Shown here one piece after another: positions 1-64,000 of a stretch of 64,000 bases of DNA; the stretch's first letter is position 1, and every line of letters begins with the position of its first letter. Under the pieces are notes generated by a model that saw only the letters and a list, made by a program, of their open reading frames with translations, did not search any database and was not told where the DNA came from. The stretch spans positions 4,081 to 68,080 of the forward strand of contig CANNGF010000004.1 of the NCBI GenBank assembly GCA_947504155.1, written 5' to 3'. Origin of the DNA: an uncultured Erythrobacter sp. (lineage in GTDB: Bacteria; Pseudomonadota; Alphaproteobacteria; Sphingomonadales; Sphingomonadaceae). A program made the position numbers and the translations under genes.

Positions 1-322
1 TCAATCAACCCGGCATGACATGCTTCGGACGTCATTCGAATGGAATGAGGTCGAATTCCAAATGACGGAACTGGCGCTTTTCATCTGGCGAGATCGTGGC
101 GTGCTGACGGTTCCGAATTGCCAGCTATATCTGCCCGCCGGATCAGAACGCGCGTGGCTTGCATCGGCGGAGACTTCGCCAAGGATGTTCCGCTTGGAGG
201 CAAATGGTGTCGTTTGCACTGATACGGTTCCCGAAGATATCGAGGCCGGAAAGGGCAGGGCGGTATCGCGCTTTCAGTCCCTCCTACCCCATGACGAACT
301 GCGGAGCGATCATTGGACGTAG
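1..322 (+). CDS. Hypothetical protein, 5' truncated by the window edge
   Basis: The frame is open from base 2 (QSTRHD-MLRTSFEW...) to TAG at 320-322. No recognisable motif. Confidence 0.5.
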   Translation, partial: QSTRHDMLRTSFEWNEVEFQMTELALFIWRDRGVLTVPNCQLYLPAGSERAWLASAETSPRMFRLEANGVVCTDTVPEDIEAGKGRAVSRFQSLLPHDELRSDHWT

Positions 323-393
323 GGCGCGCTCAGTATTAGTATGCGAAGCTGGACTATCGTGGCGCAAATTGCCGTTGGGTCCCAAAAGCCATT

Positions 394-500
394 ACGGCAG
401 CTTTGCGCCCCAATCTCGGTCGTTCAAGCCTGCTCTTATTTTTCCCAAAAGCTGCCGTTGATTGAGCGGCGGCTTTGCGTCCCGATTATTGTCGTTGAAG
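394..500. repeat. Island spacer repeat cluster A: two direct ~35-bp units plus an 11-bp inverted repeat
   Basis: 394-428 ACGGCAGCTTTGCGCCCCAATCTCGGTCGTTCAAG and 466-500 GCGGCGGCTTTGCGTCCCGATTATTGTCGTTGAAG match at 26/35 ungapped. ACGGCAGCTTT (394-404) is inverted as AAAGCTGCCGT (448-458). Confidence 0.75.
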
Positions 501-630
501 TAGGAAAAGCTTAAGCCCGAATTTGGCCATCCGTTCAGACACCAACTGCGGTTGGGTTGGCATCGCGAATGATTGGAGTTTCCGCTAGTAGACCTGAGTA
601 AGTAGGATCGCGTAAGCGCCGGTGCAACAA

Positions 631-3600
631 TCAGTCGTCTGCGCGCGGCCAACGCGCCCGCCCACGCCCCTTGCGGATCACATCCACAACTCGCGTGCCC
701 TCAACGACGATACCTGCAATCAGGCTTGGCTGCTGATCATTGATCGGCTTGACGAACGGCGCGACCGGCTGAAAATCCGGCGTCATCAGCCAAGTTCGCC
801 CATCGCCAGCCGCGTTGGCCACGACGCGATAGGGACCTGGCTCCGGCGGCTCATCAATGTCCAGTCGCCGTTTGAAGGATGCCGACGTCCATTTCTGGGC
901 GCCACCAGCGAGTGCCTCCGCCCGGAACCGCTTCCAGAGCTCGGCAGTGTCCGCGTTCGGCCATTCCCCCCCGTCGGTCAGAACGGCAATCTCGTTGCTC
1001 TCAAGCCAAGCTCGCATTTCGGCCGGGGTTACGAAATTGGGATCTGTCGCTTCAATTGCGGCGATCGCCGCACGGCGAGACGGCAATCCAGCACGGATCA
1101 ACATCGACATCATGAAGCGCGGCACGCCAGTCTCCAGCGCGGCCGCACCACCACCGGCGACGATCTCCGGCTCCCAGCCGAGACTGGCGCGGCGCGTGCG
1201 GATCGCCTCCAGCGCCCAGACCAGCCGATACATGAAGGCATCCTCGATAACGCGCATATGATGCGGACCGATCTCGGAAACTTCGGCGCCGGACACCCAT
1301 TGCTTGAGCAGCGCTCGCCAGTTTCCGGGCAGCGCGTTGCGCTTGTCGGGAATGAAGGGCCTCATCACCAGCAAGTGCTCCGCGAGACCCGCCAGAGCCT
1401 CGGCGAGCGCATCGGCATCGCCGGACAGCGACGCCAGATCGGCCTGGTCAACCAGCACGCCGAGATCAGCTGCCATGGCATCGATCTTCAATCCGGCCTC
1501 GAGCCCGACGCCCATCGCGAAATGGCCGCGCCGGACCTCTGGCGTGGTTACGGACCAGATGAGATTGGCGCGGGCTTCGAGCACCAGGCGATGCGCCTTC
1601 TCGATTTCCTCGCCCTCCCGACCAATCTGGCGAGCCCATAGCGATCCGGTCAGCGCCTGGTCGATCAGTGCAGGCAAATCCGCTTGGTCGGCATCGAGTG
1701 CTTCGATGAGGCCGAACACCGTGGCGTCGAGCCGTTCAACCAATTGCGACAACGGCTCTTCGTCGATCGCGTCGCTATCGTCCTCGCCGCCGCTCTCATC
1801 CTCGCCATCATCGTCGGCGGCGACAGCGACATTGTCGTCATCTGCGTTGGGCAGCGGCGCCGGTGCGTCGGCCTCCTCATCCACCGACCGCCAGGCTTCG
1901 CGGGCGTTGGCAAGATACTCAAAGGCATCCTCGCGATCGAGCACGCCCTCGCGGCCGAGGCGATCGAGAATCTCCGCGACAATCTGAATTAGGCCGCTCT
2001 TGAGCGTCCGAGCCTTGGACGACTGGACAAGTTTGCGCCATTCCCCCCGGCGGCGTGCGACCTTGTCGTAGGCGACATGCGCGATCAGCCCCTCGACATC
2101 GACGAAAGCGCGTCCGGCCCGTCCTGCGACATTGGCAAATTCCTCGCCGCCGATGATCTCGCCGGACCTGACGAGCGCCGGGACCAGCAGAACCGCCGCA
2201 TTGAGGTTCAAACCCTGCGAGAGAGTTGGAGAGGCCACGATCACCTTCAGCACACCTTCGGCCAAAAGCACTTCGAGCTCGCGCAGGAATGGGCTTGGCA
2301 AGCGACCGTGATGGATCGCCACACCGATCTTCAGGCAAGCGACCGCTGGGTGTTCCTCGCCGAGCCATTCGGCGCCCACCTCAAGCGCGCGGGAAATGGC
2401 TGCCTCGTCATCGAGCAGGGAGCTGAGATAGCCCTTCCGCACGAACATGCAGGCTTGCTTGCCATAGCCTTCGACCCAATTGGCCTGGGTGCAGAAGATC
2501 AGGGTGCGTTTTCCCTGCGCGGCGAACTCCCAAGCCGCGAACAGCGCGAGTTGTGCGGCCTTGCGCGGATAGGGCTTGCGATCCGGCTTGATCGCCGCCT
2601 TCTCCGTCACAAAGCCGTCGATGAACGGCACATTCTCATTGAGGTCGAGCGTTAGCCTCGCTTCGGTCTGCGCGGCATTCCAAGCGAGGAAACCGTAGCG
2701 CTGACGCGTCGGGCGCCAATCGCTCCGAACGGCTTCGCCGGACTGGTCGCTGCGAATCCATGCGGTCAGATCGTCCAGCTCGGCGCCGCTTGGCAGGATC
2801 GCCGAGAGGCAGACGATGCGACGGCTCGCTGCGTCCGACCGCAGCAACAGCCGCTGGACCAATGTCTCGAAGCGGATCTCGCGTTCGCTCGGGCCAATCA
2901 TATGGCCTTCATCGAGAACTATCAGGCCAACATCGTCGATCAATCCCGGATCGTTGCGTAGCGCGAAGTCGAGCTTTTCGGGGGTGGCGATTATGATCTC
3001 GCGAGACCGCAGTGCATCTTCGTCGCCGCTAGATACTCCGCTCGCCCCATAGAGCGACGACACGCTGAAGCCGAGCGGCGCGAAAGTGCGGCGAAAGGAC
3101 CGCTCCGTTTGGGCGGACAAGGCTCGCAGTGGCGTGACGAGCAGCACGCGGCGTCCGGTCGAGAGCGTCATCAGCGCGGCGATCTCGGCAACACGGGTCT
3201 TGCCGGCGCTGGTCGGCAGTGACACCACCAGATCATCGGTGAGGTCGGTCGACCGGTGCGCAGCATCCCGCTGTGAGGGCCAAAGTTCCACCTCCGCGGT
3301 GCCGCGCGCGTATAGCAGACCGATGAACAGGTCGCGCAGCTCAAGATATCGCTCGGCGCCGCCTTCGGGCGGTTCGACCGGTAGGGTGCGGTGAAACGAA
3401 TGTTCCCACAGATCGTCGATCACATGGCGGCAGAGGGCGATCGTCCACCAGAGCGAGACCATGCCGGCATTGTCTGCGATTCGCCCGGCGGTTGCGAGCA
3501 GGTCGCGGGCGTCCTGGATGAGCTTATCGTCACCCGTCTGCAGCCCGAAGTCGAAATAAGCGACGGCTCGGCAAATTGTGCCGTTTAGGATGATGGCGAA

Positions 3601-4161
3601 GGTCTCGTCCAGGTCGCCATCATCGGCATCAGCGAGCGCGGCGGCTATGGACTCGTCGTCCACATCGTCGCCGGCCAGCCACTCGCGGATATAGACGCGA
3701 AGTCGGTCGAGATCGCGCAGGATCAGCAGCTTGATCGCCACTTCTCCCGGCGCGAAGTTGAGATCGTCGGGTGCTTCGCTGAACAGTGAATAGGCCACTG
3801 CGGAGTAGCCGGCGAGATGATAGGCCGCCGCCGCCAATGTTCTGTGGAAGCCGAGATCCTTGTCTTCTGGATTCGCGTTGCGGCCCAGTGCTTCGAACGC
3901 CGTAGCGGCGCGATAGAAGCCTTGACCCGACAAAGGCGTCGAGCCTTCCAGCGATCGTAGCGCGAGCGATGCGCGTAGCACCGCGAAGCCATGTTCGGCG
4001 AGATCGGTCTCGATCGTCGCGCCGAGCGGTGGAGCGTCCGCGGGGAGCACGCCGTCGGCACGCATGAGCGACCACGCCGTTCCCCTGGAGTTGATCTGGC
4101 CCCAGACACCGGGCCGCGTCGCCGTCTTGAGAAAGCCGCGCAGTTCTTCAATCGTCTCCAA
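631..4161 (-). CDS. hamB: Hachiman anti-phage SF2 (Ski2-like DEAD/DEAH) helicase HamB
   Basis: Walker A LPTSAGKT, Walker B LDEGH, IHHG, ASPTLSQGLN and NVAGRAGR motifs; directly downstream of a DUF1837-like gene. Probable TTG start at 4161 behind GGAGG; the track start is 4179. Confidence 0.88.
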   Translation of the reverse strand: METIEELRGFLKTATRPGVWGQINSRGTAWSLMRADGVLPADAPPLGATIETDLAEHGFAVLRASLALRSLEGSTPLSGQGFYRAATAFEALGRNANPEDKDLGFHRTLAAAAYHLAGYSAVAYSLFSEAPDDLNFAPGEVAIKLLILRDLDRLRVYIREWLAGDDVDDESIAAALADADDGDLDETFAIILNGTICRAVAYFDFGLQTGDDKLIQDARDLLATAGRIADNAGMVSLWWTIALCRHVIDDLWEHSFHRTLPVEPPEGGAERYLELRDLFIGLLYARGTAEVELWPSQRDAAHRSTDLTDDLVVSLPTSAGKTRVAEIAALMTLSTGRRVLLVTPLRALSAQTERSFRRTFAPLGFSVSSLYGASGVSSGDEDALRSREIIIATPEKLDFALRNDPGLIDDVGLIVLDEGHMIGPSEREIRFETLVQRLLLRSDAASRRIVCLSAILPSGAELDDLTAWIRSDQSGEAVRSDWRPTRQRYGFLAWNAAQTEARLTLDLNENVPFIDGFVTEKAAIKPDRKPYPRKAAQLALFAAWEFAAQGKRTLIFCTQANWVEGYGKQACMFVRKGYLSSLLDDEAAISRALEVGAEWLGEEHPAVACLKIGVAIHHGRLPSPFLRELEVLLAEGVLKVIVASPTLSQGLNLNAAVLLVPALVRSGEIIGGEEFANVAGRAGRAFVDVEGLIAHVAYDKVARRRGEWRKLVQSSKARTLKSGLIQIVAEILDRLGREGVLDREDAFEYLANAREAWRSVDEEADAPAPLPNADDDNVAVAADDDGEDESGGEDDSDAIDEEPLSQLVERLDATVFGLIEALDADQADLPALIDQALTGSLWARQIGREGEEIEKAHRLVLEARANLIWSVTTPEVRRGHFAMGVGLEAGLKIDAMAADLGVLVDQADLASLSGDADALAEALAGLAEHLLVMRPFIPDKRNALPGNWRALLKQWVSGAEVSEIGPHHMRVIEDAFMYRLVWALEAIRTRRASLGWEPEIVAGGGAAALETGVPRFMMSMLIRAGLPSRRAAIAAIEATDPNFVTPAEMRAWLESNEIAVLTDGGEWPNADTAELWKRFRAEALAGGAQKWTSASFKRRLDIDEPPEPGPYRVVANAAGDGRTWLMTPDFQPVAPFVKPINDQQPSLIAGIVVEGTRVVDVIRKGRGRARWPRADD

Positions 4162-4927
4162 GGTTTTCCACCTCCTCATAGACCTCGGCGATAAAGTCCT
4201 GATGATCCTGAATCCGCAGATTGACGGCGAATTGCCGGCGGGCGGTGCTGGCCGCGTCGAGATCTGCCTTCAGGGCGGCCGGCGGCGCATTGCCCGATAG
4301 GGTGAACAGCATATGGTCGATGCGGGCATGCGGGACTGCCTCAAGCCCGACCTCGTCGCGGATCAGCCGACCGAGCGCGACATCATCCTCGTCGTCGCTT
4401 TCCAGCAGCAACTTGGCGACGAACAACAATGAACCGGGCGTGCAGCGCCCATTGTCGCGGTTCAGAACCTCGCGCGCCTTGGTGATGGTGGACTGGTTCA
4501 GATTGGCGGCACTCTTGGCTTCACCCTTGAGTAGCCAGAGCTTGCCACTCTCGCTCTCGCCCACGCCGATGAAATCGTCGCCGCGCATAGCCATTTCGCG
4601 GCCGTCCTTGTAGCGCAGGCGCCGCACGGGAACGCGAAGATCAACCATCTCTTCGACAAGCTCGGTTGCGACAATCTCGCCCAGATCGCCCGAACGTCCC
4701 TTCTTGCCCTGGGGCAGTTCGGCATTCAGGATCTTGGCGGCAGCCTTGTATCCCAGCCGCTCCACATCGGCGGCGATATGTTCGAGCCGATCGTAATGGG
4801 AGCGAACGGTTTCGATCAGGCTGTCGCGAACCTTCTCGCGACCATCTGCCTTCTCGACGAGCGTCCAATAAGACCGCCGTCCGTTTGCGTCGACCGTCCG
4901 GTCGCACCAACTCTTAAAAAGCGCCAC
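4148..4927 (-). CDS. hamA: Hachiman HamA (DUF1837-like PD-(D/E)xK nuclease)
   Basis: RSGDLGEI...RGDD...GEAKS motif series typical of HamA/DUF1837; 259 aa; stop overlaps the helicase start. Confidence 0.85.
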   Translation of the reverse strand: MALFKSWCDRTVDANGRRSYWTLVEKADGREKVRDSLIETVRSHYDRLEHIAADVERLGYKAAAKILNAELPQGKKGRSGDLGEIVATELVEEMVDLRVPVRRLRYKDGREMAMRGDDFIGVGESESGKLWLLKGEAKSAANLNQSTITKAREVLNRDNGRCTPGSLLFVAKLLLESDDEDDVALGRLIRDEVGLEAVPHARIDHMLFTLSGNAPPAALKADLDAASTARRQFAVNLRIQDHQDFIAEVYEEVENLGDD

Positions 4928-5143
4928 AAAACCCCCCGGGGATTACCTGTATACGCAATGCCAACCGCTTTGTCGCGCTACTGTGGTCGAATTACAGAAA
5001 CGCGTATCAGGCAAAGTATTATGTCACCGCAATATCGCCACCAGCGCGCAAAACAGATCGTCGAGCGCAGAGTAGCTGTTTACGCCTGCAGGCTGCTCTG
5101 GCAACCGTTGGCTCTCAAATTGCGCAGATTAGAGAGCCAGCAC

Positions 5144-5292
5144 AAATGGCAGCCTTTCGTAAGATTTACCTAAGGGTCGCAAGTCCGCTTTCGTCCCACT
5201 TTGCGCCGGTCATTCGCTCGCTAAGTGGAGGGTGCTTTCAGCAGTGACGAATGGGTGCTTCGATGGCCGAGATTAGGGTGGGAAGCGGACGT
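5144..5292. repeat. Island spacer repeat cluster B, an imperfect ~110-bp palindrome
   Basis: Reverse complement of 5258-5292 (ACGTCCGCTTCCCACCCTAATCTCGGCCATCGAAG) matches 394-428 at 25/35 ungapped. Arms GTCCGCTTTCGTCCCAC (5183-5199) and GTGGGAAGCGGAC (5278-5290); inner CATTCG/CGAATG pair. Confidence 0.75.
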
Positions 5293-5299
5293 CTGATGA

Positions 5300-5623
5300 C
5301 TATGTGGCGCGAGGTCCAAACAGGATGATAGTAGCACCGATGAGACAGACGCTCGCGCCAATCATGTCCCACCTGTCTGGCTTGGCGCCTTCGACGATCC
5401 ATAGCCAAGCAATTGCCGAGACGATGTAAACACCGCCATAGGCTGCGTAAGTTCGGCCCGCATGTTCAGCTTCAACAAGCGTGAGCAAATAGGCGAAGAG
5501 AGCCAAGGCTATCATGCCCGGAACAACCCACCAGACCGACTTATCTAAGCGCAACCATGCCCAGAATGCGAAGCAACCTGCGATTTCAGCTATCGCTGCT
5601 CCGATGTATGCGAAGGCGGTCAT
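5300..5623 (-). CDS. ynfA: YnfA/UPF0060 family small multidrug-resistance-like membrane protein
   Basis: 107 aa, four hydrophobic segments; [24 protein letters not shown] and PDRWD motifs of YnfA. Confidence 0.9.
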
Positions 5624-5646
5624 GCCCTTCGTTCGCAGCTAAATTG

Positions 5647-5725
5647 AACATCCGCAATTGCGTCGTTGGGCGAACGACGGCTTTCCGCCTTTGTCGCATT
5701 GGAAGCTGACGGTCTGGAAGCGGCC
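5647..5725. repeat. Island spacer repeat cluster C
   Basis: AACATCCGCAATTGCGTCGTTGGGCGA followed by ACGACGGCTTTCCGCC (5674-5689; 13/16 to the start of unit 394-428). Internal CGTCGTT/AACGACG hairpin; GGAAGCGG core near 5716-5723. Confidence 0.6.
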
Positions 5726-5736
5726 CAGAATTGGAC

Positions 5737-6162
5737 TCAGTTTGTAGTGGAGACCCTTCCTGTTGCTTCGCGGATATCTTGCTCTGAATAGGGCGGTTCA
5801 GTGACATTTTGACCTGGCCGGTAATCTGGATGTTCACCGCACTTAACCCACCGTCCTTCGCCGATTTCGCCAGGACACCAGCCGCGTTTTTCCAAATCTA
5901 TTAAAAGTTTTCGCCTATTATTACATGCTCGCATTGTTTCCGGGGCGTCGCCGTGCCCACCTCGGCAGCGCGCATTCTCAGAGGCCGCCCTTTTCATTAA
6001 GGATTTGACCTTCAAGGCGCCTTTGCCAATGCCGATATCTCCATCGGCTGCGCTTTGGTCTACGACGGTGCTTTTTCTGTGACGCAACTGGTCCTGCTCC
6101 TCCGGACCGCAACTTGCCATGAGCACGAGCGGTAAGATGAGGGCTGCAAAATCTCCGCGCAT
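5737..6162 (-). CDS. Cys-rich hypothetical lipoprotein
   Basis: 141 aa; hydrophobic signal ending in lipobox-like LMASC; CRGGHGD...C...GWC...C pattern. Confidence 0.65.
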   Translation of the reverse strand: MRGDFAALILPLVLMASCGPEEQDQLRHRKSTVVDQSAADGDIGIGKGALKVKSLMKRAASENARCRGGHGDAPETMRACNNRRKLLIDLEKRGWCPGEIGEGRWVKCGEHPDYRPGQNVTEPPYSEQDIREATGRVSTTN

Positions 6163-6186
6163 ACAAACAAATTGTCACATTCTCTT

Positions 6187-6391
6187 GATGTCTGCAATGG
6201 GGTCTATTGTGTTGAAAAACTCCGCAGGCACCTTCGGCGGGAAATATTAAAACTCATAAGAGCTCATGCCTGCATCATTACCTCAAGACACCTTCTCCCG
6301 TTGGATCATTATTACGGAAAATCGGCTGCGGATCGGGTCAGGCCGAGTTTTTCAACACAATAGGGTCGTAAGCCGAATGGCTCCTTCGCGC
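6187..6391. repeat. Island spacer repeat cluster D, interrupted by a MITE-like insertion
   Basis: Removing 6205-6362 and one GGGTC restores GATGTCTGCAATGGGGTCGTAAGCCGAATGGCTCCTTCGCGC, colinear with cluster C at 27/42. Confidence 0.65.
6205..6362. mobile_element. 158-bp non-autonomous MITE-like element
   Basis: Perfect 18-bp TIRs TATTGTGTTGAAAAACTC (6205-6222) and GAGTTTTTCAACACAATA (6345-6362), flanked by GGGTC direct repeats (6200-6204, 6363-6367). Alternative reading: 19-bp TIR with a GGT duplication. Confidence 0.8.
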
Positions 6392-6441
6392 GTCAGGACC
6401 GCCAGGAGAAGACGGTCAGCTAACGGCCCCGTTCTTGGCTC

Positions 6442-8553
6442 TCAGGCTGACTTCTTTCGCCGTCCTCTGCGTGCACCGTGGCGTTGGCGCTCCAGCGGAC
6501 GCAACCTCAGTGGCCTTTGCTCGATATGTGCGGTCAGGAACGAGAGATGTTGGAGGGCGGCGAGTTTATCTCCCAGTTCGGCCTCCTCGTCGTAGGTCTG
6601 CTCGGTCTCGGTATTTCCTTCGTGTCCGAAGATGTCACAGCGGACACTATCGGCAACCTTTCCTTTCAGGATCGTGGTGCACAACCCCCGGTAGCTGTGC
6701 ACATTTTTGTCGATCCAGGCCCCCTTGTTTCGATGTCGCCATTCGGTGCCTTCAGGAAACGCCCACGCGCGCAGCTTATTAAACACTGACTTCCTAAAGG
6801 TGTCGGCAAAGCTTTTGGCTTTCGGAGCCTTCATTTCCGGAAACAGATATGTGTGACCAAGGCCTCGCATCTCACGAACATAATCGATGAAGCCGAGGCG
6901 AATAAGTTCAGGATGAATTGGCAGCTTACGGATGGACTGAACGTTCTTCAGATCGCGATCTTCAGTGTAGTCGATCTGCATGAATGGGATTGGGTCATCT
7001 TCATGCACATCCGCCAGCCGCAGTCCGGCTAGTTCGGAACTCCGGCCACCATAGAGCGGCAGCATTAATGGTAGATAATACCAAGCGTCGTGAAAAATCT
7101 CGTCGCCAGCGCTCAGGCGATCGTCCAGGCTTGCTGAACCGGACCACACCGGGGCGTTCAGGATGTGACAAACCTCTTCCTTGGTCCAGTTCGCCCGCAG
7201 GTCGCGCTTGCGCTTTGCTTTCCGGCCGCCATTCTTCGTCAGCGTTGCGCGAGCCGATCTAAAATCGAGAGGTTCTGCTGTCTTATGGCCACCGCCCTCC
7301 GCGCTTGAGCTAAACTCGATGACCTTCCCGATCCAAGTCAGGTGCTTGTTCATCGTTTTCTGGCTGATGCCGAGTTCGGATGCGGGCATCTCTTTCGCCC
7401 GCTCCAAACTGGCTGGGAAGCCATGCTCGCGTTCGGCAGTGGTGCGACCCCAACGATTGGGGAGGGCCCGGCACAGCGCCTTGAATTTCGACACACTTTC
7501 TTGACCGATGTCTTCAACTTTGATGTTCCCACCGCAAGCGAAGTCGAACATCGCGATAGCTGTTCGAACCTGCTTGATAGTGTCGGGGCTCCAGCCATCT
7601 TCGTAAGAGGCCGCCGCGATGCAATCTTCAGCGGCCGTTTTCAGCAGCTTGGTATTGGCGACCTCGGCCTTTGAGCGCTGAGCAGGAGCCTTGGTTTCAG
7701 CAGCCAAATCAGCTGTTTTGGGCGAAGCTTTTTGGGCGTATTCCTTTTGCGGCTCTCTACCAGCCTCTTCATAACAAGCGGATGATTCAACTGGCTCGGG
7801 CGTAATCGGCGTCGGCTCAGTAGCATGCGCCTCATCGTCGGTCTCTTGCTCGTCAGGTCCACTGGCCGCAGGTTCGGAGCTTGTCTCATAGGCGAGGGGG
7901 GAATCGTCCCGAAGAGCCTCGTCGATCCAATCTCGGAAATCGAACCTGCTATCCGGCAATTGTCGTGAAGCCTCCCGGCAAGCAGCCGCTCGCGCCTCAT
8001 AGATCAGGCGCTGCAGCTTTTCGAGGTTTGAGCGAGTCGGGGTGATTCCGAAGCTGGAGGCGTAGTCGTCGATTTGACGCTTCGATACTTCGATCTGTCC
8101 CCGGCGCTCATGACACAACATTGCGACGCACGATGCATCATTCGCAGACCAGCCTTGCGCTAGGAGATCGTCGAAGTGATCTGGAGTAAAATCGGCATTA
8201 ATTCCGCGACGGGCGCGGATGTCCCAGAACTCCGCGAAGACTCGATTGACGCGCGTGTCTTCGGCCGGATCGCCGCCTCCTCCGATCTGATCTGTCAAGA
8301 TACGGTTCAATTGGACTCGCAGCGCGTCCTTGAACACACCCTTCATTTGATCGGGACGGATCGCTAATCCAACACTTCCATACGACATGACCAAGTTCCT
8401 CGCCTGAACCTCCAGACGAGCCATAATATCACACGCAGTTCTATAGTTGCCAGTGCAAAGTGAGAACGAAACAGAAACGGGTGTTCCGGCAAGGGTGAAC
8501 TTGCGGCGCCAGTGATAGGATCCACCGCGAAGGCGAAGATTGGTAATCGTCAT
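6442..8553 (-). CDS. Large tyrosine recombinase/integrase with DUF6538-like N-terminus (~703 aa)
   Basis: Catalytic series GGRSSE(R), HSYR (H-x-x-R), FGHE (H) and QTY (Y). N-terminus MTITNLRLRGGSYHWRRK. ATG at 8553 with GGAG upstream; the track start is 8637. Confidence 0.9.
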   Translation of the reverse strand: MTITNLRLRGGSYHWRRKFTLAGTPVSVSFSLCTGNYRTACDIMARLEVQARNLVMSYGSVGLAIRPDQMKGVFKDALRVQLNRILTDQIGGGGDPAEDTRVNRVFAEFWDIRARRGINADFTPDHFDDLLAQGWSANDASCVAMLCHERRGQIEVSKRQIDDYASSFGITPTRSNLEKLQRLIYEARAAACREASRQLPDSRFDFRDWIDEALRDDSPLAYETSSEPAASGPDEQETDDEAHATEPTPITPEPVESSACYEEAGREPQKEYAQKASPKTADLAAETKAPAQRSKAEVANTKLLKTAAEDCIAAASYEDGWSPDTIKQVRTAIAMFDFACGGNIKVEDIGQESVSKFKALCRALPNRWGRTTAEREHGFPASLERAKEMPASELGISQKTMNKHLTWIGKVIEFSSSAEGGGHKTAEPLDFRSARATLTKNGGRKAKRKRDLRANWTKEEVCHILNAPVWSGSASLDDRLSAGDEIFHDAWYYLPLMLPLYGGRSSELAGLRLADVHEDDPIPFMQIDYTEDRDLKNVQSIRKLPIHPELIRLGFIDYVREMRGLGHTYLFPEMKAPKAKSFADTFRKSVFNKLRAWAFPEGTEWRHRNKGAWIDKNVHSYRGLCTTILKGKVADSVRCDIFGHEGNTETEQTYDEEAELGDKLAALQHLSFLTAHIEQRPLRLRPLERQRHGARRGRRKKSA

Positions 8554-8568
8554 CGAATGCGCTCCCTT

Positions 8569-8589
8569 TGGGAACAGCGATGGGAACAG
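8569..8589. repeat. 9-bp direct repeat TGGGAACAG x2 between the integrase start and the tRNA
   Basis: Exact copies at 8569-8577 and 8581-8589 (12-bp period). Confidence 0.6.
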
Positions 8590-8652
8590 GTTTGGGGACA
8601 AACCTACCCGACCGCTGAGAGGACCGCCTATTTTCAATGACTTAGATGGAAT

Positions 8653-8729
8653 TGGTCGGGGAGAGAGGATTCGAACCTCCGGCCCCTGCCTCCCGAAGAC
8701 AGTGCTCTACCAGGCTGAGCTACTCCCCG
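8653..8729 (-). tRNA. tRNA-Pro (anticodon CGG)
   Basis: CGGGGAGTAGCTCAGCCTGGTAGAGCA-CTGTC-TTCGGGA-GGCAG...GTTCGAATC...CTCCCCGACCA; 77 nt, CCA encoded. Confidence 0.97.
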
Positions 8730-8774
8730 ACCGGATGCGTGGCGGAGGTGATCCCTCCGCGAGGCAGAGGCGGC

Positions 8775-8803
8775 CCTATAGGTGTGGATTGTCTAACACG
8801 CAA
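8775..8803 (-). promoter_or_regulatory. Putative sigma70 promoter of tRNA-Pro
   Basis: TTGCGT-N17-TATAGG on the minus strand, about 45 bp upstream of the tRNA. Confidence 0.6.
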
Positions 8804-8858
8804 GCGCGCTTTTGCAGGTTTTTGCACCTAATACCGATGCTCGTTGAACGAGTACTCT

Positions 8859-9806
8859 ATGACCTCCGAAAAACCTCATTTCGAACAGCAATATCTCGAT
8901 CTCATGCGGCAGATCTGGCTCGAGGGTGACGAGCGGCTGGACCGTACCGATGTAGGTACGAGGTCGATTTTCGGTGCGACATTGCGGTTTGACCTCGCCG
9001 AGGGGGCTATGCCGCTGATCACGACGAAGAGAGTATACTGGAAAACTGCCACTCGCGAATTGCTGTGGTTCCTTACCGGTAACACCAATATCCGTCCGTT
9101 GGTCTTGCAGGGGGTGAAAATCTGGAACGAATGGCCGCACGCGCGCTATGTCGAGCAGTCTGGCGATAAAATTACTCTCGACCAATTTGTGATGCGAATA
9201 GCTGATGATGAAGCGTTTGCCGCAAAATGGGGCGATCTGGGTCCGGTGTATGGCAAGCAATGGGTCGATTGGCCGACCTATGACCCGGTCGAAGGAGGGC
9301 TTTTTCGCAGAGGTCGCGGTATCAATCAGGTTGCCGAGGTAATTGAATCCCTGCGTTCAAATCCCGGCAGTCGTCGTCATATAATCGAGGGCTGGAACGT
9401 AGCAGATGTCCCCCGCATGGCCCTTCCGCCCTGCCACAAAACCTATCAATATCATGTGTCGACCTGTCTGGATGGAAAGCCCTATCTCAACGGTATTCTC
9501 TATCAGCGAAGTTGCGATGTCGCTCTGGGCCTGCCGTTCAATCTCTGGTCGGGCGCACTTTTATTGAGAATGATTGCGCAACAAGTAGATATGCAGCCTG
9601 GGGAGTTTGTGTGGATGGGCGGTGATACGCACCTTTATCTCAATCACGAGCATTTGGTGACGGAGCAGCTTTCCAGAGAACCACGCGGCCTTCCAGCGCT
9701 CGAAATCACCCGGCAGCCGGAAACGATATTCGACTATCGGATAGAAGATTTCGCGGTGAAGGATTATACCCCACACGAACCTATCAAGGCTCCGGTTGCG
9801 GTCTGA
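8859..9806 (+). CDS. thyA: Thymidylate synthase
   Basis: DRTDVGT, RMALPPCH (catalytic Cys), YQRSCD, GLPFN and GDTHLY motifs. Confidence 0.97.
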   Translation: MTSEKPHFEQQYLDLMRQIWLEGDERLDRTDVGTRSIFGATLRFDLAEGAMPLITTKRVYWKTATRELLWFLTGNTNIRPLVLQGVKIWNEWPHARYVEQSGDKITLDQFVMRIADDEAFAAKWGDLGPVYGKQWVDWPTYDPVEGGLFRRGRGINQVAEVIESLRSNPGSRRHIIEGWNVADVPRMALPPCHKTYQYHVSTCLDGKPYLNGILYQRSCDVALGLPFNLWSGALLLRMIAQQVDMQPGEFVWMGGDTHLYLNHEHLVTEQLSREPRGLPALEITRQPETIFDYRIEDFAVKDYTPHEPIKAPVAV

Positions 9807-9896
9807 CATGTGCGCGTCGATGGCATCACTTGACCGTTCTTGGCTTGTGAAATAAAATATCGCCGAAGAGTAAGATTGCGTCTGGGAGACGATTCT

Positions 9897-11216
9897 ATGG
9901 CCGATAGGCCTCAAGACGGAGTTGCTGGCGCCGGAGACAACCGGCCCCGGCTCTCGCTACACGTACCTGAACCGAAATTTCGGCCCGGCGACACGGTCGA
10001 TTTTTCGCACATCGAAGTCCCTGAAGCGGGCGCGCAGTCGCGGCCCGATGAAACCAGCGATCCCAAGGATATGCTGGATTTCGCGCATGGTCTGATCCGG
10101 GTGCTGGGCGAGGATAACAAGGCGCATGGCCCCTGGGATCCAAAGCTCGATCCCGAAACACTTCGCAGCATGTTGGGCCACATGGCCATGACGCGCGCGT
10201 TCGACGAGCGCATGTTCCGCGGGCAACGCCAGGGCAAAACGTCATTCTATATGAAATGCACTGGCGAAGAGGCTACCAGTGTATCGGCGAGTATGGCTTT
10301 GGCGGCGGACGATATGGTGTTCCCCAGCTATCGCCAGCAGGGCATTTTGATCCAGCGCGGCTATCCGATGATCGAGATGATCAATCAGATCTACTCGAAC
10401 CGTGGTGACAAGCTGAAGGGCCGCCAGTTGCCGATCATGTACTCTAGCAAGGAGCACAGCTTTTTCTCCATCTCGGGCAACCTCGCAACGCAGACTCCGC
10501 AAGCTGTCGGCTGGGCGATGGCTTCCGCGATTAAGGGCGATAGCCGGATCGCGGCAACCTGGGTGGGCGAGGGCAGCACGGCGGAAGGCGACTTTCATTC
10601 GGCCTGCCTGTTCGCAACTGTTTATAACGCGCCGGTCATCCTGAATGTAGTGAACAACCAGTGGGCGATTTCCAGCTTCAGCGGTTTTGCCGGCGCAGAA
10701 CGTGCGACCTTCGCAGCTCGCGGCGTAGGATACGGCATCGCATCATTGCGCGTTGACGGGAATGATCCGCTGGCATGCTACGCCGCCGAGCAATGGGCTG
10801 CCAATCGCGCCCGTGCCAATGCGGGGCCGACCCTGATCGAGTTCTTCTCCTATCGAGCCGAAGGACACTCTACCTCCGATGATCCATCAGGATATCGCAG
10901 CGCGCAGGAGCGTGAAGAGTGGCCACTGGGTGATCCGGTCATGCGCCTGAAAAATCATCTCATCGAAATAGAGGAATGGGACGAAGAGCGGCAGGAGAAG
11001 ATGGACCTCGAGGCTGCCGAGCACGTCAAAAAGACTACCAAGGAAGCCGAAGCCAACGGCATTCTCGGCCACGGTCTCCATCATCCCTTCCGCACCATGT
11101 TCGAAGACGTGTTCGAAGAATTGCCCTGGCACCTCAAGGAACAGGCTGAGCAAGCGATCCACGAGCGCGAGACGAAGTTTCCCGAAGGGCTTCCTAACGA
11201 AGGGAAGGGCGCATGA
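9897..11216 (+). CDS. bkdA1: Branched-chain 2-oxo acid dehydrogenase E1 alpha
   Basis: QRQGKTSFY, TPP-binding GEGSTAEG...NN and GHSTSDDP motifs. Confidence 0.93.
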   Translation: MADRPQDGVAGAGDNRPRLSLHVPEPKFRPGDTVDFSHIEVPEAGAQSRPDETSDPKDMLDFAHGLIRVLGEDNKAHGPWDPKLDPETLRSMLGHMAMTRAFDERMFRGQRQGKTSFYMKCTGEEATSVSASMALAADDMVFPSYRQQGILIQRGYPMIEMINQIYSNRGDKLKGRQLPIMYSSKEHSFFSISGNLATQTPQAVGWAMASAIKGDSRIAATWVGEGSTAEGDFHSACLFATVYNAPVILNVVNNQWAISSFSGFAGAERATFAARGVGYGIASLRVDGNDPLACYAAEQWAANRARANAGPTLIEFFSYRAEGHSTSDDPSGYRSAQEREEWPLGDPVMRLKNHLIEIEEWDEERQEKMDLEAAEHVKKTTKEAEANGILGHGLHHPFRTMFEDVFEELPWHLKEQAEQAIHERETKFPEGLPNEGKGA

Positions 11217-12274
11217 GCGACACCCAAACTAAAATTGCGCCCGAGAACGACGTGAAGGCCGAGCGGCGGCTCAATATGATCGAGGCGATCAACGACGCGC
11301 TGGATGTGTCGATGAACCGCGATGAAAACATCGTCATCATGGGCGAGGATGTGGGCTATTTTGGCGGCGTTTTTCGGTGCACAGCTGGCCTGCAAGAGAA
11401 ATATGGCAAGACCCGTGTATTTGATACGCCGATTTCCGAGTGTGGAATCATTGCTGCCGCAGTCGGGATGGGGGCTTATGGTCTGCGTCCCGTCCCGGAA
11501 ATCCAGTTCGCTGACTACATCTATCCCGGTCTTGACCAGCTAATCTCCGAAGCTGCGCGTTTGCGCTATCGTTCGGCGGCCGAATTTACCGCGCCAGTTA
11601 CGGTACGCAGCCCGTTCGGCGGCGGCATCTTCGGTGGCCAGACGCACAGCCAGAGTCCCGAAGCGATCTTTGCGCATGTCTCCGGCCTCAAGACTGTCAT
11701 TCCGGCAACGCCTTATGATGCCAAAGGGCTGCTGATTAGCGCGATCGAAGACAACGATCCGGTCATCTTCTTCGAGCCAAAGAGAATTTATAACGGCCCA
11801 TTTTCTGGCTATTACGACAAACCGGTCGAGCCGTGGAAGCGCTTCGACGAGAGCGTCGTGCCGGAGGGTCACTACAAGATACCGCTGGGCAAGGCGCGCC
11901 ATGCGACTGAGGGCGAAGAACTCACTATCCTCGCCTATGGGACTATGGTGCACGTGGTTGAGGCGGTTTGCCGCGAGAAAGGCGTTGAAGCCGACATTGT
12001 CGACCTGCGCACCATCGTCCCGGTAGATATTGAGACGATCGAGAAATCGGTCAAGAAGACCGGGCGCTGCCTTATCGTACACGAAGCGACCCGTACGGCT
12101 GGCTTCGGTGCAGAACTGTCGGCGCTCGTTACCGAACGTTGTTTTTATCATCTCGAAGCGCCGGTCGAACGCGTGACCGGTTTCGACACCCCCTATCCCC
12201 ACAGCCTCGAATGGGCCTATTTCCCAGGCCCGATCCGCATCGGCGAGGCCCTCGACAAGATCCTGAGCGAGTAA
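11213..12274 (+). CDS. bkdA2: Branched-chain 2-oxo acid dehydrogenase E1 beta
   Basis: GEDVG, DTPISE, EIQFADY and HSQSPE motifs; ATGA overlap with E1 alpha. Confidence 0.93.
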   Translation: MSDTQTKIAPENDVKAERRLNMIEAINDALDVSMNRDENIVIMGEDVGYFGGVFRCTAGLQEKYGKTRVFDTPISECGIIAAAVGMGAYGLRPVPEIQFADYIYPGLDQLISEAARLRYRSAAEFTAPVTVRSPFGGGIFGGQTHSQSPEAIFAHVSGLKTVIPATPYDAKGLLISAIEDNDPVIFFEPKRIYNGPFSGYYDKPVEPWKRFDESVVPEGHYKIPLGKARHATEGEELTILAYGTMVHVVEAVCREKGVEADIVDLRTIVPVDIETIEKSVKKTGRCLIVHEATRTAGFGAELSALVTERCFYHLEAPVERVTGFDTPYPHSLEWAYFPGPIRIGEALDKILSE

Positions 12275-12279
12275 ACGAC

Positions 12280-13593
12280 ATGGCGAAATTTGTATTCAAC
12301 ATGCCGGACATCGGCGAAGGTATTGCCGAAGCGGAAATCGTCCAGTGGCACAAGAAAGTCGGCGACACGGTCCGTGAAGACGAGGAATTCGTTGACATGA
12401 TGACCGACAAAGCGACGGTGCCCATGGAAAGCCCCGTGGACGGCAAGATCCTGGAGATCGCCGGCGAGGAAGGCGACATGGTTTCCATCGGATCGATGCT
12501 GGTGGTGATTGAGGTCGAGGGGGACATACCCGACGACGTGGCAGAAGAAAACGATGCCGCGACCGAAACTGCTGCAGCTCCCGCTCCCAAGGCGGACGAG
12601 GCGGAGGAGCGGATTGAGGTAGAGAATTCGGATCCCAGCGATGTTGACGATGCGATGGCTGCCGATCCAACCCCGCCGCCTGCGCCAACTCCTGCACCTG
12701 CCCCCGAACCGGCTGCGGCTCCTTCGGCGAAGGTTCTCGCTTCTCCGGCCGTGCGTAAGCGCGCCAAGGAACTTGGTGTCGATCTTGCGCAGGTGAAACC
12801 GGCCGAGGACGGCCGTGTTCGTCATGGCGATCTCGATCAGTTTCTGTCTTATAATTCGGGCTATGGCGCTGCTGCCAAAACCCGCGAAGACGAGGAAAAG
12901 AAGGTTATCGGCATGCGTCGCCGCATTGCTGAGAACATGGCCGCTTCCAAGCGCAATATTCCGCATTTTTCCTATGTGGAGGAATGCGATGTTACTGAGC
13001 TCGAGGTCTTGCGGGCGCAGCTAAACGATGCGCGCGGCGATAAGCCGAAACTGACGATACTTCCGCTGCTTATTACAGCCATCTGTAAGACGCTGCCTGA
13101 CTTCCCCATGATCAACGCTCGTTATGATGATGAGGCCGGCGTGGTTACCCGCCATGGCTCGGTGAACATGGGTATGGCCGCCCAGACCGATGCCGGCCTG
13201 ATGGTGCCAGTTATCAAGAATGCCCATGCCAAAAACCTCTGGCAGCTTGCCAACGAGATCTCGCGGTTGGCCGATGCCGCGCGCAATGGCACGGCGAAGA
13301 AAGACGAGATGGAAGGCGGCACGCTGACTGTCACGTCTCTCGGCCCTCTCGGAGGTGTTGCAACCACTCCCGTGATCAACCGTCCGGAAGTGGCGATCAT
13401 CGGCCCGAACCGGATCATTGAACGGCCCATGTATGTAACAGGCCCTGACGGTGTGGAGCGGATCGAGAAGCGAAAGCTGATGAATATCTCGATCAGCTGC
13501 GATCACAGGGTCGTCGACGGCTGGGACGCAGCAAGCTTCGTCCAAGCTCTGAAGCACTTGCTGGAGAAACCCGCACTTATTCTCATCGATTGA
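12280..13593 (+). CDS. bkdB: Dihydrolipoamide acyltransferase E2
   Basis: Lipoyl domain TDKA, Pro/Ala linker, ASPAVRK binding domain, catalytic DHRVVDG. Confidence 0.93.
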   Translation: MAKFVFNMPDIGEGIAEAEIVQWHKKVGDTVREDEEFVDMMTDKATVPMESPVDGKILEIAGEEGDMVSIGSMLVVIEVEGDIPDDVAEENDAATETAAAPAPKADEAEERIEVENSDPSDVDDAMAADPTPPPAPTPAPAPEPAAAPSAKVLASPAVRKRAKELGVDLAQVKPAEDGRVRHGDLDQFLSYNSGYGAAAKTREDEEKKVIGMRRRIAENMAASKRNIPHFSYVEECDVTELEVLRAQLNDARGDKPKLTILPLLITAICKTLPDFPMINARYDDEAGVVTRHGSVNMGMAAQTDAGLMVPVIKNAHAKNLWQLANEISRLADAARNGTAKKDEMEGGTLTVTSLGPLGGVATTPVINRPEVAIIGPNRIIERPMYVTGPDGVERIEKRKLMNISISCDHRVVDGWDAASFVQALKHLLEKPALILID

Positions 13594-13612
13594 GCGATAT
13601 GACCGCGTACGT

Positions 13613-13638
13613 AACTCCCGCTTCGGCGGGAGTTTTTT
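13613..13638 (+). terminator. Rho-independent terminator of the bkd operon
   Basis: AACTCCCGC-TTCG-GCGGGAGTT followed by a T tract. Confidence 0.85.
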
Positions 13639-13884
13639 ATTGAAGCTGATGCATTCTTTCGGATTGCAACAGCTTTTTCGTAGCGCCTCATCGAGTTCCT
13701 TGAGGTTGGTTCGGCTAAACTTAAGGTTCGTGCCTTTTGTAATCGCCATTCGGTGGCAAAAAATCTGCTGCCGGTACTCCTGCTGCCGGGCGCTGGAAAG
13801 CTATCATCTTGGCCAATATAAGACCTAATTTCAGTGGGTTAGGCGGGGCTGAAAAAAAGTCTGAAATAATGCTCGGAAATAGCG

Positions 13885-13912
13885 TTGACAGGAATCAGAG
13901 GCTCCACTAGAT
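13885..13912 (+). promoter_or_regulatory. Putative sigma70 promoter of tRNA-Asp
   Basis: TTGACA at 13885-13890 and CTAGAT at 13907-13912. Confidence 0.6.
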
Positions 13913-13947
13913 GCGCGGCTCCCAAGGGGCGCTGCAGCGTAGAATGC

Positions 13948-14024
13948 GCGGGTGTAGCTCAGTTGGTTAGAGTATCGGCCTGTCACGCCGAGGGTCGCGG
14001 GTTCGAGTCCCGTCACTCGCGCCA
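13948..14024 (+). tRNA. tRNA-Asp (anticodon GTC)
   Basis: GCGGGTG acceptor, TCGGC-CTGTCAC-GCCGA anticodon arm, GTTCGAGTC T-loop, ends GCCA. Confidence 0.97.
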
Positions 14025-14039
14025 CCTTGGGATATTTTC

Positions 14040-14822
14040 TTACTTTTGATGTTTGTCGCAGAAGTAGGCGGTTCGTCCGCCTACCTTCTTGTTGCGTATC
14101 GTCCCGCCGCAACGCCGACACTCTGCGCCGTCCTTACGATGTCTGATAAGCCAATCGTCCGGCAGATCTTTATAGTGCGCCTCGACCTTTACGACGCCTT
14201 TCAGCACCGTCTGCATGATGTCGAAAATCTTGGTGAGCTTTTCCTTACCCAGTTGATCAGCACGCACCTCTGGATGAAATCCTGATTGGAAGAGAGTTTC
14301 GTCCGACCACAGGTTGCCCACGCCGGCCATCTTGTCCTGCTTCAAGAGGGCGGCTTTGATCGCGCTGCGCGTTTTGCCAAACGTCTCGACGAACTGATCC
14401 TCAGTGATGGATAGCGCGTCCGGTCCCAGCTCTTCCTGCTCAATATAGCTGTCAGGGTCGTCGATAACCCGCACATGACCGAGTTTACGAGGACAGCGAA
14501 AAGCGAGCCGGCGATCGCCTTTGAAGCGGATCAATAGCTTCGTGTGGTCGGGCGGATCATCGGGTGCATCGTATGGAATTAGCCGACCAGTCATGCCCAG
14601 ATGCACTGTCATCCACGGTCCGGTCTTGGAGCCTGCGAAAATATTCTTCCCGTGCCGCCGCGTCTCGGTAAATTGGTGACCGATCAGCCTGGCTCTCTCG
14701 TTGTCGCCGGGCAGTTCAATATACGAAATATTGTCATCAAGTTCGACCGCCTCAATCGTGCGGTTCAGGCATTCGCGTTCGAGTGCCAAGCGTTGCGCTT
14801 CGTTTTCAGGTAATTCCGGCAT
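14040..14822 (-). CDS. Fpg/Nei family DNA glycosylase
   Basis: N-terminal MPELPE, HLGMTG, H2TH motif AGVGNLWSDE, C-terminal zinc finger CRRC...C. Confidence 0.9.
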   Translation of the reverse strand: MPELPENEAQRLALERECLNRTIEAVELDDNISYIELPGDNERARLIGHQFTETRRHGKNIFAGSKTGPWMTVHLGMTGRLIPYDAPDDPPDHTKLLIRFKGDRRLAFRCPRKLGHVRVIDDPDSYIEQEELGPDALSITEDQFVETFGKTRSAIKAALLKQDKMAGVGNLWSDETLFQSGFHPEVRADQLGKEKLTKIFDIMQTVLKGVVKVEAHYKDLPDDWLIRHRKDGAECRRCGGTIRNKKVGGRTAYFCDKHQK

Positions 14823-14848
14823 GGTGCCTAAACGGCATCAATACCTGC

Positions 14849-15076
14849 TCAGTTCCGCTCACGCCAGTGGCCGGTTTCCATCCACTTCAGGAACCGCCCG
14901 AGGGGAAGAAGCCAGATAAGCCCCAAGGCAACGTAGACGACAGTCTGCGCCAATGCTGGCCAACTACCGATCAGGTCCGGCAAGTAGCGCGCAATCACAA
15001 TGCCATAGACGATCAGGACCATCAGCAGGCCCAGCAGCCCCACCGGAATACGCCACGTTGGTTCGGTTCTCATCAA
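14849..15076 (-). CDS. DUF2842-like small membrane protein
   Basis: 75 aa, two TM segments, EPTWRIP start and WLLPL...WMETG end; GTGA/ATGA-type overlap with the upstream gene. Confidence 0.7.
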   Translation of the reverse strand: MMRTEPTWRIPVGLLGLLMVLIVYGIVIARYLPDLIGSWPALAQTVVYVALGLIWLLPLGRFLKWMETGHWRERN

Positions 15077-15642
15077 AATGGTCCGTAGAGACGAGTAGGA
15101 GTCACAACCGCCCAGAGTCGCTGATCGTGTGCTTCCATTGGAAGTTCATCGGCCAGCTGGCAATCCCACGCCATTCCGATTGCCTTTGCGTCTTCATGCG
15201 AGGCCAGCCAGCGATCGTAATGGCCGCCCCCTTGGCCAAGGCGCTGGCCGTTTTCGGTAAAGCCAAGAAGTGGCACGAAGAGGAAGTCGGGCTGCAAAAC
15301 CGGCGCATCGGCAAAAGGCTGGAGAAGGCCGAAGGGGCCGACTTCGAGATCTTCTTCATCGAATGGATCGGAATGCCTGGCAAACTCCATCGGCGCATTC
15401 TTCTTATGGAAGCGAGGCAGAGCGACCTCATGACCGCGTTCGAGAAAAAATTTCGCGTAGGACGTCGCCGGAGCTTCGAAGGGATTGGCGCGATAGAGCC
15501 CAATCACCGCGTCTTGGCCTATGATATCGAGCAACGAACCCGGCGGCCTGTGAAATACGAGCGCACGCATCGTATCCGGTAAGCTGGCGACATGATCACG
15601 GCGTCGCTGGCGTAGTTGTTTACGAAGTTCGTCTTTGGTCAC
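15073..15642 (-). CDS. ygfA: 5-formyltetrahydrofolate cyclo-ligase
   Basis: KDELR start; FVPLLGF and RLGQGGGHYDR motifs. Confidence 0.92.
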   Translation of the reverse strand: MTKDELRKQLRQRRRDHVASLPDTMRALVFHRPPGSLLDIIGQDAVIGLYRANPFEAPATSYAKFFLERGHEVALPRFHKKNAPMEFARHSDPFDEEDLEVGPFGLLQPFADAPVLQPDFLFVPLLGFTENGQRLGQGGGHYDRWLASHEDAKAIGMAWDCQLADELPMEAHDQRLWAVVTPTRLYGPF

Positions 15643-15721
15643 GCGGTGCCTTTATCGAACAAGATGTCGCTATCTCGCCATATCGCAGTCAGAGTTGGGC
15701 GATAGCGCAGCAAAAAAGTGA

Positions 15722-15894
15722 CGGGACCACCATGGGTCGGTGCCGGAAAATCCTCTGACGCCTTCACGTCAGGTGGGCGCCGTATATCCAGATCGCCAGG
15801 ACGAACCCGCCAATCCGGTAGGGACAGCTCCCTAGGATTGCTTATAGCCTCAGGGATGTTCATGCGGCTCGTGCCGGGCAGCCCCGCCGATCCC
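15722..15894 (-). ncRNA. ssrS: 6S RNA (approximate ends)
   Basis: Canonical position between zapA and ygfA. The 5' GGGAUCGGCGGGG can pair with the 3' CCGACC...GGUCCC, giving a long rod with a central bubble. Confidence 0.75.
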
Positions 15895-15912
15895 TATCTA
15901 GGGTTGCTGTCG

Positions 15913-16227
15913 TCAGCCCTCAAGTCTCGACGCTGCATTTTCCAGCGCAGCGGCCAGCGCTTCCAGTTTATCGGCTATTGCGGTGGTATCGATTTGGACC
16001 GCGGGCGGGGGAGGAGCCGCAGTACGCTTATTGGCTTCATCCAGTTCATCAGCGAGCAGGATAGCCGCGAACAACAGGTTCTTCGCTTCGTTGTTGGAGA
16101 GGTTCGTCCCCATCTGGGCGAGCTTCCCATCGACCATGCTTGCGAGATGACGCACGCTGTCTTCCTGGCCGTCGGCGCAGGCAATCGTGTATCGGCGTCC
16201 GCCGACTTCGAGCCGGACGTCGCTCAT
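15913..16227 (-). CDS. zapA: Cell division protein ZapA
   Basis: VGGRRYTIACADGQE...LLFAAILLADEL; start MSDVRL at 16227. Confidence 0.88.
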   Translation of the reverse strand: MSDVRLEVGGRRYTIACADGQEDSVRHLASMVDGKLAQMGTNLSNNEAKNLLFAAILLADELDEANKRTAAPPPPAVQIDTTAIADKLEALAAALENAASRLEG

Positions 16228-16406
16228 CCTTCCAGGCTTTCGATTAAGCCGTCGAGCTGTGAAAGGCTGGCCGACACCCGCGCCTTCAGCTTCTCGTGAG
16301 AAGCGGTGAGATCGCCCGACCCGCGTGCCCGGGCTGTTTGTACCTCGATCCGGATGAGCGCTCTTTCGATCCTGTCGATAGCGCCATTGATGCGTTGCTC
16401 GCTCAT
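16224..16406 (-). CDS. Small coiled-coil protein upstream of zapA (ZapB-like/DUF4164-like)
   Basis: 60 aa helical heptads; ATGA overlap with zapA. Confidence 0.65.
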   Translation of the reverse strand: MSEQRINGAIDRIERALIRIEVQTARARGSGDLTASHEKLKARVSASLSQLDGLIESLEG

Positions 16407-16588
16407 GGTGAGCCCGAATTAACGATATTGACGCGCCTTGGCAAAGGCTTGGCAGCTCCTGTTGATAAATTACGCCAGCCACCGCAGGCAACCTATACCA
16501 AAGGCCTTCGGGTTGACCTGCAGCACCCCTTTCGCGATGGGTGCGCGCGCATCGAATCGCCCACATATTTTGCCGGAGAAACTACCTC

Positions 16589-18580
16589 ATGAGTCTCGAC
16601 ACCGCTCGTATGGTCCAGATGGCCAACGCCATCAGGGCACTTTCGATGGACGCGGTACAGGCTGCAAACTCGGGTCACCCCGGCATGCCCATGGGTATGG
16701 CCGATGTGGCTACCGTGTTGTGGAGCGAGTATCTCAAGCACGATCCCGCAGCGCCTGATTGGGCTGACCGTGATCGTTTCGTATTGTCGGCCGGTCATGG
16801 TTCGATGCTGATCTACAGCTTGCTCCATCTGGCCGGCTATGCGCATCCGACGATGGAAGATATTCGTAATTTCCGTCAGCTTGGCAGCCCTTGCGCGGGG
16901 CATCCCGAGAATTTCCTGATCGATGGCATCGAGTGCACGACTGGCCCGTTGGGACAGGGTCTCGCGATGGCAGTCGGCATGGCGATCGCCGAACGCAAGC
17001 TTAACGCCGATTTCGGCGATGACCTTGTCGATCACCGCACTTGGGTGATTGCTGGCGACGGGTGCCTGATGGAAGGCATCAACCACGAAGCCATCGGACT
17101 GGCTGGCCATCTCAAGCTTGGCCGCATGAATGTACTTTGGGACGACAACCAGATCACGATCGATGGCTCGACCGGGCTTTCGACCAGCGAGGATATCAAA
17201 GCTCGCTACGAGGCCACCGGCTGGCATGTAGTTAGCTGCGATGGGCATGATTTCGATGATATCCGCCGCGCTTTGGACGAAGCGCAGGCTAGCGAGCGAC
17301 CCTCGCTGGTCGCCTGCCGCACGGTGATCGGCAAGGGCGCCCCAAGCAAGCAGGGTACAAGCGCAACTCATGGTGCACCATTGGGCGACGAGGAAATCTC
17401 TGCCGCGCGTGACGTGCTGGGTTGGGATGCGAAGCCTTTCGAAATTCCTGAGCAGGTTCTGTCGGACTGGCGCGGCACTGCTGCGCACGGGAAAAGCGCT
17501 CACGACGAATGGAAAAGCCGCTTTCTTGCAAATGGCGAGCGGGCGGAATTCGAGCGCCGCATGGCGGGCGACTTGCCCAAGACTTTCAGCCTCGACAACT
17601 ACATCCAGTCGCTGATGAAAGAGCCCGTCAAAGTCGCGACCCGCAAGGCGAGCGAAATGGCCTTGGCCCAGATCAATGGGCAACTTGCTGAAACCATCGG
17701 CGGAAGCGCCGATCTCACCGGTTCGAACAACACGAAGGCAGGTGGGATCGGCCCATTCACGGCTGACGATTATTCAGGTCGCTACATCTATTATGGCATC
17801 CGCGAGTTCGGAATGGCTGCGGCGATGAACGGTATGGCGCTCCATGGCGGTGTGATACCTTATGGCGGCACGTTTCTGGTCTTCACCGACTATTGCCGCG
17901 GAGCGATCCGGCTTTCAGCCCTGCAGCAGGCGCGCGCCATCTACGTGATGACGCATGATAGCATCGGCCTTGGCGAAGACGGTCCGACGCATCAGCCGAT
18001 CGAGCACGTGCAGAGCTTGCGGATGATCCCCAATCTTCTGGTCATGCGTCCTGCCGATGCGATTGAAACAGCAGAGTGCTGGGAAATCGCACTGCGTAAC
18101 AAAGACAGGCCAACGGTCCTTGCTCTGAGCCGCCAGAACCTTCCGCAGGTTCGGAACGCGCCGGACGAGACCGATATGTGCTCCAAGGGCGCGTACCGCC
18201 TGAAGAAGGCCGGTAACAAGCGCAAGGTGATCCTCATCGCAACCGGCTCGGAAGTGCATATCGCGCTGGAATGTGCAGAGGCTTTGGAAAAGCAGGGTGT
18301 AGGTGCGGATGTCGTTTCGATGGTCTGCACGCAACTGTTCGACGAGCAGGACGATGCTTACAAGGCGGATATTCTGCCCAACGTTGATCCGGGCGAAATC
18401 CTACGCGTCAGCATCGAGGCCGGAACGACCTTCGGTTGGGAACGCTACACGATGGCAAACGGTCTCAATATCGGGATCGACAGGTTCGGCGCTTCTGCGC
18501 CAGCTGATGACCTTTTCGAAAAATTCGGCATCACTGCAGATGCAATCGTGCCGCAAATCATGAACAAACTGAACGCTTAA
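16589..18580 (+). CDS. tkt: Transketolase
   Basis: SGHPGMPMG, GDGCLMEG and THDSIGLGEDGPTHQP motifs. Confidence 0.97.
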   Translation: MSLDTARMVQMANAIRALSMDAVQAANSGHPGMPMGMADVATVLWSEYLKHDPAAPDWADRDRFVLSAGHGSMLIYSLLHLAGYAHPTMEDIRNFRQLGSPCAGHPENFLIDGIECTTGPLGQGLAMAVGMAIAERKLNADFGDDLVDHRTWVIAGDGCLMEGINHEAIGLAGHLKLGRMNVLWDDNQITIDGSTGLSTSEDIKARYEATGWHVVSCDGHDFDDIRRALDEAQASERPSLVACRTVIGKGAPSKQGTSATHGAPLGDEEISAARDVLGWDAKPFEIPEQVLSDWRGTAAHGKSAHDEWKSRFLANGERAEFERRMAGDLPKTFSLDNYIQSLMKEPVKVATRKASEMALAQINGQLAETIGGSADLTGSNNTKAGGIGPFTADDYSGRYIYYGIREFGMAAAMNGMALHGGVIPYGGTFLVFTDYCRGAIRLSALQQARAIYVMTHDSIGLGEDGPTHQPIEHVQSLRMIPNLLVMRPADAIETAECWEIALRNKDRPTVLALSRQNLPQVRNAPDETDMCSKGAYRLKKAGNKRKVILIATGSEVHIALECAEALEKQGVGADVVSMVCTQLFDEQDDAYKADILPNVDPGEILRVSIEAGTTFGWERYTMANGLNIGIDRFGASAPADDLFEKFGITADAIVPQIMNKLNA

Positions 18581-18595
18581 GCAGGAGCTCTTCAC

Positions 18596-19603
18596 ATGGC
18601 TACCAAGGTTGCAATCAACGGTTTTGGACGTATCGGACGCCTCGTGGCACGCGCCATTCTGGAGCGGGATGATCACGATCTCGACCTGGTGTCGATCAAC
18701 GATCTCGCCGATACCAAGTCGAATGCGCTCCTGTTCCAGTATGACAGTACGCACGGCCGTTTCCCCGGTTCGGTCGAAGTCGATGGCGATGCAATCGTCG
18801 TCAACGGCAAGTCGATCAAGGTCACCAGCGAGCGCGATCCCGGCAATTTGCCTCATGGTGAGATGGGCATCGACATCGTCCTGGAATGCACGGGCTTCTT
18901 CCAGAGCCACGAAGCTGCAGAACCGCATCTCAAGGCAGGTGCCAAGCGCGTCCTGATATCCGCCCCGGCGAAGAACGTGTCCGCGACCATCGTCTACGGC
19001 GTGAACCACGAGACGCTGACTGCGGAAGACGTCATCGTGTCGAATGCAAGCTGCACCACCAACTGCCTTTCACCTATGGCCAAGGTGCTGCACGATACCG
19101 TGGGTATCGAACGCGGTTTTATGACCACGATCCACAGCTATACCAACGATCAGCGCATGCTCGACCAGATGCACAGCGACATGCGCCGTGCCCGCGGCGG
19201 TGCCCAGAACATGATCCCGACTACGACCGGTGCTGCCCGGGCAGTCGGCCTGGTGCTTCCTGAACTGGCCGGTAAGCTCGATGGCTCATCCGTCCGCGTA
19301 CCGACGCCGAACGTCAGCCTCGTCGACCTCGTGTTCACACCCGGTCGTGACACAAGCGTTGAGGAATTGAACGCAGCGCTGAAGGAAGCTGCAGAAGGCA
19401 AGATGAAGGGTGTGCTAGATTATACGGATCAGCCGCTCGTCAGCAGCGATTTCAACCATTATCCCGCCAGCTCGACCATCGACAGCCTCGAAACCAGCGT
19501 GATGGAGGGCAAGCTTGCCCGCGTCGTCAGCTGGTATGACAACGAATGGGGCTTCTCGAACCGCATGCTCGACACTGCGGGCGTGATGGCCAAGTTCCTC
19601 TAA
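18596..19603 (+). CDS. gap: Type I glyceraldehyde-3-phosphate dehydrogenase
   Basis: [19 protein letters not shown] and WYDNEWG motifs. Confidence 0.98.
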
Positions 19604-19617
19604 GGAAAGCCTACCAA

Positions 19618-20817
19618 ATGAGCAGCTTCAAGACCCTGGATGACCTTGGCGACGTGACTGGCAAGGTCGCGCTCGTGCGCGTCGATTTGAACCTTCCGAT
19701 GCAGGAAGGGCGCGCCAGCGATGTCACCAGGGTCGAAGCTGCGATGCCGACGATCCTCGAACTGGCGAACAAAGGCGCAAAGGTTCTCTTGCTCGCCCAT
19801 TTCGGCCGTCCGAAAGGTCAACGCCATTCAACCATGAGTACCAGCATGGTGCAAGGCGACATCGAGCGGGTATTGGACCGAGAGATCATGTTCATCCCCG
19901 AGGTCATGGGCCCCGTGGTCGAGCAATCGATCGGCATCCTTTCCAATGGCGACATAGGCGTGCTCGACAATGTGCGGTTCTGGCCGGGTGAAGAGGCGAA
20001 CGATCCCGAATTCGCCAAGGGTATTGCCGCGCATGGCGATTTCTACGTTAACGATGCTTTCTCTGCCGCGCATCGTGCCCATGCATCGACGGAAGGGCTG
20101 GCGCACTATCTGCCAGCCTATGCCGGGCGGGCAATGGAAGCGGAACTGAAAGCTCTGGACGCCGCACTCGGTAGCCCCGAGCAGCCGGTTGCTGCCGTTG
20201 TAGGCGGGGCGAAGGTTTCGACCAAGCTCGACGTACTCGAAAATCTCGTCGGCAGGGTCCAGCACCTGATAATCGGCGGCGGCATGGCCAACACCTTCCT
20301 TGCCGCACGCGGCGTGAACGTCGGCAAATCACTGTGTGAGCACGATCTCACCGACACGGCCAACCGGATCATGGACCAGGCCGATCACGCCGGATGCACC
20401 GTGCACCTCCCTTATGACGTAGTGGTAGCGAAGGAATTTGCCGCCAATCCGACGAGCATGCGGACATGTAACGTCCACGAGGTTGCCGAAGACGAGATGA
20501 TTCTCGATGTGGGGCCGCTCGCTGCGGAAGCGCTTGGCGATGTGCTCAAGACCTGTCGTACTCTGGTCTGGAACGGCCCCATGGGTGCGTTCGAAACCGA
20601 ACCGTTCGACACGGCCACAGTGGCGCTAGCCAAGACAGCGGCTGCGCTCACCCAGGACGGTTCCCTGATCTCGGTCGCCGGAGGAGGGGACACTGTCGCT
20701 GCGCTCGCGCATGCCGGTGTGAAGGATGACTTCACCTTCGTATCGACCGCAGGCGGCGCTTTCCTCGAATGGATGGAAGGCAAGGATTTACCCGGCGTTG
20801 CAGCGCTGGCCAAATGA
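19618..20817 (+). CDS. pgk: Phosphoglycerate kinase
   Basis: RVDLNLP, NDAFSAAHRAH, GGGDT and STAGGAFLE motifs. Confidence 0.97.
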   Translation: MSSFKTLDDLGDVTGKVALVRVDLNLPMQEGRASDVTRVEAAMPTILELANKGAKVLLLAHFGRPKGQRHSTMSTSMVQGDIERVLDREIMFIPEVMGPVVEQSIGILSNGDIGVLDNVRFWPGEEANDPEFAKGIAAHGDFYVNDAFSAAHRAHASTEGLAHYLPAYAGRAMEAELKALDAALGSPEQPVAAVVGGAKVSTKLDVLENLVGRVQHLIIGGGMANTFLAARGVNVGKSLCEHDLTDTANRIMDQADHAGCTVHLPYDVVVAKEFAANPTSMRTCNVHEVAEDEMILDVGPLAAEALGDVLKTCRTLVWNGPMGAFETEPFDTATVALAKTAAALTQDGSLISVAGGGDTVAALAHAGVKDDFTFVSTAGGAFLEWMEGKDLPGVAALAK

Positions 20818-21272
20818 GCGAAAACAAAGCGGTTGGGTCCGGCGGTGGGCTGACGCCTGTCACCGAAGGTGAATTTGCCGGCTGGTCCGAGTGGAGCGGG
20901 GACGCATTCGAACAGCGTGCCGGTCCATTCTATGAGCGGCGCGACGAGGACGGATCCCATATCTCTGCCTTCCGTGCTGAAGAGCGACACATGAACGGCG
21001 CGGGCTTTATGCACGGCGGCTGCCTCATGACATTCGCCGATAGTGCGCTGTTCACCATTGCGACCGACGCTCTGGCCGGCTCTCACGGGGTTACCATGCA
21101 CCTTGCAGGGGACTTTCTGGATCCAGCGCGCTGCGGCCAGCTAATCGAAGCGCGGGGCGAAGTTGTCCGTGCTGGCGGAAAGACGATTTATGTCGTCGGC
21201 AAGATTACCGCTGATGGTCAGCCGGTGCTCAGCTTCAACGGCATCATTCGGAAGATTAGCCGCCGGGACTGA
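20814..21272 (+). CDS. PaaI family (hotdog) thioesterase
   Basis: NGAGFMHGGCLMTFAD motif; ATGA overlap with pgk. Confidence 0.85.
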   Translation: MSENKAVGSGGGLTPVTEGEFAGWSEWSGDAFEQRAGPFYERRDEDGSHISAFRAEERHMNGAGFMHGGCLMTFADSALFTIATDALAGSHGVTMHLAGDFLDPARCGQLIEARGEVVRAGGKTIYVVGKITADGQPVLSFNGIIRKISRRD

Positions 21273-22031
21273 TCAACGATATTCGGGATTGGGCGCATCG
21301 AAACGATGTCCGTCCTGCCAGAGATCGACAGAGTTTCCCCAGGCCGGGATCCCGCCTGCATCCTTCAGCATGCGCGCCATGTGCATCAGGTTCCATGTCA
21401 TGAAAGTCGTGTTGCGGCGGGTAAAGTCATTGTCGAACCCCACGTAACCAGCGCTATCCCCCTTAGGGTCACCATAGCTGGGCCCAGGGCCTGCTTCCCC
21501 TATCCAACCCGCATCGGCTTGAGGCGGAATGGTATAGCCCACATGCTGGAGGGAGTAGAGCACCCCCATACCGACGTGCTTGATGCCGTCTTCATTGCCG
21601 GTCACGATGCAGCCGCCTACTTTTCCGTAAAAAACATACTGGCCCTGCTCGTTCGTCTGACCTGAATGCCCGTAAAGGCGTTCTATCAGACGCTGACAGA
21701 TGCTCGACTTTTCACCCAGCCAGATTGGTGTCCCGACAACCAGAATGTCGGCCGCCTCGACCTTTTCCCAGATCGCTGGCCAATCGTCGCTCTGCGCACC
21801 ATGCTCCGTCATATCGGGATAGACCCCGGGCGCGATATCGTGATCGACCAGCCTGACCTGTTCGAGGGCTACCTGATTTCTCACCAAAATCGCCTCCACC
21901 ACACCAAGGAGTTTATCTGTGTGGGAGCCCTGGGGCGATGGCTTGAGCGTGCAGTTGATCGTCAATGCTTTGAGGTTGGAAAAATCGGTCCGGTTTTTGT
22001 CGCAAAGCTTCTGCTGGGTTTCGTCTAACAT
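21273..22031 (-). CDS. Flavodoxin / NADPH-dependent FMN reductase family protein
   Basis: NCTLK...SHT, GTPIWLG and GNEDG motifs; start MLDETQQ. Confidence 0.8.
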   Translation of the reverse strand: MLDETQQKLCDKNRTDFSNLKALTINCTLKPSPQGSHTDKLLGVVEAILVRNQVALEQVRLVDHDIAPGVYPDMTEHGAQSDDWPAIWEKVEAADILVVGTPIWLGEKSSICQRLIERLYGHSGQTNEQGQYVFYGKVGGCIVTGNEDGIKHVGMGVLYSLQHVGYTIPPQADAGWIGEAGPGPSYGDPKGDSAGYVGFDNDFTRRNTTFMTWNLMHMARMLKDAGGIPAWGNSVDLWQDGHRFDAPNPEYR

Positions 22032-22167
22032 ACGTTCTCCTCTCGCTTGTTGGAGATACGATATGTGACGCGATAAGTTGCCCGCGCCCTGTTGCAGGTG
22101 CGAATATCGTTTTGTATGGGCGGTGCATACGAATGCAGACTTGGCTCTACACGACGGGAATACAGAT

Positions 22168-23055
22168 ATGACTTTCGATGAAATGCGCGAGCGTATTGCG
22201 ACTGGGCAGGGCTTCATTGCGGCGCTCGACCAGTCGGGTGGCTCAACTCCCAAAGCGCTTCATGGCTATGGAGTCGAAGAAGGCGAATGGAGCGGCGATG
22301 AACAGATGTTCGGCCTTATCCACGAAATGCGTCAGCGCATTATCGAAAGCCCCTGTTTCGGTAATGGTAAGGTTATCGGCGCGATCCTGTTCGAAAAAAC
22401 CATGGACGGAGAGAGCGGCGGAAAAAGCGTTCCCGCGCGCCTCAAGGAACGCGGCATCGTCCCCTTTCTGAAAGTCGACAAGGGCCTTGAAGACGAGCGC
22501 GACGGCGCGCAGTTGATGAAGGAAAACCCCGAGCTCGAAAGTCTTTGCCGACGTGCGAAGGAACTGGGCGTCTTCGGAACCAAGATGCGCAGCGTAATCA
22601 AGTCTGCCAATCCGGTCGGCATCAAGGAAGCCGTGCGCCAGCAATTTGCGGAAGGTGCACGTATCCTCGCCTGCGGCCTCGTCCCCATGCTTGAACCCGA
22701 ATACGACATCAACGCGGCCGATCGCGCTGAAGGCGAGAAGATCATGCTCGATGCCATCGTTGAAGGGCTCGATGCGTTGCCCGATGATCAGCAGGTCATG
22801 CTCAAGCTATCCATTCCCAAAGACGCCGGGCTTTATGCCGATCTGGTGAAGCACCCCAAGGTGCTGCGCATGGTCGCTCTATCGGGCGGCTATTCGACAG
22901 AGGATGCCTGCGCGGAACTGGCCAAGAACCCGGGCATGATCGCAAGCTTCAGCCGCGGCCTCTTGCAGGATCTCCGCAAGCAACAGAGCGATGCGGAATT
23001 CGATGGGACGCTGTCGGGCGCGATCGACCAGATCCACGCGGCCAGCGTAACCTGA
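22168..23055 (+). CDS. fba: Class I fructose-bisphosphate aldolase
   Basis: ALDQSGGSTPKAL, KVDKGL, GTKMRS and ALSGGY motifs. Confidence 0.93.
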   Translation: MTFDEMRERIATGQGFIAALDQSGGSTPKALHGYGVEEGEWSGDEQMFGLIHEMRQRIIESPCFGNGKVIGAILFEKTMDGESGGKSVPARLKERGIVPFLKVDKGLEDERDGAQLMKENPELESLCRRAKELGVFGTKMRSVIKSANPVGIKEAVRQQFAEGARILACGLVPMLEPEYDINAADRAEGEKIMLDAIVEGLDALPDDQQVMLKLSIPKDAGLYADLVKHPKVLRMVALSGGYSTEDACAELAKNPGMIASFSRGLLQDLRKQQSDAEFDGTLSGAIDQIHAASVT

Positions 23056-23075
23056 TCAGAAGCGTATGTGCGGCG

Positions 23076-23468
23076 TTATCGCCGCTCGTACACAAAGCGA
23101 TACTCGGCCGGCTGCGTCTCGCGGTCGGCCTGCTTTTCCGGAACGCCGGATACCAACACGTAATTGCGGCCAAGGATTTCATGGGGCTTGTCCAGCGTGA
23201 GTTCCGCTGTCTGTGCCCAATGCGTCGAAGTGATCCGCGTGGATACCTTGAGTTCGCCCGCCCGAATGCAATTCGTATTCTGCGGACAGCGGCTGTCCTC
23301 GGTAACGGCGAGCGGGGTCAGGATCGCATCGCCAGCCCAAACGGATTGACCTATCCCGACCGGGGTTCCTTGTGCGGCCGCGTCCTGACCGACACGCGGT
23401 GTATCGGGAATGATCGCACAGGAAGCGAGAGGAAGGGCGATAAGCGCAAGGGCTAAAGGTCTGATCAT
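23076..23468 (-). CDS. Hypothetical lipoprotein
   Basis: Lipobox LASC; EDSRCP...C motif. Confidence 0.7.
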   Translation of the reverse strand: MIRPLALALIALPLASCAIIPDTPRVGQDAAAQGTPVGIGQSVWAGDAILTPLAVTEDSRCPQNTNCIRAGELKVSTRITSTHWAQTAELTLDKPHEILGRNYVLVSGVPEKQADRETQPAEYRFVYERR

Positions 23469-23547
23469 GCCGCTCTCTTAGGCTTAGCTTGCATTGCGCC
23501 AATCTGAATGTCGACGAAAGCCTAATCGGAGGGTACGAGGCGACGCA

Positions 23548-24180
23548 ATGACACGGCAAATTCCAACGCAGCTTTATCTCATCTCGCCACTGGACGTTTC
23601 GGGGGACTTTCCCAAACGACTTGAGCGTGCGCTCGACGCGGGCGAAGGACTGGTCACCGCTTTCCAGTTCAGGGTAAAGGGACTGGACCAGCACGAGGCT
23701 GCGGCGCTGGCTGAACCGCTTCAGCAAATTTGCGCAGAGCGTGAAGTGGCTTTCATCGTGAACGATTCAATCCCGCTGGCTAAGCGCCTCAAGGCGGACG
23801 GCGTGCATCTGGGCCAAGGCGATGGCGATGTCGCCGAGGCTCGGGAAGAGCTGGGCAGGGAGGCCCAAATCGGGGTAACCTGTCACGCATCGCGCCACCT
23901 GGCCATCGAAGCAGGAGAGGCCGGGGCCGATTATGTCGCTTTCGGCGCCTTTTTCGACAGCGAAACAAAAGACACAGAACATCGCGCAGGGCTTGATCTG
24001 ATCGAATGGTGGACCTCTCTGGTCGAGATTCCGAGTGTAGCGATCGGTGGCATCACCCCATCCAACTGCAAGCCCCTTGTGGATGCCGGGGCAGACTTTC
24101 TCGCGGTGTCGAGTGCCGTGTGGTCGGGCGATGAAGTTGCAGCCGTCAAAGCCTTCAAGGAGCAAATCTCCGGCGCGTGA
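23548..24180 (+). CDS. thiE: Thiamine-phosphate synthase
   Basis: QFRVK, IVND, DGVHLGQGD, DYVAFG and AIGGIT motifs. Confidence 0.93.
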   Translation: MTRQIPTQLYLISPLDVSGDFPKRLERALDAGEGLVTAFQFRVKGLDQHEAAALAEPLQQICAEREVAFIVNDSIPLAKRLKADGVHLGQGDGDVAEAREELGREAQIGVTCHASRHLAIEAGEAGADYVAFGAFFDSETKDTEHRAGLDLIEWWTSLVEIPSVAIGGITPSNCKPLVDAGADFLAVSSAVWSGDEVAAVKAFKEQISGA

Positions 24181-24238
24181 GTTGTGTCTCGTGAAACGGG
24201 GTGGGTCGCCTCCCCGCACTATTTCAGGAGAAGACTCC

Positions 24239-25477
24239 ATGCGTAATATGCTTTTCGTCGCCGTATCATCGCTCGCCCTTGTCGCCTGTGGCACAAATGA
24301 TGCCGAAGACAGTGCTGCCGCCGACACAACTGCGCAGTCGCAGCCGAGCGAAGACTATGGCTACGAAACATACGATGACGATAACCTCGCTGACACCATG
24401 GCGTCGAATGACGACGCCTACGGGCTGGGCGATTCCGTAGCTACGGAAGATCAGGACATCCCCGATAGCCAGGATCGGCCGGTGATGCAGGCGCAGGTCG
24501 TGCTGGACCGCATCGGTTTCGGCCCCGGCGTTATCGACGGTAAGATGGGCATGAGCACCGAGAACGCGCTCAACGGCTTTCAGGAGGCCAACGACCTGAA
24601 GGTCACGGGCGAACTGGATGAAGCGACAAAAACTGCGTTGTCCGATTGGGATTCGATCCCCGCGACGCGCGTCGTCACCATACCGAGCAGCTGGGGCCAA
24701 ACCGATTACGTCAACATTCCGGAAGACCCCGAAGGCAAGGCCGAGCTCAAGCGGATGGGTTACAAATCGCTCGACGAGCGGCTGGCCGAACGTTTCCATA
24801 CCACGGTTGAAGTCCTGAAAATGCTCAACCCTGGCGGGAAGCCAGCCGGGATAGACGGTTCTTCCACTTCCGGCTCCGGTGCGTCCGATACCGAGAAAAC
24901 CAATTCATCCAGCTCCAACTCCACCTCAAAGACCGCCGATTTCTTTACCGCAGGGCAGCAGATCCGCGTGCCGAACATCGGCAACGATCGGATCGCGAAG
25001 GGCAAGGTCGAGGACCGCGACTGGCAGCATACGCTTGCCAGCCTGGGTATCGGCACGGACCAGCCCGAAGTCGACAAGGTCGTCGTCAGCAAGGCTGGCA
25101 AGACACTGAAGGCCTATCAGGGCGACAAGCTGGTAGCCCTGTTCACGGTGAGCTCCGGCTCGAGCCAGTTCCCGCTGCCGATTGGCGAATGGGACATCGT
25201 GGGAGAAGCCTACAATCCGCCTTACAGCTACGATCCCGAAGTTCTTTCAGGCGGCAAGGAAGACGGTGAGACCTTCAAGCTACCTCCCGGACCCAACAGT
25301 CCGGTGGGCGTGGTCTGGATCGACCTATCGAAAGAGCATTACGGTATCCACGGTACACCCGATCCGGAAACGATCGGCCGCGCCCAATCGAGCGGCTGTG
25401 TACGCCTGACCAATTGGGATGCCGCACGGCTTGCAGGCATGGTCTCGCAATCAACTCAGGTGATTTTCGAGGCCTGA
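24239..25477 (+). CDS. L,D-transpeptidase family lipoprotein with peptidoglycan-binding domain
   Basis: Lipobox LVAC; PG-binding DGKMG repeat; YkuD motif HGT...SSGCVR. Confidence 0.88.
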   Translation: MRNMLFVAVSSLALVACGTNDAEDSAAADTTAQSQPSEDYGYETYDDDNLADTMASNDDAYGLGDSVATEDQDIPDSQDRPVMQAQVVLDRIGFGPGVIDGKMGMSTENALNGFQEANDLKVTGELDEATKTALSDWDSIPATRVVTIPSSWGQTDYVNIPEDPEGKAELKRMGYKSLDERLAERFHTTVEVLKMLNPGGKPAGIDGSSTSGSGASDTEKTNSSSSNSTSKTADFFTAGQQIRVPNIGNDRIAKGKVEDRDWQHTLASLGIGTDQPEVDKVVVSKAGKTLKAYQGDKLVALFTVSSGSSQFPLPIGEWDIVGEAYNPPYSYDPEVLSGGKEDGETFKLPPGPNSPVGVVWIDLSKEHYGIHGTPDPETIGRAQSSGCVRLTNWDAARLAGMVSQSTQVIFEA

Positions 25478-25494
25478 AGGGGTAGGGACGGCCC

Positions 25495-26196
25495 ATGAAC
25501 ATAGTCGACCGCCTTCTGACCATCGTCGTCACCGCCACGATAACCAGTGCAATCTGGATCGTGGCGGGCGGCAGCCTCATCGAAAATGCGACTGCCGATG
25601 GTCAGCGCAATACCACCCGGCCCGCCGATGCTGCGCCGAGCCCTTCACCGACCACCACCGGTTCGGCAGATGATGGTTCGGAAACGCCTGTTTCCGACCA
25701 GGCTCGCAATGCCGCCCCACTCAACACCGATTTTGCGCAACCGGTCGACGAACGCGCCGCCAGGGAACTGATGATCCCGGTCCTCAATGTACGGCCTTCG
25801 GAACTGTCGGACACCTATACCGATTCGCGCGGCGGCGGAGAGCGGTTGCACGAGGCCATCGATATCATGGCTCCGACGGGAACATCCGTAGTTGCCGCGG
25901 CGCCCGGCGTGATCGAGAAGCTGTTCGAATCCGATGCCGGGGGCATGACGATTTACGTCCGCTCGAACGATGGGCGCACAATCCACTATTACGCGCATCT
26001 GGATAAATATGCCGAAGGGCTAAAAGAAGGGCAGAAGGTCCGCCGCGGGCAGCGGTTGGGAGAGGTAGGCTCCAGCGGCAATGCTTCGGCCGACGCGCCG
26101 CATCTCCATTTCGCGATCCTCCAGACCACTAAGGATGCTGCGTGGTGGGAACCGGCCAATGCGGTCAATCCCTACCCGCTTCTGAGCCAGCAATAG
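25495..26196 (+). CDS. M23 family metallopeptidase
   Basis: HEAID (HxxxD), YAHL and PHLHF motifs. Confidence 0.9.
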   Translation: MNIVDRLLTIVVTATITSAIWIVAGGSLIENATADGQRNTTRPADAAPSPSPTTTGSADDGSETPVSDQARNAAPLNTDFAQPVDERAARELMIPVLNVRPSELSDTYTDSRGGGERLHEAIDIMAPTGTSVVAAAPGVIEKLFESDAGGMTIYVRSNDGRTIHYYAHLDKYAEGLKEGQKVRRGQRLGEVGSSGNASADAPHLHFAILQTTKDAAWWEPANAVNPYPLLSQQ

Positions 26197-26205
26197 AAGC
26201 CGGGA

Positions 26206-26568
26206 TTATTTCGTCAGTGGTCCGGCGCGGTGGCAGCGCATGCGGCCCAGCTTTCCCGCCTTGTCGATCTCTTGAAGCATTCCGCTGGAAACGCGCATCA
26301 TCTGCATGCCCTTCATGGGCCCGCGCGTGAAGGTGAGCCTGCGCCCTTCCAGAAGATAGGTGCCGGCACCATGGCGAGCCTTGTAGCTGGACGCGCCAGT
26401 GATCGAGAAATTCGCGCGCTCGACCTCGTTCCAGGCAGATCCGTCCGCATTCCCGGGCAGCGCGCACACATAATCTCCCTGCGGCAGTAGCCCCAGTCGG
26501 CCCTGCGCAAGCGTGGGCGAGGCGGTCAGAGCCGCGATGGTCATCAAAGCGATGGACAGTCTTTTCAT
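26206..26568 (-). CDS. Hypothetical secreted protein
   Basis: Signal peptide MKRLSIALM...AQ; two Cys. Confidence 0.65.
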   Translation of the reverse strand: MKRLSIALMTIAALTASPTLAQGRLGLLPQGDYVCALPGNADGSAWNEVERANFSITGASSYKARHGAGTYLLEGRRLTFTRGPMKGMQMMRVSSGMLQEIDKAGKLGRMRCHRAGPLTK

Positions 26569-26708
26569 GTCATGGCCTCCATCAGGCGAGATAGGGAATG
26601 CATTGCAAAATTTCCACCGCCTTGCCGAGCGTGTCGCCAAGCTGTAAGGCGCGCACCACATGGCTGACCGCCGAAGCGGCAGCGCTCTTTCACATCGAGG
26701 CATTTCTC

Positions 26709-27272
26709 ATGAAGATCAGCGGCGTGGACATCCGTCCCGGCAATATCATCGAATATGAAGGCGGCATCTGGAAGGTCGCCAAGATCCAGCACACCCAGCC
26801 CGGCAAGGGCGGCGCCTACATGCAGGTCGAAATGAAGAACCTGCAGGATGGCCGCAAGACCAACGTGCGCTTCCGCAGCGCCGACACGGTCGAGAAGGTG
26901 CGTCTGGACACTGCCGAATACCAGTTCCTTTATGAAGACGGCGACATGCTCGTATTCATGGACCAGCAGAATTACGAGCAGATCACTCTGCCGTCCGACC
27001 TGCTTGGCGATGCCCGCCCGTTCCTTCAGGACGGTATGCAGGTGAAGCTGGAACTGTGGGAAGAAAAGCCCATCTCGGTCGAACTTCCGCAGCAGATCGA
27101 GGCTGAAATCGTCGAAGCCGATGCCGTGGTCAAAGGCCAGACTGCTTCCTCCAGCTACAAGCCCGCCGTGCTCGACAATGGCGTTCGCATCATGGTCCCG
27201 CCGCACATCGAAAGCGGTACGCGGATCATCGTCGACGTGTACGAGCAAAGCTACGTCGGCAAGGCGAGCTAA
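26709..27272 (+). CDS. efp: Elongation factor P
   Basis: PGKGG loop and YKPA...VPP motif. Confidence 0.97.
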
Positions 27273-27295
27273 GGGCAAGTCAAGGAGTCGCTCTC

Positions 27296-27649
27296 ATGGG
27301 CAAATCGATCGCCAGTCGTTTCGACAATATCGACATCGAGAAAAGCACCCTGCGTGCTGTCATCATCAACGATGACGAATTGACGCTGGAAATGGATTTC
27401 TGCCTCGAGCCGGCGCATCCCGATTATGAAGAGCCGGGCGAAGGGGACGATTGCTGTTTCCACCCTGGCCTTCTGAAATTCGCTGGCATCAGCAAGCTCC
27501 AGCTCGACCGACGCGACAATGCGGGCGAGGGCATGCAGCGCCGTTTCGCGATCGAGACCTTTCACATTGAGGGCACGAAGTTCGACATGGCCTGCGAGTG
27601 GGGTAACATTCATCTGCAGGCGCGCTCGATCCGCGTCCTTACCGAATAA
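27296..27649 (+). CDS. Hypothetical protein
   Basis: 117 aa ORF with GGAG RBS, filling the gap between efp and suhB. Confidence 0.6.
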   Translation: MGKSIASRFDNIDIEKSTLRAVIINDDELTLEMDFCLEPAHPDYEEPGEGDDCCFHPGLLKFAGISKLQLDRRDNAGEGMQRRFAIETFHIEGTKFDMACEWGNIHLQARSIRVLTE

Positions 27650-27658
27650 GAGATAACA

Positions 27659-28480
27659 ATGGCCGCAATTTCCGGACTGATCCGCGTCATGGAGAAAGCC
27701 GCGCGCAAGGCGGGTGGCCGCCTGCGCCGCGACTTCGGCGAGATCGAGCATCTGCAGGTTAGCCGAAAGGGTCCTGCCGATTTCGTATCCAAGGCCGACA
27801 TGCGCGCCGAACGCGCGATCTATGACGAGCTGCTTCTGGCGAGGCCCGATTGGGGCTTCGAAATGGAAGAGGCCGGCACGATCGAAGGCAAGGATGGCAT
27901 GCCGCGCTGGATCGTCGATCCGCTCGACGGCACCAGCAACTTCCTGCATGGCATCCCGCATTTCGCGATCAGCATCGCGGTACAGGAACGCAAGCTGGGT
28001 AGCGACGACTGGGGCGAAGTGACCGCTGCTGTCGTGTACAATCCGGTGACCGACGAGACGTTCTGGGCAGAGAAGAGCCGAGGTGCATGGCTACACGATG
28101 CGCGCCTTCGCGTGTCGTCGCGCCGCAACCCGTCCGAAGCCCTGATCGCCACCGGCATTCCTTTCGCCGGGCATGGCGATTTCGGCGAATGGTCGAAGAT
28201 TTTCAACGCCATCGGCCCAAATGTGGCGGGTATCCGCCGCTTCGGTGCGGCCTCGCTCGATCTCGCCTGGCTCGCCGCAGGTCGATATGACGGTTTCTGG
28301 GAAAGCGGGCTCAACGACTGGGATACCGCGGCAGGCTGCCTGATCGTGCGTGAAGCAGGCGGTTTCGTCTCGGATTACCGCGGCCGGTCGCAGCCGATCC
28401 ACTCCAAGCAGGTGCTGGCGGCGAACGATCAGCTGCATTCAAAACTGCATAAATTGCTCGTGAACGCTTTGAAGGCTTGA
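27659..28480 (+). CDS. suhB: Inositol monophosphatase family protein
   Basis: DFVS, EE, DPLDGTSNF and WDTAAG motifs. Confidence 0.9.
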   Translation: MAAISGLIRVMEKAARKAGGRLRRDFGEIEHLQVSRKGPADFVSKADMRAERAIYDELLLARPDWGFEMEEAGTIEGKDGMPRWIVDPLDGTSNFLHGIPHFAISIAVQERKLGSDDWGEVTAAVVYNPVTDETFWAEKSRGAWLHDARLRVSSRRNPSEALIATGIPFAGHGDFGEWSKIFNAIGPNVAGIRRFGAASLDLAWLAAGRYDGFWESGLNDWDTAAGCLIVREAGGFVSDYRGRSQPIHSKQVLAANDQLHSKLHKLLVNALKA

Positions 28481-28521
28481 TGCCGCTTCGGAGCGCGGCT
28501 AACCCCCGCGCTCCAACACGT

Positions 28522-28606
28522 GCCTCCGTGGCGGAATTGGTAGACGCGCTCGACTCAAAATCGAGTTTCTTACGAAGTGCCGGTTCGAGTCCGGCCGGAG
28601 GTACCA
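28522..28606 (+). tRNA. tRNA-Leu (anticodon CAA)
   Basis: GCCTCCG acceptor, CTCGA-CTCAAAA-TCGAG anticodon arm, long variable arm, ends ACCA. Confidence 0.96.
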
Positions 28607-28798
28607 CAATTTTCCGCAATAATTTCATCTCGTGCGCCGACCAGCGGTGCTCGGCGAATCGCATCTCGTGTTAGAACGATCGCGAAGACGGTTTTCCGCT
28701 TCCCGCAATGATACGGTGCCGAGTTGGGGCACGATGAAAGCAAACAATTGCTTGCATTCGCTCTGGCGGTTTGGGACTTCGAATATCGAATGATCGGA

Positions 28799-30589
28799 AT
28801 GCCATCATACCACGCTCTGGCCGCGATGGGCGTGACTGTCGCAATGTTCATCGCCTTTGCGCGCGGACGCATGTCGATCGAGATCATCTCGCTGCTGACG
28901 ATCGCTGTCATCGCAGTGGGGCTGTATTTCTTCCCGCTCGACGGTCAATCGCCAACCGATGGCCTTGCCATCGCATTCGGCGGTTTCGGCCATTACGCCC
29001 TTATCACCATCTGCGCCCTGATGATCCTCGGGCGCGGCCTGATCGTGACTGGTGCGCTGGATCCGGCGGCCCGCTTTCTGGAGCGGGTGTTTAAGTTCAA
29101 CACCCATGTCGGCTTGCTGCTGTCGCTGTTTCTCGCCTTTTTCCTGTCGATGTTCGTCAACAACACGCCCGTTCTGGTGTTGCTGATTCCCATCTTCGTG
29201 ACGCTGGCGGCGCGCGGGGCAATGCCGGCTTCGAAAACGCTAATGCCCCTCAATGCTGCTTCGCTGATCGGCGGACTGGCAACGACCATCGGCACTTCGA
29301 CCAATATCCTTGTCGTCTCGATCGCAGTCGATCTGGGAATGCCGATGATGAGCGTGTTTCATTACACCCCAATCGTGCTGGGGGCGGCAATCGTGGCGCT
29401 GCCATATCTGTGGCTGGTCATGCCCAAGATGCTGAGCGACAACCGGGTGGAGCAGACCCTTGAACAGCGGCGGTTCTTCACGCGGCTGAGGGTTACTGAG
29501 GACAGCCTGCTCAACGGTCGCGAAATGGCGCAAATCAGTTCGCGGCTGCCGAATGACATCGAATTTCATGATGTGAAGCCGGGCCTATTCCGTCCTGGTC
29601 AACGGCTCCGGGTGTCGGGGACACACGTCGCCATCGAAGAAGCTATCGCAGTCTTGCGGGGCGAAGCAGCCCCGGGGTGGGTTCTGGAGCGCATCCAGCG
29701 TCAGCACAGTGAGACCGGCGAGGATATCCAGGTCGTCGAGATGACCGTGACGGCGGACAGTCGCCTCTCCGGTCGCACGCTACCCACCTCGGGCATAGCA
29801 GACCTCTACGGGGTGGCTGTCGTCGGCCTCCACCGTCCTGACACGCTGATCGGGCAGAAGGACGAATTCAGCGATGTCGGCGATATGCGCATCAGGGAGG
29901 GCGATGTCCTTCTGGTGATGGGCCTCCAGAATGATCTGGAAGCCTTTGCCAATGGCGACAGTTTGTTGCAGCTCGAGGGTAAGCGGGAACTGCCGCGCCG
30001 GTCCAAGGCATGGCTGGCCGCCGGCATCATGGCCGGATCGGTGGCGCTTGCGTCTTTCGGTTTCCTTCCCATTGCCATCGCCGCGCTCGGCGGGGCGATC
30101 CTGATGTTCCTCACCGGCTGCGTAAAATTCGACCGTGTGGGCCGGGCGCTTTCTGCGCAGGTCATCGTGCTCGTTGCGGCCAGCATCGCAATCGGGCGAA
30201 TCATCGACGAAAGCGGGGCAGCCGCCTGGCTGGGCGAAGCCATGTCCTATGGCTTGCAGTATCTACCCCCAGCTTTCGTGCTGGCGGCGATCATGGTGTT
30301 CGTGACCATACTCACCAATTTCGCGTCCAATGCCACGGCCGCGACTGTCGGGACCCCGATCGCTTTCGCCATTGCGGCGCAGCTGGGGCTGCCGGCCGAA
30401 CCGCTGGTGCTGGCCGTCCTGTTCGGCTGCAATTTGTCTTACGCGACACCGATTGCCTATCAGACCAACATGCTGATAATGGCGGAAGGCAGCTATCAGT
30501 TCGGCGATTATGTGAAGACGGGCGTGCCGCTGGTTATCATTATGGTAGCGTCGCTCTCTATCGGCCTGGTCCTTACTTACAGCCTCTAG
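28799..30589 (+). CDS. SLC13/DASS family permease with TrkA-C domains
   Basis: FVNNTP, TTIGTSTNI, SNATAA and ATPIAYQTN motifs; central soluble domains. Confidence 0.85.
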   Translation: MPSYHALAAMGVTVAMFIAFARGRMSIEIISLLTIAVIAVGLYFFPLDGQSPTDGLAIAFGGFGHYALITICALMILGRGLIVTGALDPAARFLERVFKFNTHVGLLLSLFLAFFLSMFVNNTPVLVLLIPIFVTLAARGAMPASKTLMPLNAASLIGGLATTIGTSTNILVVSIAVDLGMPMMSVFHYTPIVLGAAIVALPYLWLVMPKMLSDNRVEQTLEQRRFFTRLRVTEDSLLNGREMAQISSRLPNDIEFHDVKPGLFRPGQRLRVSGTHVAIEEAIAVLRGEAAPGWVLERIQRQHSETGEDIQVVEMTVTADSRLSGRTLPTSGIADLYGVAVVGLHRPDTLIGQKDEFSDVGDMRIREGDVLLVMGLQNDLEAFANGDSLLQLEGKRELPRRSKAWLAAGIMAGSVALASFGFLPIAIAALGGAILMFLTGCVKFDRVGRALSAQVIVLVAASIAIGRIIDESGAAAWLGEAMSYGLQYLPPAFVLAAIMVFVTILTNFASNATAATVGTPIAFAIAAQLGLPAEPLVLAVLFGCNLSYATPIAYQTNMLIMAEGSYQFGDYVKTGVPLVIIMVASLSIGLVLTYSL

Positions 30590-30714
30590 ACCGCTTTCCT
30601 AATTCAGTTGGCTCTGCCAGTCTGCCTTATCCAATCCGGGCGGGTCGGGGTGGGGGCGATTCCTCCTCCAGGACCGTGCTCCATGTGTTCCATCCTGTAG
30701 GAGTCCCCCTCCGT

Positions 30715-32052
30715 ATGTCCAACATCCGCAAACCGATGCTCGCGGCGGCCTGTGCCGCGCTTGCGTGCTCAACATCTGCCGCCGCTCAGGACCTTCGCAC
30801 ATCGCTGAATGAAGACATGCCCGAGCTGATGGAGCTCTATCGCGATCTGCACGCCAATCCAGAACTCAGCTTCGAAGAACATGAGACGGCGGCGAAGCTG
30901 GCGAAGAGGATGCGGGCGCTTGGGTTTGACGTGACCGAAGGCGTCGGCAAGACCGGCGTGGTGTCTGTCATGAAGAACGGCGATGGCCCCACGGTACTCC
31001 TTCGCGCCGACATGGACGGGCTCCCTGTCGTGGAACAAACGGGCCTGCCCTATGCGAGCACGGTCACTGCCACGCCCGCAAGCGGCGTGACGACCGGCGT
31101 TATGCATGCCTGCGGCCACGATACCCATATGGCCGGCTTCATCGGAGCGGCGCAGCTGCTGGCAGAGCGCAAGGATGAATGGCAGGGTACGCTGGTCATG
31201 GTGCTTCAGCCAGCCGAGGAACTGGGGCTGGGTGCGCTCGCCATGCTGGAAGATGGACTTTACACGCGGTTCCCCAAACCGGATTACGCGCTCGCCTTCC
31301 ACGATGCAGCGGCGCCAATGCCTGCGGGGACCATCGGCTACACCTCCGGCTATGCGCTGGCCAATGTCGATAGCGTGGACATTCAGGTAAAGGGTGTGGG
31401 TGGCCATGGGGCCTATCCGCACACCACCCGCGATCCTATCGTGCTCGCCAGTGCGATCGTGATGAAACTGCAGACGGTGGTGAGCCGTAATTCGTCGCCA
31501 TTGGACCCCGCCGTGATAACGGTGGGCAGCTTTCATTCGGGTGCCAAGCACAACATCATCTCGGACGAAGCGAAGCTTCAGCTGACGGTCCGCAGCTATT
31601 CCGATGAAAGCCGCAAACTGCTTCTCGACGGCATCCGCCGCGTGGCTCGGGGCGAAGCCATTACTGCGGGCCTGCCGGAAGAGCTCTTTCCCGTCGTGAC
31701 GGTAGAGGATCCCTATACGCCTTCGACCTTCAACGACCCCGACTTCACCGAAGAGATGGCGGCAACGTTTCGCGCACGCTTCGGCGATCAGGCCGTGTTC
31801 GCCACACCGGCAGTCATGGGCGGCGAGGATTTCAGCCAGTTCCGCCGCGCTGCGCCAGAGGACGTGAAGAGCATGATCTTCTGGATTAGTGGTACGCCCG
31901 CCGACATGCTCACTGCGCTGAAGGAAGAGGGCAAGCCGCTGCCCTCGCTCCACTCACCCTACTGGGCGCCCGATGCGGAAGCCGTGGTGCGGACCGGGGC
32001 CGAAGCGCTCGCAGGCGCTGCGCTTGATCTGATGCCTGCCAACGGCGGATAA
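30715..32052 (+). CDS. M20 family amidohydrolase
   Basis: HANPELS, RADMDGLP, MHACGHD, QPAEE and GGEDF motifs; signal peptide. Confidence 0.9.
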   Translation: MSNIRKPMLAAACAALACSTSAAAQDLRTSLNEDMPELMELYRDLHANPELSFEEHETAAKLAKRMRALGFDVTEGVGKTGVVSVMKNGDGPTVLLRADMDGLPVVEQTGLPYASTVTATPASGVTTGVMHACGHDTHMAGFIGAAQLLAERKDEWQGTLVMVLQPAEELGLGALAMLEDGLYTRFPKPDYALAFHDAAAPMPAGTIGYTSGYALANVDSVDIQVKGVGGHGAYPHTTRDPIVLASAIVMKLQTVVSRNSSPLDPAVITVGSFHSGAKHNIISDEAKLQLTVRSYSDESRKLLLDGIRRVARGEAITAGLPEELFPVVTVEDPYTPSTFNDPDFTEEMAATFRARFGDQAVFATPAVMGGEDFSQFRRAAPEDVKSMIFWISGTPADMLTALKEEGKPLPSLHSPYWAPDAEAVVRTGAEALAGAALDLMPANGG

Positions 32053-32057
32053 AATGA

Positions 32058-32094
32058 CGGCCACCGGAGCTTTTGGGGGTTGCTCCGGTGGCCG
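32058..32094. terminator. Hairpin between convergent genes (probable terminator)
   Basis: 13-bp perfect stem CGGCCACCGGAGC / GCTCCGGTGGCCG. Confidence 0.65.
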
Positions 32095-32160
32095 CTTCTC
32101 CTCCCCAGGAGAAAGTATGTTCCGCGCTAATGCCTCGCTGCTTGAGCGCGGAAATTCGGG

Positions 32161-32352
32161 TTAGCCGTCCGAGGGAACGTAAGTGCCGAGCCGATGGTGC
32201 AGGGCGTTGATCTTCGCCAGCTCCTCGCGGTCATCCGTCTGGCGGGCATAGCTGGTCAGAGCAGTGCGCAGCAGGCGGAAATCGGCGGTCGAGAACAGGG
32301 CGCGCGCGCGGCCGGGCTCGGTCTTGGGGGTGTCTTCGGTCATCGTAGTCAT
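32161..32352 (-). CDS. Small hypothetical protein downstream of aceA
   Basis: 63 aa with GGAAGG RBS, starting 11 bp after the aceA stop. Confidence 0.65.
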   Translation of the reverse strand: MTTMTEDTPKTEPGRARALFSTADFRLLRTALTSYARQTDDREELAKINALHHRLGTYVPSDG

Positions 32353-32363
32353 CCTTCCTCTCC

Positions 32364-33962
32364 TTACGCGGCTGCGAACTGGTTCATGGTGTTATCCTTG
32401 CCGCCGGCCTTCAAGGCCGCTTCACCGGCAAAGTACTCCTTGTGATCATCGCCGATGTCGCTGCCGGCCATGTTCTGGTGCTTCACGCAGGCGATACCCT
32501 GGCGGATTTCCTCGCGCTGGACGTTCTTGACGTAACCGAGCATTCCGGCATCACCAAAGTACTCGCGGGCAAGGTTATCGGTGCTCAATGCAGCCGTGTG
32601 ATAGGTCGGCAAGGTGATCAGATGGTGGAAGATACCCGCTTGGCGCGCCGCGTCTTTCTGGAAGGTGCGGATGCGTTCGTCAGCCTCTTCCGCTAGTTCG
32701 GTGCCGTCGTAATCCACGCTCATCAGCTTGGCGCGATCGAACCCCGAAACGTCCTTGCCGTCGGCTTCCCAAGCGTCATAGACCTGCTGACGGAAATTGA
32801 GCGTCCAGTTGAAGCTGGGCGAGTTGTTGTAGACCAGCTTGGCATTGGGGATTACCTCGCGGATGCGGTCAACCATGCCGCCGATCTGGCCGATGTGCGG
32901 CTTCTCGGTTTCGATCCACAGGAGATCGGCCCCGTGCTGGAGTGCTGTTATACAATCGAGCACACAGCGATCCTCTCCGGTCCCGGCCCGGAACTGGTAA
33001 AGGTTGCTGGGTAAGCGCTTAGGCGCGAGCAACTTGCCATCGCGGCTGATGAAGACCTGGCCGTTCTTAATGTCGGCCGGATCAACCTCCTCGCAATCGA
33101 GGAAGGCGTTGTACTGGTCGCCCAGGTCGCCAGGCTCCTTCGAGAAGGCGATCTGCTTGGTCAGGCCAGCACCGAGGCTGTCGGTGCGGGCAACGATGAC
33201 ACCGTCGGGTACACCAAGCTCAAGAAAGGCATACCGGATCGCCCGGATCTTCTGAAGAAAGTCCTCGTGGGGAACGGTGACCTTTCCGTCCTGATGGCCA
33301 CACTGCTTCTCGTCAGAAACCTGGTTCTCGATCTGGAGCGCGCAGGCACCGGCCTCGATCATCTTCTTGGCGAGAAGATAGGTCGCCTCAGCATTGCCGA
33401 AACCGGCATCGATGTCCGCAATGATTGGAACAACATGCGTTTGATGCTCATCTATTTCCCGAAGAATACGATGGGTATTAACCACATCGCCCTTCTCTTT
33501 CGCGTCGTCAAGCTCGCGGAACATACCGCCCAGTTCGCGGGCATCAGCCTGCTTGAGGAAGGTGTAAATCTCTTCGATCAGTGCGGGGACGCTTGTCTTC
33601 TCGTGCATGGATTGATCGGGAAGGGGCCCAAAGTCGCTACGCAGCGCGGCAACCATCCATCCTGACAAATAAAGGTAGCGTCGTTTGGTGCTGCCAAAAT
33701 GCTTCTTGATCGAAATCATCTTTTGTTGAGCAATGAAGCCGTGCCACGTGCCCAGCGATTGGGTGTAGTTCGCCGGGTCAACATCATAGGCTTCCATATC
33801 TTCGCGCATGATTTTCGCGGTGTAGCGCGCAATGTCGAGTCCGGTGGGGAAGCGGTTCTGCACAGCCATCCGCGCGGCGCTTGCGCTATCGATGGCTGCC
33901 CAGCTGTCACCGTTCTGGCTAATGGTTTCGTTCATTTGGGCAATGCGGCTCTGGTAGGTCAT
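32364..33962 (-). CDS. aceA: Isocitrate lyase
   Basis: DIDAGFG, ENQ...KQCGHQDGK, ARTD, WIET and YNNSPSFNW motifs. Confidence 0.96.
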   Translation of the reverse strand: MTYQSRIAQMNETISQNGDSWAAIDSASAARMAVQNRFPTGLDIARYTAKIMREDMEAYDVDPANYTQSLGTWHGFIAQQKMISIKKHFGSTKRRYLYLSGWMVAALRSDFGPLPDQSMHEKTSVPALIEEIYTFLKQADARELGGMFRELDDAKEKGDVVNTHRILREIDEHQTHVVPIIADIDAGFGNAEATYLLAKKMIEAGACALQIENQVSDEKQCGHQDGKVTVPHEDFLQKIRAIRYAFLELGVPDGVIVARTDSLGAGLTKQIAFSKEPGDLGDQYNAFLDCEEVDPADIKNGQVFISRDGKLLAPKRLPSNLYQFRAGTGEDRCVLDCITALQHGADLLWIETEKPHIGQIGGMVDRIREVIPNAKLVYNNSPSFNWTLNFRQQVYDAWEADGKDVSGFDRAKLMSVDYDGTELAEEADERIRTFQKDAARQAGIFHHLITLPTYHTAALSTDNLAREYFGDAGMLGYVKNVQREEIRQGIACVKHQNMAGSDIGDDHKEYFAGEAALKAGGKDNTMNQFAAA

Positions 33963-34096
33963 TGCGGTATCTCCTGTCCGTCCGGGTGGCGTGTGTGGCC
34001 TTGAGATGGTTATGGCCTAAACACCCGCGCTCCGGCAGGAAAATTTACAGAATAACTTGTACAAAATGCCATTATGCGCAAAAATTACATGTAACG

Positions 34097-34114
34097 TTGT
34101 AAAGGACTTTACAA
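34097..34114. promoter_or_regulatory. Palindromic operator, probable RamB/ScfR-family site
   Basis: TTGTAAA-GGAC-TTTACAA directly before the regulator ATG; further TTTACA/TGTACAA half-sites at ~34044-34065 toward aceA. Confidence 0.65.
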
Positions 34115-35512
34115 ATGGCTGATCCTGCGCTTCAGGCCGGTCCCGCTATTCGCCGTTTACGGAAACGGGAGAACCTGACGCAGGCCGCAATGGCTAGCCG
34201 TCTGGCAATCTCGCCAAGCTATCTTAATCTTATCGAGAGAAATCAGCGCCCTGTTAGTGCCCGCGTTGTAATGGCGTTGGTAGAACAATTCGACTTCGAT
34301 CCGCGCAGCATTCGTGAGGATGAGGCAATCGGAGGGCTCGAAGGTTTGATGCGAAGGTTCGCCGATGAGCACTTTGCTGCCTTCCCGATAGATCGCGATG
34401 AGGTCGACGATTTCCTTGCTACGGCTCCAAACGTAGCGGCTGCATTTGCGCAGCTTTTCGACAATGCTCGGGCAGGAGCGGCTATGGAAGACTCTCCTCT
34501 CGTAGCATCACGCCGTGAAGTGGAGCGCTGGCGAAATCATTTTGCAGATCTCGACCATGCTGCCGAGGAACTGGCGGACGAGATGCGTCTTTCTCGCGGC
34601 GACATCGGACTGGCTTTGACGGAGAGATTGAGAGAACGTCACCAGCTTTCCGTGCGTATTCTCCCGCGCGACGTTTTGCCCGATAGCCTCAGCAGACTGG
34701 ATCTACATGCCCGTCAGGTTCAGCTTTCGGAATTACTCGCTCCGGCGTCGCGCAATTTCCAACTCGCAATCAAAATCGCTCAATTGGAGATGAAGGACGA
34801 AATTGCGAACATTGCGCAGGGTGCTCAATTTGACGATGAGGAAGCGCGGGCGCTTTTCAGCCGCCACCTCGAGGGCTATTTCGCGGCTGCGCTGATAATG
34901 CCCTACGGCCGTTTCCTGCGCGCCTGCGAAGGTACCGGATACGACCTGGCTGTTCTCGAGCGCAGGTTTAGCGTGAGCTTTGAACAACTCGCGCACCGGT
35001 TAACTACACTACAACGGGTCGGTCAGCGCGGTTTGCCCTTTTTCATGGCTCGTCTCGACAGGGCGGGCCAATTCTCCAAACGTTTCCTTGGAGCTAGTTC
35101 GGCGCGGTTCGCGAGCGAAGATGTGTCTTGCCCGCTATGGGATGCTCACCGGGCCTTCGAGCGCGGTGGCGAATTGGTTGCCCAGTTCGTTAGCCTTGAA
35201 CAAGGCGACGAGTCTCAGGGCGGATGGTTCACTATTATGCGAAGTGTCGAGGGTAGCGGTGTTCCAGGCGAAGCGCGCTTTGTCGTTATACTAGGCATCG
35301 AGGCGGTTCTTGCCGGCGACTTGGCCCAGGCACGGGGTATTTCTCTTCGTCCATCCGAAGCTCAGATAATTGGTCCTGGGTGTGCACTATGCTATCGGGA
35401 AAGGTGCTCTCAGCGCTCTCTGCCCCCTCGGGGACGCCGCCTGCGCTTCGATCGCATGCGGCGAGGCATTTCTCCATTCGAGTTTGGCGATGGAGAAAAA
35501 TCAGCGCGTTAA
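34115..35512 (+). CDS. ramB: XRE-family short-chain fatty acyl-CoA regulator (RamB/PrpR/ScfR type)
   Basis: N-terminal HTH ISPSYLNLIERNQRP; HRLTTLQR and CPLW motifs; divergent from aceA. Confidence 0.85.
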   Translation: MADPALQAGPAIRRLRKRENLTQAAMASRLAISPSYLNLIERNQRPVSARVVMALVEQFDFDPRSIREDEAIGGLEGLMRRFADEHFAAFPIDRDEVDDFLATAPNVAAAFAQLFDNARAGAAMEDSPLVASRREVERWRNHFADLDHAAEELADEMRLSRGDIGLALTERLRERHQLSVRILPRDVLPDSLSRLDLHARQVQLSELLAPASRNFQLAIKIAQLEMKDEIANIAQGAQFDDEEARALFSRHLEGYFAAALIMPYGRFLRACEGTGYDLAVLERRFSVSFEQLAHRLTTLQRVGQRGLPFFMARLDRAGQFSKRFLGASSARFASEDVSCPLWDAHRAFERGGELVAQFVSLEQGDESQGGWFTIMRSVEGSGVPGEARFVVILGIEAVLAGDLAQARGISLRPSEAQIIGPGCALCYRERCSQRSLPPRGRRLRFDRMRRGISPFEFGDGEKSAR

Positions 35513-35585
35513 CCTTCTTTATGCGGAACCGCTCAAGCAGTAGCCGCGTTTTTGCCACATTCAATGGGTCAGTTGAGGAAAATCC

Positions 35586-35882
35586 ATGACCGAAGAACGC
35601 ATTACCGAGACGCGCAGTCCATCGGGAGATACGCACACGACACATACGGTGATCACTGATGGAGAGAGTCGTCGCGGCGGGGGTGCAGGCTGGCTAATCG
35701 CAATCATTGTATTGGTAGTTGCTATCGCGGCTGTCTTCTTCTTCTCGCAAATGAGTGGAGCGGAAGTAGCGAAGGACAATGCGGTGGCTGGTGCTGCTTC
35801 TGAAGTTGGCGAGGCCGCAGGACAGGTGGGCGATGCAGCACAGAATGCGGGGACCGCAGTTCAAGATGCAGTTGAAGATTGA
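35586..35882 (+). CDS. Small membrane protein
   Basis: 98 aa, one TM segment, Ala-rich tail. Confidence 0.7.
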   Translation: MTEERITETRSPSGDTHTTHTVITDGESRRGGGAGWLIAIIVLVVAIAAVFFFSQMSGAEVAKDNAVAGAASEVGEAAGQVGDAAQNAGTAVQDAVED

Positions 35883-36076
35883 TAAACCTAAATCTTCGGG
35901 CAAAGAGCGACGGTGCATCCTTCGAAGGCGCGCCGTTTTTTGCTATTTCTTAACTGTAAAGTTTACCGACAATTCATCATTGCGCCATACTGCTGCTCAA
36001 TAACTTTGGCAGAGCAAATGGGGTCTAGCGGTCTTATGTCCGTCTTGGGAAAGATTGGTGAGAAGGCTCAACCCTG

Positions 36077-38185
36077 ATGGATTGGGCAGCACACGTCTCT
36101 TATCTTTCGTATTCCGTTGGCGCGATTATTGCTGGGATATGTGCGGTGTGGATCGCTCGTTTTGGAGATCCCGAAAGGTCTGATCGCTGGTCGGCCGTCG
36201 TAGCGCTTGCGCTGACTGCGAACTGGTGTGTCGCGGCAGCGAGTTTCGACCCAGACCATTCAATTTTGTTACTGACGGAAGTGGCCGCGAATGTAGCTTG
36301 GCTTGCTACTCTTCTGCGGCATTTCGCAAATGATGGCCGTGACGAAAGCGTCCGAATGGTCCGTCCAGTCGCGTTAGCTCTGGGATTTGTAGAAGCGCTT
36401 CAATTGGCTTTCATATTACTGGCTTATAATGCCGGATGGCCTAGTGGGACAACGGCAATCGTTTTTGAGACGTCGGCGATGTTTCGTATGCTCGTGGCTA
36501 CAGGGTCGCTGGTCTTGGTGCATAATTTGTATGTCGGAGCATCGCCGCGTTCACGTCAAATATTGCGGTGGAATGCCGCGGCGATGGCTGGCTTCTGGTC
36601 CTTCACTTTGAATTTTTACAATGTCGCTTGGCTATCTGGTTCATATCCAGCCGAACTAGTGGCGACGAGGGGCCTTGCAGTGGCCATGGTCGCCATCCCC
36701 TTTGCCATTGGCTTCAATCAAAAAGTTGCAGGATTAACGTTTAGTCCATCGCGCACAGTAACATTCCGGTTTCTCTCGCTGATGGTTATCGGGACTTACC
36801 TCGCCGCCATGCTTCTCTTTGCAAGCTGGCTGAGCCTTTTTGAAGAGAATGCTGGAAGCCTTACTCAGGTAGGTCTCCTTGTTGGCGCCGCAGCCTTGGC
36901 GCTGATCTGGCTACCGTCAGACAAGCTGCGCGGTTGGGCCAAGGTCACCGCGATCAAGCATCTGTTCAAATATCGATATGACTATCGCAATGAATGGATT
37001 CGCTTCACTCATACAATGGGCCGATCGACGACCGGAGATAGTCCGTTGCAGGAGCGAGCGGTGAAGGCGCTCGCCGAAATTACCGAGAGTCCTTCAGGGG
37101 CTTTGCTCTTAACTAATGATGATGATGGGACATTGCAGGCTGGCGGGCACTGGAGATGGCCAGATCTGAGCATCCCGGGCAATGCCATTTCACCGGAACT
37201 TGCACAAATATTCGAGAAGACAGGTCTGATCCTAGACTTGGACCAGAGCCGTGCAGGAAAACAGCATCAGGGAGAACTCGATCATCTTCCTGAGTGGTTC
37301 CTCGAAGACAATCGGGTATGGGCAGTCGTTCCACTGTTGCATTTCGAGCGTTTGATAGGATTGATCGTACTCTCGCGACCTCTCATCGACCGAAAGCTCG
37401 ACTGGGAGGATTTCGACCTACTTGGCGTCGTGGGACAGCAACTGGCGAGTTACCTTTCCGAACAAGCGGGCCAGGAAGCGTTGTCCGAAGCGACGAGATT
37501 TGACGAATTCAATCGGCGAATGGCTTTCGTGATGCATGACATCAAGAACCTATCCAGCCAGATGTCCCTGCTGCTCAGAAACGCTGAGAAGCATGCCGAA
37601 AAGCCGGAATTTCGTAAAGACATGCTTATCACCCTTCGCAACAGTGCCGACAAGTTGAACACGATGCTGGCCCGGCTAGGGCGATATGGAACGGCTGGCC
37701 AAGAGCAAAGCCGCGACTTCGATATTACGAGTCATATGGGAGCTTTGATCGATCGTTATTCGGCCTTGCATACCATAACCTTACTTCGGTCGGAACCGCT
37801 GCAGGTGAGCGGAAATCCAGAAGGTTTCGAACAGGCTGCAGCGCATATTTTGCAGAATGCGATCGAAGCCAGTGATCCTGAATCCACTGTGATGCTTGAG
37901 ATTTTCAGCGACGGACTATCTGGCATCGTGCAAATTGTAGACAGCGGTAAGGGTATGAGCCCCAGTTTCATTCGAAGTGGTCTGTTTACTCCTTTTGTTT
38001 CTTCCAAAGACGGTGGTTTTGGTATTGGCGCCTATGAAGCTCGCGAATTGATCCGGTCCATGGGTGGCAGACTGGATGTAGAGTCCCGCGAGGGTCTCGG
38101 TACTCGTTTTATGATTAGTTTGCCGCTCGCTTCCGCTCACGCGCTCTTGGGTGCAAAGGCAATTACGAGGAAGGAAGCGGCCTGA
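36077..38185 (+). CDS. prsK: PEP-CTERM system sensor histidine kinase PrsK
   Basis: Multi-TM N-terminus, YRYDYRNEW, GAF domain, FVMHDIKN H-box and G-boxes. Confidence 0.88.
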   Translation: MDWAAHVSYLSYSVGAIIAGICAVWIARFGDPERSDRWSAVVALALTANWCVAAASFDPDHSILLLTEVAANVAWLATLLRHFANDGRDESVRMVRPVALALGFVEALQLAFILLAYNAGWPSGTTAIVFETSAMFRMLVATGSLVLVHNLYVGASPRSRQILRWNAAAMAGFWSFTLNFYNVAWLSGSYPAELVATRGLAVAMVAIPFAIGFNQKVAGLTFSPSRTVTFRFLSLMVIGTYLAAMLLFASWLSLFEENAGSLTQVGLLVGAAALALIWLPSDKLRGWAKVTAIKHLFKYRYDYRNEWIRFTHTMGRSTTGDSPLQERAVKALAEITESPSGALLLTNDDDGTLQAGGHWRWPDLSIPGNAISPELAQIFEKTGLILDLDQSRAGKQHQGELDHLPEWFLEDNRVWAVVPLLHFERLIGLIVLSRPLIDRKLDWEDFDLLGVVGQQLASYLSEQAGQEALSEATRFDEFNRRMAFVMHDIKNLSSQMSLLLRNAEKHAEKPEFRKDMLITLRNSADKLNTMLARLGRYGTAGQEQSRDFDITSHMGALIDRYSALHTITLLRSEPLQVSGNPEGFEQAAAHILQNAIEASDPESTVMLEIFSDGLSGIVQIVDSGKGMSPSFIRSGLFTPFVSSKDGGFGIGAYEARELIRSMGGRLDVESREGLGTRFMISLPLASAHALLGAKAITRKEAA

Positions 38186-39549
38186 TGGCGCAAACCAAGC
38201 CGAGATTGCTTATCGTTGAGGATGATGAAGGGCTGCAGGCACAACTGAAATGGGCCTACGATGACTATGATGTCATTATTGCCGGTAACCGAGATCAGGC
38301 GCTTGCAGCCATTCGCAGTCAAGAGCCTGCTGTAGTAACTCTCGACCTGGGTTTACCGCCTGACCCTGACGGAACGAGTGAAGGTTTCGCCGTGCTGGAT
38401 GCGATAATGGCGATGAAGCCAGATACTAAAGTGGTCGTTGCCTCGGGCCATGGCGCACGCGAAAGCGCTTTGCAGGCCATTGAACGGGGCGCTTACGACT
38501 TCTATCAAAAACCGGTCGATATCGAGAAACTCGGGCTTATCGTCGGTCGCGCTTTCAAACTTAGCCAGATCGAAATTGAGAACCGCCGACTTTCCGCCAA
38601 GATTGGCGAAGACAAAACGGTTCTGGGTAGGATGATTACTACCGCACCTGAAATGGCTAAGGTTGCGCGAACGATCGAACGAGTGGCGCCTACCAACATT
38701 TCGGTTATGCTTCTCGGTGCGAGCGGAACTGGAAAAGAACTGCTGGCTAAGGGCGTACATGAGGCAAGCGACCGTAGAAAGGGCGCCTTCGTAGCAATCA
38801 ATTGTGCCGCAATTCCAGAAAGCCTTCTTGAAAGCGAACTTTTCGGACATGAAAAGGGAGCATTTACTGGAGCGGTAAAAACCACCGAAGGTAAGATTGA
38901 GATGGCTGACGGTGGCACTCTCTTTCTCGATGAAGTAGGTGATATCCCGCTCGCGCTCCAGGTCAAATTACTGCGCTTTCTGCAGGAGCGGGTTATTGAA
39001 CGGCTAGGGGGGCGTAAACAAATCGCGGTTGATACCCGCATCGTATGCGCGACTCATCAAAACCTCGAAGAAATGATTGGCGACAATACGTTTCGCGAGG
39101 ATCTGTTCTACCGATTGGCCGAGGTGGTAATCAGGGTGCCTGCATTAGCCGAACGCCCGGGTGACAGCGTTCTCTTAGCCAAACATTTCCTGACTAGATT
39201 TGCCGGGGAAATGAATCCTCAGGTCAAAGGCTTTGCGCCCGATGCGCTAGAAGCGATCGATGGCTGGAAGTGGCCTGGTAATGTTCGCGAGTTAGAGAAC
39301 AGGGTCAAACGCGCGGTTATTATGGCCGATGGCAAGCTCGTCACTGCGGAGGATCTCGATCTTGAGCAACGCTGCGAGGGAGGTGAGCAACCGCTAAACC
39401 TCAAGCAAGCGCGAGAGGCTGCGGATCGACGAATGATCCGGCAGGCGATGGCTCGTAGTCAAGGTAACATCTCGATGACGGCAAAGCTGTTGGGCATCAG
39501 TCGCCCGACCCTTTACGACCTGCTGAAGCAGTACGATTTACAGGACTGA
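38185..39549 (+). CDS. prsR: Sigma54-dependent response regulator PrsR
   Basis: REC domain TLDLGLPP, GASGTGKE, GAFTGA and a Fis-type HTH. Confidence 0.9.
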   Translation: MAQTKPRLLIVEDDEGLQAQLKWAYDDYDVIIAGNRDQALAAIRSQEPAVVTLDLGLPPDPDGTSEGFAVLDAIMAMKPDTKVVVASGHGARESALQAIERGAYDFYQKPVDIEKLGLIVGRAFKLSQIEIENRRLSAKIGEDKTVLGRMITTAPEMAKVARTIERVAPTNISVMLLGASGTGKELLAKGVHEASDRRKGAFVAINCAAIPESLLESELFGHEKGAFTGAVKTTEGKIEMADGGTLFLDEVGDIPLALQVKLLRFLQERVIERLGGRKQIAVDTRIVCATHQNLEEMIGDNTFREDLFYRLAEVVIRVPALAERPGDSVLLAKHFLTRFAGEMNPQVKGFAPDALEAIDGWKWPGNVRELENRVKRAVIMADGKLVTAEDLDLEQRCEGGEQPLNLKQAREAADRRMIRQAMARSQGNISMTAKLLGISRPTLYDLLKQYDLQD

Positions 39550-39583
39550 CAGATTACCGGATCACGCCTAGGCCTCCGGCATC

Positions 39584-40582
39584 ATGGTACGCACACTAAT
39601 ATCCGACCCAATGCTTCGAATGCTGGTTGTCGCAGTCGCTCTGGCGGCAGCGCTTCCTGCTACCGGGCATACACGCTCTATTCTGCAGATGGCGGCGAAT
39701 GTCGGGATATTCGTTCTCTTTCTGCTTAACGGAATGCGGATCGCTCGGAGGGAAATCCTGGCAGGGGCAGCCAACCTCAGATTCATCGGTCCTTTGATAT
39801 TGTGGTGCTTCGGAGCGATGGCCCTTCTTGGGTTGTGCTTTTACCGCGCTGCTCCAGGGAGCATTCCTCCGCTGGTCGCGATTGGCTTCTTGTATTTGGG
39901 TGTGCTTCCTACGACGATACAGTCGTCCACGTCATATAGTTCGCTTGCCAACGGGAATGTGGCACTTTCAGTTATCGCTGCCGCTCTTCTAAGCATTCTC
40001 GGGGTTTTCATCAGCGTGCCACTCTTCATCGCCATGGGCGGTACTGGCGATGGAGCAGTCGGCAGCGATGCCGTGATCAAGATAATGATGATCTTGATAG
40101 TCCCCTTCGCGTTCGGGCAGGTCGTTCAAACGCGGACCCGTGGCTTCATTGCCGTCCACAAGCCGAAGATCATTTGGCTTGACCGCGGTGTAATCGCTCT
40201 TGCCGTCTACGTGGCATTTTCCGGCGCGGTAGAGCAGGGTATATGGACGCGCATTGATCCGCAGGGCTGGCTGTGGACCGCGGCGATGGTTCTGGCGCTG
40301 ATCGCGATAGGGCATATAGGAGCTTGGCTGGCAGCAAAGGCTCTTGGCTTGTCCTTCGAAGATCGTATCTCGTTTCTTTTCGCTGGTGGGCAGAAGTCGG
40401 CCGCCATTGGCGCGCCGCTGGCAACCATTCTGTTTAAGCCGTCGATGGCAGGATTTATCGTGCTGCCTCTATTGCTCTACCATCTGGCTCAACTGGTACT
40501 GGCGGCTCCGCTTGCTAGTCGGCTGAGGTCGTCGCCTCGTCTGGATAGCGACGATTGTACCGCACCGACCACAGGAAGCTGA
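39584..40582 (+). CDS. Bile acid:sodium symporter family protein
   Basis: LPTTIQSS and QKSAAIG motifs; multiple TM segments. Confidence 0.8.
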   Translation: MVRTLISDPMLRMLVVAVALAAALPATGHTRSILQMAANVGIFVLFLLNGMRIARREILAGAANLRFIGPLILWCFGAMALLGLCFYRAAPGSIPPLVAIGFLYLGVLPTTIQSSTSYSSLANGNVALSVIAAALLSILGVFISVPLFIAMGGTGDGAVGSDAVIKIMMILIVPFAFGQVVQTRTRGFIAVHKPKIIWLDRGVIALAVYVAFSGAVEQGIWTRIDPQGWLWTAAMVLALIAIGHIGAWLAAKALGLSFEDRISFLFAGGQKSAAIGAPLATILFKPSMAGFIVLPLLLYHLAQLVLAAPLASRLRSSPRLDSDDCTAPTTGS

Positions 40583-41582
40583 GGCCAATCAGGACCGCTC
40601 CCAAGAGGCCGGTGACCGTTTCTGGTATATGATAGCGTGCCGACAGAAGCATGATCATCCCCAGCACGATGATCGCCCAGAACGCTCCGTGTTCGAGATA
40701 GCGATATTGCGCCAGAGTACCGGTTTTCACCAGATGGATTGTCATTGAGCGAACGAACATCGCGCCCACCGAGAGGCCCAGTGCGATGATGATCATATTA
40801 TTCGATAGCGCGAATGCGCCGATTACGCCGTCAAAACTGAAGCTTGCGTCCAACACCTCAAGATAGAGGAAGCCTCCAAGCCCGGACTTCACCAATTCTC
40901 CGACAGCCTTTTTTCGTGCTTCTCGCTCCTCGATCATAGCCGCGATCGCGTGGACTGCGATGAAAGTCACCAAGCCTAGAATCGCCGCAGTCAGGAACGT
41001 GACATCGTCAGCAGGGGGCAGGAGCGTTGAAACGAAATAGATAAGTACCAGAACCAAGCCGATCTCTACGGCGGGAACATTCGAGAATTTATTGATCGTC
41101 TGCTCCACGACACGGATCCAGTGCACCTCTTTCTCATGGTCGAAGAAGAAAGTCAGGCCGACCATTGCAAGAAATGCGCCGCCAAAGCCTGCGATACCTA
41201 CATGGGCATCGGAGACGATACGTTCGTATTCGCTGGGATTATTCAAGGAGAGACTGATAGCTTCGAGTGGCCCGACCTGCGCCGCGATTGCTACGATTGC
41301 GATTGGGAATATAATTCGCATCCCGAATACAGCGATAAGAATGCCGATGGTAAGAAACCGTCTCTGCCAGACCGGGTCCATGTCTCTTAAAACGGTCGCA
41401 TTGACGACAGCATTGTCGAAGCTGAGCGAGACCTCGAGAATGGAAAGGACCAGCACGATCCATAAAATGCCTAGAGTGGCGGTAAGGGAACCGGTGCTGG
41501 ACCAGCCATACCACGCAGCCAAAGCGAAACAGATCGCCGTGAAGACGAACGAGAAAGTATAATACTCGCGAATGGTTTTCAT
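40515..41582 (-). CDS. DUF475 (TerC-like) membrane protein
   Basis: LEVSLSFDNAVVNA, LEVLDASFSFDGVIGAF and YLEHGA motifs. Confidence 0.85.
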   Translation of the reverse strand: MKTIREYYTFSFVFTAICFALAAWYGWSSTGSLTATLGILWIVLVLSILEVSLSFDNAVVNATVLRDMDPVWQRRFLTIGILIAVFGMRIIFPIAIVAIAAQVGPLEAISLSLNNPSEYERIVSDAHVGIAGFGGAFLAMVGLTFFFDHEKEVHWIRVVEQTINKFSNVPAVEIGLVLVLIYFVSTLLPPADDVTFLTAAILGLVTFIAVHAIAAMIEEREARKKAVGELVKSGLGGFLYLEVLDASFSFDGVIGAFALSNNMIIIALGLSVGAMFVRSMTIHLVKTGTLAQYRYLEHGAFWAIIVLGMIMLLSARYHIPETVTGLLGAVLIGLSFLWSVRYNRRYPDEATTSAD

Positions 41583-41594
41583 TTGTGGGGTTCC

Positions 41595-42467
41595 TCAGCC
41601 CTTTGGCTGGTAGGTCTGGTCAGACGAAGGGAAGCTGCGCCCACGCACTTCCTCGGCGTATTGCGCGACAGTCTTTTCGATCACCTCGGCAATATTTTCG
41701 TACTTCTTTACAAACCGTGGTACGCGATCAAACATACCTAGCATATCCTCGGTGACCAGAACCTGGCCGTCGCATTGTGCTGACGCCCCTATGCCGATCG
41801 TCGGGCAGGACAGGGCCTTGGTCGCTTCAATTGCAATCGGTTCTAGCACGCCTTCAAGCACCACAGCGAATGCCCCCGCTTCGTCCAGCGCTTTGGCATC
41901 ACCGATTATTTTTTCGGCTTCCGCATTGTCGCGCCCACGTGCCATATAGCCGCCCAGAACGTTGACCGCCTGAGGCGTCAGACCGACATGCCCCATGACA
42001 GGGATGCCTCGCTGATTGAGGAATGCGACCGTCTCGGCCATCGGTTCACCCCCTTCGAGCTTGACCGCCGCGGCGCCGCTTTCCTTCAGGAGACGAGCGG
42101 CGCTTTCGAATGCCTGCTCTTTGGAGCTTTCGTACGATCCGAAAGGCATATCGACCACGACCACAGCGTGATAACTGCCACGGACGACTGCGGCGGCATG
42201 GTTTGCCATCATCTCCATTGTTACTGGAATGGTCGACGGTAGCCCATAAATGACCTGCCCCAGCGAATCGCCTACCAGCAACATATCGCAGTGAGCATCG
42301 AGCAACTGGGCCTGCCTAGCCGTATAGGCCGTAAGCATGACCAGCGGTTCCTCGCTATTTCCTTCGCTTTTGCGAGCGCGGATCTTCGGGACCGTGAGCC
42401 GCTTCATAGGCTGCGGGGTTGGATTGGCGCGGCTGGTGCTGGTGTCGAGCTGGAAGGTCGTTGACAT
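41595..42467 (-). CDS. panB: 3-methyl-2-oxobutanoate hydroxymethyltransferase
   Basis: [30 protein letters not shown] and IGIGA motifs. Confidence 0.96.
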
Positions 42468-42596
42468 GGCGGATGCCCTAGCAAGCGTTGTCGACAGTTG
42501 GAAGCGAGGCTTGGACAGGGTTTGAATTCCATGCTTAAAGCCGCGCACATCTGCGATGCGGGAGGCATCGTGTGTCGGAGAGGGAATTACACGAGA

Positions 42597-44027
42597 ATGG
42601 TCGCTGCCGGAAAAACTACGGGTGAGGGCTGGTCCTCACGCTCTGCCTTTATCCTTGCTGCAGTCGGCGCCGCCGTCGGCCTCGGCAACATTTGGCGTTT
42701 CCCGACGCTCGCGGGTGAGAGCGGAGGCGGCGCCTTCGTCATATTCTATATAGCGTGCGTGTTTCTGCTCGGGCTGCCGCTGGTTCTATCAGAGATCTTC
42801 ATTGGCCGCGTTGGTCAGACTGACGCTGTCGGTTCGATCCGCAAGGTAGCGCAAGGGTCACAAGCATCGGCCAAGTGGTCGATCTTTGGCGGGATCGGCG
42901 CTGTGGCAGCGTTTCTAATCGTCTCTTTCTATTCGGTCGTGGCCGGCTGGGTCCTGTATTACGCCGGTGTGATGGGCTGGGACCTCCTGCAGGCCATCGG
43001 CTCCGGTGACCTTTTGCGTGGGGCACTAGCAGGAGAAAGCGAGGCGCAGATCCAACAGAGACTGGGCGATATGTTTGCCTCCTGGCCGCTGCTTCTCGTC
43101 ATGCATTTGGGCTTCATGGGCCTTACGCTCTACATCGTGGCAAGAGGAGTGAGTTCAGGCATCGAGAAGGCTGCAACCTATCTCATGCCAGCTTTCTTCG
43201 TATTGTTGATTGGTCTGGTGCTCTACGGAGCGGTGGAAGGAGACATTGGAGAGGCTGCTTCCTTCCTGTTTACGCCTGATTGGTCGAAGCTCACTCCCGA
43301 AGTCATGAATTCAGCGCTGGGCCAGGCTCTTTTTTCACTATCCCTCGGTGTCGCTGGCCTCATCACCTACGGTTCGTACATCAAGGAAAAAAGCAATCTC
43401 GGCGGCACGGCTGCAATGATTGCAATTGCCGACACCTGCGTCGCGTTGCTTGCAGGGTTGATGATCTTCCCCATCGTCTTTGCTGTCGGCCTCAACCCGG
43501 CCGCTGGACCGACGTTGGTTTTCCAGACCCTACCTTTTGCATTTCAGACCATGCCTGGAGGCGCACTGTTCGGCTTCTTGTTCTTCCTGCTCATTCTCGT
43601 TGCGGCGGTAACAAGTTCAATTTCACTCCTAGAGGTCCCGACGGCATGGGGCATCGGTGAACTTGGTTGGAGCCGTCCCAAGTCCGCTCTTGTCTTTGGT
43701 ATCGGCGCTTTCCTGATCGGTATTTTCTGTCTTTTGGGCTACAACGTCCTTTCGGATGTACGCCCGCTCGGCTTCTGGTCGCTCTTCGCCGAAACAGATA
43801 TTCTAGATACGATCGACGCCTTTACCGGGAAAATCATGCTCCCGCTTGGGGCGCTGCTGACTTCGCTCTTCATCGGTTGGAAGGCAGATAAGAACCTCCT
43901 CCGTACGACCACCGGCCTTTCTCCAATCGCGTTTGGCTTGTGGCGATTCTTGATTGCTTGGTTGTGTCCGATCGCCGTGACGATCATCCTGGTAACGGGC
44001 CTGTTTCCCAGCATTCTGGGAGCCTAA
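42597..44027 (+). CDS. Sodium-dependent transporter (NSS/SNF family)
   Basis: [21 protein letters not shown] and TSSISLLE motifs. Confidence 0.9.
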
Positions 44028-44042
44028 GCAAAATCCTCTTTT

Positions 44043-44083
44043 CCGTCCGGAAGTTCGCGAGTAAATGACGAACTTCCGGATGG
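44043..44083. other. Intergenic stem-loop
   Basis: 15-bp stem CCGTCCGGAAGTTCG / CGAACTTCCGGATGG (one G-U pair), 11-nt loop, no T tract on the + side. Confidence 0.55.
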
Positions 44084-44131
44084 CGGAGCGGGGCTGTCCC
44101 GCGGCGGGCCGGTGGAGGCCGCTGGCCGTAT

Positions 44132-45706
44132 ATGATCTTCGACAGGGTTAAGCCGCTCGATGCCATTCTGGCCGCGGCGCAAAGGAAGTCGCTGCACCGT
44201 TCCTTGGGCGCGCTGCAGCTAATGCTGTTCGGTATCGGTTGTATTATAGGTACCGGAATATTCGTGCTGACTGCTGCAGGAGCGCAAAAGGCTGGCCCAG
44301 GCCTCATGCTGGCCTTTGTGATTGCGGGTGCCGTCTGCATAGTCGCGGCGCTTTGTTATGCAGAGATTGCCTCTATGATTCCGGTGGCTGGATCCGCTTA
44401 TACCTACAGCTATGCCACGGTGGGGGAATTGATTGCCTGGACCGTGGGGTGGGCACTTATCCTTGAATACGCAATTGCAGCATCGGCAGTGTCCGTAGGA
44501 TGGTCGGGTTACTTCAGCGGTACCATCCTAAATGAGTTCCTGGGTATAGATTTGCCGCGATGGCTGTCCGCGGGCCCGCTTGCGCTGGGTGGAGAGGCAG
44601 GCGGATTTATCAATCTTCCTGCCATGATCATCGCCCTACTGGTCACTTGGTTGTTGATGATCGGCACAAGCGAGAGCGCCAAGGTCAACGCTATTCTGGT
44701 CGCCATCAAGGTTATTGCTTTAACCGCCTTTATCGGCCTTACGCTGACCAGTGCCTATTTCGATCCAGACAAATTCAATCCATTCCTTCCCGCTGGCCTA
44801 TTCGGAGGCTTCGGTTCGGGAGTCGGCGCAGTAGGTGCGGCAGCGACTATCTTTTTTGCTTATGTAGGATTCGACGCGGTTTCCACCGCCGCGGAGGAAA
44901 CTAAGAACCCGCAGCGCAATGTGCCGATCGGTCTCGTCGGTTCACTCATATTCTGCACGATCTTCTATATTCTCGTGGCGGCGGGAGCGATCGGGACGAT
45001 CGGCGGGCAGCCGATCATAGGGCCCGGCGGTATTCCTTTCCCAGCAGGATCCGAGGAATTGGCGCGGCAGTGCGCTCTTCCGCAACACGTGGAAGCGTTG
45101 GTCTGCTCCAATGAAGCCTTGGCACACGTCCTTCGCCAGATCGGCTTTTCGGGAATTGGCAATATCCTTGGAATAGCGGCGTTCTTGGCCTTGCCATCGG
45201 TCATTCTCGTCCTGCTTTTCGCACAGACCCGCATCTTCTTTGTAATGAGCCGGGATGGTCTGCTGCCAGATGGGCTTTCGAGAGTGCATCCGCGGTGGAA
45301 GACGCCATACGTGGTAACCGCCATTACCGGAGTGATCGTCGCTGTCGGAGCAGCATTCTTCCCTGTGGGTCAGCTGGCCGATATTGCCAATGCAGGAACG
45401 CTATATGCTTTCTTGATGGTGGCAGTTGCGGTCATGGTTCTTCGGCGTACGGCGCCGGAGCGTAAGAGAGATTTCCGGACCCCCATGCTCTGGCTGGTAG
45501 GACCGGCGACGATCTTTGGGTGTGCCTTCCTGTTCCTCAACCTGCCAAGTGCGGCGATGCTGGTGCTTCCAGTGTGGAGCATAATCGGTTTGCTGGTGTA
45601 TTTCAGGTACAGCAGGAACCACAGTCGGTTGGGGCAGGGGATCGTAGAAGTGGTCGACGATGTGGCGGGTGAAGAAACAGCCGTTCCCATTCATCCGCAT
45701 AGGTAG
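44132..45706 (+). CDS. APC family amino acid permease
   Basis: GIGCIIGTGIF, GSAYTY and FFAYVGFD...AEE motifs. Confidence 0.9.
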   Translation: MIFDRVKPLDAILAAAQRKSLHRSLGALQLMLFGIGCIIGTGIFVLTAAGAQKAGPGLMLAFVIAGAVCIVAALCYAEIASMIPVAGSAYTYSYATVGELIAWTVGWALILEYAIAASAVSVGWSGYFSGTILNEFLGIDLPRWLSAGPLALGGEAGGFINLPAMIIALLVTWLLMIGTSESAKVNAILVAIKVIALTAFIGLTLTSAYFDPDKFNPFLPAGLFGGFGSGVGAVGAAATIFFAYVGFDAVSTAAEETKNPQRNVPIGLVGSLIFCTIFYILVAAGAIGTIGGQPIIGPGGIPFPAGSEELARQCALPQHVEALVCSNEALAHVLRQIGFSGIGNILGIAAFLALPSVILVLLFAQTRIFFVMSRDGLLPDGLSRVHPRWKTPYVVTAITGVIVAVGAAFFPVGQLADIANAGTLYAFLMVAVAVMVLRRTAPERKRDFRTPMLWLVGPATIFGCAFLFLNLPSAAMLVLPVWSIIGLLVYFRYSRNHSRLGQGIVEVVDDVAGEETAVPIHPHR

Positions 45707-45717
45707 AAATATAGAAA

Positions 45718-45748
45718 AAAGGGGCCGTCCCTTTTTGACGGCCCCTTT
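45718..45748. terminator. Bidirectional Rho-independent terminator
   Basis: AAAGGGGCCGTC / GACGGCCCCTTT stem with A and T tracts, between convergent genes. Confidence 0.8.
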
Positions 45749-45765
45749 CGCTTTTGCCGGTTAAA

Positions 45766-46251
45766 TCAAAGGTCGGCAGACTTTACATGTTGTTCTTCGG
45801 CTTCGTCTTGCACAGTCATGCCCAAGGCCATCTTCGCGGTATTGAGCAGTCCCAGATCTCCGCTCCAGATTTCTGCATCGCCTAGGTCCATCCGCATGAA
45901 GAAGATATCCGGATCGTTTTTGCCGCCATCGTACCAGGCTTCGACGAAGTTGTTCCAGAATTGGTCGAAGCGCTCCTGACTGGTTTCCTTCACGAGGTTT
46001 CCGTTGAAGCGTGCGAACATTTCGTGGCCCTTGCCGGCGAATGTCGCGGTGACTGGTCCAAGCTTGCAGAAATCGCTTTTCGTGTGCGTGAAAAACCAGA
46101 TCGAGCTGTTCGCGTCCTTGTCCAGTTGGGGGCTCATCGGAACGGCGCTTGAGCTGTCATCCTCCAGCTGAAGGAATAGGAATGGGCTGTCGGCCAGAGC
46201 TTTCCAGAACTTGGTTTTGAGTTCGTCGGGATTGCCTTCGGCATGTTTCAT
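45766..46251 (-). CDS. Pyridoxamine 5'-phosphate oxidase-like / general stress protein 26 family
   Basis: PM...IWFFT, W...AWY.GGK.DP motifs. Confidence 0.8.
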   Translation of the reverse strand: MKHAEGNPDELKTKFWKALADSPFLFLQLEDDSSSAVPMSPQLDKDANSSIWFFTHTKSDFCKLGPVTATFAGKGHEMFARFNGNLVKETSQERFDQFWNNFVEAWYDGGKNDPDIFFMRMDLGDAEIWSGDLGLLNTAKMALGMTVQDEAEEQHVKSADL

Positions 46252-46355
46252 TTTGGTCTCCAAGATGGTTCATTTGCTCAATGACCGAAGGGCAGGTTTG
46301 GTCCCAAGCCAGTAGAGGAAAAGATAGAGCAGGAATTGCTAATAGATAAATATTG

Positions 46356-46370
46356 GAACATAAAGGGAAC
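46356..46370 (+). promoter_or_regulatory. Alphaproteobacterial LexA (SOS) box
   Basis: GAAC-ATAAAGG-GAAC, 17 bp upstream of imuA. Confidence 0.88.
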
Positions 46371-46387
46371 AGACGATTCGGTTCCAT

Positions 46388-47275
46388 ATGATCCAACTAG
46401 CTCTCTCCTCCTTGCCGACGACCGCCTCTGAAGATGTCGCCACACTACCTGAGCGTCATAGTGAGCGCTGGAGGCATGGGTTGGCTGGCCTACATGGAAA
46501 AGCTCTGCACAGCGAAGTGTTCGCCTCATCGAGAGAAGCGGCAGGTGCTGGTGCAGTGCTGGCGCTGGCACTTGACGATTGGCGTAACGCGTCGCCGAAA
46601 GAAGGCGGGGAGATGAGCGATCAACGCAGCATACTCTGGGTGCAGACGCGTGAGGCGGCGCGCTTGGGAGGTAAACCGTATCGTGCCGGGCTACCGCAGG
46701 ATTTGCAGTCGCGCGTGATCCATGTGCTGGCCCATAAGGCGGAAGATGCGCTTTTTGCGATGGAGGAGGGGTTGCGCTGTCGTGAGCTATCCTTCGTTAT
46801 CGGGGAAATTGCCGGCAATCCAAAGGCGTTGGACTTCACAGCTTCGCGTCGGCTGACGCTGACTGCGCAGAAACACGAGGTACCTTTGTTCCTGTTGCGG
46901 GTCGATGCGGCGCGTGACCTGTCTTCGGCCCGGATGCGCTGGCAAGTGACTTCGGCTCCATCCACCGCACCCGAATGGAACGCGCAAGCACCAGGCAATC
47001 CGTCGTGGCGGGGTGAGCTCTTCCGTGCCCGCTCGCATCCACCGGGCGAATGGGTTTTCGAAGAGTTCGGGAAGGGGCTGGAGGCTCGTCGTGAAGCGCC
47101 GCAGGTCTCTTCGCCACCCACCGGCAAGCCATTCTCTATCGTTCAGCATATCGGGCCACGTTTCGGGCTCGCCGAAAGAGCGTTTTTCAAGCCGTTGAGC
47201 ACAGCAATCGAAGATAGATCCGTTGTACTTTCGGAACAGTCTCGTTTCCGACAAGTCCAAGGTAAGCGGCGCTAG
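46388..47275 (+). CDS. imuA: ImuA (RecA-like) mutagenesis protein
   Basis: LHSEVF, ALFAMEEGLRC, LDFTASRRL and SSARMRW motifs; LexA box; precedes imuB. Confidence 0.85.
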   Translation: MIQLALSSLPTTASEDVATLPERHSERWRHGLAGLHGKALHSEVFASSREAAGAGAVLALALDDWRNASPKEGGEMSDQRSILWVQTREAARLGGKPYRAGLPQDLQSRVIHVLAHKAEDALFAMEEGLRCRELSFVIGEIAGNPKALDFTASRRLTLTAQKHEVPLFLLRVDAARDLSSARMRWQVTSAPSTAPEWNAQAPGNPSWRGELFRARSHPPGEWVFEEFGKGLEARREAPQVSSPPTGKPFSIVQHIGPRFGLAERAFFKPLSTAIEDRSVVLSEQSRFRQVQGKRR

Positions 47276-47289
47276 TTTGTTGGTCTGCC

Positions 47290-48840
47290 ATGGATCAACC
47301 GCGCCGTATCCTTTCTATCTGGCTCCCGTCCATGGCCATGGACCGCTGGCGTATGGGCGCGGCGGAGAGAGGGGAGCTAGATGACAAGCCGTTTGTCCTG
47401 ACCGCTGATACAGCGCATGGGCCGCGGATCGAAGCGACCAACCGCACAAGCGCTGCTGCCGGGGCCAGGGCAGGGATGATGTTGGCTGATGCACATTCGC
47501 TTTGCCCTGAAATCACTACGGCACTGTCCGACCCTGAAGGCGATCTCGTTTTCTTGGAAAAGCTTGCTGCTTGGGCACGACGCTGGGGACCTTGGTCGGC
47601 GATGGATGTACCGGATGGGCTTTTGGTGGATGTAACCGCAGTGTCGCATCTCTTCGGAGGCGAGGAAAAGCTGCTTGCCGATGTAACTGCGGTGTTTGCA
47701 CAGCGCGACATCGCTATGCGTTGCGCGATAGCTCCGACTGCCGGGGCAGCTTGGGCACTGGCCCATTATGCTGCATCGGGTGCGATCCTGCGCAAAGATG
47801 AGGAAATGGAAACACGGCTGGGCGAACTTCCCGTGGCGGCACTAAGGCTCGATCAGGATGTCGTCACTGTTCTTCGCCGGCTAGGGCTCAAGAAACTGAG
47901 CGAGCTTTCGGCGGTCGATCGCGATGGAATCAATAGACGGTTTCGCAACCGGAACTCTCCCTCTGCCAACCCGCTAATCCGCCTGGACCAGCTGCTCGGC
48001 CGGATACCGGAACCGCTGCTACCAGTCATTCCCCAACAAATTCCGATGGTACAGCGCCGCCTGCTGGAGCCGATCCGACACCGCCACTTGCTCGATCAGG
48101 TGGTGAACGATCTGGCGGATGATATGGTGCGCGAACTGGAGGGCAAGGGGCAGGGCGCCCGCAGGCTGGAACTCGGCTTGTGGCGCGTCGATGGTGAAGT
48201 GGTTGTGCGGCATATCGAACTTGCTGCAGCAACCCGAGAGGCCGCGCATTTTGTACGCCTTTTTGTCAGCAAGCTAGATGATGTAGATGCAGGGTTCGGG
48301 ATCGAAATGCTGCGTTTGCGTGCCAGTTGGTCAGAAGCCTTGGCATTGGACCAAAGCGATATCGAGACGGCTTCGAAAAACCATGGCATCGCGCTTTCCA
48401 CCTTGGTCGATCGGCTCACCGTGCGCCTTGGGCCCCGTGCCGTCACACGGCCCGTGCCTTCAGCCAGCCACATCCCCGAGCGTGCGCAGCGGGGCCAACC
48501 GCCTTTAGAGCCCGAACCGGCCAACCAAGGTCAGTTTGTCTTCCATCAACGCCCTTTGAAACTGCTCGACAAGGCCGAGCAGATTGCTGTGCTCTACGCC
48601 ACTCCCGATGGATATCCTAAGCGTTTCCGCTGGCGCGACGAGGTACACGATATCAAACGTGTCGAAGGCCCCGAACGTATCGCCCCTGAATGGTGGCGTG
48701 AGCGCGGTGGTACCCGACTACGCGATTATTACCGGATTGAGGATCAGAGAGGGAGGCGCTACTGGATCTATCGGCTCGGCATTATCGGAGATGGACGAGG
48801 TGGTAAGCCAAAGTGGTACTTGCAGGGATTGTTCGCCTGA
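47290..48840 (+). CDS. imuB: ImuB, inactive Y-family polymerase
   Basis: WARRWGP, DGLLVDVT, IAPTAGAAWALA, GPERIAPEWW and RDYYRIED motifs. Confidence 0.92.
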   Translation: MDQPRRILSIWLPSMAMDRWRMGAAERGELDDKPFVLTADTAHGPRIEATNRTSAAAGARAGMMLADAHSLCPEITTALSDPEGDLVFLEKLAAWARRWGPWSAMDVPDGLLVDVTAVSHLFGGEEKLLADVTAVFAQRDIAMRCAIAPTAGAAWALAHYAASGAILRKDEEMETRLGELPVAALRLDQDVVTVLRRLGLKKLSELSAVDRDGINRRFRNRNSPSANPLIRLDQLLGRIPEPLLPVIPQQIPMVQRRLLEPIRHRHLLDQVVNDLADDMVRELEGKGQGARRLELGLWRVDGEVVVRHIELAAATREAAHFVRLFVSKLDDVDAGFGIEMLRLRASWSEALALDQSDIETASKNHGIALSTLVDRLTVRLGPRAVTRPVPSASHIPERAQRGQPPLEPEPANQGQFVFHQRPLKLLDKAEQIAVLYATPDGYPKRFRWRDEVHDIKRVEGPERIAPEWWRERGGTRLRDYYRIEDQRGRRYWIYRLGIIGDGRGGKPKWYLQGLFA

Positions 48841-48871
48841 TAAACAATGACGAGGGGGCTCCTCGCAAAAC

Positions 48872-49270
48872 TCAACTGTCGCGCGACACAAACGACCCAC
48901 GGCGGCCCCGCTTGGCGACGGGAATATTATCGAACTTTGCCACCGGGCCGGATTCGACTTCTACCACATCACAGGTCTCTTCAACGACCGATGCCGGTAT
49001 CGGGCGTTCGAAAAGAAATCCGCAACTGCTATCGCGCGTCCATACGATCTTGCCGAAGAATTCGTGCTCACCCCACGACAACAAGCCTGAAACGCCCTGT
49101 TGCGGCGGATTGGCCGTCTCGAACCGCGCACCGGTTTGTGAAAGATCCGACAGGCGTCCGTCCCGGTTGCCGCCAGGCATTTTGAGCCGACTGGTACAGT
49201 CGACAGAATAGCGCTGTACGGTCCTGCGCTCCTCGGATTTCTGCCCAGATTTTTTCTGGAAAAGTGCCAC
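48872..49270 (-). CDS. PilZ domain protein
   Basis: RxxxR (RTVQR) and DxSxxG (DLSQTG) c-di-GMP motifs. Confidence 0.8.
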   Translation of the reverse strand: MALFQKKSGQKSEERRTVQRYSVDCTSRLKMPGGNRDGRLSDLSQTGARFETANPPQQGVSGLLSWGEHEFFGKIVWTRDSSCGFLFERPIPASVVEETCDVVEVESGPVAKFDNIPVAKRGRRGSFVSRDS

Positions 49271-49552
49271 TCGGCAAGTCCCTCTTGTTAATCGATTTTT
49301 ACACGAACCTGGTTAATTTTAGGTTATCATGCTTGGCGCTCCAATAATGATAACTCCAGAATATCGTCATCCGTTTCCCGGTTGAGTGAATAAGGCCGCA
49401 GCGGATCCCCTTCGTATTCGAGGAGTGAGGCCGCGGACCTTCGGCTACACCTCGCTCCATACAACTCCGATGGGCGTAGCGAGCATGAACCTCACATGCC
49501 CACTTCTCGCAAACAAACCAATTACCTTTTGTTATTGGCGAATCCTGGTTCG

Positions 49553-49567
49553 GAACATATATGGAAC
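49553..49567 (+). promoter_or_regulatory. Second alphaproteobacterial LexA (SOS) box
   Basis: GAAC-ATATATG-GAAC immediately before the radical SAM start codon. Confidence 0.88.
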
Positions 49568-49569
49568 AT

Positions 49570-50811
49570 ATGGCTCTGCAAACCGTCCTTCAAAAACTCG
49601 AGATCCTCGCCGACGCAGCGAAGTACGATGCTTCCTGCGCGTCCTCCGGTACGGCGAAGAAGAACAGTCTGGGCGGCAAGGGCATTGGATCGACTGAAGG
49701 GATGGGAATCTGCCATGCCTATGCGCCAGATGGACGCTGCATCTCGCTGCTCAAGATTTTACTGACCAACCACTGTGTGTTTGATTGTCATTATTGTGTG
49801 AATCGTAAGAGCTCGAACGTGGCTCGCGCGCGTTTCACACCGCAAGAAGTGGTCGATCTCACGCTCGCTTTCTACCGGCGCAATTATATCGAAGGGCTGT
49901 TCCTTTCCTCGGGTATTGTGAAGAATTCCAACCACACGATGGAGCAGATCGTGGAGGTTGCCCGGATTTTGCGCGAAGAACATGATTTTCGCGGCTACAT
50001 TCACTTGAAGACCATCCCGGAAGCAGATGCAGAAATCGTCCATCAGGCGGGGCTTTATGCTGATCGGGTCTCCATCAATGTCGAACTGCCGACTGACAGC
50101 GGCCTAACACGTCTCGCGCCGGACAAGGATGCGCGCCAGATCGAAGGCGCGATGGGCAAGGTGAAAGAGGATCTGGTGGAGGCCAAGGATGCCCGCAAGC
50201 GGTTCAGGCATGCCCCCCGCTTTGCGCCCGCCGGCCAGTCTACGCAAATGATCGTGGGGGCCGATGCAGCCACTGACGCAGATATTGTGGGCAAGGCAAG
50301 CCGGCTTTACGATAATTTCCGCCTGCGCCGTGTCTATTACAGCGCGTTCTCGCCAATCCCAGATGCGAGCGCGGTGCTGCCGCTGAAGCGTCCACCTTTG
50401 ATCCGCGAGCACAGGCTTTACCAATCTGACTGGTTGATGCGCTTTTACGGTTACAAGCCTTCGGACGTCATGCATGCGACAGAAGCAGACGGGAATTTGC
50501 CGCTTGATATCGATCCCAAACTTGCTTGGGCTTTGAAGTTTCGTGAAGCCTTTCCAGTTGATGTGAACCGCGCGACCAAGGAGCAATTGCTGCGTGTGCC
50601 GGGCTTAGGCGTGAAGGCGGTTGGCAAGATCTTGGCAAGTCGCCGTCATCGCGGCCTACGGTTGGACGATGTGTCGCTGCTTACCCAGTCCATCACCAAG
50701 GTTCGACCTTTCATCTGTACTATCGACTGGCGGCCGATCACTCTCACCGATCGCGCCGACCTGCGCAGCCTGCTCGCCCCGAAAACCGAGCAGCTGGAGC
50801 TGTTCGTGTGA
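49570..50811 (+). CDS. Putative DNA modification/repair radical SAM protein (TIGR03916-like)
   Basis: DAAKYDASC; CxxxCxxC (CVFDCHYC); YIEGLFLSSG; C-terminal HhH LLRVPGLG. The track start is 49561. Confidence 0.9.
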   Translation: MALQTVLQKLEILADAAKYDASCASSGTAKKNSLGGKGIGSTEGMGICHAYAPDGRCISLLKILLTNHCVFDCHYCVNRKSSNVARARFTPQEVVDLTLAFYRRNYIEGLFLSSGIVKNSNHTMEQIVEVARILREEHDFRGYIHLKTIPEADAEIVHQAGLYADRVSINVELPTDSGLTRLAPDKDARQIEGAMGKVKEDLVEAKDARKRFRHAPRFAPAGQSTQMIVGADAATDADIVGKASRLYDNFRLRRVYYSAFSPIPDASAVLPLKRPPLIREHRLYQSDWLMRFYGYKPSDVMHATEADGNLPLDIDPKLAWALKFREAFPVDVNRATKEQLLRVPGLGVKAVGKILASRRHRGLRLDDVSLLTQSITKVRPFICTIDWRPITLTDRADLRSLLAPKTEQLELFV

Positions 50812-52262
50812 CTGCGCTTCAACACGTCAAACTCGGCACCTACTACGTTGTCCAACTGCCTGATGCGGATGATTTCGATTTCTGGCGCGAGTGGGCGCGG
50901 GCCTTCGTCCAATGCGATGTGCCACCGGACCGTATCGCATGGGTCGAACCCGGCGGTAGCGGGGACCTCTTCGCCCATGGAGAACGGCGTATGCCTGTCC
51001 CTCCTAAGGGAGCGAGGCCGGTACAGGCCAACCGACGCTTTGTACAACTTGCGCGTAATGCCATCCTTCATTCGGACCCTGAACGGTTTGCGCTGCTCTA
51101 CCGCCTGCTCTGGAGGCTACAAGGCAAGCCGCGGATGATGGAAGACAAGGCTGATCCAGATGTCAGAAAGCTGGAGGAACTCGACAAGAACGTGAGGCGT
51201 GACAGCCACAAGATGCATGCTTTTGTGCGCTTTCGGCTGGTCGAAAACCCCGATCATTCCGGTGGCGAAGATGGCGAGGGAGGTGAGCATTACGTTGCCT
51301 GGTTCGAGCCGGAGCATCATATTCTCCGGGCCAATGCAGGGTTCTTCATGCGGCGTTTTTCGAACATGCGCTGGTCGATCCTGACGCCGCGCGGCTCGCT
51401 TCACTGGGATGGCGAAACTATGGCGGAGGGGCCGCCAGCTGAACGTCACGACGCGCCTCAGGGCGATCCGATGGAGGATCTCTGGCGCACCTACTACGCT
51501 TCGATCTTCAATCCGGCGCGGCTGAAGATTGGCGCCATGCTCAAGGAGATGCCGAAAAAATACTGGAAAAACATGCCCGAAGCCACGCTCATTCCCGAGT
51601 TAGTGGCGGGCGCGCAGAAGCGGGAAAGTGCTATGGTCGAAAAGGGAACGCTGGAATTCGAAGAGCGGCCCGATACACTGGCAGCGATCGACAAGGCAAT
51701 TCACGCCTGCCGTAAATGCCCGATCGGCAGCCTCGATAATCAAGCTGTTATGGGCGAGGGACCGCAGGATGCTGCGCTGATGATCGTGGGCGAACAGCCG
51801 GGCGATCAGGAGGATTTGGCTGGCCGTCCCTTTGTCGGACCGGCCGGAAAACTGCTCGAACACCATCTTGATCGGGCCGGTATCGACCGGAAAGCGGCCT
51901 ATGTCACGAATACCGTGAAGCATTTCAAATATGTCCAGCGCGGCAAGCGGCGGCTGCACCAAAATCCCGGTGCAAAGGAAATCGATACCTGCCGCTGGTG
52001 GATCGAGAGCGAGCGCGCGATCGTCCAGCCCAAGCTGATACTCGCCATGGGGGCGAGCGCGGCGCGCGGCATGCTGGGAAAGACAGTGAGCATCTCCAAG
52101 GCTCGGGGCACGCCCATTCCGCTGGAAGACGGCAGCGAGCTGTGGATCACCTCCCACCCGTCCTATCTCCTTCGCCTTGATGGTCCCGCGCGCGAGGAGC
52201 AGGAGCGGCTGTTCGATGCCGATCTCGCCGCAGTGAAGGAGCGGCTCGAGGAGTTGGCGTAA
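50808..52262 (+). CDS. DUF4130 (TIGR03915-like) - UdgX family uracil-DNA binding protein fusion
   Basis: HKMHAFVRF, WFEPEH, W..YY.SIFNPAR (DUF4130); CRKC, GEQPGD, PFVGPAG, TN.VKH and R-loop KRRLH (UdgX); GTGA overlap with the upstream gene. Confidence 0.88.
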   Translation: MTALQHVKLGTYYVVQLPDADDFDFWREWARAFVQCDVPPDRIAWVEPGGSGDLFAHGERRMPVPPKGARPVQANRRFVQLARNAILHSDPERFALLYRLLWRLQGKPRMMEDKADPDVRKLEELDKNVRRDSHKMHAFVRFRLVENPDHSGGEDGEGGEHYVAWFEPEHHILRANAGFFMRRFSNMRWSILTPRGSLHWDGETMAEGPPAERHDAPQGDPMEDLWRTYYASIFNPARLKIGAMLKEMPKKYWKNMPEATLIPELVAGAQKRESAMVEKGTLEFEERPDTLAAIDKAIHACRKCPIGSLDNQAVMGEGPQDAALMIVGEQPGDQEDLAGRPFVGPAGKLLEHHLDRAGIDRKAAYVTNTVKHFKYVQRGKRRLHQNPGAKEIDTCRWWIESERAIVQPKLILAMGASAARGMLGKTVSISKARGTPIPLEDGSELWITSHPSYLLRLDGPAREEQERLFDADLAAVKERLEELA

Positions 52263-52283
52263 TGACTTTTCAAAGCTGGTGTC

Positions 52284-55200
52284 ATGCCCGAGAATGACCA
52301 GCAGATACCCAAGCGCACTATCGACCTTGATCCCGATGAAATAGACGCACCAGCGCGCGCGCCGTTCGTCGAACTCGGTCTCGTCTCGTGTTTCAGCTTC
52401 CTGCGCGGAGCGAGCGATGCGGTAGACCTGGTAATGGAGGCGCGCAGGCTGGGGTATGACGCGATCGGGATCGCCGATGCCAACAGCATGGCGGGCGTGG
52501 TGCGGGTGCACACAGAAGCGAAAACGCTCAAGCTCAAGCCTTGTATCGGTTGCCGGATCGAAACGGTCGAGGGGCTGGCTTTCCTCGCCTATCCCAAAAA
52601 CCGTGAGGCCTATGGTCGTTTGTGCCGCCTGATTTCCGCGGGCCGGATGCGCACGCTCGACAACGAGTGGCAGGAGAAGGGCGTGTGCGATATCTCGTTA
52701 GCGATGCTGGCCGGGCACAGCAAAGACGTGCAACTGATTCTAATTCCGCCACCCGATCTGGCATGCGAGTTCACCGTTCCAGCCTGGGCCACGCCAGACG
52801 GCACAGCGGAAAGCGAACAGAGAGAAATGGCGGTCACGGCACCCTTTGTGGAAATCGTGCCGCATCTTGTCGCCGGACTACCGGCGCTACGCCATATCGC
52901 TGCGACTTTCTTTTACGCTGGGAACGACCTCGCCCGGATTGCCCGGCTCGACGCGCTGGCCAAGGATCATGATCTTTCCATCCTCGCCACCAATGATGTG
53001 CAGTATCACGCGCCGGAGCGCCGGCCGCTACAGGACGTAATGACCGCGATCCGCCATAAGACTACTGTGGCGCGGGCGGGCTATCTGCTTCAGAGTAATG
53101 CCGAGCGATATCTGAAGCCGCCAGAGACCATGTGCCATCTGTTCGAACCATGGCCCCATGCGATCGAAGCCGCGCGCGCCGTGGCCGACGCCTGTGATTT
53201 CAGCCTCGATCAGCTGCAATATGAGTATCCCGAAGAACTGTATCCCGGCGGCGCCGAACCGCAGGATTATCTCGAAAAAGAGACCTGGAAGGGAGCTGGC
53301 TGGCGCTATCCCGACGGGGTGCCGGATGGAGTGACCGAAACGCTGCGCAAAGAACTGGCGCTGATCGGCAAGATGGAGCTTGCGCGCTATTTCCTGACCA
53401 TCAAGGACATTGTCGATTTCGCGCGCAACAAGGTCGATCCGCCGATCCTGTGCCAGGGGCGCGGCAGTGCGGCCAACTCTGCGGTATGCTATTGTCTCGG
53501 CATCACCAATGTCGATCCTTCGAAGCACCAGCTTTTGTTCGACCGCTTCATCTCCGAGGATCGCAAGGAGCCGCCCGATATCGATGTCGATTTCGAGCAT
53601 GAGCGGCGCGAGGAGGTGATCCAGTACCTCTATCGCAAATATGGCCGTCACCGGGCAGGGCTGTGCGCCACAGTGATTCACTATCGTCCGCGCATGGCCA
53701 TCCGCGAAGTGGGTAAGGCCATGGGATTGAGCGAAGACGTCACCTCAGCGCTCGCCAAGACGGTATGGGGCGGGTGGGGCCGCGAGATTAGCGAGAAACA
53801 TGCCGCGGAAACTGGCATGAATGTGAAAGATCCGCATCTGAGGCGGGTTCTTAAGCTGACCGAGCAAATGATTGGAATGCCGAGGCATCTGTCACAACAC
53901 GTAGGCGGTTTCATTTTAACCGAAAATGCGCTGACCGAAACGGTACCGGTGGGCAACGGTGCCATGCCCGACCGCAGTTTCATCGAATGGGACAAGGACG
54001 ATATCGAAGCACTGGGCATCCTCAAGGTCGATGTTCTGGCGCTGGGAATGCTGAGTTGCATCAGGAAATGCCTCGACCTGATTGACGATCATCACAGCCG
54101 GACTCTCACTCTGGCAACCGTCCCGCGTGAAGATCCCGACACTTACGCCATGCTGCGCAAGGGGGATTCGCTCGGCGTATTCCAGGTCGAAAGCCGCGCG
54201 CAGATGAACATGCTGCCAAGGTTGCGTCCGCGCGAATTCTACGATCTCGTGATTCAGGTCGCTATCGTTCGGCCCGGCCCGATCCAGGGCGACATGGTCC
54301 ATCCCTATCTTAAACGAAGGCGCGGGGCCGAGAAGGTGGAGATACCCGCACCAAGTCCGCATCACGGCCCACCTGACGAATTGTCGAGCATTCTCGAACG
54401 TACGTTGGGCGTACCGATCTTCCAGGAGCAGGCCATGAAGATTGCGCTCGATGCGGCCAAGTTCTCGTCCAAGGAAGCGAACCGGTTGCGCAAGGCCATG
54501 GCGACCTTCCGCAGCCGCGGCATGGTGGACGAATTGCAGGACATGATGGTCGAACGCATGGTCGACCGCGGCTACGACCGCGAGTTCGCGCAGCGCTGTT
54601 TCAACCAGATCCGCGGCTTTGGTGAATATGGCTTTCCCGAAAGCCACGCGGCAAGCTTTGCGCACCTCGTCTATGTGTCGAGCTGGCTCAAATGCCATTT
54701 CCCTGCCGCCTTTGGCTGTGCGCTGCTCAACTCGCAACCGATGGGCTTTTACGCCCCGGCGCAGATCGTGCGCGATGCGGCGGAACACGGGGTGCGGGTG
54801 CTGCCTGCGGATGTGAACCATTCGCAATGGGATTGTACTCTGGAAAGGGTGGAGTCTTCCGCCCCAAAGGAGCAAGGCCGCTTCGACAATGGCTTCGCCT
54901 TGCGGCTTGGCTTGCGACAGATCGACGGTCTGCCCGAAGCGGTCGCGGCACAGCTGGTATCCGAGCGTGAGGAGAGCGGCATCTACGAGGACGTACGGGC
55001 CTTGCGCGATCGGGCGCGGATCGGGCCATCGCACGTCGAACGGCTCGCCAGTGCCGACGGCTTCGGGTCGATGAACCTGTCGCGCAGGCAGGCGTTGTGG
55101 GATGCAAGAAGCCTCATCGGTGGGCCGGACCTGCCGCTCTTCGCTGCTGCTGCCGCGCGTGATGAAGGTGCCGAAAAGCATCCCACGCGCTTGCCACAGA

Positions 55201-55814
55201 TGCCGCTGTCCGAGGAAGTAGTCGCCGATTACCAGACCACGCGTCTCAGTCTCAAGGCACACCCGATGGCTTTCTTACGTGCCAGCCTGGCTGATCGCGG
55301 GTTCGTGCGTGCCTGCGACCTTCGTGAGAAGAAATTTCGCAGCATGGTCCATGTTGCAGGCGTAGTGCTGATCCGCCAGCGACCGGGCAGTGCGAAAGGC
55401 GTATGCTTCATCACGCTGGAGGACGAGACGGGCGTCATCAACCTTGTGATCTGGCCGGACCTGAAAGAAAGGCAGCGGCGCGTGGTGATGGGGGCAAGGC
55501 TGATGGAAGTGAGAGGCCGCGTGGAGTATGACGACGAAGTAATCCATGTGATCGCGCAGCACATGACCGATGCGACAACCGATCTTCACAAGCTTTCCGA
55601 TGATATGCTCAACGCCCCGCTTGCGCGTGCCGATCACGTGGCATCGCCCCTGCCGGACAAGTTCAATCCACGGGACAATCTACGGGAAGGCAATGAGGAT
55701 CCCTATCAGCCTGTGGAACCATGGCAGGAGCCTCCGCCAGGCAACCGCGAATGCGGATGGCAGGGACACCCGCGTGATGTGCGCATCATTCCGAAATCGC
55801 GCGACTTTCATTAA
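52284..55814 (+). CDS. dnaE2: Error-prone DNA polymerase DnaE2 (ImuC)
   Basis: PHP domain SCFSFLRGAS, GRGSAANS, PPDIDVDF, GFPESHA and an OB fold. Confidence 0.95.
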   Translation: MPENDQQIPKRTIDLDPDEIDAPARAPFVELGLVSCFSFLRGASDAVDLVMEARRLGYDAIGIADANSMAGVVRVHTEAKTLKLKPCIGCRIETVEGLAFLAYPKNREAYGRLCRLISAGRMRTLDNEWQEKGVCDISLAMLAGHSKDVQLILIPPPDLACEFTVPAWATPDGTAESEQREMAVTAPFVEIVPHLVAGLPALRHIAATFFYAGNDLARIARLDALAKDHDLSILATNDVQYHAPERRPLQDVMTAIRHKTTVARAGYLLQSNAERYLKPPETMCHLFEPWPHAIEAARAVADACDFSLDQLQYEYPEELYPGGAEPQDYLEKETWKGAGWRYPDGVPDGVTETLRKELALIGKMELARYFLTIKDIVDFARNKVDPPILCQGRGSAANSAVCYCLGITNVDPSKHQLLFDRFISEDRKEPPDIDVDFEHERREEVIQYLYRKYGRHRAGLCATVIHYRPRMAIREVGKAMGLSEDVTSALAKTVWGGWGREISEKHAAETGMNVKDPHLRRVLKLTEQMIGMPRHLSQHVGGFILTENALTETVPVGNGAMPDRSFIEWDKDDIEALGILKVDVLALGMLSCIRKCLDLIDDHHSRTLTLATVPREDPDTYAMLRKGDSLGVFQVESRAQMNMLPRLRPREFYDLVIQVAIVRPGPIQGDMVHPYLKRRRGAEKVEIPAPSPHHGPPDELSSILERTLGVPIFQEQAMKIALDAAKFSSKEANRLRKAMATFRSRGMVDELQDMMVERMVDRGYDREFAQRCFNQIRGFGEYGFPESHAASFAHLVYVSSWLKCHFPAAFGCALLNSQPMGFYAPAQIVRDAAEHGVRVLPADVNHSQWDCTLERVESSAPKEQGRFDNGFALRLGLRQIDGLPEAVAAQLVSEREESGIYEDVRALRDRARIGPSHVERLASADGFGSMNLSRRQALWDARSLIGGPDLPLFAAAAARDEGAEKHPTRLPQMPLSEEVVADYQTTRLSLKAHPMAFLRASLADRGFVRACDLREKKFRSMVHVAGVVLIRQRPGSAKGVCFITLEDETGVINLVIWPDLKERQRRVVMGARLMEVRGRVEYDDEVIHVIAQHMTDATTDLHKLSDDMLNAPLARADHVASPLPDKFNPRDNLREGNEDPYQPVEPWQEPPPGNRECGWQGHPRDVRIIPKSRDFH

Positions 55815-55837
55815 GCGCCGCGCTAGTCGCCACTCGC

Positions 55838-56473
55838 ATGTTCGACGCTGAGCGCTTGCTGGCATTTGCCCTGATCACCGCCACTACCAGCATCGTGCCA
55901 GGCCCTTCGATGATGTTCGTCATGGGCCAGGCGATTTGGCGCGGGCCTCGGTCGGGGTGGGCGGCCCTGTCGGGCATGCAGATCGGCTATATCGTATGGT
56001 GGGTGGCTGCGGCGTTCGGCCTTGGTACGCTGGCCCGGGCCTATCCGCTGGCATTCCGTCTGCTGGCGATCGCTGGCGTGGTCTACCTCGCATGGCTTGG
56101 TGTGAGAGCCATCTGGCATTCCTTTCATGCGAGCGAAGAAGGCACCGAACCAGCCCGCAGGCCGTCTACCCATGCATTTCGCGATGGAATTGCAGTGGCG
56201 ATCGGCAATCCCAAGTCGCTGGTCTACATGGTCGCGATCATTCCGCCCTTCGTGGATCCCGAATTGCCCGTGGGGTGGCAGATCGTCACGTTGGCACTGA
56301 TCGCGCTCGTGCTCGATCTGATCGTAGGCTGGATGTATATTTCCGCAGGAAAGCGACTGGCCCGCACGATGGAGCGGGCCGCAACGCGGCGCTGGATCGA
56401 TCGTGGCATCGGCTGCGTATTCATGCTGATAGCCTTGGCCATCGCGGTCGATCTTTACGGTACACAGCTTTGA
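55838..56473 (+). CDS. LysE family translocator
   Basis: PGP.M, GNPK motifs; six TM segments. Confidence 0.88.
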   Translation: MFDAERLLAFALITATTSIVPGPSMMFVMGQAIWRGPRSGWAALSGMQIGYIVWWVAAAFGLGTLARAYPLAFRLLAIAGVVYLAWLGVRAIWHSFHASEEGTEPARRPSTHAFRDGIAVAIGNPKSLVYMVAIIPPFVDPELPVGWQIVTLALIALVLDLIVGWMYISAGKRLARTMERAATRRWIDRGIGCVFMLIALAIAVDLYGTQL

Positions 56474-57195
56474 ACCACACCCTCTCGCGTCATATCGGGA
56501 AATTCCTGTTCGACAGGCGCGTGCTGATGCTGCTCGTATTAGCAAGTCTGTTCGTCGCGGGTCGCGCGTGGCTGGCTGAGCACCCGGAGCACAATCCATG
56601 GGCGCCGCTCTCGCTGGATGATCCCAAAGGCTGGGCGACCCAGCAGAAATTGCTCGCCCTGCGCGATGACGTCCTCGCCTGCCGTGCGGTTCTGGAGCGT
56701 AGCGATGTAGAGTTCGACGTGCTTGACCCGGCGGGGGACGGGGAATGCCGACGCGAAGACCGGACACAGCTGTCAAACTATCCCCTGAGCCCCGATGCGC
56801 CGGCGACGACCTGTCCGGTCGCCCTAGCCATGGAACTATGGAAGCGTGACACACTTGATCCCAAAGCCGAGGAAATTTTTGGCAGTGGCATCGCGCGGAT
56901 CGAACATCTCGGTGCCTATTCGTGCCGCCGGATATACGGCCGCGATGAAGGCGCATGGAGCGAGCATGCGACCGCAAACGCGCTAGACATTACAGGCTTC
57001 GTCCTGAATGACGGCACGCGGATCAGCGTACTGGGTGATTGGGGAGGCGAGGGCGACAAGCCACGTTTTCTGCACGAAATCCGAGATGGGGCGTGCAGCG
57101 CGTTCTCCACAGTGCTTTCACCTGACTACAATAGCGCCCACGCTGATCATTTTCATCTCGACATGGATAGCCGCTGGACCAGCGTCTGCCGCTGA
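56470..57195 (+). CDS. Extensin-like C-terminal domain protein
   Basis: YSCR, SEHATANALDI, DYNSAHADHFHLD motifs; probable TTG start overlapping the LysE stop. Confidence 0.8.
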   Translation: MNHTLSRHIGKFLFDRRVLMLLVLASLFVAGRAWLAEHPEHNPWAPLSLDDPKGWATQQKLLALRDDVLACRAVLERSDVEFDVLDPAGDGECRREDRTQLSNYPLSPDAPATTCPVALAMELWKRDTLDPKAEEIFGSGIARIEHLGAYSCRRIYGRDEGAWSEHATANALDITGFVLNDGTRISVLGDWGGEGDKPRFLHEIRDGACSAFSTVLSPDYNSAHADHFHLDMDSRWTSVCR

Positions 57196-57885
57196 TCAGG
57201 CCGCTTCGAGTGAATATCCAGCGCTGCGGACCGTGCGAACCGGATCCTTCGCCCCTTCGATTTCCAGCGCCTTGCGGAGCCGGCGAATATGCACGTCGAC
57301 GGTGCGCAGTTCGATATCGCTTTCCGTGCCCCATACGCCGTCCAGCAACTGGTTGCGACTGAACACCCGGCCAGGGCTTTCCATGAAGAATTTGAGCAGG
57401 CGGTATTCGGTCGGCCCCAGCTTGAGAGCCGTGCCCCTCCGCATCACCTTATGGGCAACGGGATCAAGCGTTAGATCGCCCACCTCGATAGATTCGCCAG
57501 CCAGAACTGGGCGGATGCGGCGCATTACCGCTGCAACACGGGCTAGAAGCTCGCGCGGTGAGAAGGGTTTGGTGAGGTAATCGTCAGCGCCTGTTTCGAG
57601 GCCACGGATACGGTCGTCTTCGGCTTCGCGCGCCGTTAGCATGATGATCGGCACATGGGCTGTTGTCTTGTCGCGCCGCAGGCGACGGCAGACCTCAATC
57701 CCGCTGGTGCCTTCGATCATCCAGTCCAGAATGACGAGATCGGGCACGTCTTCGGATGCTAGTAGCAGAGCATCGTCACCGTCCGCAGTGGTGCGGACAT
57801 CGTAGCCTTCGTTGGAGAATCGGTATTCGAGTAGTTCGGAGAGAGCGGGGTCGTCCTCTACCAGCAATAACTTACCTGCCTTCAC
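57196..57885 (-). CDS. phoB: Phosphate regulon response regulator PhoB
   Basis: LDWMI, GADDYLTKPFS and RTVDVHIRRLR motifs; probable GTG start at 57885 (alternative 57915). Confidence 0.95.
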   Translation of the reverse strand: MKAGKLLLVEDDPALSELLEYRFSNEGYDVRTTADGDDALLLASEDVPDLVILDWMIEGTSGIEVCRRLRRDKTTAHVPIIMLTAREAEDDRIRGLETGADDYLTKPFSPRELLARVAAVMRRIRPVLAGESIEVGDLTLDPVAHKVMRRGTALKLGPTEYRLLKFFMESPGRVFSRNQLLDGVWGTESDIELRTVDVHIRRLRKALEIEGAKDPVRTVRSAGYSLEAA

Positions 57886-57946
57886 CTTGGCGCCTTCCTG
57901 CAGTTTCTTTGTCACGGCAGTATGACCCTCAAGCTACAGAATTGTG

Positions 57947-58618
57947 TCAACCGTCCTCATCTACGGGATAGGTTCCGGTTGCAGCGAAATGCACCATTTC
58001 CGCCACATTGGTCGCATGGTCGCCGATCCGCTCCAGATTGCGGGCAACGAACAGCAATTGTGCCGCGCTCGAGATCGTAGCCGGATTTTCAACCATATGA
58101 CTGACGAGGTTGCGGAAGATCGAATTGTAGAAGGCATCTACCTTTTCATCGGCAGCAATGACTTCGCGTGCCAATTCCGCATCGCGCGCGGCATAAGCGG
58201 TCAGGACATCATGCACCATCTCGCTCGCCACCTCGGCCATTGCGGGGAGGAGCGTCAGCGGTTCGAACTGTTTGCGGTGATCGCCGATCTCTCGGCTCGC
58301 TTTGGCGATGTTCTTCGAATAATCGCCGATACGTTCAACAACACCGGCAATCTTCAGGGCAGCGATCACTTCTCGCAGATCGTCTGCCATAGGAGCGCGC
58401 AGCGCGATGATTCGCACGGAAAGCTTGTCGATCTCGCTTTCGAGAGCGTCAATCTTCTTGTCACCTTTAACGACCTTCTTGGCGAGCTCGTCATCTCCCT
58501 GAACCAGCGCGTCGAGCGCTTCCTGAATGGCGACCTCGGCAAGACCACCCATCTCCGCGATCAGCCCGCGCAGGCGGGTAATATCTTCGTCAAAGGCCTT
58601 TACTGTGTGTTCTTGCAT
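57947..58618 (-). CDS. phoU: Phosphate signalling protein PhoU
   Basis: EHTVKAFDE, ERIGDY and ERIGDHATN motifs. Confidence 0.95.
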   Translation of the reverse strand: MQEHTVKAFDEDITRLRGLIAEMGGLAEVAIQEALDALVQGDDELAKKVVKGDKKIDALESEIDKLSVRIIALRAPMADDLREVIAALKIAGVVERIGDYSKNIAKASREIGDHRKQFEPLTLLPAMAEVASEMVHDVLTAYAARDAELAREVIAADEKVDAFYNSIFRNLVSHMVENPATISSAAQLLFVARNLERIGDHATNVAEMVHFAATGTYPVDEDG

Positions 58619-58630
58619 TCTCTTGGAGCC

Positions 58631-59419
58631 TTATCCGTAGCGGCCGGTAATGTAATCCTGCGTGCGCTGTTCGATCGGGTTGGTAAATATATCGGAAGTC
58701 CGCCCATATTCCACCATCTTGCCAAGGTGGAAAAACGCCGTCCGCTGGCTGACGCGCGCGGCCTGCTGCATGGAGTGAGTTACGATAACAATGGCATAAC
58801 GACCATTGAGATCGTCAATCAGTTCCTCGATTTTTGCAGTCGCAATCGGATCGAGCGCGGAACAGGGTTCGTCCATCAGGATGACTTCCGGATCGACAGC
58901 GATGGCGCGGGCAATGCACAGACGCTGCTGCTGGCCGCCTGAAAGGGCGGTTCCGCTGTCCTGCAGGCGGTCCTTTACCTCTTCCCAAAGGCCGGCCCTG
59001 CGAAGCGACTTCTCAACCACGGCGTCCAATTCATCCTTGCCTTCGGCGAGGCCATGGATCTTGGGCCCGTACGCGATATTTTCGTATATAGACTTGGGGA
59101 ACGGGTTGGGCTTCTGGAACACCATACCCACCCGAGCACGCAGCTGGACGACATCGAGCTTCGGCGAATAAATATTCTCACCGTCGAGCGTGATCTCGCC
59201 TTCGACCCGCGCCGAGGGAATCGTGTCGTTCATGCGGTTGAGCGAACGCAGAAAAGTCGATTTACCGCAGCCGGAGGGACCGATGAAGGCAGTCACGTAT
59301 TCGGTCGGAATGTCGATCGACACGTCATCGATCGCTTTTTTCTGACCGTAGAATACGGACACGTCGCGCGCGCTCATCTTGGCGTCGACGTTCTCTAAAT
59401 TTTCGTGAACTACGGTCAC
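58631..59419 (-). CDS. pstB: Phosphate ABC transporter ATPase PstB
   Basis: [23 protein letters not shown] and DEPCSALDP motifs. Confidence 0.96.
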
Positions 59420-60666
59420 CACTTTTTCTCGAACTTGTTGCGCAGGTAGATGGCGAGGCCGTTCATCAGCAGGAGGAACAGCAAGAGGACAATGATAGCA
59501 GCGCTGGTGCGCTCTACAAAGCCGCGGTCGATTTCGTCTGACCAGAGGAAGATCTGCATCGGCAGCACGGTTGCAGGCGCGGTGAAATTATCGGGCGGAC
59601 TCGCCACGAAAGCGCGCATGCCGATCATCAGCAGCGGTGCGGTCTCGCCCAATGCACGCGCCATACCGATGATCGTACCGGTAAGAATTCCGGGCAGGGC
59701 AAGCGGCAGCACATGATGGAAGACGACCTGTACCGGCGAGGCACCGACAGCGAGCGCACCGTCACGGATACTCGGAGGCACAGCTTTAATGGCGTTACGG
59801 CCCGCAATTACGATCACAGGCATCGTCATCAGTGCCAAGGTCATCCCCCCGATCAACGGCGCCGATCGGTAGCTTGGGAAGATGGTCAGGAATACGGCGA
59901 GACCAAGCAGGCCGAAAATTATCGAGGGGACGGCTGCCAGATTGTTGATCGACAGTTCGATCACGTCCGTCCAGCGATTTTTCGGAGCATATTCTTCGAG
60001 ATACAAAGCTGCGAGAACGCCAATCGGAAAGGCGAGTGCCAGTGTGACGATCATGGTCAGGATCGAGCCCTTGAGCGCCCCCCATATACCGACCTGCTGG
60101 GGGTTGGTCGCATCGGCGCGGGTAAAGAAACCCCCATCGAAATTCTTTTCCAGCTTGCCCGTATCGACAAGCTGCGCCGCCAGCGCGCGCATTTCTTGCG
60201 ATCCCTCGCCATCGAGTCCGGACGCAAGGTCGGCACTGGCGGGTAGCCAAAAAGTGGCCTTACGCTGCAGTAGTGCTGGATCAGCAGCGATTTCCGCAGC
60301 GACATCGCGCCATGCCTGTCCGCCGATTTCGCTTGCGCCTTCGTTACCAAGGGATTGCTGCGCAAAATATTCGACAACTTGGGGTAAGCCCTGAGCTTCA
60401 AGCGACCGAAGGACATCACCTGCATCAGTTGATGAGGCGTCAATCGAGATGCCAGCCTGAGTGAAGTCGATAGGCACTTCGACTTCCGCACGCTGAAAGC
60501 CCCCGATGCCGTTTATGGTCATCGTGCCCAGCAAATAAAGCAGCACGAGAATCGAAAAGACGATTGCGCCAAGGCCCATGGCCTTGAACCGCTTTTCCGC
60601 GGCGTAGCGCTTTTTGAGCCGCGCTTCGAAAGCGGGCGTGCGCGTGGGGGCGATCTGCTCACTCAT
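59416..60666 (-). CDS. pstA: Phosphate ABC transporter permease PstA
   Basis: NLAAVPSI and ARALGETAP motifs. Confidence 0.93.
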
Positions 60667-62044
60667 AAGCTTCGCGGAACCTTTTGACGACGCGCAGGGC
60701 GATGAAGTTGAGAGCCAGCGTGACGAGGAACAGTACAAACCCCAGGGCAAACGCGCTCAGCGTGGCCGGGTGATCAAAACTGCCTTCGCCGGTCAGCATG
60801 GCGACGATCTGGACAGTCACGGTCGTCATGGACTCCAGAGGGTTTGCACTGAGATTGGCGGCAGTTGAGGCTGCCATAACGACGATCATCGTTTCGCCGA
60901 TCGCACGGCTGACAGCCAACATGACCCCAGCGACGATACCCGGCAAGGCCGCCGGCACAAGGACGCGGCGGATCGTCTCGTTCTTAGTTGCGCCCATGGC
61001 AAGGCTACCATCGCGCATGGCTTGGGGAACAGCGGCAATGCTGTCGTCGGCCATTGATGAAACGAATGGAATGATCATCACACCCATGACGAGACCCGCG
61101 GCAAGCGCGCTTTCGCTGGATGCCGATGTGGCACCGAGAGAGATCGCGAAATCTCGAATTGCAGGTGCGATGGTGAGTGCAGCGAAATACCCGTAGACGA
61201 CGGTCGGAACGCCAGCCAGGATTTCGAGCGCCGGTTTTACCCATGCACGCAGCTTGGGGTTGGCGTATTGCGTGAGATAGATGGCGCTCATCAGACCGAG
61301 CGGAATGGCGACCAGCATCGCGATGATAGCGCCGATAAACAGAGTCCCCCAGAAGAGAGGGATCGCGCCATAGCGGCTCGCGTCGGGATTCGCCGCATTA
61401 GCCATCGGATCGGGACCCCAGTGGGTGCCGAACAGAAAATCGATAGGATTGACCATTCCAAAGAACCGGACGGTCTCGAATACCAGGCTACCGAAGATGC
61501 CAAGCGTGGTCAGGATTGCGACAAGAGAAGCGCCAAGCAGGATCGCCATTACGATCTTTTCAACGCGGTTGCGGGCCGCAAAGTCGGGCTTCAATCGCAG
61601 AAATGCATAGGCCCCGCCGAGAAAGGCGATCAACAGCGTAACGACAATCCCGATCCAGTTATACCGCGAAAGTGCCTCGCGGTAGGGTTCGACGAACTCA
61701 CGCGCGAGTGGATTGAACACGGCCTGCGAAGCGCCTGTGGCTACTGCACGGGCTTCGTTGAGAATTGTCTGGCGCTGGAAACCGAATTCCGGAAGTTGAT
61801 CGGCTGCTGGGCTTGCCAACACCGACTGTGCAACCAGACCCGGTGAGACCGCGCTCCATATCGCGACGAAGATCAATACAGGCAGTACGATCCATAACGC
61901 GACATACCAAGCATGATAGCTCGGCAGACTGGCAATACGTCCGTCTGAACTGGCGCGTCGGAAGGTCCATGCACGCGCACGAGCCGCCAACCACCCGGCG
62001 AGCCCGAGCCCGAGGGCCAGGAGGAGCAGGATAGTCAGCGACAT
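60659..62044 (-). CDS. pstC: Phosphate ABC transporter permease PstC
   Basis: LAGVPTVVYG and RAIGETM motifs. Confidence 0.93.
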   Translation of the reverse strand: MSLTILLLLALGLGLAGWLAARARAWTFRRASSDGRIASLPSYHAWYVALWIVLPVLIFVAIWSAVSPGLVAQSVLASPAADQLPEFGFQRQTILNEARAVATGASQAVFNPLAREFVEPYREALSRYNWIGIVVTLLIAFLGGAYAFLRLKPDFAARNRVEKIVMAILLGASLVAILTTLGIFGSLVFETVRFFGMVNPIDFLFGTHWGPDPMANAANPDASRYGAIPLFWGTLFIGAIIAMLVAIPLGLMSAIYLTQYANPKLRAWVKPALEILAGVPTVVYGYFAALTIAPAIRDFAISLGATSASSESALAAGLVMGVMIIPFVSSMADDSIAAVPQAMRDGSLAMGATKNETIRRVLVPAALPGIVAGVMLAVSRAIGETMIVVMAASTAANLSANPLESMTTVTVQIVAMLTGEGSFDHPATLSAFALGFVLFLVTLALNFIALRVVKRFREAYE

Positions 62045-62062
62045 CGTGGGTACATTCAAACC

Positions 62063-63112
62063 TTAGTTGAGCTCGGAGGAGTCGAGCGTATCAAAGTTGG
62101 TAGCAGCCGACATGGAGCGGGCCATCACGTCGTCCGGATTGGCAACCAACCCGATCTTCGCGAGCGGTCCGCCGCGGTCCCACATTTGTGTCCACTGGGC
62201 CAGGAATTCCTTGAGACCCGGAATAGCATCAAGGTGAGCCTTCTTGACATAGATGTAGAGAGGACGTGCGCCAGGATATTCGAAGCTGGCGATGTTCTCG
62301 TAAGTCGGGGCAACGCCGTTCATGTTGAGGCCCTGCACCTTGTCGGCATTTTCCTCAAGATAGGAGTAGCCGAAAATCCCCACGGCATTCGGATTGCCTT
62401 CGATCTTCTGGACGATCAGATTGTCCTGCTCGCCCTGGTCGACGTATTTCCCGTCGCTGCGGACTTCGGTGCACAGCTGTGCGTGTCGATCCTTATCGCT
62501 GTCCTTCAGCGCTTCCATCTCTGCATTGGTATCGCAGCCGACTTCAAGGATCAGTTCCTTTAATGCATCGCGGGTGCCGGAGGTGCTCGGCGGGCCATAG
62601 ACCAGGATCTGCGTATCGGGCAGGGACGGATCGACGTCCGACCAGGTCTGGTTGGTCTGCTCTTGACCATACGGACGGGCCGCGAGGGCTTCGTAGACCA
62701 TCTTCGGCGTCAGGTTCATCGTGATGCCGCCTTTGGAGGATGCAAGTGCAATCCCGTCTAGGCCGACCTGAACTTCGATAATGTCCGTCACGCCATTCTG
62801 CTGACAGGTTTCGAATTCGCTGGCTTTCATGCGGCGCGATGCATTCGCGATATCGGGCGTTGCCGCACCCACACCCTGGCAGAACAGCTTCATGCCGCCG
62901 CCGGTACCGGTCGATTCGATGATCGGCGATTTGAAGTCAGGATTGGAACGCGTGAAGGTTTCCGACACGGCCTTGGCGAACGGATAAACAGTCGACGAAC
63001 CGACAGCTTTGATCTGGTCGCGCGAAGCTCCACCGCCGGCATCATTGCCGCCGCAGGCTGCGAGCGAAAGGGCCGAAGCGGCCGCGAGAGCGAATTTGAA
63101 AGTCTTGGTCAT
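62063..63112 (-). CDS. pstS: Phosphate-binding lipoprotein PstS
   Basis: Lipobox LAAC; GSSTVYPF, GTGGG and SGTRD motifs. Confidence 0.93.
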   Translation of the reverse strand: MTKTFKFALAAASALSLAACGGNDAGGGASRDQIKAVGSSTVYPFAKAVSETFTRSNPDFKSPIIESTGTGGGMKLFCQGVGAATPDIANASRRMKASEFETCQQNGVTDIIEVQVGLDGIALASSKGGITMNLTPKMVYEALAARPYGQEQTNQTWSDVDPSLPDTQILVYGPPSTSGTRDALKELILEVGCDTNAEMEALKDSDKDRHAQLCTEVRSDGKYVDQGEQDNLIVQKIEGNPNAVGIFGYSYLEENADKVQGLNMNGVAPTYENIASFEYPGARPLYIYVKKAHLDAIPGLKEFLAQWTQMWDRGGPLAKIGLVANPDDVMARSMSAATNFDTLDSSELN

Positions 63113-63161
63113 TGGTAGAAACCCCATTGGTGTCCAACTAGCCGCGCAAGAGCGCGAAATT

Positions 63162-63190
63162 GTTACATGTTGACGACAAGAGTGTGACTT
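63162..63190 (-). promoter_or_regulatory. Putative tandem Pho box upstream of pstS
   Basis: Three half-sites at exact 11-bp period on the minus strand: AAGTCAC, TTGTCGT, ATGTAAC. Confidence 0.7.
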
Positions 63191-63239
63191 TCGCTATCGG
63201 ACTGCCGAATCTGTTCGGCGGCCCATAACGTCATCGGGA

Positions 63240-64000
63240 TCAGAAATCGACCTGTGCGCGGAGTCCGAGGGCATCGACACCGTAATCTCGGTCACCATCT
63301 TCCATCGGAATAGCGGCGTCCCGATAGTCCATCCGGCCATAATTCACGCTGAACAGCGTATAATCGGTTGGCTTCCAGATCAGTGAGGCCTCATAGGCGT
63401 TCTGTATTCCGCCGACGATACCGGCATCGTTAAGGTCCAGATAGTCGTAGCGCAGATTGAACTGGAGCGAGCCGAAGCCGCCTTCGCCGACCGGATTGAC
63501 TGGCTTTACGCGGTCGAACTTTCCGCCCTTATATCCGCGCGTATCGCCTGCCGTGAGAAAATAACCCGCCTCTACATAGCCACCGAAGAAGGTCGGATTT
63601 GCAACTTCGAGCGGCGTATCAACTTTTTGCCAAAAGCCTTCGGCCGCGGTGTGGAACGGGCCGGTGATCGCTGCCGCTTCGATGCCGATGCCAAATTCGT
63701 TGTCGGCAGCGAGGTTGCGGGTGTCGACGTAACGAGTGGAAGTAAAATGCACGAACGGACGCTGGCGATAACGTACGCTTGCATCCTCATGACCAAGATC
63801 GTTGTAATGCACTGAGCCGGCAAGGTGCATCTGCACGGGCCCGATTTTAGGCATCACCACCACACGGCCGTCCACCCCGCGATTGTCGGTACCGGTATCT
63901 GCGGAATTATCCGTAAATAGGCCTGCCTGAGCGAGGATAAGACCCGAGCTATAGGAGATGGAAGCTCCGATTCGCCGCTCGAAGCCGAAAGCATCGGTAA
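63240..64000 (-). CDS. OprO/OprP family phosphate-selective porin, 5' truncated by the window edge
   Basis: Frame open to the window end (FGFERRIG...); beta-barrel pattern; C-terminal Phe (QVDF); upstream of pstS. Confidence 0.8.
   Translation of the reverse strand, partial: TDAFGFERRIGASISYSSGLILAQAGLFTDNSADTGTDNRGVDGRVVVMPKIGPVQMHLAGSVHYNDLGHEDASVRYRQRPFVHFTSTRYVDTRNLAADNEFGIGIEAAAITGPFHTAAEGFWQKVDTPLEVANPTFFGGYVEAGYFLTAGDTRGYKGGKFDRVKPVNPVGEGGFGSLQFNLRYDYLDLNDAGIVGGIQNAYEASLIWKPTDYTLFSVNYGRMDYRDAAIPMEDGDRDYGVDALGLRAQVDF

Follow-up and report, generated by a model that had tools for sequence, protein, structure and literature searches.

Mosaic intergenic repeats at the cargo boundaries of a tRNA-Pro island in an uncultured Erythrobacter sp.

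BIMEs are known both as join-points of recombination and as targets of insertion sequences (IS). In Neisseria, NIMEs/dRS3 and the so-called minimal mobile elements form repeat-bounded slots between conserved genes, and alternative cassettes are exchanged horizontally in these slots. The pdif (XerC/D) modules of Acinetobacter plasmids are gene modules bounded by short sites, which occur in many plasmid contexts without an integron, and, among mobilisable elements, islands are known that have an integrase and cis sites yet lack the matching relaxase. Here, we analyzed a window (the whole stretch of 64,000 nt) from an uncultured Erythrobacter sp., in which the spacers A, B, C and D between the cargo genes of a tRNA-Pro island each contain members of one mosaic repeat family. 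This intergenic family of Sphingomonadales mobile DNA is apparently undescribed. Comparison with other strains indicates that cargo has been swapped at the repeats, and the neighbouring integrase is probably not the agent of this swapping.

The repeat family and its copies in the window

The basic unit is ~70 nt long and includes an L arm (GTCNGCTTT; consensus G(G/T)CNGCTTT), a core GCGCCC(C) (in consensus form GCGCCC(C)AAT, then YTCGGTCRTTC), a 17-nt spacer of variable sequence and fixed length, and an R arm (CCCGAAAGCNGAC), with the two half-sites ~54 bp apart. The family is found as units, as tandems and as composite "J" sites, in which the order and orientation of arms and boxes vary. Conservation is seen in a 30-nt box rather than a stem, and the invariant columns are exactly GCGCCC. 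Mean column identity is 62% among the 24-25 copies of this genome, the core is invariant across genera, and near-identical 20-mers of the unit are kept across dozens of genera. No covariation was found between the L and R arms, the pairing of which was the same as in shuffled controls (24 sequences and 90 sequences), and most copies have neither a stable hairpin nor a U-tract. The first-pass annotation had described imperfect hairpins in A and B; A1 folds better than its shuffles (z=-2.3), but A2, B, C and D do not, and a conserved attC-type hairpin was not found.

We used a covariance model (CM) built from 24 genomic copies and a weight matrix (PWM) of the 5' box. The strong matches in the profile search are A1 (CM 56.7 bits, E=1e-16; PWM 42.4 bits) and A2 (CM 33.7 bits, E=1.8e-9; PWM 26.1 bits) only. 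At E<0.2, the covariance model finds in the 64-kb window only these two and the relic B (11.2 bits, E=0.02); thus, the first-pass remark that copies are missing from the core part is correct. The relic is supported by a 21.7-bit match to the 5'-box PWM, box B' by a 12.1-bit R-arm match on the minus strand, and the spacer D box scores 9.5 bits. C and D, neither of which is significant singly, are recognisable solely via alignment to junction sites elsewhere: without the 153-bp insertion of D, the two can be aligned with one another, as had been claimed, and with the junctions of other contigs, with an invariant GGGCCG. In a genome-wide nhmmer search, the junction of metagenome contig L036 (J3) matched C (E=9.5e-5) and D (E=0.24). 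The gene order given by the first-pass annotation is as stated, and the repeat matches it quoted were reproduced (395-428 versus 467-500, 76%; 394-429 versus the reverse complement of 5257-5292, 72%). On the plus strand, the five boxes A1, A2, B', C and D are direct repeats, and this uniform orientation (5/5) differs from the mixed orientations in other islands.

Table 1. Features of the window; a caret divides a box at its core.
Feature	Position	Strand	Remarks
ORF1, 3' part	2-322	+	157 aa, start upstream of the window, at C4:3929; last gene ahead of the cargo seams
Unit A1	392-463	+	Complete ~70-nt unit: L arm ACGGCAGCTTT, core GCGCCCCAAT, spacer, R arm CCCAAAAGCTGCCGT
Unit A2	465-537	+	Tandem copy, more degenerate; no significant fold
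Hachiman defence operon, cargo module 1	631-4927	-	hamA 4148-4927, hamB 631-4179
Box B'	5181-5197	+	AGTCCGCTTTCGT^CCCA; seam between Hachiman and ynfA modules
ynfA module, cargo module 2	5182-5731	-	ynfA 5300-5623 plus flanking repeat pieces; discrete mobile segment
Inverted unit relic (B)	5235-5290	-	Inside the ynfA module; L arm and box kept, core decayed to CCCACCC
Spacer C, composite J site	5624-5736	-	Plus-strand box GGTCTGGAAGCGG^CCCAGAAT, 5711-5731; seam between lipoprotein gene and ynfA
Small lipoprotein-like gene, cargo module 3	5737-6162	-	141 aa, no family match
MITE, 153 bp	6205-6357		TIR TATTGTGTTGAAAAACTC, target duplication GACCC; inserted in the repeat box of spacer D
Spacer D proper, composite J site	6358-6441, continuing 6163-6204	-	Starts 11 nt past the integrase stop; plus-strand box GGTCAGCTAACGG^CCCCGTTC, 6404-6424
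Island integrase	6442-8556	-	Large (704 aa) divergent tyrosine recombinase, DUF6538 type
tRNA-Pro(CGG)	8652-8729 (also given as 8653-8729)	-	3' 21 nt = 8652-8672

The Hachiman call (PADLOC) is based on HamB (E=0) and HamA (E=6.6e-102), and the nearest relatives are just 72% identical and come from other genera; YnfA has a Pfam match at 2.5e-34. The MITE in spacer D is outside the repeat family. Its inverted repeat is 22 nt long (95%), the empty site is present on L042 and L043, and a 98% copy exists in another genus. The same IS end sits in a unit at C1:589376, so that IS/MITE insertions into the core box are represented by two cases. No target-site duplication or empty/filled site pair was seen for the ~70-nt unit itself. 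The Rfam search of the repeats gave no match, this genome has no match to RAYT (Y1 transposase, PF01797), which was matched in control genomes, and no IS91-type transposase was found.

Seams, island and distribution

Comparison with metagenome contigs shows each of the four spacers to be a genuine seam. Different neighbours accompany ORF1, ynfA, the lipoprotein gene and the integrase in these contigs (89-100% identity for each of the four), and homology is lost at the core of the repeat. At seam A, ORF1 and the 5' half of A1 are 100% identical over 690 bp in L044, with a left neighbour that is only ~78% identical to the window, an unrelated right side, and a breakpoint after GCGCCCCAAT (window 425). 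Since the left edge of the identical block lies within an ordinary 78%-identical homologous gene, it looks like a homologous-recombination tract. The ynfA module is 98.5-99.3% identical over ~546 bp in L033, L035 and L036, all of which also carry the relic B, and over 488 bp in the truncated L034; in species representatives, the identity of ynfA is at most 84%. Its contexts (at least four upstream and at least three downstream) have nothing else in common, and box B' is where the 99%-identical segment stops in three different downstream contexts. Junctions are not conserved on their left sides. The module also occurs beside a P4-type integrase; 26 nt separate this integrase from a fragment of 50 nt that has an identical counterpart in this genome, possibly a tRNA gene, and ARAGORN called no tRNA on the contig with the P4-type integrase. 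At seam C, the ynfA-sharing and lipoprotein-sharing contexts overlap only in the 7-nt CGGCCCA. The lipoprotein gene accompanies the integrase on L040-L043 and is absent after the integrase gene of L055, the homology to which (89% DNA identity) stops at window 6415, i.e., at seam D. For seams C and D, which are bounded on both sides, the crossover maps to one short stretch of a few bases at the core, and a crossover there would be compatible with the other two seams. The earlier observation that every cargo boundary beside the integrase has repeats holds, and the strain comparison proposed there as a check gives breakpoints in the repeats for all four spacers, between strains as well as contexts.

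The island, to which the first-pass annotation had assigned 8.4 kb, spans ~42.6 kb, and its other ~34 kb are essentially box-free. The 3' 21 nt of tRNA-Pro recur as a direct repeat at the far end of the island (C3:634245-634265), where no tRNA is present, and C3 (at its end) and C4 (at its start) are joined by a shared 34-nt tandem repeat. An integrase beside a tRNA 3' end with a direct repeat on the far side identifies a tRNA-anchored integrative island. The island carries a MobA/VirD2-type relaxase. A relaxase gene is located ~1.4 kb upstream of the ORF1 start, outside the window. The integrase matches DUF6538 at just 14.6 bits and does not match PF00589, the R..HxxR..H..Y motifs are readable in its translation, and its homologues contain PF20172 and PF00589 and are annotated as integrases in the source records. 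A tRNA-Pro gene adjoins the integrase in all six homologous loci that have the upstream flank in the data. A box or unit directly past the stop codon is frequent in this integrase family: it was found in 7/7 loci examined (30-91% protein identity), i.e., this window, L014, L016 and L020 with full units, L045 and L055 with equivalent boxes, and a second copy in genome G002, for which coordinates alone were used.

In this genome, all copies of the unit are intergenic and they occur on all contigs (C1-C4); a gene 3' end faces the unit in 18/24 cases, and 11/24 lie between convergent genes. Att-delimited tRNA islands, which make up 8% of the genome, contain 11 of the 24 units (P about 8e-7) and 8 of the 11 good J sites. 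The family is present in 18/18 genomes of the same genus and in 149/251 genomes, representing 86 of the 112 sampled genera of the taxonomic family, with 1-25 copies per genome; in 12 genomes outside this taxonomic family but within the order, no units were found. Qipengyuania, Erythrobacter, Croceicoccus, Sphingomonas and Blastomonas are among the named hits. The units lie at joints between backbone genes (integrase, traD, the traA operon) and cargo (Hachiman, ynfA, restriction systems). For example, an element flanks the 3' end of traD in 7/11 relaxase loci fetched, a Blastomonas plasmid has one at the joint between traA-DUF6118 and Hachiman, and a Qipengyuania plasmid has one at the 3' end of an ordinary 400-aa integrase. 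Upstream of alpA-like genes there is a conserved block of 140-190 nt, and four units lie directly next to it.

By this distribution, the repeats are specific neither to this integrase nor to tRNA-Pro islands; the DUF6538-type integrase is missing in 7 of the 12 same-genus genomes with at least seven units. Both tested relaxase families (PF03389 and PF03432) are missing in 5/13 unit-rich genomes. Because unit-rich genomes without the integrase or without the relaxases exist, RAYT and IS91 were not found, and dif is unrelated, no single enzyme accounts for the family, which is independent of each of them. The first-pass annotation had considered that a REP-like genome-wide spread, regardless of integrases, would speak against its model. 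The repeats are indeed dispersed and independent of this integrase; however, they are strongly concentrated in mobile islands.

Possible roles of the repeats

There is, in our judgement, about an even chance that the repeats are BIME/RIME/NIME-like junction elements, which act as portable homology for module exchange. The repeats would provide related islands and plasmids with short stretches of shared homology; when such elements meet, recombination between repeats may swap, add or delete the intervening module, either by RecA-dependent recombination on the ~20-30-nt conserved box or by homology-facilitated illegitimate recombination with its anchor in a conserved gene nearby. Spread of the elements would be coupled to that of the modules they flank, and the DUF6538-type integrase would insert the whole island into tRNA-Pro without being needed for module exchange. 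It should be noted that the invariant core, the fixed spacing and the shared 20-mers represent more constraint than a passive patch needs. In addition, the flanks outside the ynfA module show no homology, so that homologous recombination would be limited to boxes of 15-30 nt, a length close to the minimum for RecA-dependent exchange. That C and D share the crossover position also fits a site-specific enzyme.

Such an enzyme could be a dedicated strand-transferase that cuts GCG^CCCC (CGG^CCCA in J forms), for example, an HUH-type nick-and-rejoin enzyme such as a MOBQ-like conjugative relaxase acting from one box to the next, or another recombinase; we take the putative nick to lie after GCG of the core. 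The module between two boxes would be released or transferred, a whole site being restored on circularisation, with a predicted circular or tandem junction of module ends GTCAGCTTTGCG^CCCCAAT. The exact GCGCCC invariance, the positions of the seams including the 7-nt overlap at C, the relaxase on the island, the fixed place of the unit beside traA-traCD modules (7/11 loci) and the uncoupled L and R arms, as hybrid units would show, are consistent with this mechanism. The Ti-type oriT-like sequence of the genus is ACGTATAAGCGCGCCCTC, with unit variants CTAAGCGCCCTA/C, and the published MOBQ oriT consensus is NWACCNNTAAGTGCGCCCTYNN (PMC3832669). However, this genome, with 24-25 units, has no MobA_MobL (PF03389) match and one PF03432 relaxase only, and the five unit-rich genomes mentioned above have neither; beside traA, the unit sits past traD, whereas the canonical oriT-like sequence is in the traA-traC gap; the inverted repeat that in a MOBQ oriT ends 6-9 nt 5' of the nick is, at the putative nick of the units, enriched only marginally (mean best stem 4.4 versus 3.9 nt in shuffles, p=0.002-0.014; at least 6 bp in only 9-14% of copies); and the mixed box orientation in other islands and the shortness of the MOBQ match also argue against it. 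We regard this mechanism as unlikely. The model of the first-pass annotation, an integron-like cassette system in which the DUF6538-type integrase captures and shuffles genes at the repeats, is very unlikely. Its account of seams at repeats without attC cores (the cores are GCGCCCC/CGGCCCA) stands, the first seam begins 11 nt past the integrase stop, a box or unit follows the stop in the seven integrase loci, the five boxes of the array have the same direction, and the 7-nt overlap at seam C fits the size of a tyrosine-recombinase crossover region. Nevertheless, the unconserved left sides of the junctions leave no second binding arm, there is no attC-like fold or covariation, and the remainder of the island is essentially site-free; the integrase specificity is contradicted by the abundance of units where this integrase family is absent, by their occurrence on plasmids, near tra genes and in islands that carry P4-type integrases, and by the ynfA module next to another integrase type.

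Alternatively, the units may be cis-acting boundary elements that serve the expression of the module carrying them (terminators or insulators, REP-like protectors of mRNA 3' ends, or binding sites of a conserved DNA-binding protein), in which case breakpoints coincide with units merely since both occur at gene ends. Their location straight after the stops of the integrase, traD, ORF1, ynfA and the lipoprotein gene, their enrichment between convergent genes and the block upstream of alpA-like genes adjoining four units agree with such a role, and conservation of sequence rather than pairing, with half-sites ~54 bp apart, suits a protein site. We nonetheless hold this to be improbable, because most copies lack a U-tract or stable hairpin, Rfam is negative, and the loss of homology so close to the core (a few bases) at four seams, and not just anywhere in the spacers, is left unexplained. 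Dispersed intergenic repeats with inverted arms at their ends, next to a genuine MITE in spacer D, may also suggest a decaying non-autonomous transposable element (MITE/REPIN-like), the position of which at seams is incidental. This explanation is highly improbable given the lack of target duplications and of an empty/filled pair, the core that is invariant across genera although copies within the genome are ~62% alike, the absence of RAYT and IS91, the low copy number, and the coincidence of seams with the core at 4/4 spacers.

Comparison with known systems

Like integron attC/attI arrays, the array has an adjacent tyrosine recombinase, single-gene or operon cargo that includes defence genes, a conserved short core at each junction, and the same cassette in different arrays; the ynfA module recurs in this way, with breakpoints at the site. 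Unlike in integrons, RYYYAAC/GTTRRRY cores, an attC fold and an IntI-type integrase are all missing; the integrase gene runs in the direction of the array, not divergently, and sites are common without the integrase. An IntI-type recombinase was rejected given the missing PF00589, the weak DUF6538 match and the location of the gene on the same strand as the cargo genes. Discrete modules between short sites are shared with pdif modules; Xer/pdif modules were rejected as an identity, since the units do not resemble dif and the only dif-like site is CGATGTGATAATATATATTATGTTAAAT at ~C1:277.5 kb. The identity of the ~70-nt unit as a MITE was also rejected, because terminal inverted repeats, target duplication and an empty site were found for the 153-bp element only.

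The MOBQ nick-region consensus TAAGTGCGCCCTY matches the core GCGCCCY (PMC3832669). The units share this match with MOBQ oriT and orphan "mimics" and lie beside Ti-type traA-traCD modules; the match between the unit core (T/A)(T/A)GCGCCC(C/T) (variants CTAAGCGCCCT) and the MOBQ consensus covers 7-8 nt only. In contrast to a MOBQ oriT, the units occur in many copies per island, off the canonical oriT position, with a weak upstream inverted repeat, and they are not co-distributed with the tested relaxase families. A cognate MOBQ relaxase was rejected (no PF03389 in this genome, and five unit-rich genomes without PF03389 and PF03432).

The repeats resemble the BIMEs/REP of enterobacteria and the RIMEs of Rhizobium as short imperfect intergenic palindromes of variable order and orientation, restricted to one taxon, found at the 3' ends of genes or where two genes converge, and targeted by IS. 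They differ in having 1-25 copies rather than hundreds, no RAYT, a concentration in islands and plasmids in place of a core-genome-wide distribution, and a conserved 30-nt box instead of a stem, with arms that do not covary. A REP/REPIN-RAYT system was rejected because there is no RAYT and the copies are few and divergent, with 11/24 in 8% of the genome. Intergenic location, taxon restriction, few motifs in variable arrangement, IS insertions and recombination join-points (four seams at boxes) are the features of a mosaic intergenic repeat of the BIME/RIME/NIME type. As in the Neisseria NIME slots, alternative cassettes are found in different strains. In Neisseria, however, exchange relies on transformation and the homology of flanking genes in the core chromosome, whereas the slots described here are located on integrative and conjugative DNA, with breakpoints in the repeat itself.

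Cargo genes and the repeat unit in the window

Re-annotation gave the same order of features as the first-pass annotation, i.e., ORF1, hamB-hamA, ynfA, a lipoprotein gene, the integrase and the tRNA-Pro gene, with spacers A to D as the successive gaps from ORF1 to the integrase (see the table). HamB and HamA are a complete Hachiman pair; in a search for relatives of the operon by which its ends could be mapped, none exceeded 72% identity. The large recombinase had no Phage_integrase match and only a sub-threshold match to DUF6538 (14.6 bits); an R...HxxR...H...Y pattern was read off the translation of its C-terminal part. Its homologues, 30-99% identical, are frequent in Sphingomonadales (88% identity in Croceicoccus hydrothermalis, 64% in Stakelama and ~60% in many Sphingomonas), some of them match PF20172 and PF00589 and are annotated as integrases at the source, and a tRNA-Pro gene adjoins the integrase in all six homologous loci in which the upstream flank is present.

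Using iterative nhmmer seeded from spacer A, we found 24 full copies of a repeat unit on C1-C4, contigs of the same genome. Gap-free alignment of these copies defined a unit of ~70 nt. Its L arm reads G(G/T)CNGCTTT and its core, which is invariant, GCGCCC(C)AAT; after the core come YTCGGTCRTTC, a spacer that varies in sequence and is always 17 nt long, the R arm, CCCGAAAGCNGAC, and a loosely conserved tail, CGTTCA. The pairwise spacer matches quoted earlier were reproduced on realignment. A covariance model of the unit (R1) scored the tandem units of spacer A, A1 and A2, at 56.7 and 33.7 bits and a minus-strand relic in spacer B at 11.2 bits (E=0.02), and nothing else across the 64-kb window, in agreement with the earlier remark that no copies had been noticed in the core part. 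A weight matrix for the box, i.e., the L arm plus core, gave 42.4 bits for A1, 26.1 for A2, 21.7 for B and 9.5 for D. Spacers C and D have a composite form, the J site, with arms and boxes in another order or orientation; after removal of an insertion in D, they align with each other and with junctions on foreign contigs, and have in common an invariant GGGCCG plus R-arm and box motifs. Read on the other strand, the J motif TGGGCCG(A/G)AAGCGGAC is an L arm plus core, GTCCGCTT(T/C)CGGCCCA, so that the plus strand of the window carries five boxes in the same direction (B' being the box at the seam between the Hachiman and ynfA modules).

Spacer D also contains a MITE. The empty site, GGCTTACGACCC followed by CATTGC, is present in two metagenome contigs (L042 and L043) and is itself a repeat box; a copy 98% identical was found in another genus (G188:C6:132061-132221). 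At C1:589376, the same MITE end abuts a unit; the adjoining ORF looks by eye like a transposase of IS5/IS1182 type, and the probable parent IS is at C1:587926-589375. The apparent target of the MITE is the repeat's GCGCCCC/ACGACCCC box. BIMEs are known targets of IS insertion, and the MITE and IS ends in repeat boxes are a parallel to this.

Features of the cargo region, repeat boxes and related elements (window coordinates unless a contig is named)
Feature	Position	Strand	Remarks
ORF1	start before window, end 322		157 aa; no family match
HamB	631-4179	minus	PADLOC E=0
HamA	4148-4927	minus	PADLOC E=6.6e-102
ynfA	5300-5623		Pfam 2.5e-34
Lipoprotein-like ORF	5737-6162		141 aa
Large recombinase	6442-8556
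tRNA-Pro(CGG)	8653-8729
thyA	beyond tRNA-Pro	plus
Box A1		plus	ACGGCAGCTTTGCG then CCCCAAT
Box A2		plus	GCGGCGGCTTTGCG then TCCCGAT
Box B'		plus	AGTCCGCTTTCGT then CCCA
Box C		plus	GGTCTGGAAGCGG then CCCAGAAT
Box D		plus	GGTCAGCTAACGG then CCCCGTT
Decayed box	5260-5290		inverted relative to the other five
MITE	6205-6357		153 bp; inverted ends of 18 nt (TIR TATTGTGTTGAAAAACTC); 5-bp GACCC duplication
Further tRNA-bounded regions	C1:587658-680489, C2:619586-649465, C3:26920-90511, C1:178753-184958, C2:40624-52691, C2:467393-477522		tRNA gene and direct repeat of at least 17 nt of it
Copies of 140-190-nt block	C3:48179-48350, C2:994642-994835, C2:970677-970817, C1:594831-594904

Seams between modules

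Loci for strain-level comparison were retrieved by exact-protein look-ups. The ynfA segment (window 5182-5731) is 98.5-99.3% identical in four contigs, L033-L036, that share no other sequence with the window; the match is full (536-546 bp) except in L034, which ends within the segment (488 bp). Upstream of ynfA are the lipoprotein gene in the window, a 169-aa gene with AlpA and a primase in L033, an HTH_17 gene with a P4-type integrase in L035, and other DNA in L036; downstream are hamA in the window, an MFS/TonB-receptor cluster in L033-L035 and an acetyltransferase in L036. In L035, 26 nt separate the P4-type integrase from a 50-nt fragment that exactly matches a putative tRNA gene of the genome under study; ARAGORN called no tRNA on L035. 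Given that ynfA in species representatives is at most 84% identical, the ynfA module has moved recently. A search for further ynfA contexts in JGI metagenomes gave no exact matches.

Contigs L040-L043 also carry this tRNA-Pro, integrase and lipoprotein gene, at 98.3-99.8% identity, but lack ynfA, and their DNA differs after ATTCTGGGCCG; the contexts sharing ynfA and those sharing the lipoprotein gene overlap by only 7 nt, CGGCCCA of box C. In contig L044, the segment C4:3816-4505, spanning ORF1 and the 5' half of A1, is matched at 100% identity; past GCGCCCCAAT, L044 runs into a different unit half and a different gene. To the left of this block, the neighbouring gene is only ~78% identical. 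A strong GC-rich hairpin, GATGCCCGCGGGATG...CATCCCGCGGGCATC (C4:3820-3860, before the window), lies at the left edge of the identical ORF1 block, at the point where the identity falls, and is likely a terminator. Homology to L055, the integrase locus of which is 89% identical at the DNA level, stops past the integrase stop codon at window position 6415, within box D, and L055 goes on into unrelated genes. In L045, with an 81% identical integrase at the same thyA/tRNA-Pro site, an MmeI-type restriction cluster comes next; the cargo of L045-L054 comprises proteins of 821 aa and 498 aa, of no known family and with no PADLOC match, followed by an MmeI-type restriction-modification gene, and one unit lies between the 821-aa and 498-aa protein genes.

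Since all these comparisons break in the spacers, all four spacers are seams, i.e., comparative support comes from four of four seams at the element. At C and D, which are bounded on both sides, the crossover maps to the core, G|CCC; the intervals of A1 and B', bounded on one side only, are consistent with this position. Thus, the earlier proposal that the cargo units are bounded by one repeat family passed the test suggested with it, as the breakpoints between contexts lie in the repeat.

Islands, plasmids and relatives carrying the unit

The anchoring of the region at tRNA-Pro holds, whereas its extent had been underestimated. A 34-nt tandem repeat, GCCTCCGCGCCGAAAGGGCGTCGCTCCGGCACCA, is common to the end of C3 (663921-664120) and the start of C4 (1-110), so that the two contigs abut, the assembly having broken at this repeat within the island. 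The window corresponds to C4:4081-68080. A second genomic copy of the last 21 nt at the 3' end of tRNA-Pro (window 8652-8672) was located at C3:634245-634265, which holds no tRNA gene. The island is therefore ~42.6 kb long, with the rest (C3:634245-664120 and C4:1-4400) outside the window. This outer part contains a MobA/VirD2-type relaxase (PF03432 with TraI_middle and LPD7 in Pfam) and, from translations judged by eye, a cbb3 oxidase (ccoNOP/G/I), FixL/FixK-like regulators, an alternative oxidase, a truncated globin and ion antiporters. As type IV secretion genes were not seen in it, the tRNA-Pro island looks like a mobilisable fitness island. Within the island, the repeat boxes lie in the 8.4 kb beside the integrase, the remaining ~34 kb being essentially devoid of them.

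Scanning the genome for direct repeats of tRNA 3' ends delimited eight islands, 8% of the genome. One of the six further tRNA-bounded regions is a tandem pair at tRNA-Met, and five of the six contain a PF00589 integrase match, with none in C2:40624-52691. The islands hold 11 of the 24 units (in four of the eight islands; P ~8e-7), 12 of 23 intergenic strong boxes and 8 of 11 good J sites; the tRNA-Ser island alone has four units and five J sites. All 24 copies are intergenic, with a gene 3' end facing the unit in 18 cases and convergent genes flanking it in 11. Outside the islands, the surroundings are accessory genes (by eye, ArdC, a SIR2-like protein, a nucleotide cyclase, an RHS toxin and IS). 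A non-coding block of 140-190 nt, with copies 84-93% identical, precedes alpA-like (HTH_17) genes; each copy abuts the L arm of a unit, and the block may be a shared promoter/operator.

Units are present in all 18 same-genus relatives (1-24 copies each) and, at E<=1e-5, in 149 of 251 genomes and 86 of 112 genera of the family sample, which rejects a genus-specific element; 12 genomes of other families in the order had no copies. The exact 20-mer GCTTTGCGCCCCAATYYCGG occurs at 91 places in species-representative genomes; the 80 of these places that were listed are overwhelmingly in Sphingomonadales, including Qipengyuania, Erythrobacter, Croceicoccus, Pontixanthobacter, Parasphingorhabdus, Sphingomonas, Blastomonas and Stakelama. 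A few full units lie in other Alphaproteobacteria. The full units in L069, L123 and L108 include some on contigs with the labels Synechococcus MAG and Segeticoccus, probably sphingomonad contamination, and one in Chelatococcus (53.6 bits) that may represent a transfer outside the order. The literature yielded nothing on DUF6538, the unit sequence or REP elements in Sphingomonadaceae.

The unit also adjoins backbone genes. A full unit lies 0-120 nt past the stop codon in 3 of 11 genus integrase homologues, with a fourth (G002:C20) by coordinates; an inverted box is 11 nt past the integrase stop in L045, L055 and the window, and on a Qipengyuania plasmid a unit is 34 nt past an ordinary 400-aa integrase. 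Of the 11 ordinary integrase genes in the genome under study, ten have an ORF call and two of these ten have boxes, only weak ones, behind them. A unit directly follows traD in 7 of the 11 Ti-type traA-traCD loci fetched, separates traA-DUF6118 from a Hachiman pair of another subtype on the Blastomonas plasmid pBSY18_4, and lies just upstream of a third Hachiman locus, in another genus. The element thus generally marks the places where backbone and cargo join.

Proposed mechanisms: recombination on shared boxes or a dedicated enzyme

The best-supported reading is that the repeat is a new mosaic junction element of Sphingomonadales mobile DNA where modules are exchanged, most simply by recombination on shared boxes. 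The first-pass annotation had proposed a cassette system run by the neighbouring integrase; this is unsupported, because in 7 of the 12 relatives with at least seven units there is no homologue of that integrase at E<=1e-10, and the unit family is thus independent of it. The claimed imperfect hairpins stood in A1, which folds better than shuffled sequence (z=-2.3), and fell in B, which, like A2, C and D, does not. A conserved hairpin is rejected, as pairing of the L and R arms was 61.7% vs. 62.2% with shuffled partners in the 24 genomic copies and 72.9% vs. 72.2% in 90 copies from other genera, and RNAalifold found no consensus structure for the unit. A known RNA family is likewise rejected, the tRNA being the sole match in an Rfam scan of 1-9000 at E<=1. 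Nor is the unit a REP/RAYT element (no PF01797), an IS91/ISCR rolling-circle end (PF04986 is absent, one relative excepted) or an Xer/pdif site (dif is unrelated to the units). It should be noted that a candidate chromosomal dif, CGATGTGATAATATATATTATGTTAAAT, is located on the minus strand of C1 at ~277,500, as the sole match in the genome to E. coli dif at <=8 substitutions.

The boldest reading, and not the best, is a cassette system in which modules (defence operons, ynfA, integrase and Dtr modules) would be bounded by ~70-nt sites with the invariant core GCG|CCCC cut and rejoined, possibly by a MOBQ-like relaxase acting in trans during conjugation, so that a single module could leave one site and, once transferred, enter any other. 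We consider this unlikely and rank it below the mosaic repeat. The invariant core is similar to the nick region of MOBQ, for which the consensus NWACCNNTAAGTGCGCCCTYNN has been published (PMC3832669). The genome under study has one PF03432 relaxase, that of the tRNA-Pro island, and no MobA_MobL relaxase, and five unit-rich genomes have neither. A classical oriT is disfavoured, as the unit is placed outside the traA-traC gap and the inverted repeat on the 5' side of the putative nick is weak and only marginally enriched; in the Ti-type modules of the genus (L166, L167, L173-L176 etc.), this gap contains a well-conserved oriT-like ACGTCGGCACGACGTATAAGCGCGCCCTC, an inverted repeat followed by a MOBQ-like nick core. 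Nevertheless, the core is strongly conserved and the seams converge on it, which makes a dedicated enzyme a serious possibility. A nick-and-rejoin system, if true, would account for modules that are 99-100% identical between unrelated islands and for a site conserved in more than 80 genera.

To our knowledge, it is largely unexplained how defence systems and other cargo move among the slots of islands, ICEs and plasmids, integrons excepted. The junction element is a conserved, easily recognised slot marker across a whole bacterial family, with Hachiman of two subtypes beside it on an island, a plasmid and the chromosome of another genus. Should the modules be exchanged simply by recombination on portable homology, the BIME/NIME idea would extend to mobile DNA, and the element would serve as a practical marker for the cargo slots of Sphingomonadales. 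With a dedicated enzyme that cuts the invariant core, the exchange would amount to a new cassette system, and the nick-and-rejoin system would be neither an integron nor pdif.

Follow-up and report, generated by a model that had tools for sequence, protein, structure and literature searches.

The 158-bp segment at positions 6205–6362 of the window (the whole stretch of DNA analysed here, 64 kb in length) was identified as a MITE of the IS1182 family, an assignment to which we give a probability of about 93%. An element not classifiable from a reading of its sequence alone is thereby placed in a family and given a candidate partner. As a MITE it is ordinary and of an already-known kind; the points of interest are its target consensus and the underlying repeat. 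One IS1182 clade was found to have a strong symmetric target preference that is common to three proteobacterial classes and would turn these elements into predictable markers, and the analysis points to a genus-wide dispersed repeat whose core coincides with the breakpoints of horizontally exchanged segments. Here, G000 denotes the window's own genome, the other G-numbers compared genomes, C-numbers contigs and L-numbers loci.

The element and its borders are made up as follows:

6200–6204: left TSD copy, GGGTC; in the repeat consensus this centre is single-copy
6205–6362, plus strand: MITE of 158 bp, a non-autonomous IS1182-family derivative on the basis of its TIRs and relatives
6205–6222, plus strand: left TIR, TATTGTGTTGAAAAACTC, identical to the ends of more than 15 IS1182-family ISs
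6345–6362, minus strand: right TIR, the perfect reverse complement of the left one, also given by an inverted-repeat finder
6363–6367: right TSD copy, GGGTC

The sequence across the element reads ...CTGCAATGGGGTC / TATTGTGTTGAAAAACTC ... GAGTTTTTCAACACAATA / GGGTCGTAAGCC..., with GGGTC as a direct repeat bordering both ends. Exact matches to TATTGTGTTGAAAAACTC occur twice in the 64-kb window, one per strand, compared to a chance expectation of 0.02 matches in shuffled sequence with up to 3 mismatches permitted. The plus orientation of the MITE agrees with that of full-length ISs, position 19 being C on the left and G on the right. A single ORF spans the element (6172–6363, 63 aa); it gave no match in a Pfam search, and the element is without coding capacity. 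The 158-bp length, the perfect 18-bp TIRs, the GGGTC duplication and the lack of a transposase, all recorded in the initial annotation, were thus confirmed in the sequence. That the element is non-autonomous, as had also been proposed, is borne out by its TIRs and TSD together with the empty sites and the many loci at which it is found. Perfect TIRs, a TSD, a small size without a transposase gene and polymorphic copies at multiple loci, by which membership of the MITEs is judged, were all observed.

Joining the flanks (with the MITE and one GGGTC removed) and searching 85 genomes of the genus revealed an unoccupied site in G343, a member of the same genus, with 97% identity unbroken across the junction. 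This is the empty-site allele that had been suggested as a check in related strains. It reads ...CTGCAATGGGTCGTAAGCC..., with a G-run one G shorter than predicted and GGGTC itself present; the repeat consensus has four Gs at this point, as predicted. The G343 genome, searched throughout, contains no copy of the element. A reciprocal case is provided by a copy in G349 (L145), which is 99% identical and has GGGCT at both flanks: its exact unoccupied counterpart lies in G000 (CCCTGATAGGGCTGGTCCTGAGCC at C2:~942590), where the pentamer is single-copy.

Copies at 97–99% identity were detected in 9 genomes at some 10 further loci, every locus different, with copies in G117, G308 (three), G346, G347, G349, G359 and G361, all of them Qipengyuania or relatives. 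Within the genus, the MITE is present in 8 of the 85 genomes at 1–3 copies per genome; G000 (3.2 Mb) holds one. Recent spread is implied, the copies being near-identical although G343 and the window have only 74% identity in their core genes. An older divergence is represented by a copy in G100 (Alteripontixanthobacter), 70% identical, exactly 158 bp in length, with identical TIRs and GACCC on both sides. The TSDs at the sister loci are mostly 5 bp (GGGCC, GGCCC, GGGCT), and the earlier suggestion of a fixed GGGTC target has to be abandoned, as GGGCC, GGCCC, GACCC, GGGCT and others also occur.

The initial annotation had left the IS family unassigned; it was now obtained by searching genomes with the TIR. 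An exact TIR scan of public genomes, taking one genome per species, returned at least 120 stretches, in which the paired ends delimit either MITE-sized (130–221 bp) or IS-sized (1.52–1.61 kb) elements. More than 15 full-length ISs of 1.52–1.61 kb carry the same ends and IS1182-family transposases; the IS-sized elements all encode transposases of 450–480 aa that are ~60% identical to the one resident in G000. The IS ORFs compared to NF033551 (IS1182 family; n = 4–5) were all above its cut-off (E = 1e-119 to 1e-131), and those on the 1.58–1.60-kb ISs with the exact TIR scored 398–437 bits against a cut-off of 270. The parent family of the MITE is therefore IS1182, from the ends it has in common with ISs that bear NF033551 transposases.

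A search of the window's own genome with the 18-mer, permitting a few mismatches, located a resident IS of 1527 bp (C1:587849–589375), which holds the only IS1182 transposase gene in G000. Its protein, encoded at C1:587956–589284, is an intact 459 aa, scores 426 bits with NF033551 (cut-off 270) and matches DUF772, DDE_Tnp_1_6 and DDE_Tnp_1 in Pfam. The IS is bordered on both sides by CGCCCC, and its site fits the target motif described below. The nearest named plasmid relatives of its transposase are ISShsp2-like and ISGdi16-like (71–72% aa identity), on sphingomonad and Acetobacter plasmids, and proteins of up to 84% aa identity occur on Rhizorhabdus wittichii plasmids. This resident element is a candidate mobiliser of the MITE. 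Its ends, TATTCTGTTGAAAAACTC and TATTCCGTTGAAAAAGTC, match those of the MITE at 17/18 and 15/18 positions; given these 1 and 3 differences, and a resident transposase only ~60% identical to those of the ISs whose ends match exactly, cross-mobilisation is no more than a possibility. Among the matches listed from the public genome scan, none is an Erythrobacteraceae IS that carries the exact ends. Of ten MITE-bearing genomes checked, only G346 and G100 contain an IS1182 transposase, and their local ISs sit in the same repeat modules as the insertions described below; the eight in which none was found are listed as G308, G349, G347, G361, G359, G377, G117 and G343.

The MITE ends (…GTTGAAAAA[C/G]TC) are thus the 18-bp ends of the 1.52–1.61-kb NF033551 ISs. 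Unlike these ISs, the MITE has no transposase gene and an interior unrelated to those sampled: past position 19 no alignment was obtained with any of them, and none qualifies as a parent by deletion. What the MITE appears to keep is only the 18-bp ends that a DDE transposase would recognise, with ~120 bp of non-coding interior between them, and it would therefore move only with a transposase supplied in trans. The resident IS1182 element at C1:587849–589375 may be the source, or an IS since lost. We infer such mobilisation in trans, together with integration by a staggered cut.

In size and make-up the element resembles classical bacterial MITEs such as Correia/NEMIS and MITEAba12 (PMC6382973), which are ~100–250 bp, carry the TIRs of a parent IS, are flanked by a TSD, lack an ORF and are patchily distributed. 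It differs from them in its low copy number (1–3 per genome) and its strong site preference.

A sequence logo built from 200 half-sites reads GAAnGnCnGCTTTsGGCC, followed directly by the TIR, with ~7 bits per half-site and conservation as far as position –18, which makes the full site symmetric and ~30 bp long. One IS1182 clade (ends TATTGTGTTGAAAAACTC), together with MITEs of 130–221 bp, has this ~30-bp symmetric target in common across alpha-, beta- and gammaproteobacteria (L011–L130). Most elements have a duplication of the central 4 bp (GGCC, GGTC, GACC, GGCA, TGTC), compared to 5–6 bp in the 158-bp alphaproteobacterial class; of the paired elements that the wider scan gave, about one quarter have no perfect duplication. 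The two flanks of a given insertion are not complementary in excess (7.60, versus 7.97 for shuffled partners); since paired flanks are no more complementary than unpaired ones, the preference is for a sequence and not for any hairpin. Strict half-site words are not enriched in the genome, these words being those of the pan-proteobacterial consensus and not of the local repeat. The beta- and gammaproteobacterial insertion targets were also considered as a single repeat family, which was rejected, only two same-genome pairs being related. In the literature searched, no description of this target consensus, nor of a named MITE with these ends, was found.

Integration would proceed by a staggered cut of 5 bp in the middle of a motif that is approximately GAAnGnCnGCTTTn-[4–6 bp, GGYC-like]-nAAAGCnGnCnTTC, and such a cut would duplicate the central pentamer, in this case GGGTC. 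For the IS1182 family, duplications are mostly of 4 bp, as recorded for its member ISPse1 of Paracoccus (PMC3281130), whereas those of the Erythrobacteraceae subgroup are of 5–6 bp. Another member of the family, IS1272, undergoes 'IR-replacing' transposition, in which the target IR is replaced and no duplication is left (PMC5678879). The present elements resemble IS1272 in family and in their preference for inverted-repeat targets; however, here the target is intact on both sides, a duplication of 4–6 bp is found, and a sequence consensus is preferred rather than any hairpin.

The initial annotation held that removal of the MITE restores a repeat colinear with a nearby one, its cluster C. This is correct. 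The repeat was first defined by aligning cluster C with short stretches of ten other genomes that match the junction region, giving the consensus A.GTCCGCAATGGGGTCGTTAGCCGAATGGC.GCTTT-(~20 variable)-A.AGCAGAC.GTCCG.AA.CGGCCCA..T.C.G.CATTC. It is ~95 bp in length and composed of three target-like palindromes, namely module 1 (GGGGTC centre), a wide middle module and module 3 (CGGCCC centre). The joined flanks match the repeat profile across the junction over positions 4–97 (E = 1.7e-17). The two copies in the window, here called C and D, are placed as follows:

5647–5737, plus strand: repeat C, an unoccupied second copy (profile E = 1.4e-15)
5721–5726, plus strand: CGGCCC core of repeat C, where high-identity homology with G343 begins
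6187–6204, plus strand: left piece of repeat D, the left half of module 1, severed by the MITE
6363–6444, plus strand: right piece of repeat D, the right half of module 1 with modules 2 and 3
6424–6429, plus strand: CGGCCC core of repeat D, intact, where the 96.6% homology with G343 stops

Within the window, the profile matches C and D only; clusters A and B of the island gave no match. Pairwise comparisons of the emptied D with C, A and B, an underpowered test, were not significant (p ~0.08 for D versus C), and the family is recognisable only from copies in other genomes. A profile search found ~23 copies in G000, all intergenic and clustered in a few regions; regions with the repeat include C3:30–90 kb, C3:517–519 kb and C1:1148–1171 kb. 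The repeat takes up ~0.07% of the genome and is found in all 85 genomes of the genus, at 1–44 copies each.

The relation of this repeat to known structured repeats was also considered. A search of Rfam at E ≤ 1 gave no family in the four related loci scanned, which include the empty-site locus of G343, and RNAalifold gave one invariant 7-bp pairing only, with no covariation. Like REPs and BIMEs, the repeat is dispersed and intergenic; however, no RAYT gene (PF01797) was found in the genome and there is no hairpin covariation. A REP-type origin was set aside as doubtful on the lack of a RAYT gene. Identity with attC was rejected: the consensus contains no GTTRRRY/RYYYAAC pair and no covarying stem, and the neighbouring ORF has no integrase profile match.

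Empty sites were reconstructed for 28 independent Erythrobacteraceae insertions (25 MITEs and 3 ISs). Half of them (14/28) lie inside a copy of the repeat, with a profile match spanning the junction. Twelve of these 14 junctions fall at profile positions 77–85, the CGGCCC core, and the other two, the window's own copy and L023, at positions 16–20, the centre of module 1. The earlier proposal that the element targets this repeat family, which makes up such a small fraction of the genome, therefore holds. In the Erythrobacteraceae, the target motif is part of the dispersed intergenic repeat, and the elements therefore home to that repeat, mostly at its CGGCCC core and now and then, as here, at the GGGGTC centre of module 1.

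The ISs IS1397, ISKpn1, ISPpu9 and ISPpu10 belong to the IS3 and IS110 families. Targeting of the REP type is represented by the first two, in BIMEs, and by the last two, in REPs (survey in PMC1525189). The likeness to the present case lies in insertion at a fixed point within a dispersed, intergenic, palindromic repeat that is far more widespread than the IS. The differences are that the elements here are of an IS1182 clade, that neither a RAYT gene nor left–right covariation was found, and that the same symmetric consensus recurs in alpha-, beta- and gammaproteobacteria.

The genes that surround the element in the 5' region of the window are listed below; this region is the end of a tRNA-anchored island.

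631–4927, minus strand: hamB/hamA, Hachiman defence; a 1182-aa DEAD/ResIII helicase (HamB-like), then a 259-aa HamA-domain protein
5300–5623, minus strand: ynfA
5737–6162, minus strand: predicted lipoprotein gene, 141 aa, no family match
6442–8637, minus strand: ORF of 731 aa with R/HxxR/H/Y-like motifs in its C-terminus
8653–8729, minus strand: tRNA-Pro(CGG), the island anchor

Beyond the tRNA-Pro lies thyA on the plus strand, and no second att repeat of the tRNA-Pro was found on the contig in G000. The MITE is upstream of the lipoprotein gene, with its left end 42 bp from the start codon, and the insertion may alter expression of this gene; a promoter and terminator scan of 5500–6700 gave nothing. 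The 731-aa ORF is predicted, from its motifs only, to be a divergent tyrosine recombinase; searches of Pfam, NCBIfam and PDB sequences gave no match, nor did its C-terminal 264 aa at E ≤ 10. G343 contains its own island at the same tRNA-Pro (C6:25000–60000; L141/L142), with a 58-bp repeat of the 3' end of the tRNA at its borders, and this island has mosaic segments in common with G000 C3:58–83 kb at 90–99% identity (MscS, META, EamA, IS5-type IS).

At seven junction points, distributed over four loci, the homology of one genome with another is interrupted at the CGGCCC core of the repeat. In the window, the lipoprotein gene and repeat D form a ~705-bp module in common with G343 that is 96.6% identical, compared to 74% for core genes, and this high identity extends from GCGGCCC of repeat C to ACGGCCC of repeat D. 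In G343, the module has other neighbours, an IS3-type transposase gene on one side and a hydrolase gene on the other. Elsewhere in the bacterial family the module was absent from 400 sampled genomes. At C3:87.9–90.3 kb, where the cores lie at 612–617 and 2864–2869 of L165 (G000:C3:87400–90900), three genomes (G347, G321 and G097) match the left flank and modules 1 and 2 of the first repeat of G000 at 91%, and part from G000 and from one another directly after CGGCC(C), so that four genomes have one left arm and four different right arms. An inverted copy of this first repeat in G344 (G344:C35) is 99% identical on the right side and unrelated on the left, the change falling at the core, and the second repeat has the same pattern in G308. 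At C2:973 kb (G000:C2:~973150), a 97%-identical block in common with G362 stops two bases past the core.

This breakpoint pattern is the product expected from site-specific exchange at the core, and suggests exchangeable modules. We tentatively propose, as a reading for which the odds are somewhat short of even, that the repeat is a recombination site whose arms assort independently at the core through a putative recombinase, and that the IS1182-clade elements evolved to home there. By analogy, and with the same reserve, the repeat-bounded modules may be comparable to integron cassettes or to the dif modules of Acinetobacter. If this is true, the repeat would give marine Erythrobacteraceae a so far unrecognised means of exchanging gene modules, and the MITE/IS family would be a further case of transposons sheltering in recombination sites. 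The IS1111-attC group targets integrons, and ISAjo2/IS1202-group ISs target pdif/dif sites (PMC10132070); in both, as here, the short site to which the IS homes is also a boundary of exchangeable modules, the CGGCCC core being both the preferred insertion point and the breakpoint of homology between genomes. The present system differs from the attC and pdif systems in having no attC architecture, no IntI and no resemblance to dif, and module exchange is deduced here from the seven junctions described above.

The exchange of the lipoprotein module raises the question of whether the MITE was inserted in this genome at all, or was imported within the module by horizontal transfer, in which case it would have no bearing on transposition activity in G000. 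The module was clearly exchanged between species, the genome has a single MITE copy, and most MITE-bearing genomes are without the transposase, all of which would fit import. However, G343 carries the module without the MITE, and the insertion therefore post-dates the module; moreover, G000 holds an intact related IS. We consider import possible and on balance unlikely, and the identity of the element as an IS1182-family MITE is unaffected by it.

A stronger form of the cassette idea, put forward in the initial annotation, takes C and D as sites in an integron-like array at which the neighbouring integrase recombines DNA, the MITE having disabled the integrase-proximal site. The idea of a cassette-like site is not an empty one, because homology blocks start and stop exactly at the cores of C and D; in addition, the lipoprotein module stands out by its identity to G343, core junctions recur at three other loci, and the MITE family prefers the core. 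This part of the proposal survives. However, the repeat occurs genome-wide and in every genome of the genus; it is neither island-specific nor tied to the ORF, and the G343 module has no homologue of the 6442–8637 ORF beside it. Clusters A and B lack a match to the repeat profile, and the supposed integrase has no profile match. Nor is inactivation of the integrase-proximal site supported, since the MITE sits in a minor centre (module 1) and leaves the core of D untouched. An integron-like array with a disabled proximal site is therefore improbable.

That the 158-bp segment is instead a native structured feature, such as an sRNA, a terminator or a regulatory hairpin, and not mobile, is very improbable: its long predicted hairpin (DNA, –28.3 kcal/mol, z = –4.0) and the retention of length and some internal motifs across the 158-bp class at 60–70% identity could be cited in favour, but the hairpin is simply the pairing of the TIRs, no Rfam family was found in the related loci scanned, presence/absence polymorphism at two loci contradicts it, near-identical copies with target duplications occupy unrelated loci, and ISs that encode a transposase have identical ends. 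The segment is thus best regarded as an IS1182-family MITE.

Two minor observations concern the repeat and the interior of the element. G363 and G344 have in common a repeat unit of 84 nt (L134 and L136, 1461–1544) at 97.6% identity, compared to only 79% for a nearby gene; this counts among the observations behind the proposed exchange, and the unit may itself move or be converted. Within the 158-bp class there is an internal inverted pair, GCAACAATGATTCAAG … TGAATCATTGTTGCC, at about 6270–6320 of the window, which bears two GANTC (CcrM-type) sites; in the lineage of the window its left arm has degenerated, and its right arm has GGATC in the window's copy only.

Follow-up and report, generated by a model that had tools for sequence, protein, structure and literature searches.

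dnaE2 apparently shares the LexA switch of a radical SAM/UdgX operon lying between imuB and dnaE2 in an Erythrobacteraceae clade

The window, that is the whole 64,000-nucleotide stretch of uncultured Erythrobacter sp. DNA analysed here, comes from a Qipengyuania-type marine bacterium and contains an SOS mutagenesis locus that we interpret as two LexA-repressed units: imuA-imuB behind an operator at 46356, and a radical SAM gene, a DUF4130::UdgX fusion and dnaE2 behind an operator at 49553. By this reading, to which as a whole we assign a probability of roughly 0.7, dnaE2 apparently uses the LexA switch of the radical-SAM/UdgX pair. The radical SAM operon would have come to sit between imuB and dnaE2 in the common ancestor of one Erythrobacteraceae clade, after which dnaE2 would have become tightly coupled to UdgX, its damage induction now depending on the radical SAM promoter. 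Neither the parts nor their control by LexA is new; what is new is their placement and wiring, a lineage-specific variant.

Gene content and layout

Profile matches place all five genes where the original prediction had put them. The first, imuA (46388-47275, plus strand, 295 aa), matches NF033429 ImuA with E 5.5e-7, under the family cut-off; it adjoins imuB on the 5' side and shares 35-51% identity with the gene that opens contiguous imuA-imuB-dnaE2 cassettes. The product of imuB (47290-48840, plus strand, 516 aa) is Y-family-like and carries the Pfam domains IMS, IMS_C and DUF6504 (ImuB-C), and its N-terminus, ILSIWLPSMAMDRW, shows no DxD motif of active Y-family polymerases when read by eye. 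The second unit comprises a TIGR03916 radical SAM/HhH gene (49570-50811, plus strand, 413 aa; 570.7 bits, cut-off 343.5), the DUF4130::UdgX fusion (50808-52262, plus strand, 484 aa; TIGR03915 230.5 bits and TIGR03914 319.2 bits, both above their cut-offs), and dnaE2 (52284-55814, plus strand, 1176 aa; NF004225 error-prone polymerase, 1369.8 bits, cut-off 939). The proposed GTGA overlap between the first two of these genes (50808-50811) and the 21-nt gap before dnaE2 (52263-52283) are both exact. The start of the radical SAM gene had to be moved from 49561 to the ATG at 49570 (MALQTV...), the sole ATG present in most relatives.

A minus-strand PilZ-domain gene (48872-49270; Pfam PilZ, E 1.2e-8), convergent with imuB and found in 11 of 20 loci of the genus, occupies the 720 nt that separate imuB from the radical SAM gene. 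In relatives this spacer measures between 46 and 1901 nt and its contents differ, the PilZ gene being variable cargo within it.

LexA operators and the radical SAM promoter

Both boxes that had been claimed are exact GAAC-N7-GAAC matches on the plus strand. Operator 1, GAACATAAAGGGAAC, occupies 46356-46370, 17 nt 5' of imuA; operator 2, GAACATATATGGAAC, occupies 49553-49567. The number of exact matches in the window (five observed, 1.96 expected) is weak evidence taken alone, and the third match, at 51177, falls within the DUF4130 coding region. The genome as a whole has 134 exact matches, 42 of them within the intergenic sequence that makes up about 9% of its DNA, and the box is found upstream of recA, uvrA, uvrD, lexA and dinG-like, rmuC, mmcB-like and SplB-like genes of the same genome. 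We regard GAAC-N7-GAAC, as it is distributed here, as a genuine LexA operator of the source genome.

All 18 split loci of the genus keep the exact imuA box. Conservation of the radical SAM box reaches much further: all 21 loci of the genus have it, as do 78 of 79 named loci and about 116 of 120 alphaproteobacterial loci, and it is also seen in 18 or 19 of the 20 class loci without any nearby imu gene. The distance from box end to ATG is exactly 2 nt in 73 of 94 alphaproteobacterial loci. The idea that the second operator belongs to a rebuilt mutasome cassette was not upheld; it is native to the radical-SAM/DUF4130(-UdgX) operon, a member of the SOS regulon across Alphaproteobacteria.

Such control has been published. 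PMC8565304, which cites da Rocha 2008 and Erill 2016, reports a LexA-controlled two-gene operon of COG4277 (radical SAM/HhH) and COG1573 (family-4-type UDG) in Caulobacter crescentus, Verrucomicrobia and Bacteroidetes, so that SOS control of the radical-SAM/UDG operon is on record for Alphaproteobacteria and for those two phyla. That operon resembles the present one in its families (TIGR03916 plus TIGR03915/TIGR03914), in gene order and in the GAAC-N7-GAAC box at the gene start, and differs from it in that here, in one Erythrobacteraceae clade only, dnaE2 is added as a third, 3' gene and imuAB lies directly upstream.

By inspection of the sequence, a promoter is predicted at 49535-49563 (plus strand), with a -35 element TTGGCG (49535-49540), a 17-nt spacer and a -10 element TATATG (49558-49563). 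A consensus promoter scan did not call this -35/-10 pair; TTGGCG/TAGGCA is kept at equal spacing in relatives of the genus. Because operator 2 extends over the -10 element and stops 2 nt short of the ATG, the radical SAM protein is probably translated from a leaderless mRNA.

Coupling of dnaE2 to the radical SAM/UdgX unit

The original prediction also held that dnaE2 is transcribed with the radical SAM/UdgX genes rather than with imuAB. This wiring is supported by comparison: the separation by the PilZ gene, the box-bearing promoter of the radical SAM gene, the tight gaps, and a dnaE2 lacking a box of its own. Of 31 loci, 20 have a UdgX-dnaE2 interval of -1 to 10 nt, often 1 nt. In the window, the corresponding gap contains neither a LexA-like box nor a plus-strand terminator, and a scan found no plus-strand terminator-like site between the genes of the unit. 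Since the two modules, two head-to-head lineages excepted, lie apart elsewhere and are nested, tightly spaced and furnished with a boxless dnaE2 in one clade, we infer co-transcription of dnaE2 with the radical SAM/UdgX genes, an inference that is well supported.

The three proteins and the SOS control are shared with the imuA-imuB-dnaE2 cassettes of C. crescentus and P. putida (PMC6511836, PMC1839093). The separate transcription of dnaE2 and imuAB suggested here has its counterpart in the split imuA'-imuB / dnaE2 arrangement of Mycobacterium tuberculosis (PMC6511836, PMC1839093), where, however, dnaE2 is a distant locus; here about 3.4 kb separates it from imuB, and a different SOS operon appears to have captured it. 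Radical SAM or UdgX partners go unmentioned in a survey of DnaE2 association modules from 2026 (PMC12926913).

Distribution and history

The layout is not strain-specific: 18 of the 20 species sampled in the genus have it, as do one more from the phylum sample (G771) and at least eight other genera, among them Porphyrobacter, Erythrobacter, Alteraurantiacibacter and Croceicoccus plus four more. Placement of the operon between imuB and dnaE2 is confined to one Erythrobacteraceae clade, which includes Qipengyuania. All 34 DnaE2 proteins of the split type group together in one clade (SH-aLRT 100), and the phylogeny points to a single origin of the split arrangement followed by long conservation. 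Two Qipengyuania species (G005 and G011) hold the pair alone at this locus under a LexA box, with a contiguous imuA-imuB-dnaE2 elsewhere, and Q. vulgaris is a third species with the pair alone. Species without imuAB and dnaE2 at the locus could represent the ancestral state or secondary losses; support in the locus tree is weak.

The presumed reliance of dnaE2 on the radical SAM promoter would keep the order fixed. This dependence alone would suffice as a regulatory lock-in, and it would let the imuB-radical SAM spacer accept cargo such as the PilZ gene. Lock-in accounts for the persistence of the order, not for its origin.

The radical SAM and DUF4130::UdgX proteins

The radical SAM gene is the most conserved of the locus (89-97% identity within the genus). 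Its CxxxCxxC motif is encoded at 49774-49797, and six cysteines, three of them beyond this motif, are invariant in 160 of 160 homologues. The C-terminus carries QLELF (50791-50805, plus strand), a pentapeptide of the β-clamp-binding type. The pattern Q[LIVM]x[LIVM]F occurs within the last 14 residues of 100 of 120 alphaproteobacterial homologues, homologues of other Pseudomonadota have the variants QASLF, QMALW and QLPLF, and just 3 of 2762 crude ORFs of the genome, the radical SAM gene included, contain it. The protein probably contains two Fe-S clusters, uses its HhH part to bind DNA and ends in a β-clamp-binding-type peptide, the second cluster and the clamp peptide being read from sequence patterns only. 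Foldseek returned only generic radical SAM matches (BioB, LipA, MiaB). The protein belongs to TIGR03916 and is not a spore photoproduct lyase; the genome has a separate SplB-like gene at another place.

The UdgX part of the fusion has M. smegmatis UdgX 6AIL as its best PDB match (E 2.7e-44). The KRRLH loop that had been pointed out lies at 51945-51959 and aligns with KRRIH of that protein; the other motifs are GEQPG (51789-51803) and HPS (52155-52163). GEQPG, the histidine of the KRR(I/L)H loop and HPS all align with M. smegmatis UdgX (6AIL, 6AJO and others), and the motifs, crosslinking loop included, are intact. The present protein differs from M. smegmatis UdgX in being the C-terminal domain of a DUF4130 fusion with a radical SAM partner.

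DUF4130 was described by Aravind et al. in 2013 as a predicted mutagenesis-related protein that is associated, in the vicinity of SOS polymerases, with radical SAM enzymes and UDGs, within an SOS gene-neighbourhood network of SRAP and ImuB-C (PMC3765255). The link of DUF4130, radical SAM protein and UDG to mutagenesis is therefore not new, although that paper calls the radical SAM partner 'SplB-like' and here it is TIGR03916. A complex of DUF4130 and the radical SAM protein has been predicted by AlphaFold 3 in a preprint (10.64898/2026.08.19.745780).

Role of the unit in SOS mutagenesis

UdgX, the radical SAM enzyme and DnaE2 might act successively on one lesion: UdgX would excise uracil in damaged or single-stranded DNA and remain covalently bound, the radical SAM enzyme would process or remove the adduct, and ImuB/DnaE2 would then synthesise across, the operon fusion mirroring selection for co-expression of partners. 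We consider this unlikely. It would fit the intact crosslinking loop, the abutment of dnaE2 to UdgX in many genera since the single origin, and the clamp-binding-type peptide of the radical SAM protein, a clamp-binding motif having been described in ImuB (PMC12926913), though a pattern search found none in the window's ImuB. Adjacency has also arisen independently in two further alphaproteobacterial lineages, family f218 and Henriciella, where the pair and imuA-imuB-dnaE2 lie head-to-head with shared LexA boxes between them (about 3 of 92 loci, about 0.5 expected; Poisson p ~0.014). Further, dnaE2 is present in 19 of 24 genomes with the radical SAM gene against 154 of 377 (odds ratio 5.5, p = 4e-4). 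Both genome size and relatedness confound this statistic: the five exceptions are all genomes of 1.7-2.5 Mb. The recurrent adjacency and this enrichment hint at more than neutral wiring.

Several observations speak against successive action. The core pair is the radical SAM protein and DUF4130, the UdgX domain being absent in about 12 of the loci with enough sequence to judge, and those five exceptions have the pair without any dnaE2. None of 20 non-alphaproteobacterial loci has the pair beside imuABC, nor do about 89 of the 92 alphaproteobacterial loci that belong to other lineages than the clade, and the solitary pairs of G005 and G011 coexist with a contiguous cassette. Resolution of the adduct by the radical SAM enzyme is, moreover, a purely hypothetical step. 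Under the preferred reading of two LexA-repressed units, the radical SAM protein and DUF4130::UdgX most likely would form a clamp-recruited lesion-processing complex working at stalled or gapped sites shared with ImuB/DnaE2; its SOS function would run parallel to the mutasome and would not be an obligatory step of it.

It is more improbable still that the operon was inserted with no regulatory effect, dnaE2 being served by an unrecognised promoter of its own or by read-through from imuAB: five relatives have a spacer of merely 46-79 nt with all five genes co-oriented, an arrangement that would permit read-through from the imuA promoter, a terminator scan found no strong terminator after imuB, and ten UdgX-dnaE2 gaps of 21-145 nt (a further one, in locus L091, measures 293 nt) could hide a promoter of another type, but the overlaps or 1-10 nt gaps of most loci leave no space for one, and in the window and many relatives imuB and the radical SAM gene are kept apart by a gene on the opposite strand or by other cargo. 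A LexA-like box (at most one mismatch) precedes dnaE2 in L091 alone among the 31 loci scanned, and L091 retains the radical-SAM/UdgX/dnaE2 order though imuAB is absent upstream.

Gene content of the locus

Five genes follow one another on the plus strand, namely imuA (46388-47275), imuB (47290-48840), a radical SAM gene of the TIGR03916 (COG4277) family, a gene for a DUF4130::UdgX fusion (50808-52262) and dnaE2 (52284-55814), and the ORF listing together with family scans places all of them where the original prediction had put them. The matches score 570.7 bits against a cut-off of 343.5 for the radical SAM protein, 230.5 against 112.25 (TIGR03915) and 319.2 against 189.95 (TIGR03914) for the DUF4130 and UdgX parts of the fusion, and 1369.8 against 939 (NF004225) for DnaE2. 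ImuB carries Pfam IMS, IMS_C and DUF6504 (ImuB-C), with the catalytic DxD absent as judged by eye. ImuA matches its family NF033429 weakly (E = 5.5e-7, 29.7 bits against a cut-off of 150); its gene lies directly before imuB, and the product is 35-51% identical to that of the first gene of contiguous cassettes, that is, those with imuA, imuB and dnaE2 uninterrupted.

The GTGA overlap and the 21-nt gap before dnaE2 are both exact. The 720 nt that separate imuB from the radical SAM gene contain a minus-strand gene for a PilZ-domain protein (48872-49270), and relatives point to ATG 49570 as the start of the radical SAM gene instead of position 49561. The ImuA-ImuB-DnaE2 cassette is not contiguous here: the PilZ gene, the radical SAM gene, the fusion gene and a second operator all lie between imuB and dnaE2, an arrangement referred to below as the split layout. 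The radical SAM gene is the best conserved of the locus, with 89-97% identity within the genus versus 61-78% for ImuA.

LexA operators and the putative promoter of the radical SAM unit

The two exact GAAC-N7-GAAC boxes reported at the locus were both recovered, at 46356-46370, 17 nt before the imuA start codon, and at 49553-49567, 2 nt before that of the radical SAM gene. Exact copies of the motif number 134 in the 3.2 Mb assembly (the count leaves out contig C5, 5730 bases, all N), and 42 of them are intergenic though intergenic DNA makes up only ~9%. These intergenic boxes precede recA, uvrA, uvrD, a DinG-like helicase gene, rmuC, an mmcB-like gene, an SplB-like radical SAM gene and lexA itself, which is canonical in this genome and preceded by the box GTTCCACATTCGTTC. 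Judged by motif and genomic context, the boxes of the locus are alphaproteobacterial LexA operators, direct repeats of the form GTTC-N7-GTTC or GAAC-N7-GAAC. A third exact box at 51177-51191, recurring in several relatives from the genus, was rejected as an operator; it lies within the DUF4130 coding region, where it encodes ELDKN, and likely reflects coding constraint.

The second operator is conserved with the radical SAM gene. It was found in 21 of 21 loci from the genus, even where the end of imuB is no more than 46-79 nt away, and in two loci without any imu gene. In an even sample of the class (401 genomes), TIGR03916 is present in 24; in the 20 loci fetched, the radical SAM gene is always followed by DUF4130, with or without UdgX, and an exact box lies directly upstream of it in 18 or 19, with imuA, imuB and dnaE2 found within 7-9 kb of the gene in none. 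Upstream sequence was available for 79 of 80 named loci, and 78 of these carry the box. Because the box persists across genus, class and named loci, including those without imu genes, the second operator is, by its conservation, that of the radical SAM operon and not of the mutasome. This agrees with published work: PMC8565304 reports a COG4277-COG1573 operon under SOS control in Alphaproteobacteria, Verrucomicrobia and Bacteroidetes, DUF4130 was linked in 2013 to radical SAM enzymes, UDGs and a mutagenesis network (PMC3765255), and in Acinetobacter the pair is a member of the DdaA damage regulon (PMC12392091). The parts of the locus and their LexA control are already known.

The geometry of this operator is unusually rigid: of 94 loci, 73 have a box ending exactly 2 nt short of the start codon, and in 82 the distance is 1-4 nt. 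A putative plus-strand promoter combines a -35 element TTGGCG (49535-49540), a 17-nt spacer and a -10 element TATATG (49558-49563), the latter lying inside the operator; a generic promoter scan did not call this pair. As the expected start site falls on the A of the ATG and the -10 element lies inside the operator, we infer a leaderless promoter that LexA would occlude, which makes the unit a clear candidate case of a leaderless mRNA under LexA control.

Probable coupling of dnaE2 to the radical SAM/UdgX unit

The original prediction that dnaE2 is transcribed with the radical SAM and UdgX genes is supported by several results taken together. The UdgX stop codon and the dnaE2 start codon are separated by -1 to 10 nt in 20 of 31 loci, and a LexA-like box (at most one mismatch) occurs in this gap in only one of the 31, L091 from the MAG Erythrobacter sp. 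ANT-B3C2, where the gap measures 293 nt. No plus-strand terminator-like site was found between the genes in the window. The same L091 locus has the radical SAM, UdgX and dnaE2 genes with no imuAB in the 10 kb upstream. Lastly, the spacer between imuB and the radical SAM gene (48841-49552 in the window) ranges from 46 to 1901 nt among relatives with changing ORF content and seems to attract small insertions, which fits an internal promoter that leaves the spacer free to vary. Co-transcription of dnaE2 with the unit is therefore probable.

Distribution and origin of the split layout

A synteny survey found the layout across the clade, hence not confined to one strain. It is present in 18 of 20 sampled species of the genus, which named relatives show to be Qipengyuania, and in one more from a phylum-wide sample (L177), in four further genera of the same GTDB family, and in Porphyrobacter, several Erythrobacter, Alteraurantiacibacter buctensis, Croceicoccus sediminis and related MAGs. 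Among the named loci it was not found in Novosphingobium isolates, Sphingomonas, Sphingobium, Sphingopyxis, Caulobacterales, Rhizobiales or Rhodobacterales, and it was equally absent from the 20 loci sampled in the phylum's other classes.

All 34 DnaE2 proteins whose genes follow UdgX group in a single clade (SH-aLRT 100), which argues that the arrangement arose once. Three members of the genus, strain Alg239-R51 (G005; loci L050/L075), a second sampled genome (G011; L053/L076) and Q. vulgaris (L077), keep the pair and its box between the same flanking genes without imuAB or dnaE2 there, and the Q. vulgaris radical SAM protein is 95% identical to that of the window. In G005 and G011 a contiguous imuA-imuB-dnaE2 cassette with one box lies elsewhere in the genome; its DnaE2 and ImuB share 60-64% and 43-47% identity, respectively, with those of the split type. 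In the DnaE2 tree these cassettes are the sister group of all split-type sequences; in the tree of the radical SAM and UdgX locus the exceptions are nested, with weak support. Either the operon would have been inserted once between imuB and dnaE2, a few species later swapping the flanking genes, or imuAB and dnaE2 would have been added on either side of the operon. The DnaE2 tree points to a single origin of the split type and is compatible with both histories.

In the literature searched, including a 2026 survey of DnaE2 modules, we found no description of the nested, clade-wide layout. The comparisons support the transcriptional rewiring.

Features of the radical SAM and UdgX proteins

The cluster motif CxxxCxxC of the radical SAM protein corresponds to C69, C73 and C76 and is invariant in all 160 homologues, which span several classes, as are three further cysteines N-terminal to it, C23, C48 and C57 (window 49636-49740), whose conservation suggests that they are candidate ligands of an auxiliary, second Fe-S cluster. 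For the putative DNA-binding helix-hairpin-helix at the C-terminal part, Pfam HHH_3 scores 23.5 bits, under the gathering score of 27, and the AF2 model (pLDDT 72.8) is helical and confident there but poor at the cluster-binding N-terminus around C23, C48 and C57. Foldseek against the PDB returned BioB, MgmA, MiaB, LipA and HydE as top matches at TM ≤0.54; these are generic radical SAM barrels, so the search is uninformative on the chemistry. A PDB sequence search found no solved relative for the radical SAM protein or for DUF4130. An identity as spore photoproduct lyase (SplB, COG1533) was rejected, as there is no SPL family match, no PDB match and only generic folds, and the genome has a separate SplB-like gene.

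The C-terminus consists of a variable Pro/Lys-rich linker followed by QLELF (50791-50805), a tail that has the form of a β-clamp-binding motif of the QL[SD]LF type. The pattern Q[LIVM]x[LIVM]F occurs within the last 14 residues of 100 of 120 alphaproteobacterial homologues, against a background of 3 in 2762 crude ORFs of this genome, and the variants QASLF, QMALW and QLPLF appear in other Pseudomonadota. A simple pattern search found no convincing clamp motif in the window's ImuB, UdgX or DnaE2, and in the literature searched we found no radical SAM enzyme tied to such a motif. The conserved tail of clamp-docking type and the three extra invariant cysteines turn an obscure radical SAM protein into checkable questions of DnaN binding and Fe-S cluster count.

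With the one exception of L113, all loci with downstream sequence have DUF4130 next after the radical SAM gene, and a 2026 preprint using AlphaFold 3 predicts a tight complex of DUF4130 with the radical SAM protein (10.64898/2026.08.19.745780). The UdgX domain has M. smegmatis UdgX (6AIL) as its nearest solved relative (E = 2.7e-44) and contains GEQPG (motif A), KRRLH and HPS (motif B). The proposed equivalence of KRRLH with the mycobacterial KRRIH is borne out by alignment to the M. smegmatis protein, and of 102 homologues, 90 keep K[RK]RxH and 101 keep GEQPG. By score and motifs the C-terminal domain of the fusion belongs to the UdgX family; covalent trapping of uracil-DNA is putative. The searched literature yielded no link of UdgX to a radical SAM protein, to SOS or to dnaE2.

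Functional or regulatory coupling

In our reading the two modules belong to one regulon and occasionally share operators, and a single capture locked dnaE2 to the radical SAM promoter. The original prediction went further and proposed a biochemical relay in which UdgX caps a site, the radical SAM enzyme resolves the adduct and DnaE2 bypasses it, all on one lesion. We regard such a relay as unlikely. In its favor, genomes that carry the radical SAM gene have dnaE2 more often (19 of 24 versus 154 of 377, p = 4e-4, uncorrected for relatedness); the five exceptions lacking dnaE2 all have small genomes, and since genome size and relatedness confound the test, we do not trust it and discount the co-occurrence as evidence of function. 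Also in favor, the pair stands head-to-head with imuA-imuB-dnaE2 in two other alphaproteobacterial lineages, in ~3 of 92 loci against ~0.5 expected: in L186 and L187 (two genera of family f218) and in L129 (Henriciella pelagia) the modules are transcribed in opposite directions away from a short common intergenic stretch that carries one or two LexA boxes, an independent way of joining them. Against an obligatory pathway, those five of 24 genomes have the pair without dnaE2, DUF4130 stands without a UdgX domain in about 12 of the loci whose sequence reaches far enough to tell, and in G005, G011 and Q. vulgaris the pair stands at this locus without imuAB and dnaE2.

Less probable still is an extension of the relay in which a two-cluster TIGR03916 enzyme, tethered to the β-clamp, would form with DUF4130::UdgX a replisome-associated lesion machine feeding ImuB/DnaE2: UdgX, by attaching covalently to a uracil-derived site of the single-stranded template, would mark or cap it, the radical SAM enzyme would chemically process the protein-DNA or base lesion, and clamp-bound ImuB/DnaE2 would extend across the processed site. 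If true, it would be a bacterial counterpart, coupled to translesion synthesis, of abasic-site shielding by HMCES/SRAP, and the operon fusion of Erythrobacteraceae would be the footprint it left in the genome.

Should the coupling be regulatory alone, as we read it, the locus shows how an SOS operon can capture a gene of another, with gene order fixed without shared biochemistry. No chemistry is known for the pair, a widespread SOS-induced module, and no cellular role for UdgX; the main value of the locus is the handle it gives on that chemistry. The Erythrobacteraceae wiring offers a natural study system, in which the main mutagenic polymerase probably hangs on the module's promoter, and because of this dependence, polar and non-polar mutants should part regulatory from functional coupling.

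Other LexA-type boxes

Two further exact matches in the window, at 22915-22929 (GAACTGGCCAAGAAC, outside crude ORF calls) and at 38726-38740 (GAACTGGAAAAGAAC, within one), are without the GAACAT prefix of SOS boxes. Elsewhere in the same genome, the region C1:407392-408510 contains the SplB-like (COG1533-type) radical SAM gene (407401-408510), whose box GAACATATATGGAAC is identical to that at 49553 and abuts the start codon, making it a second candidate leaderless SOS gene. At C2:1030354-1032343, 20 nt separate an exact LexA-type box from a downstream Mu-like transposase/integrase-core gene, which may belong to an SOS-controlled mobile element.
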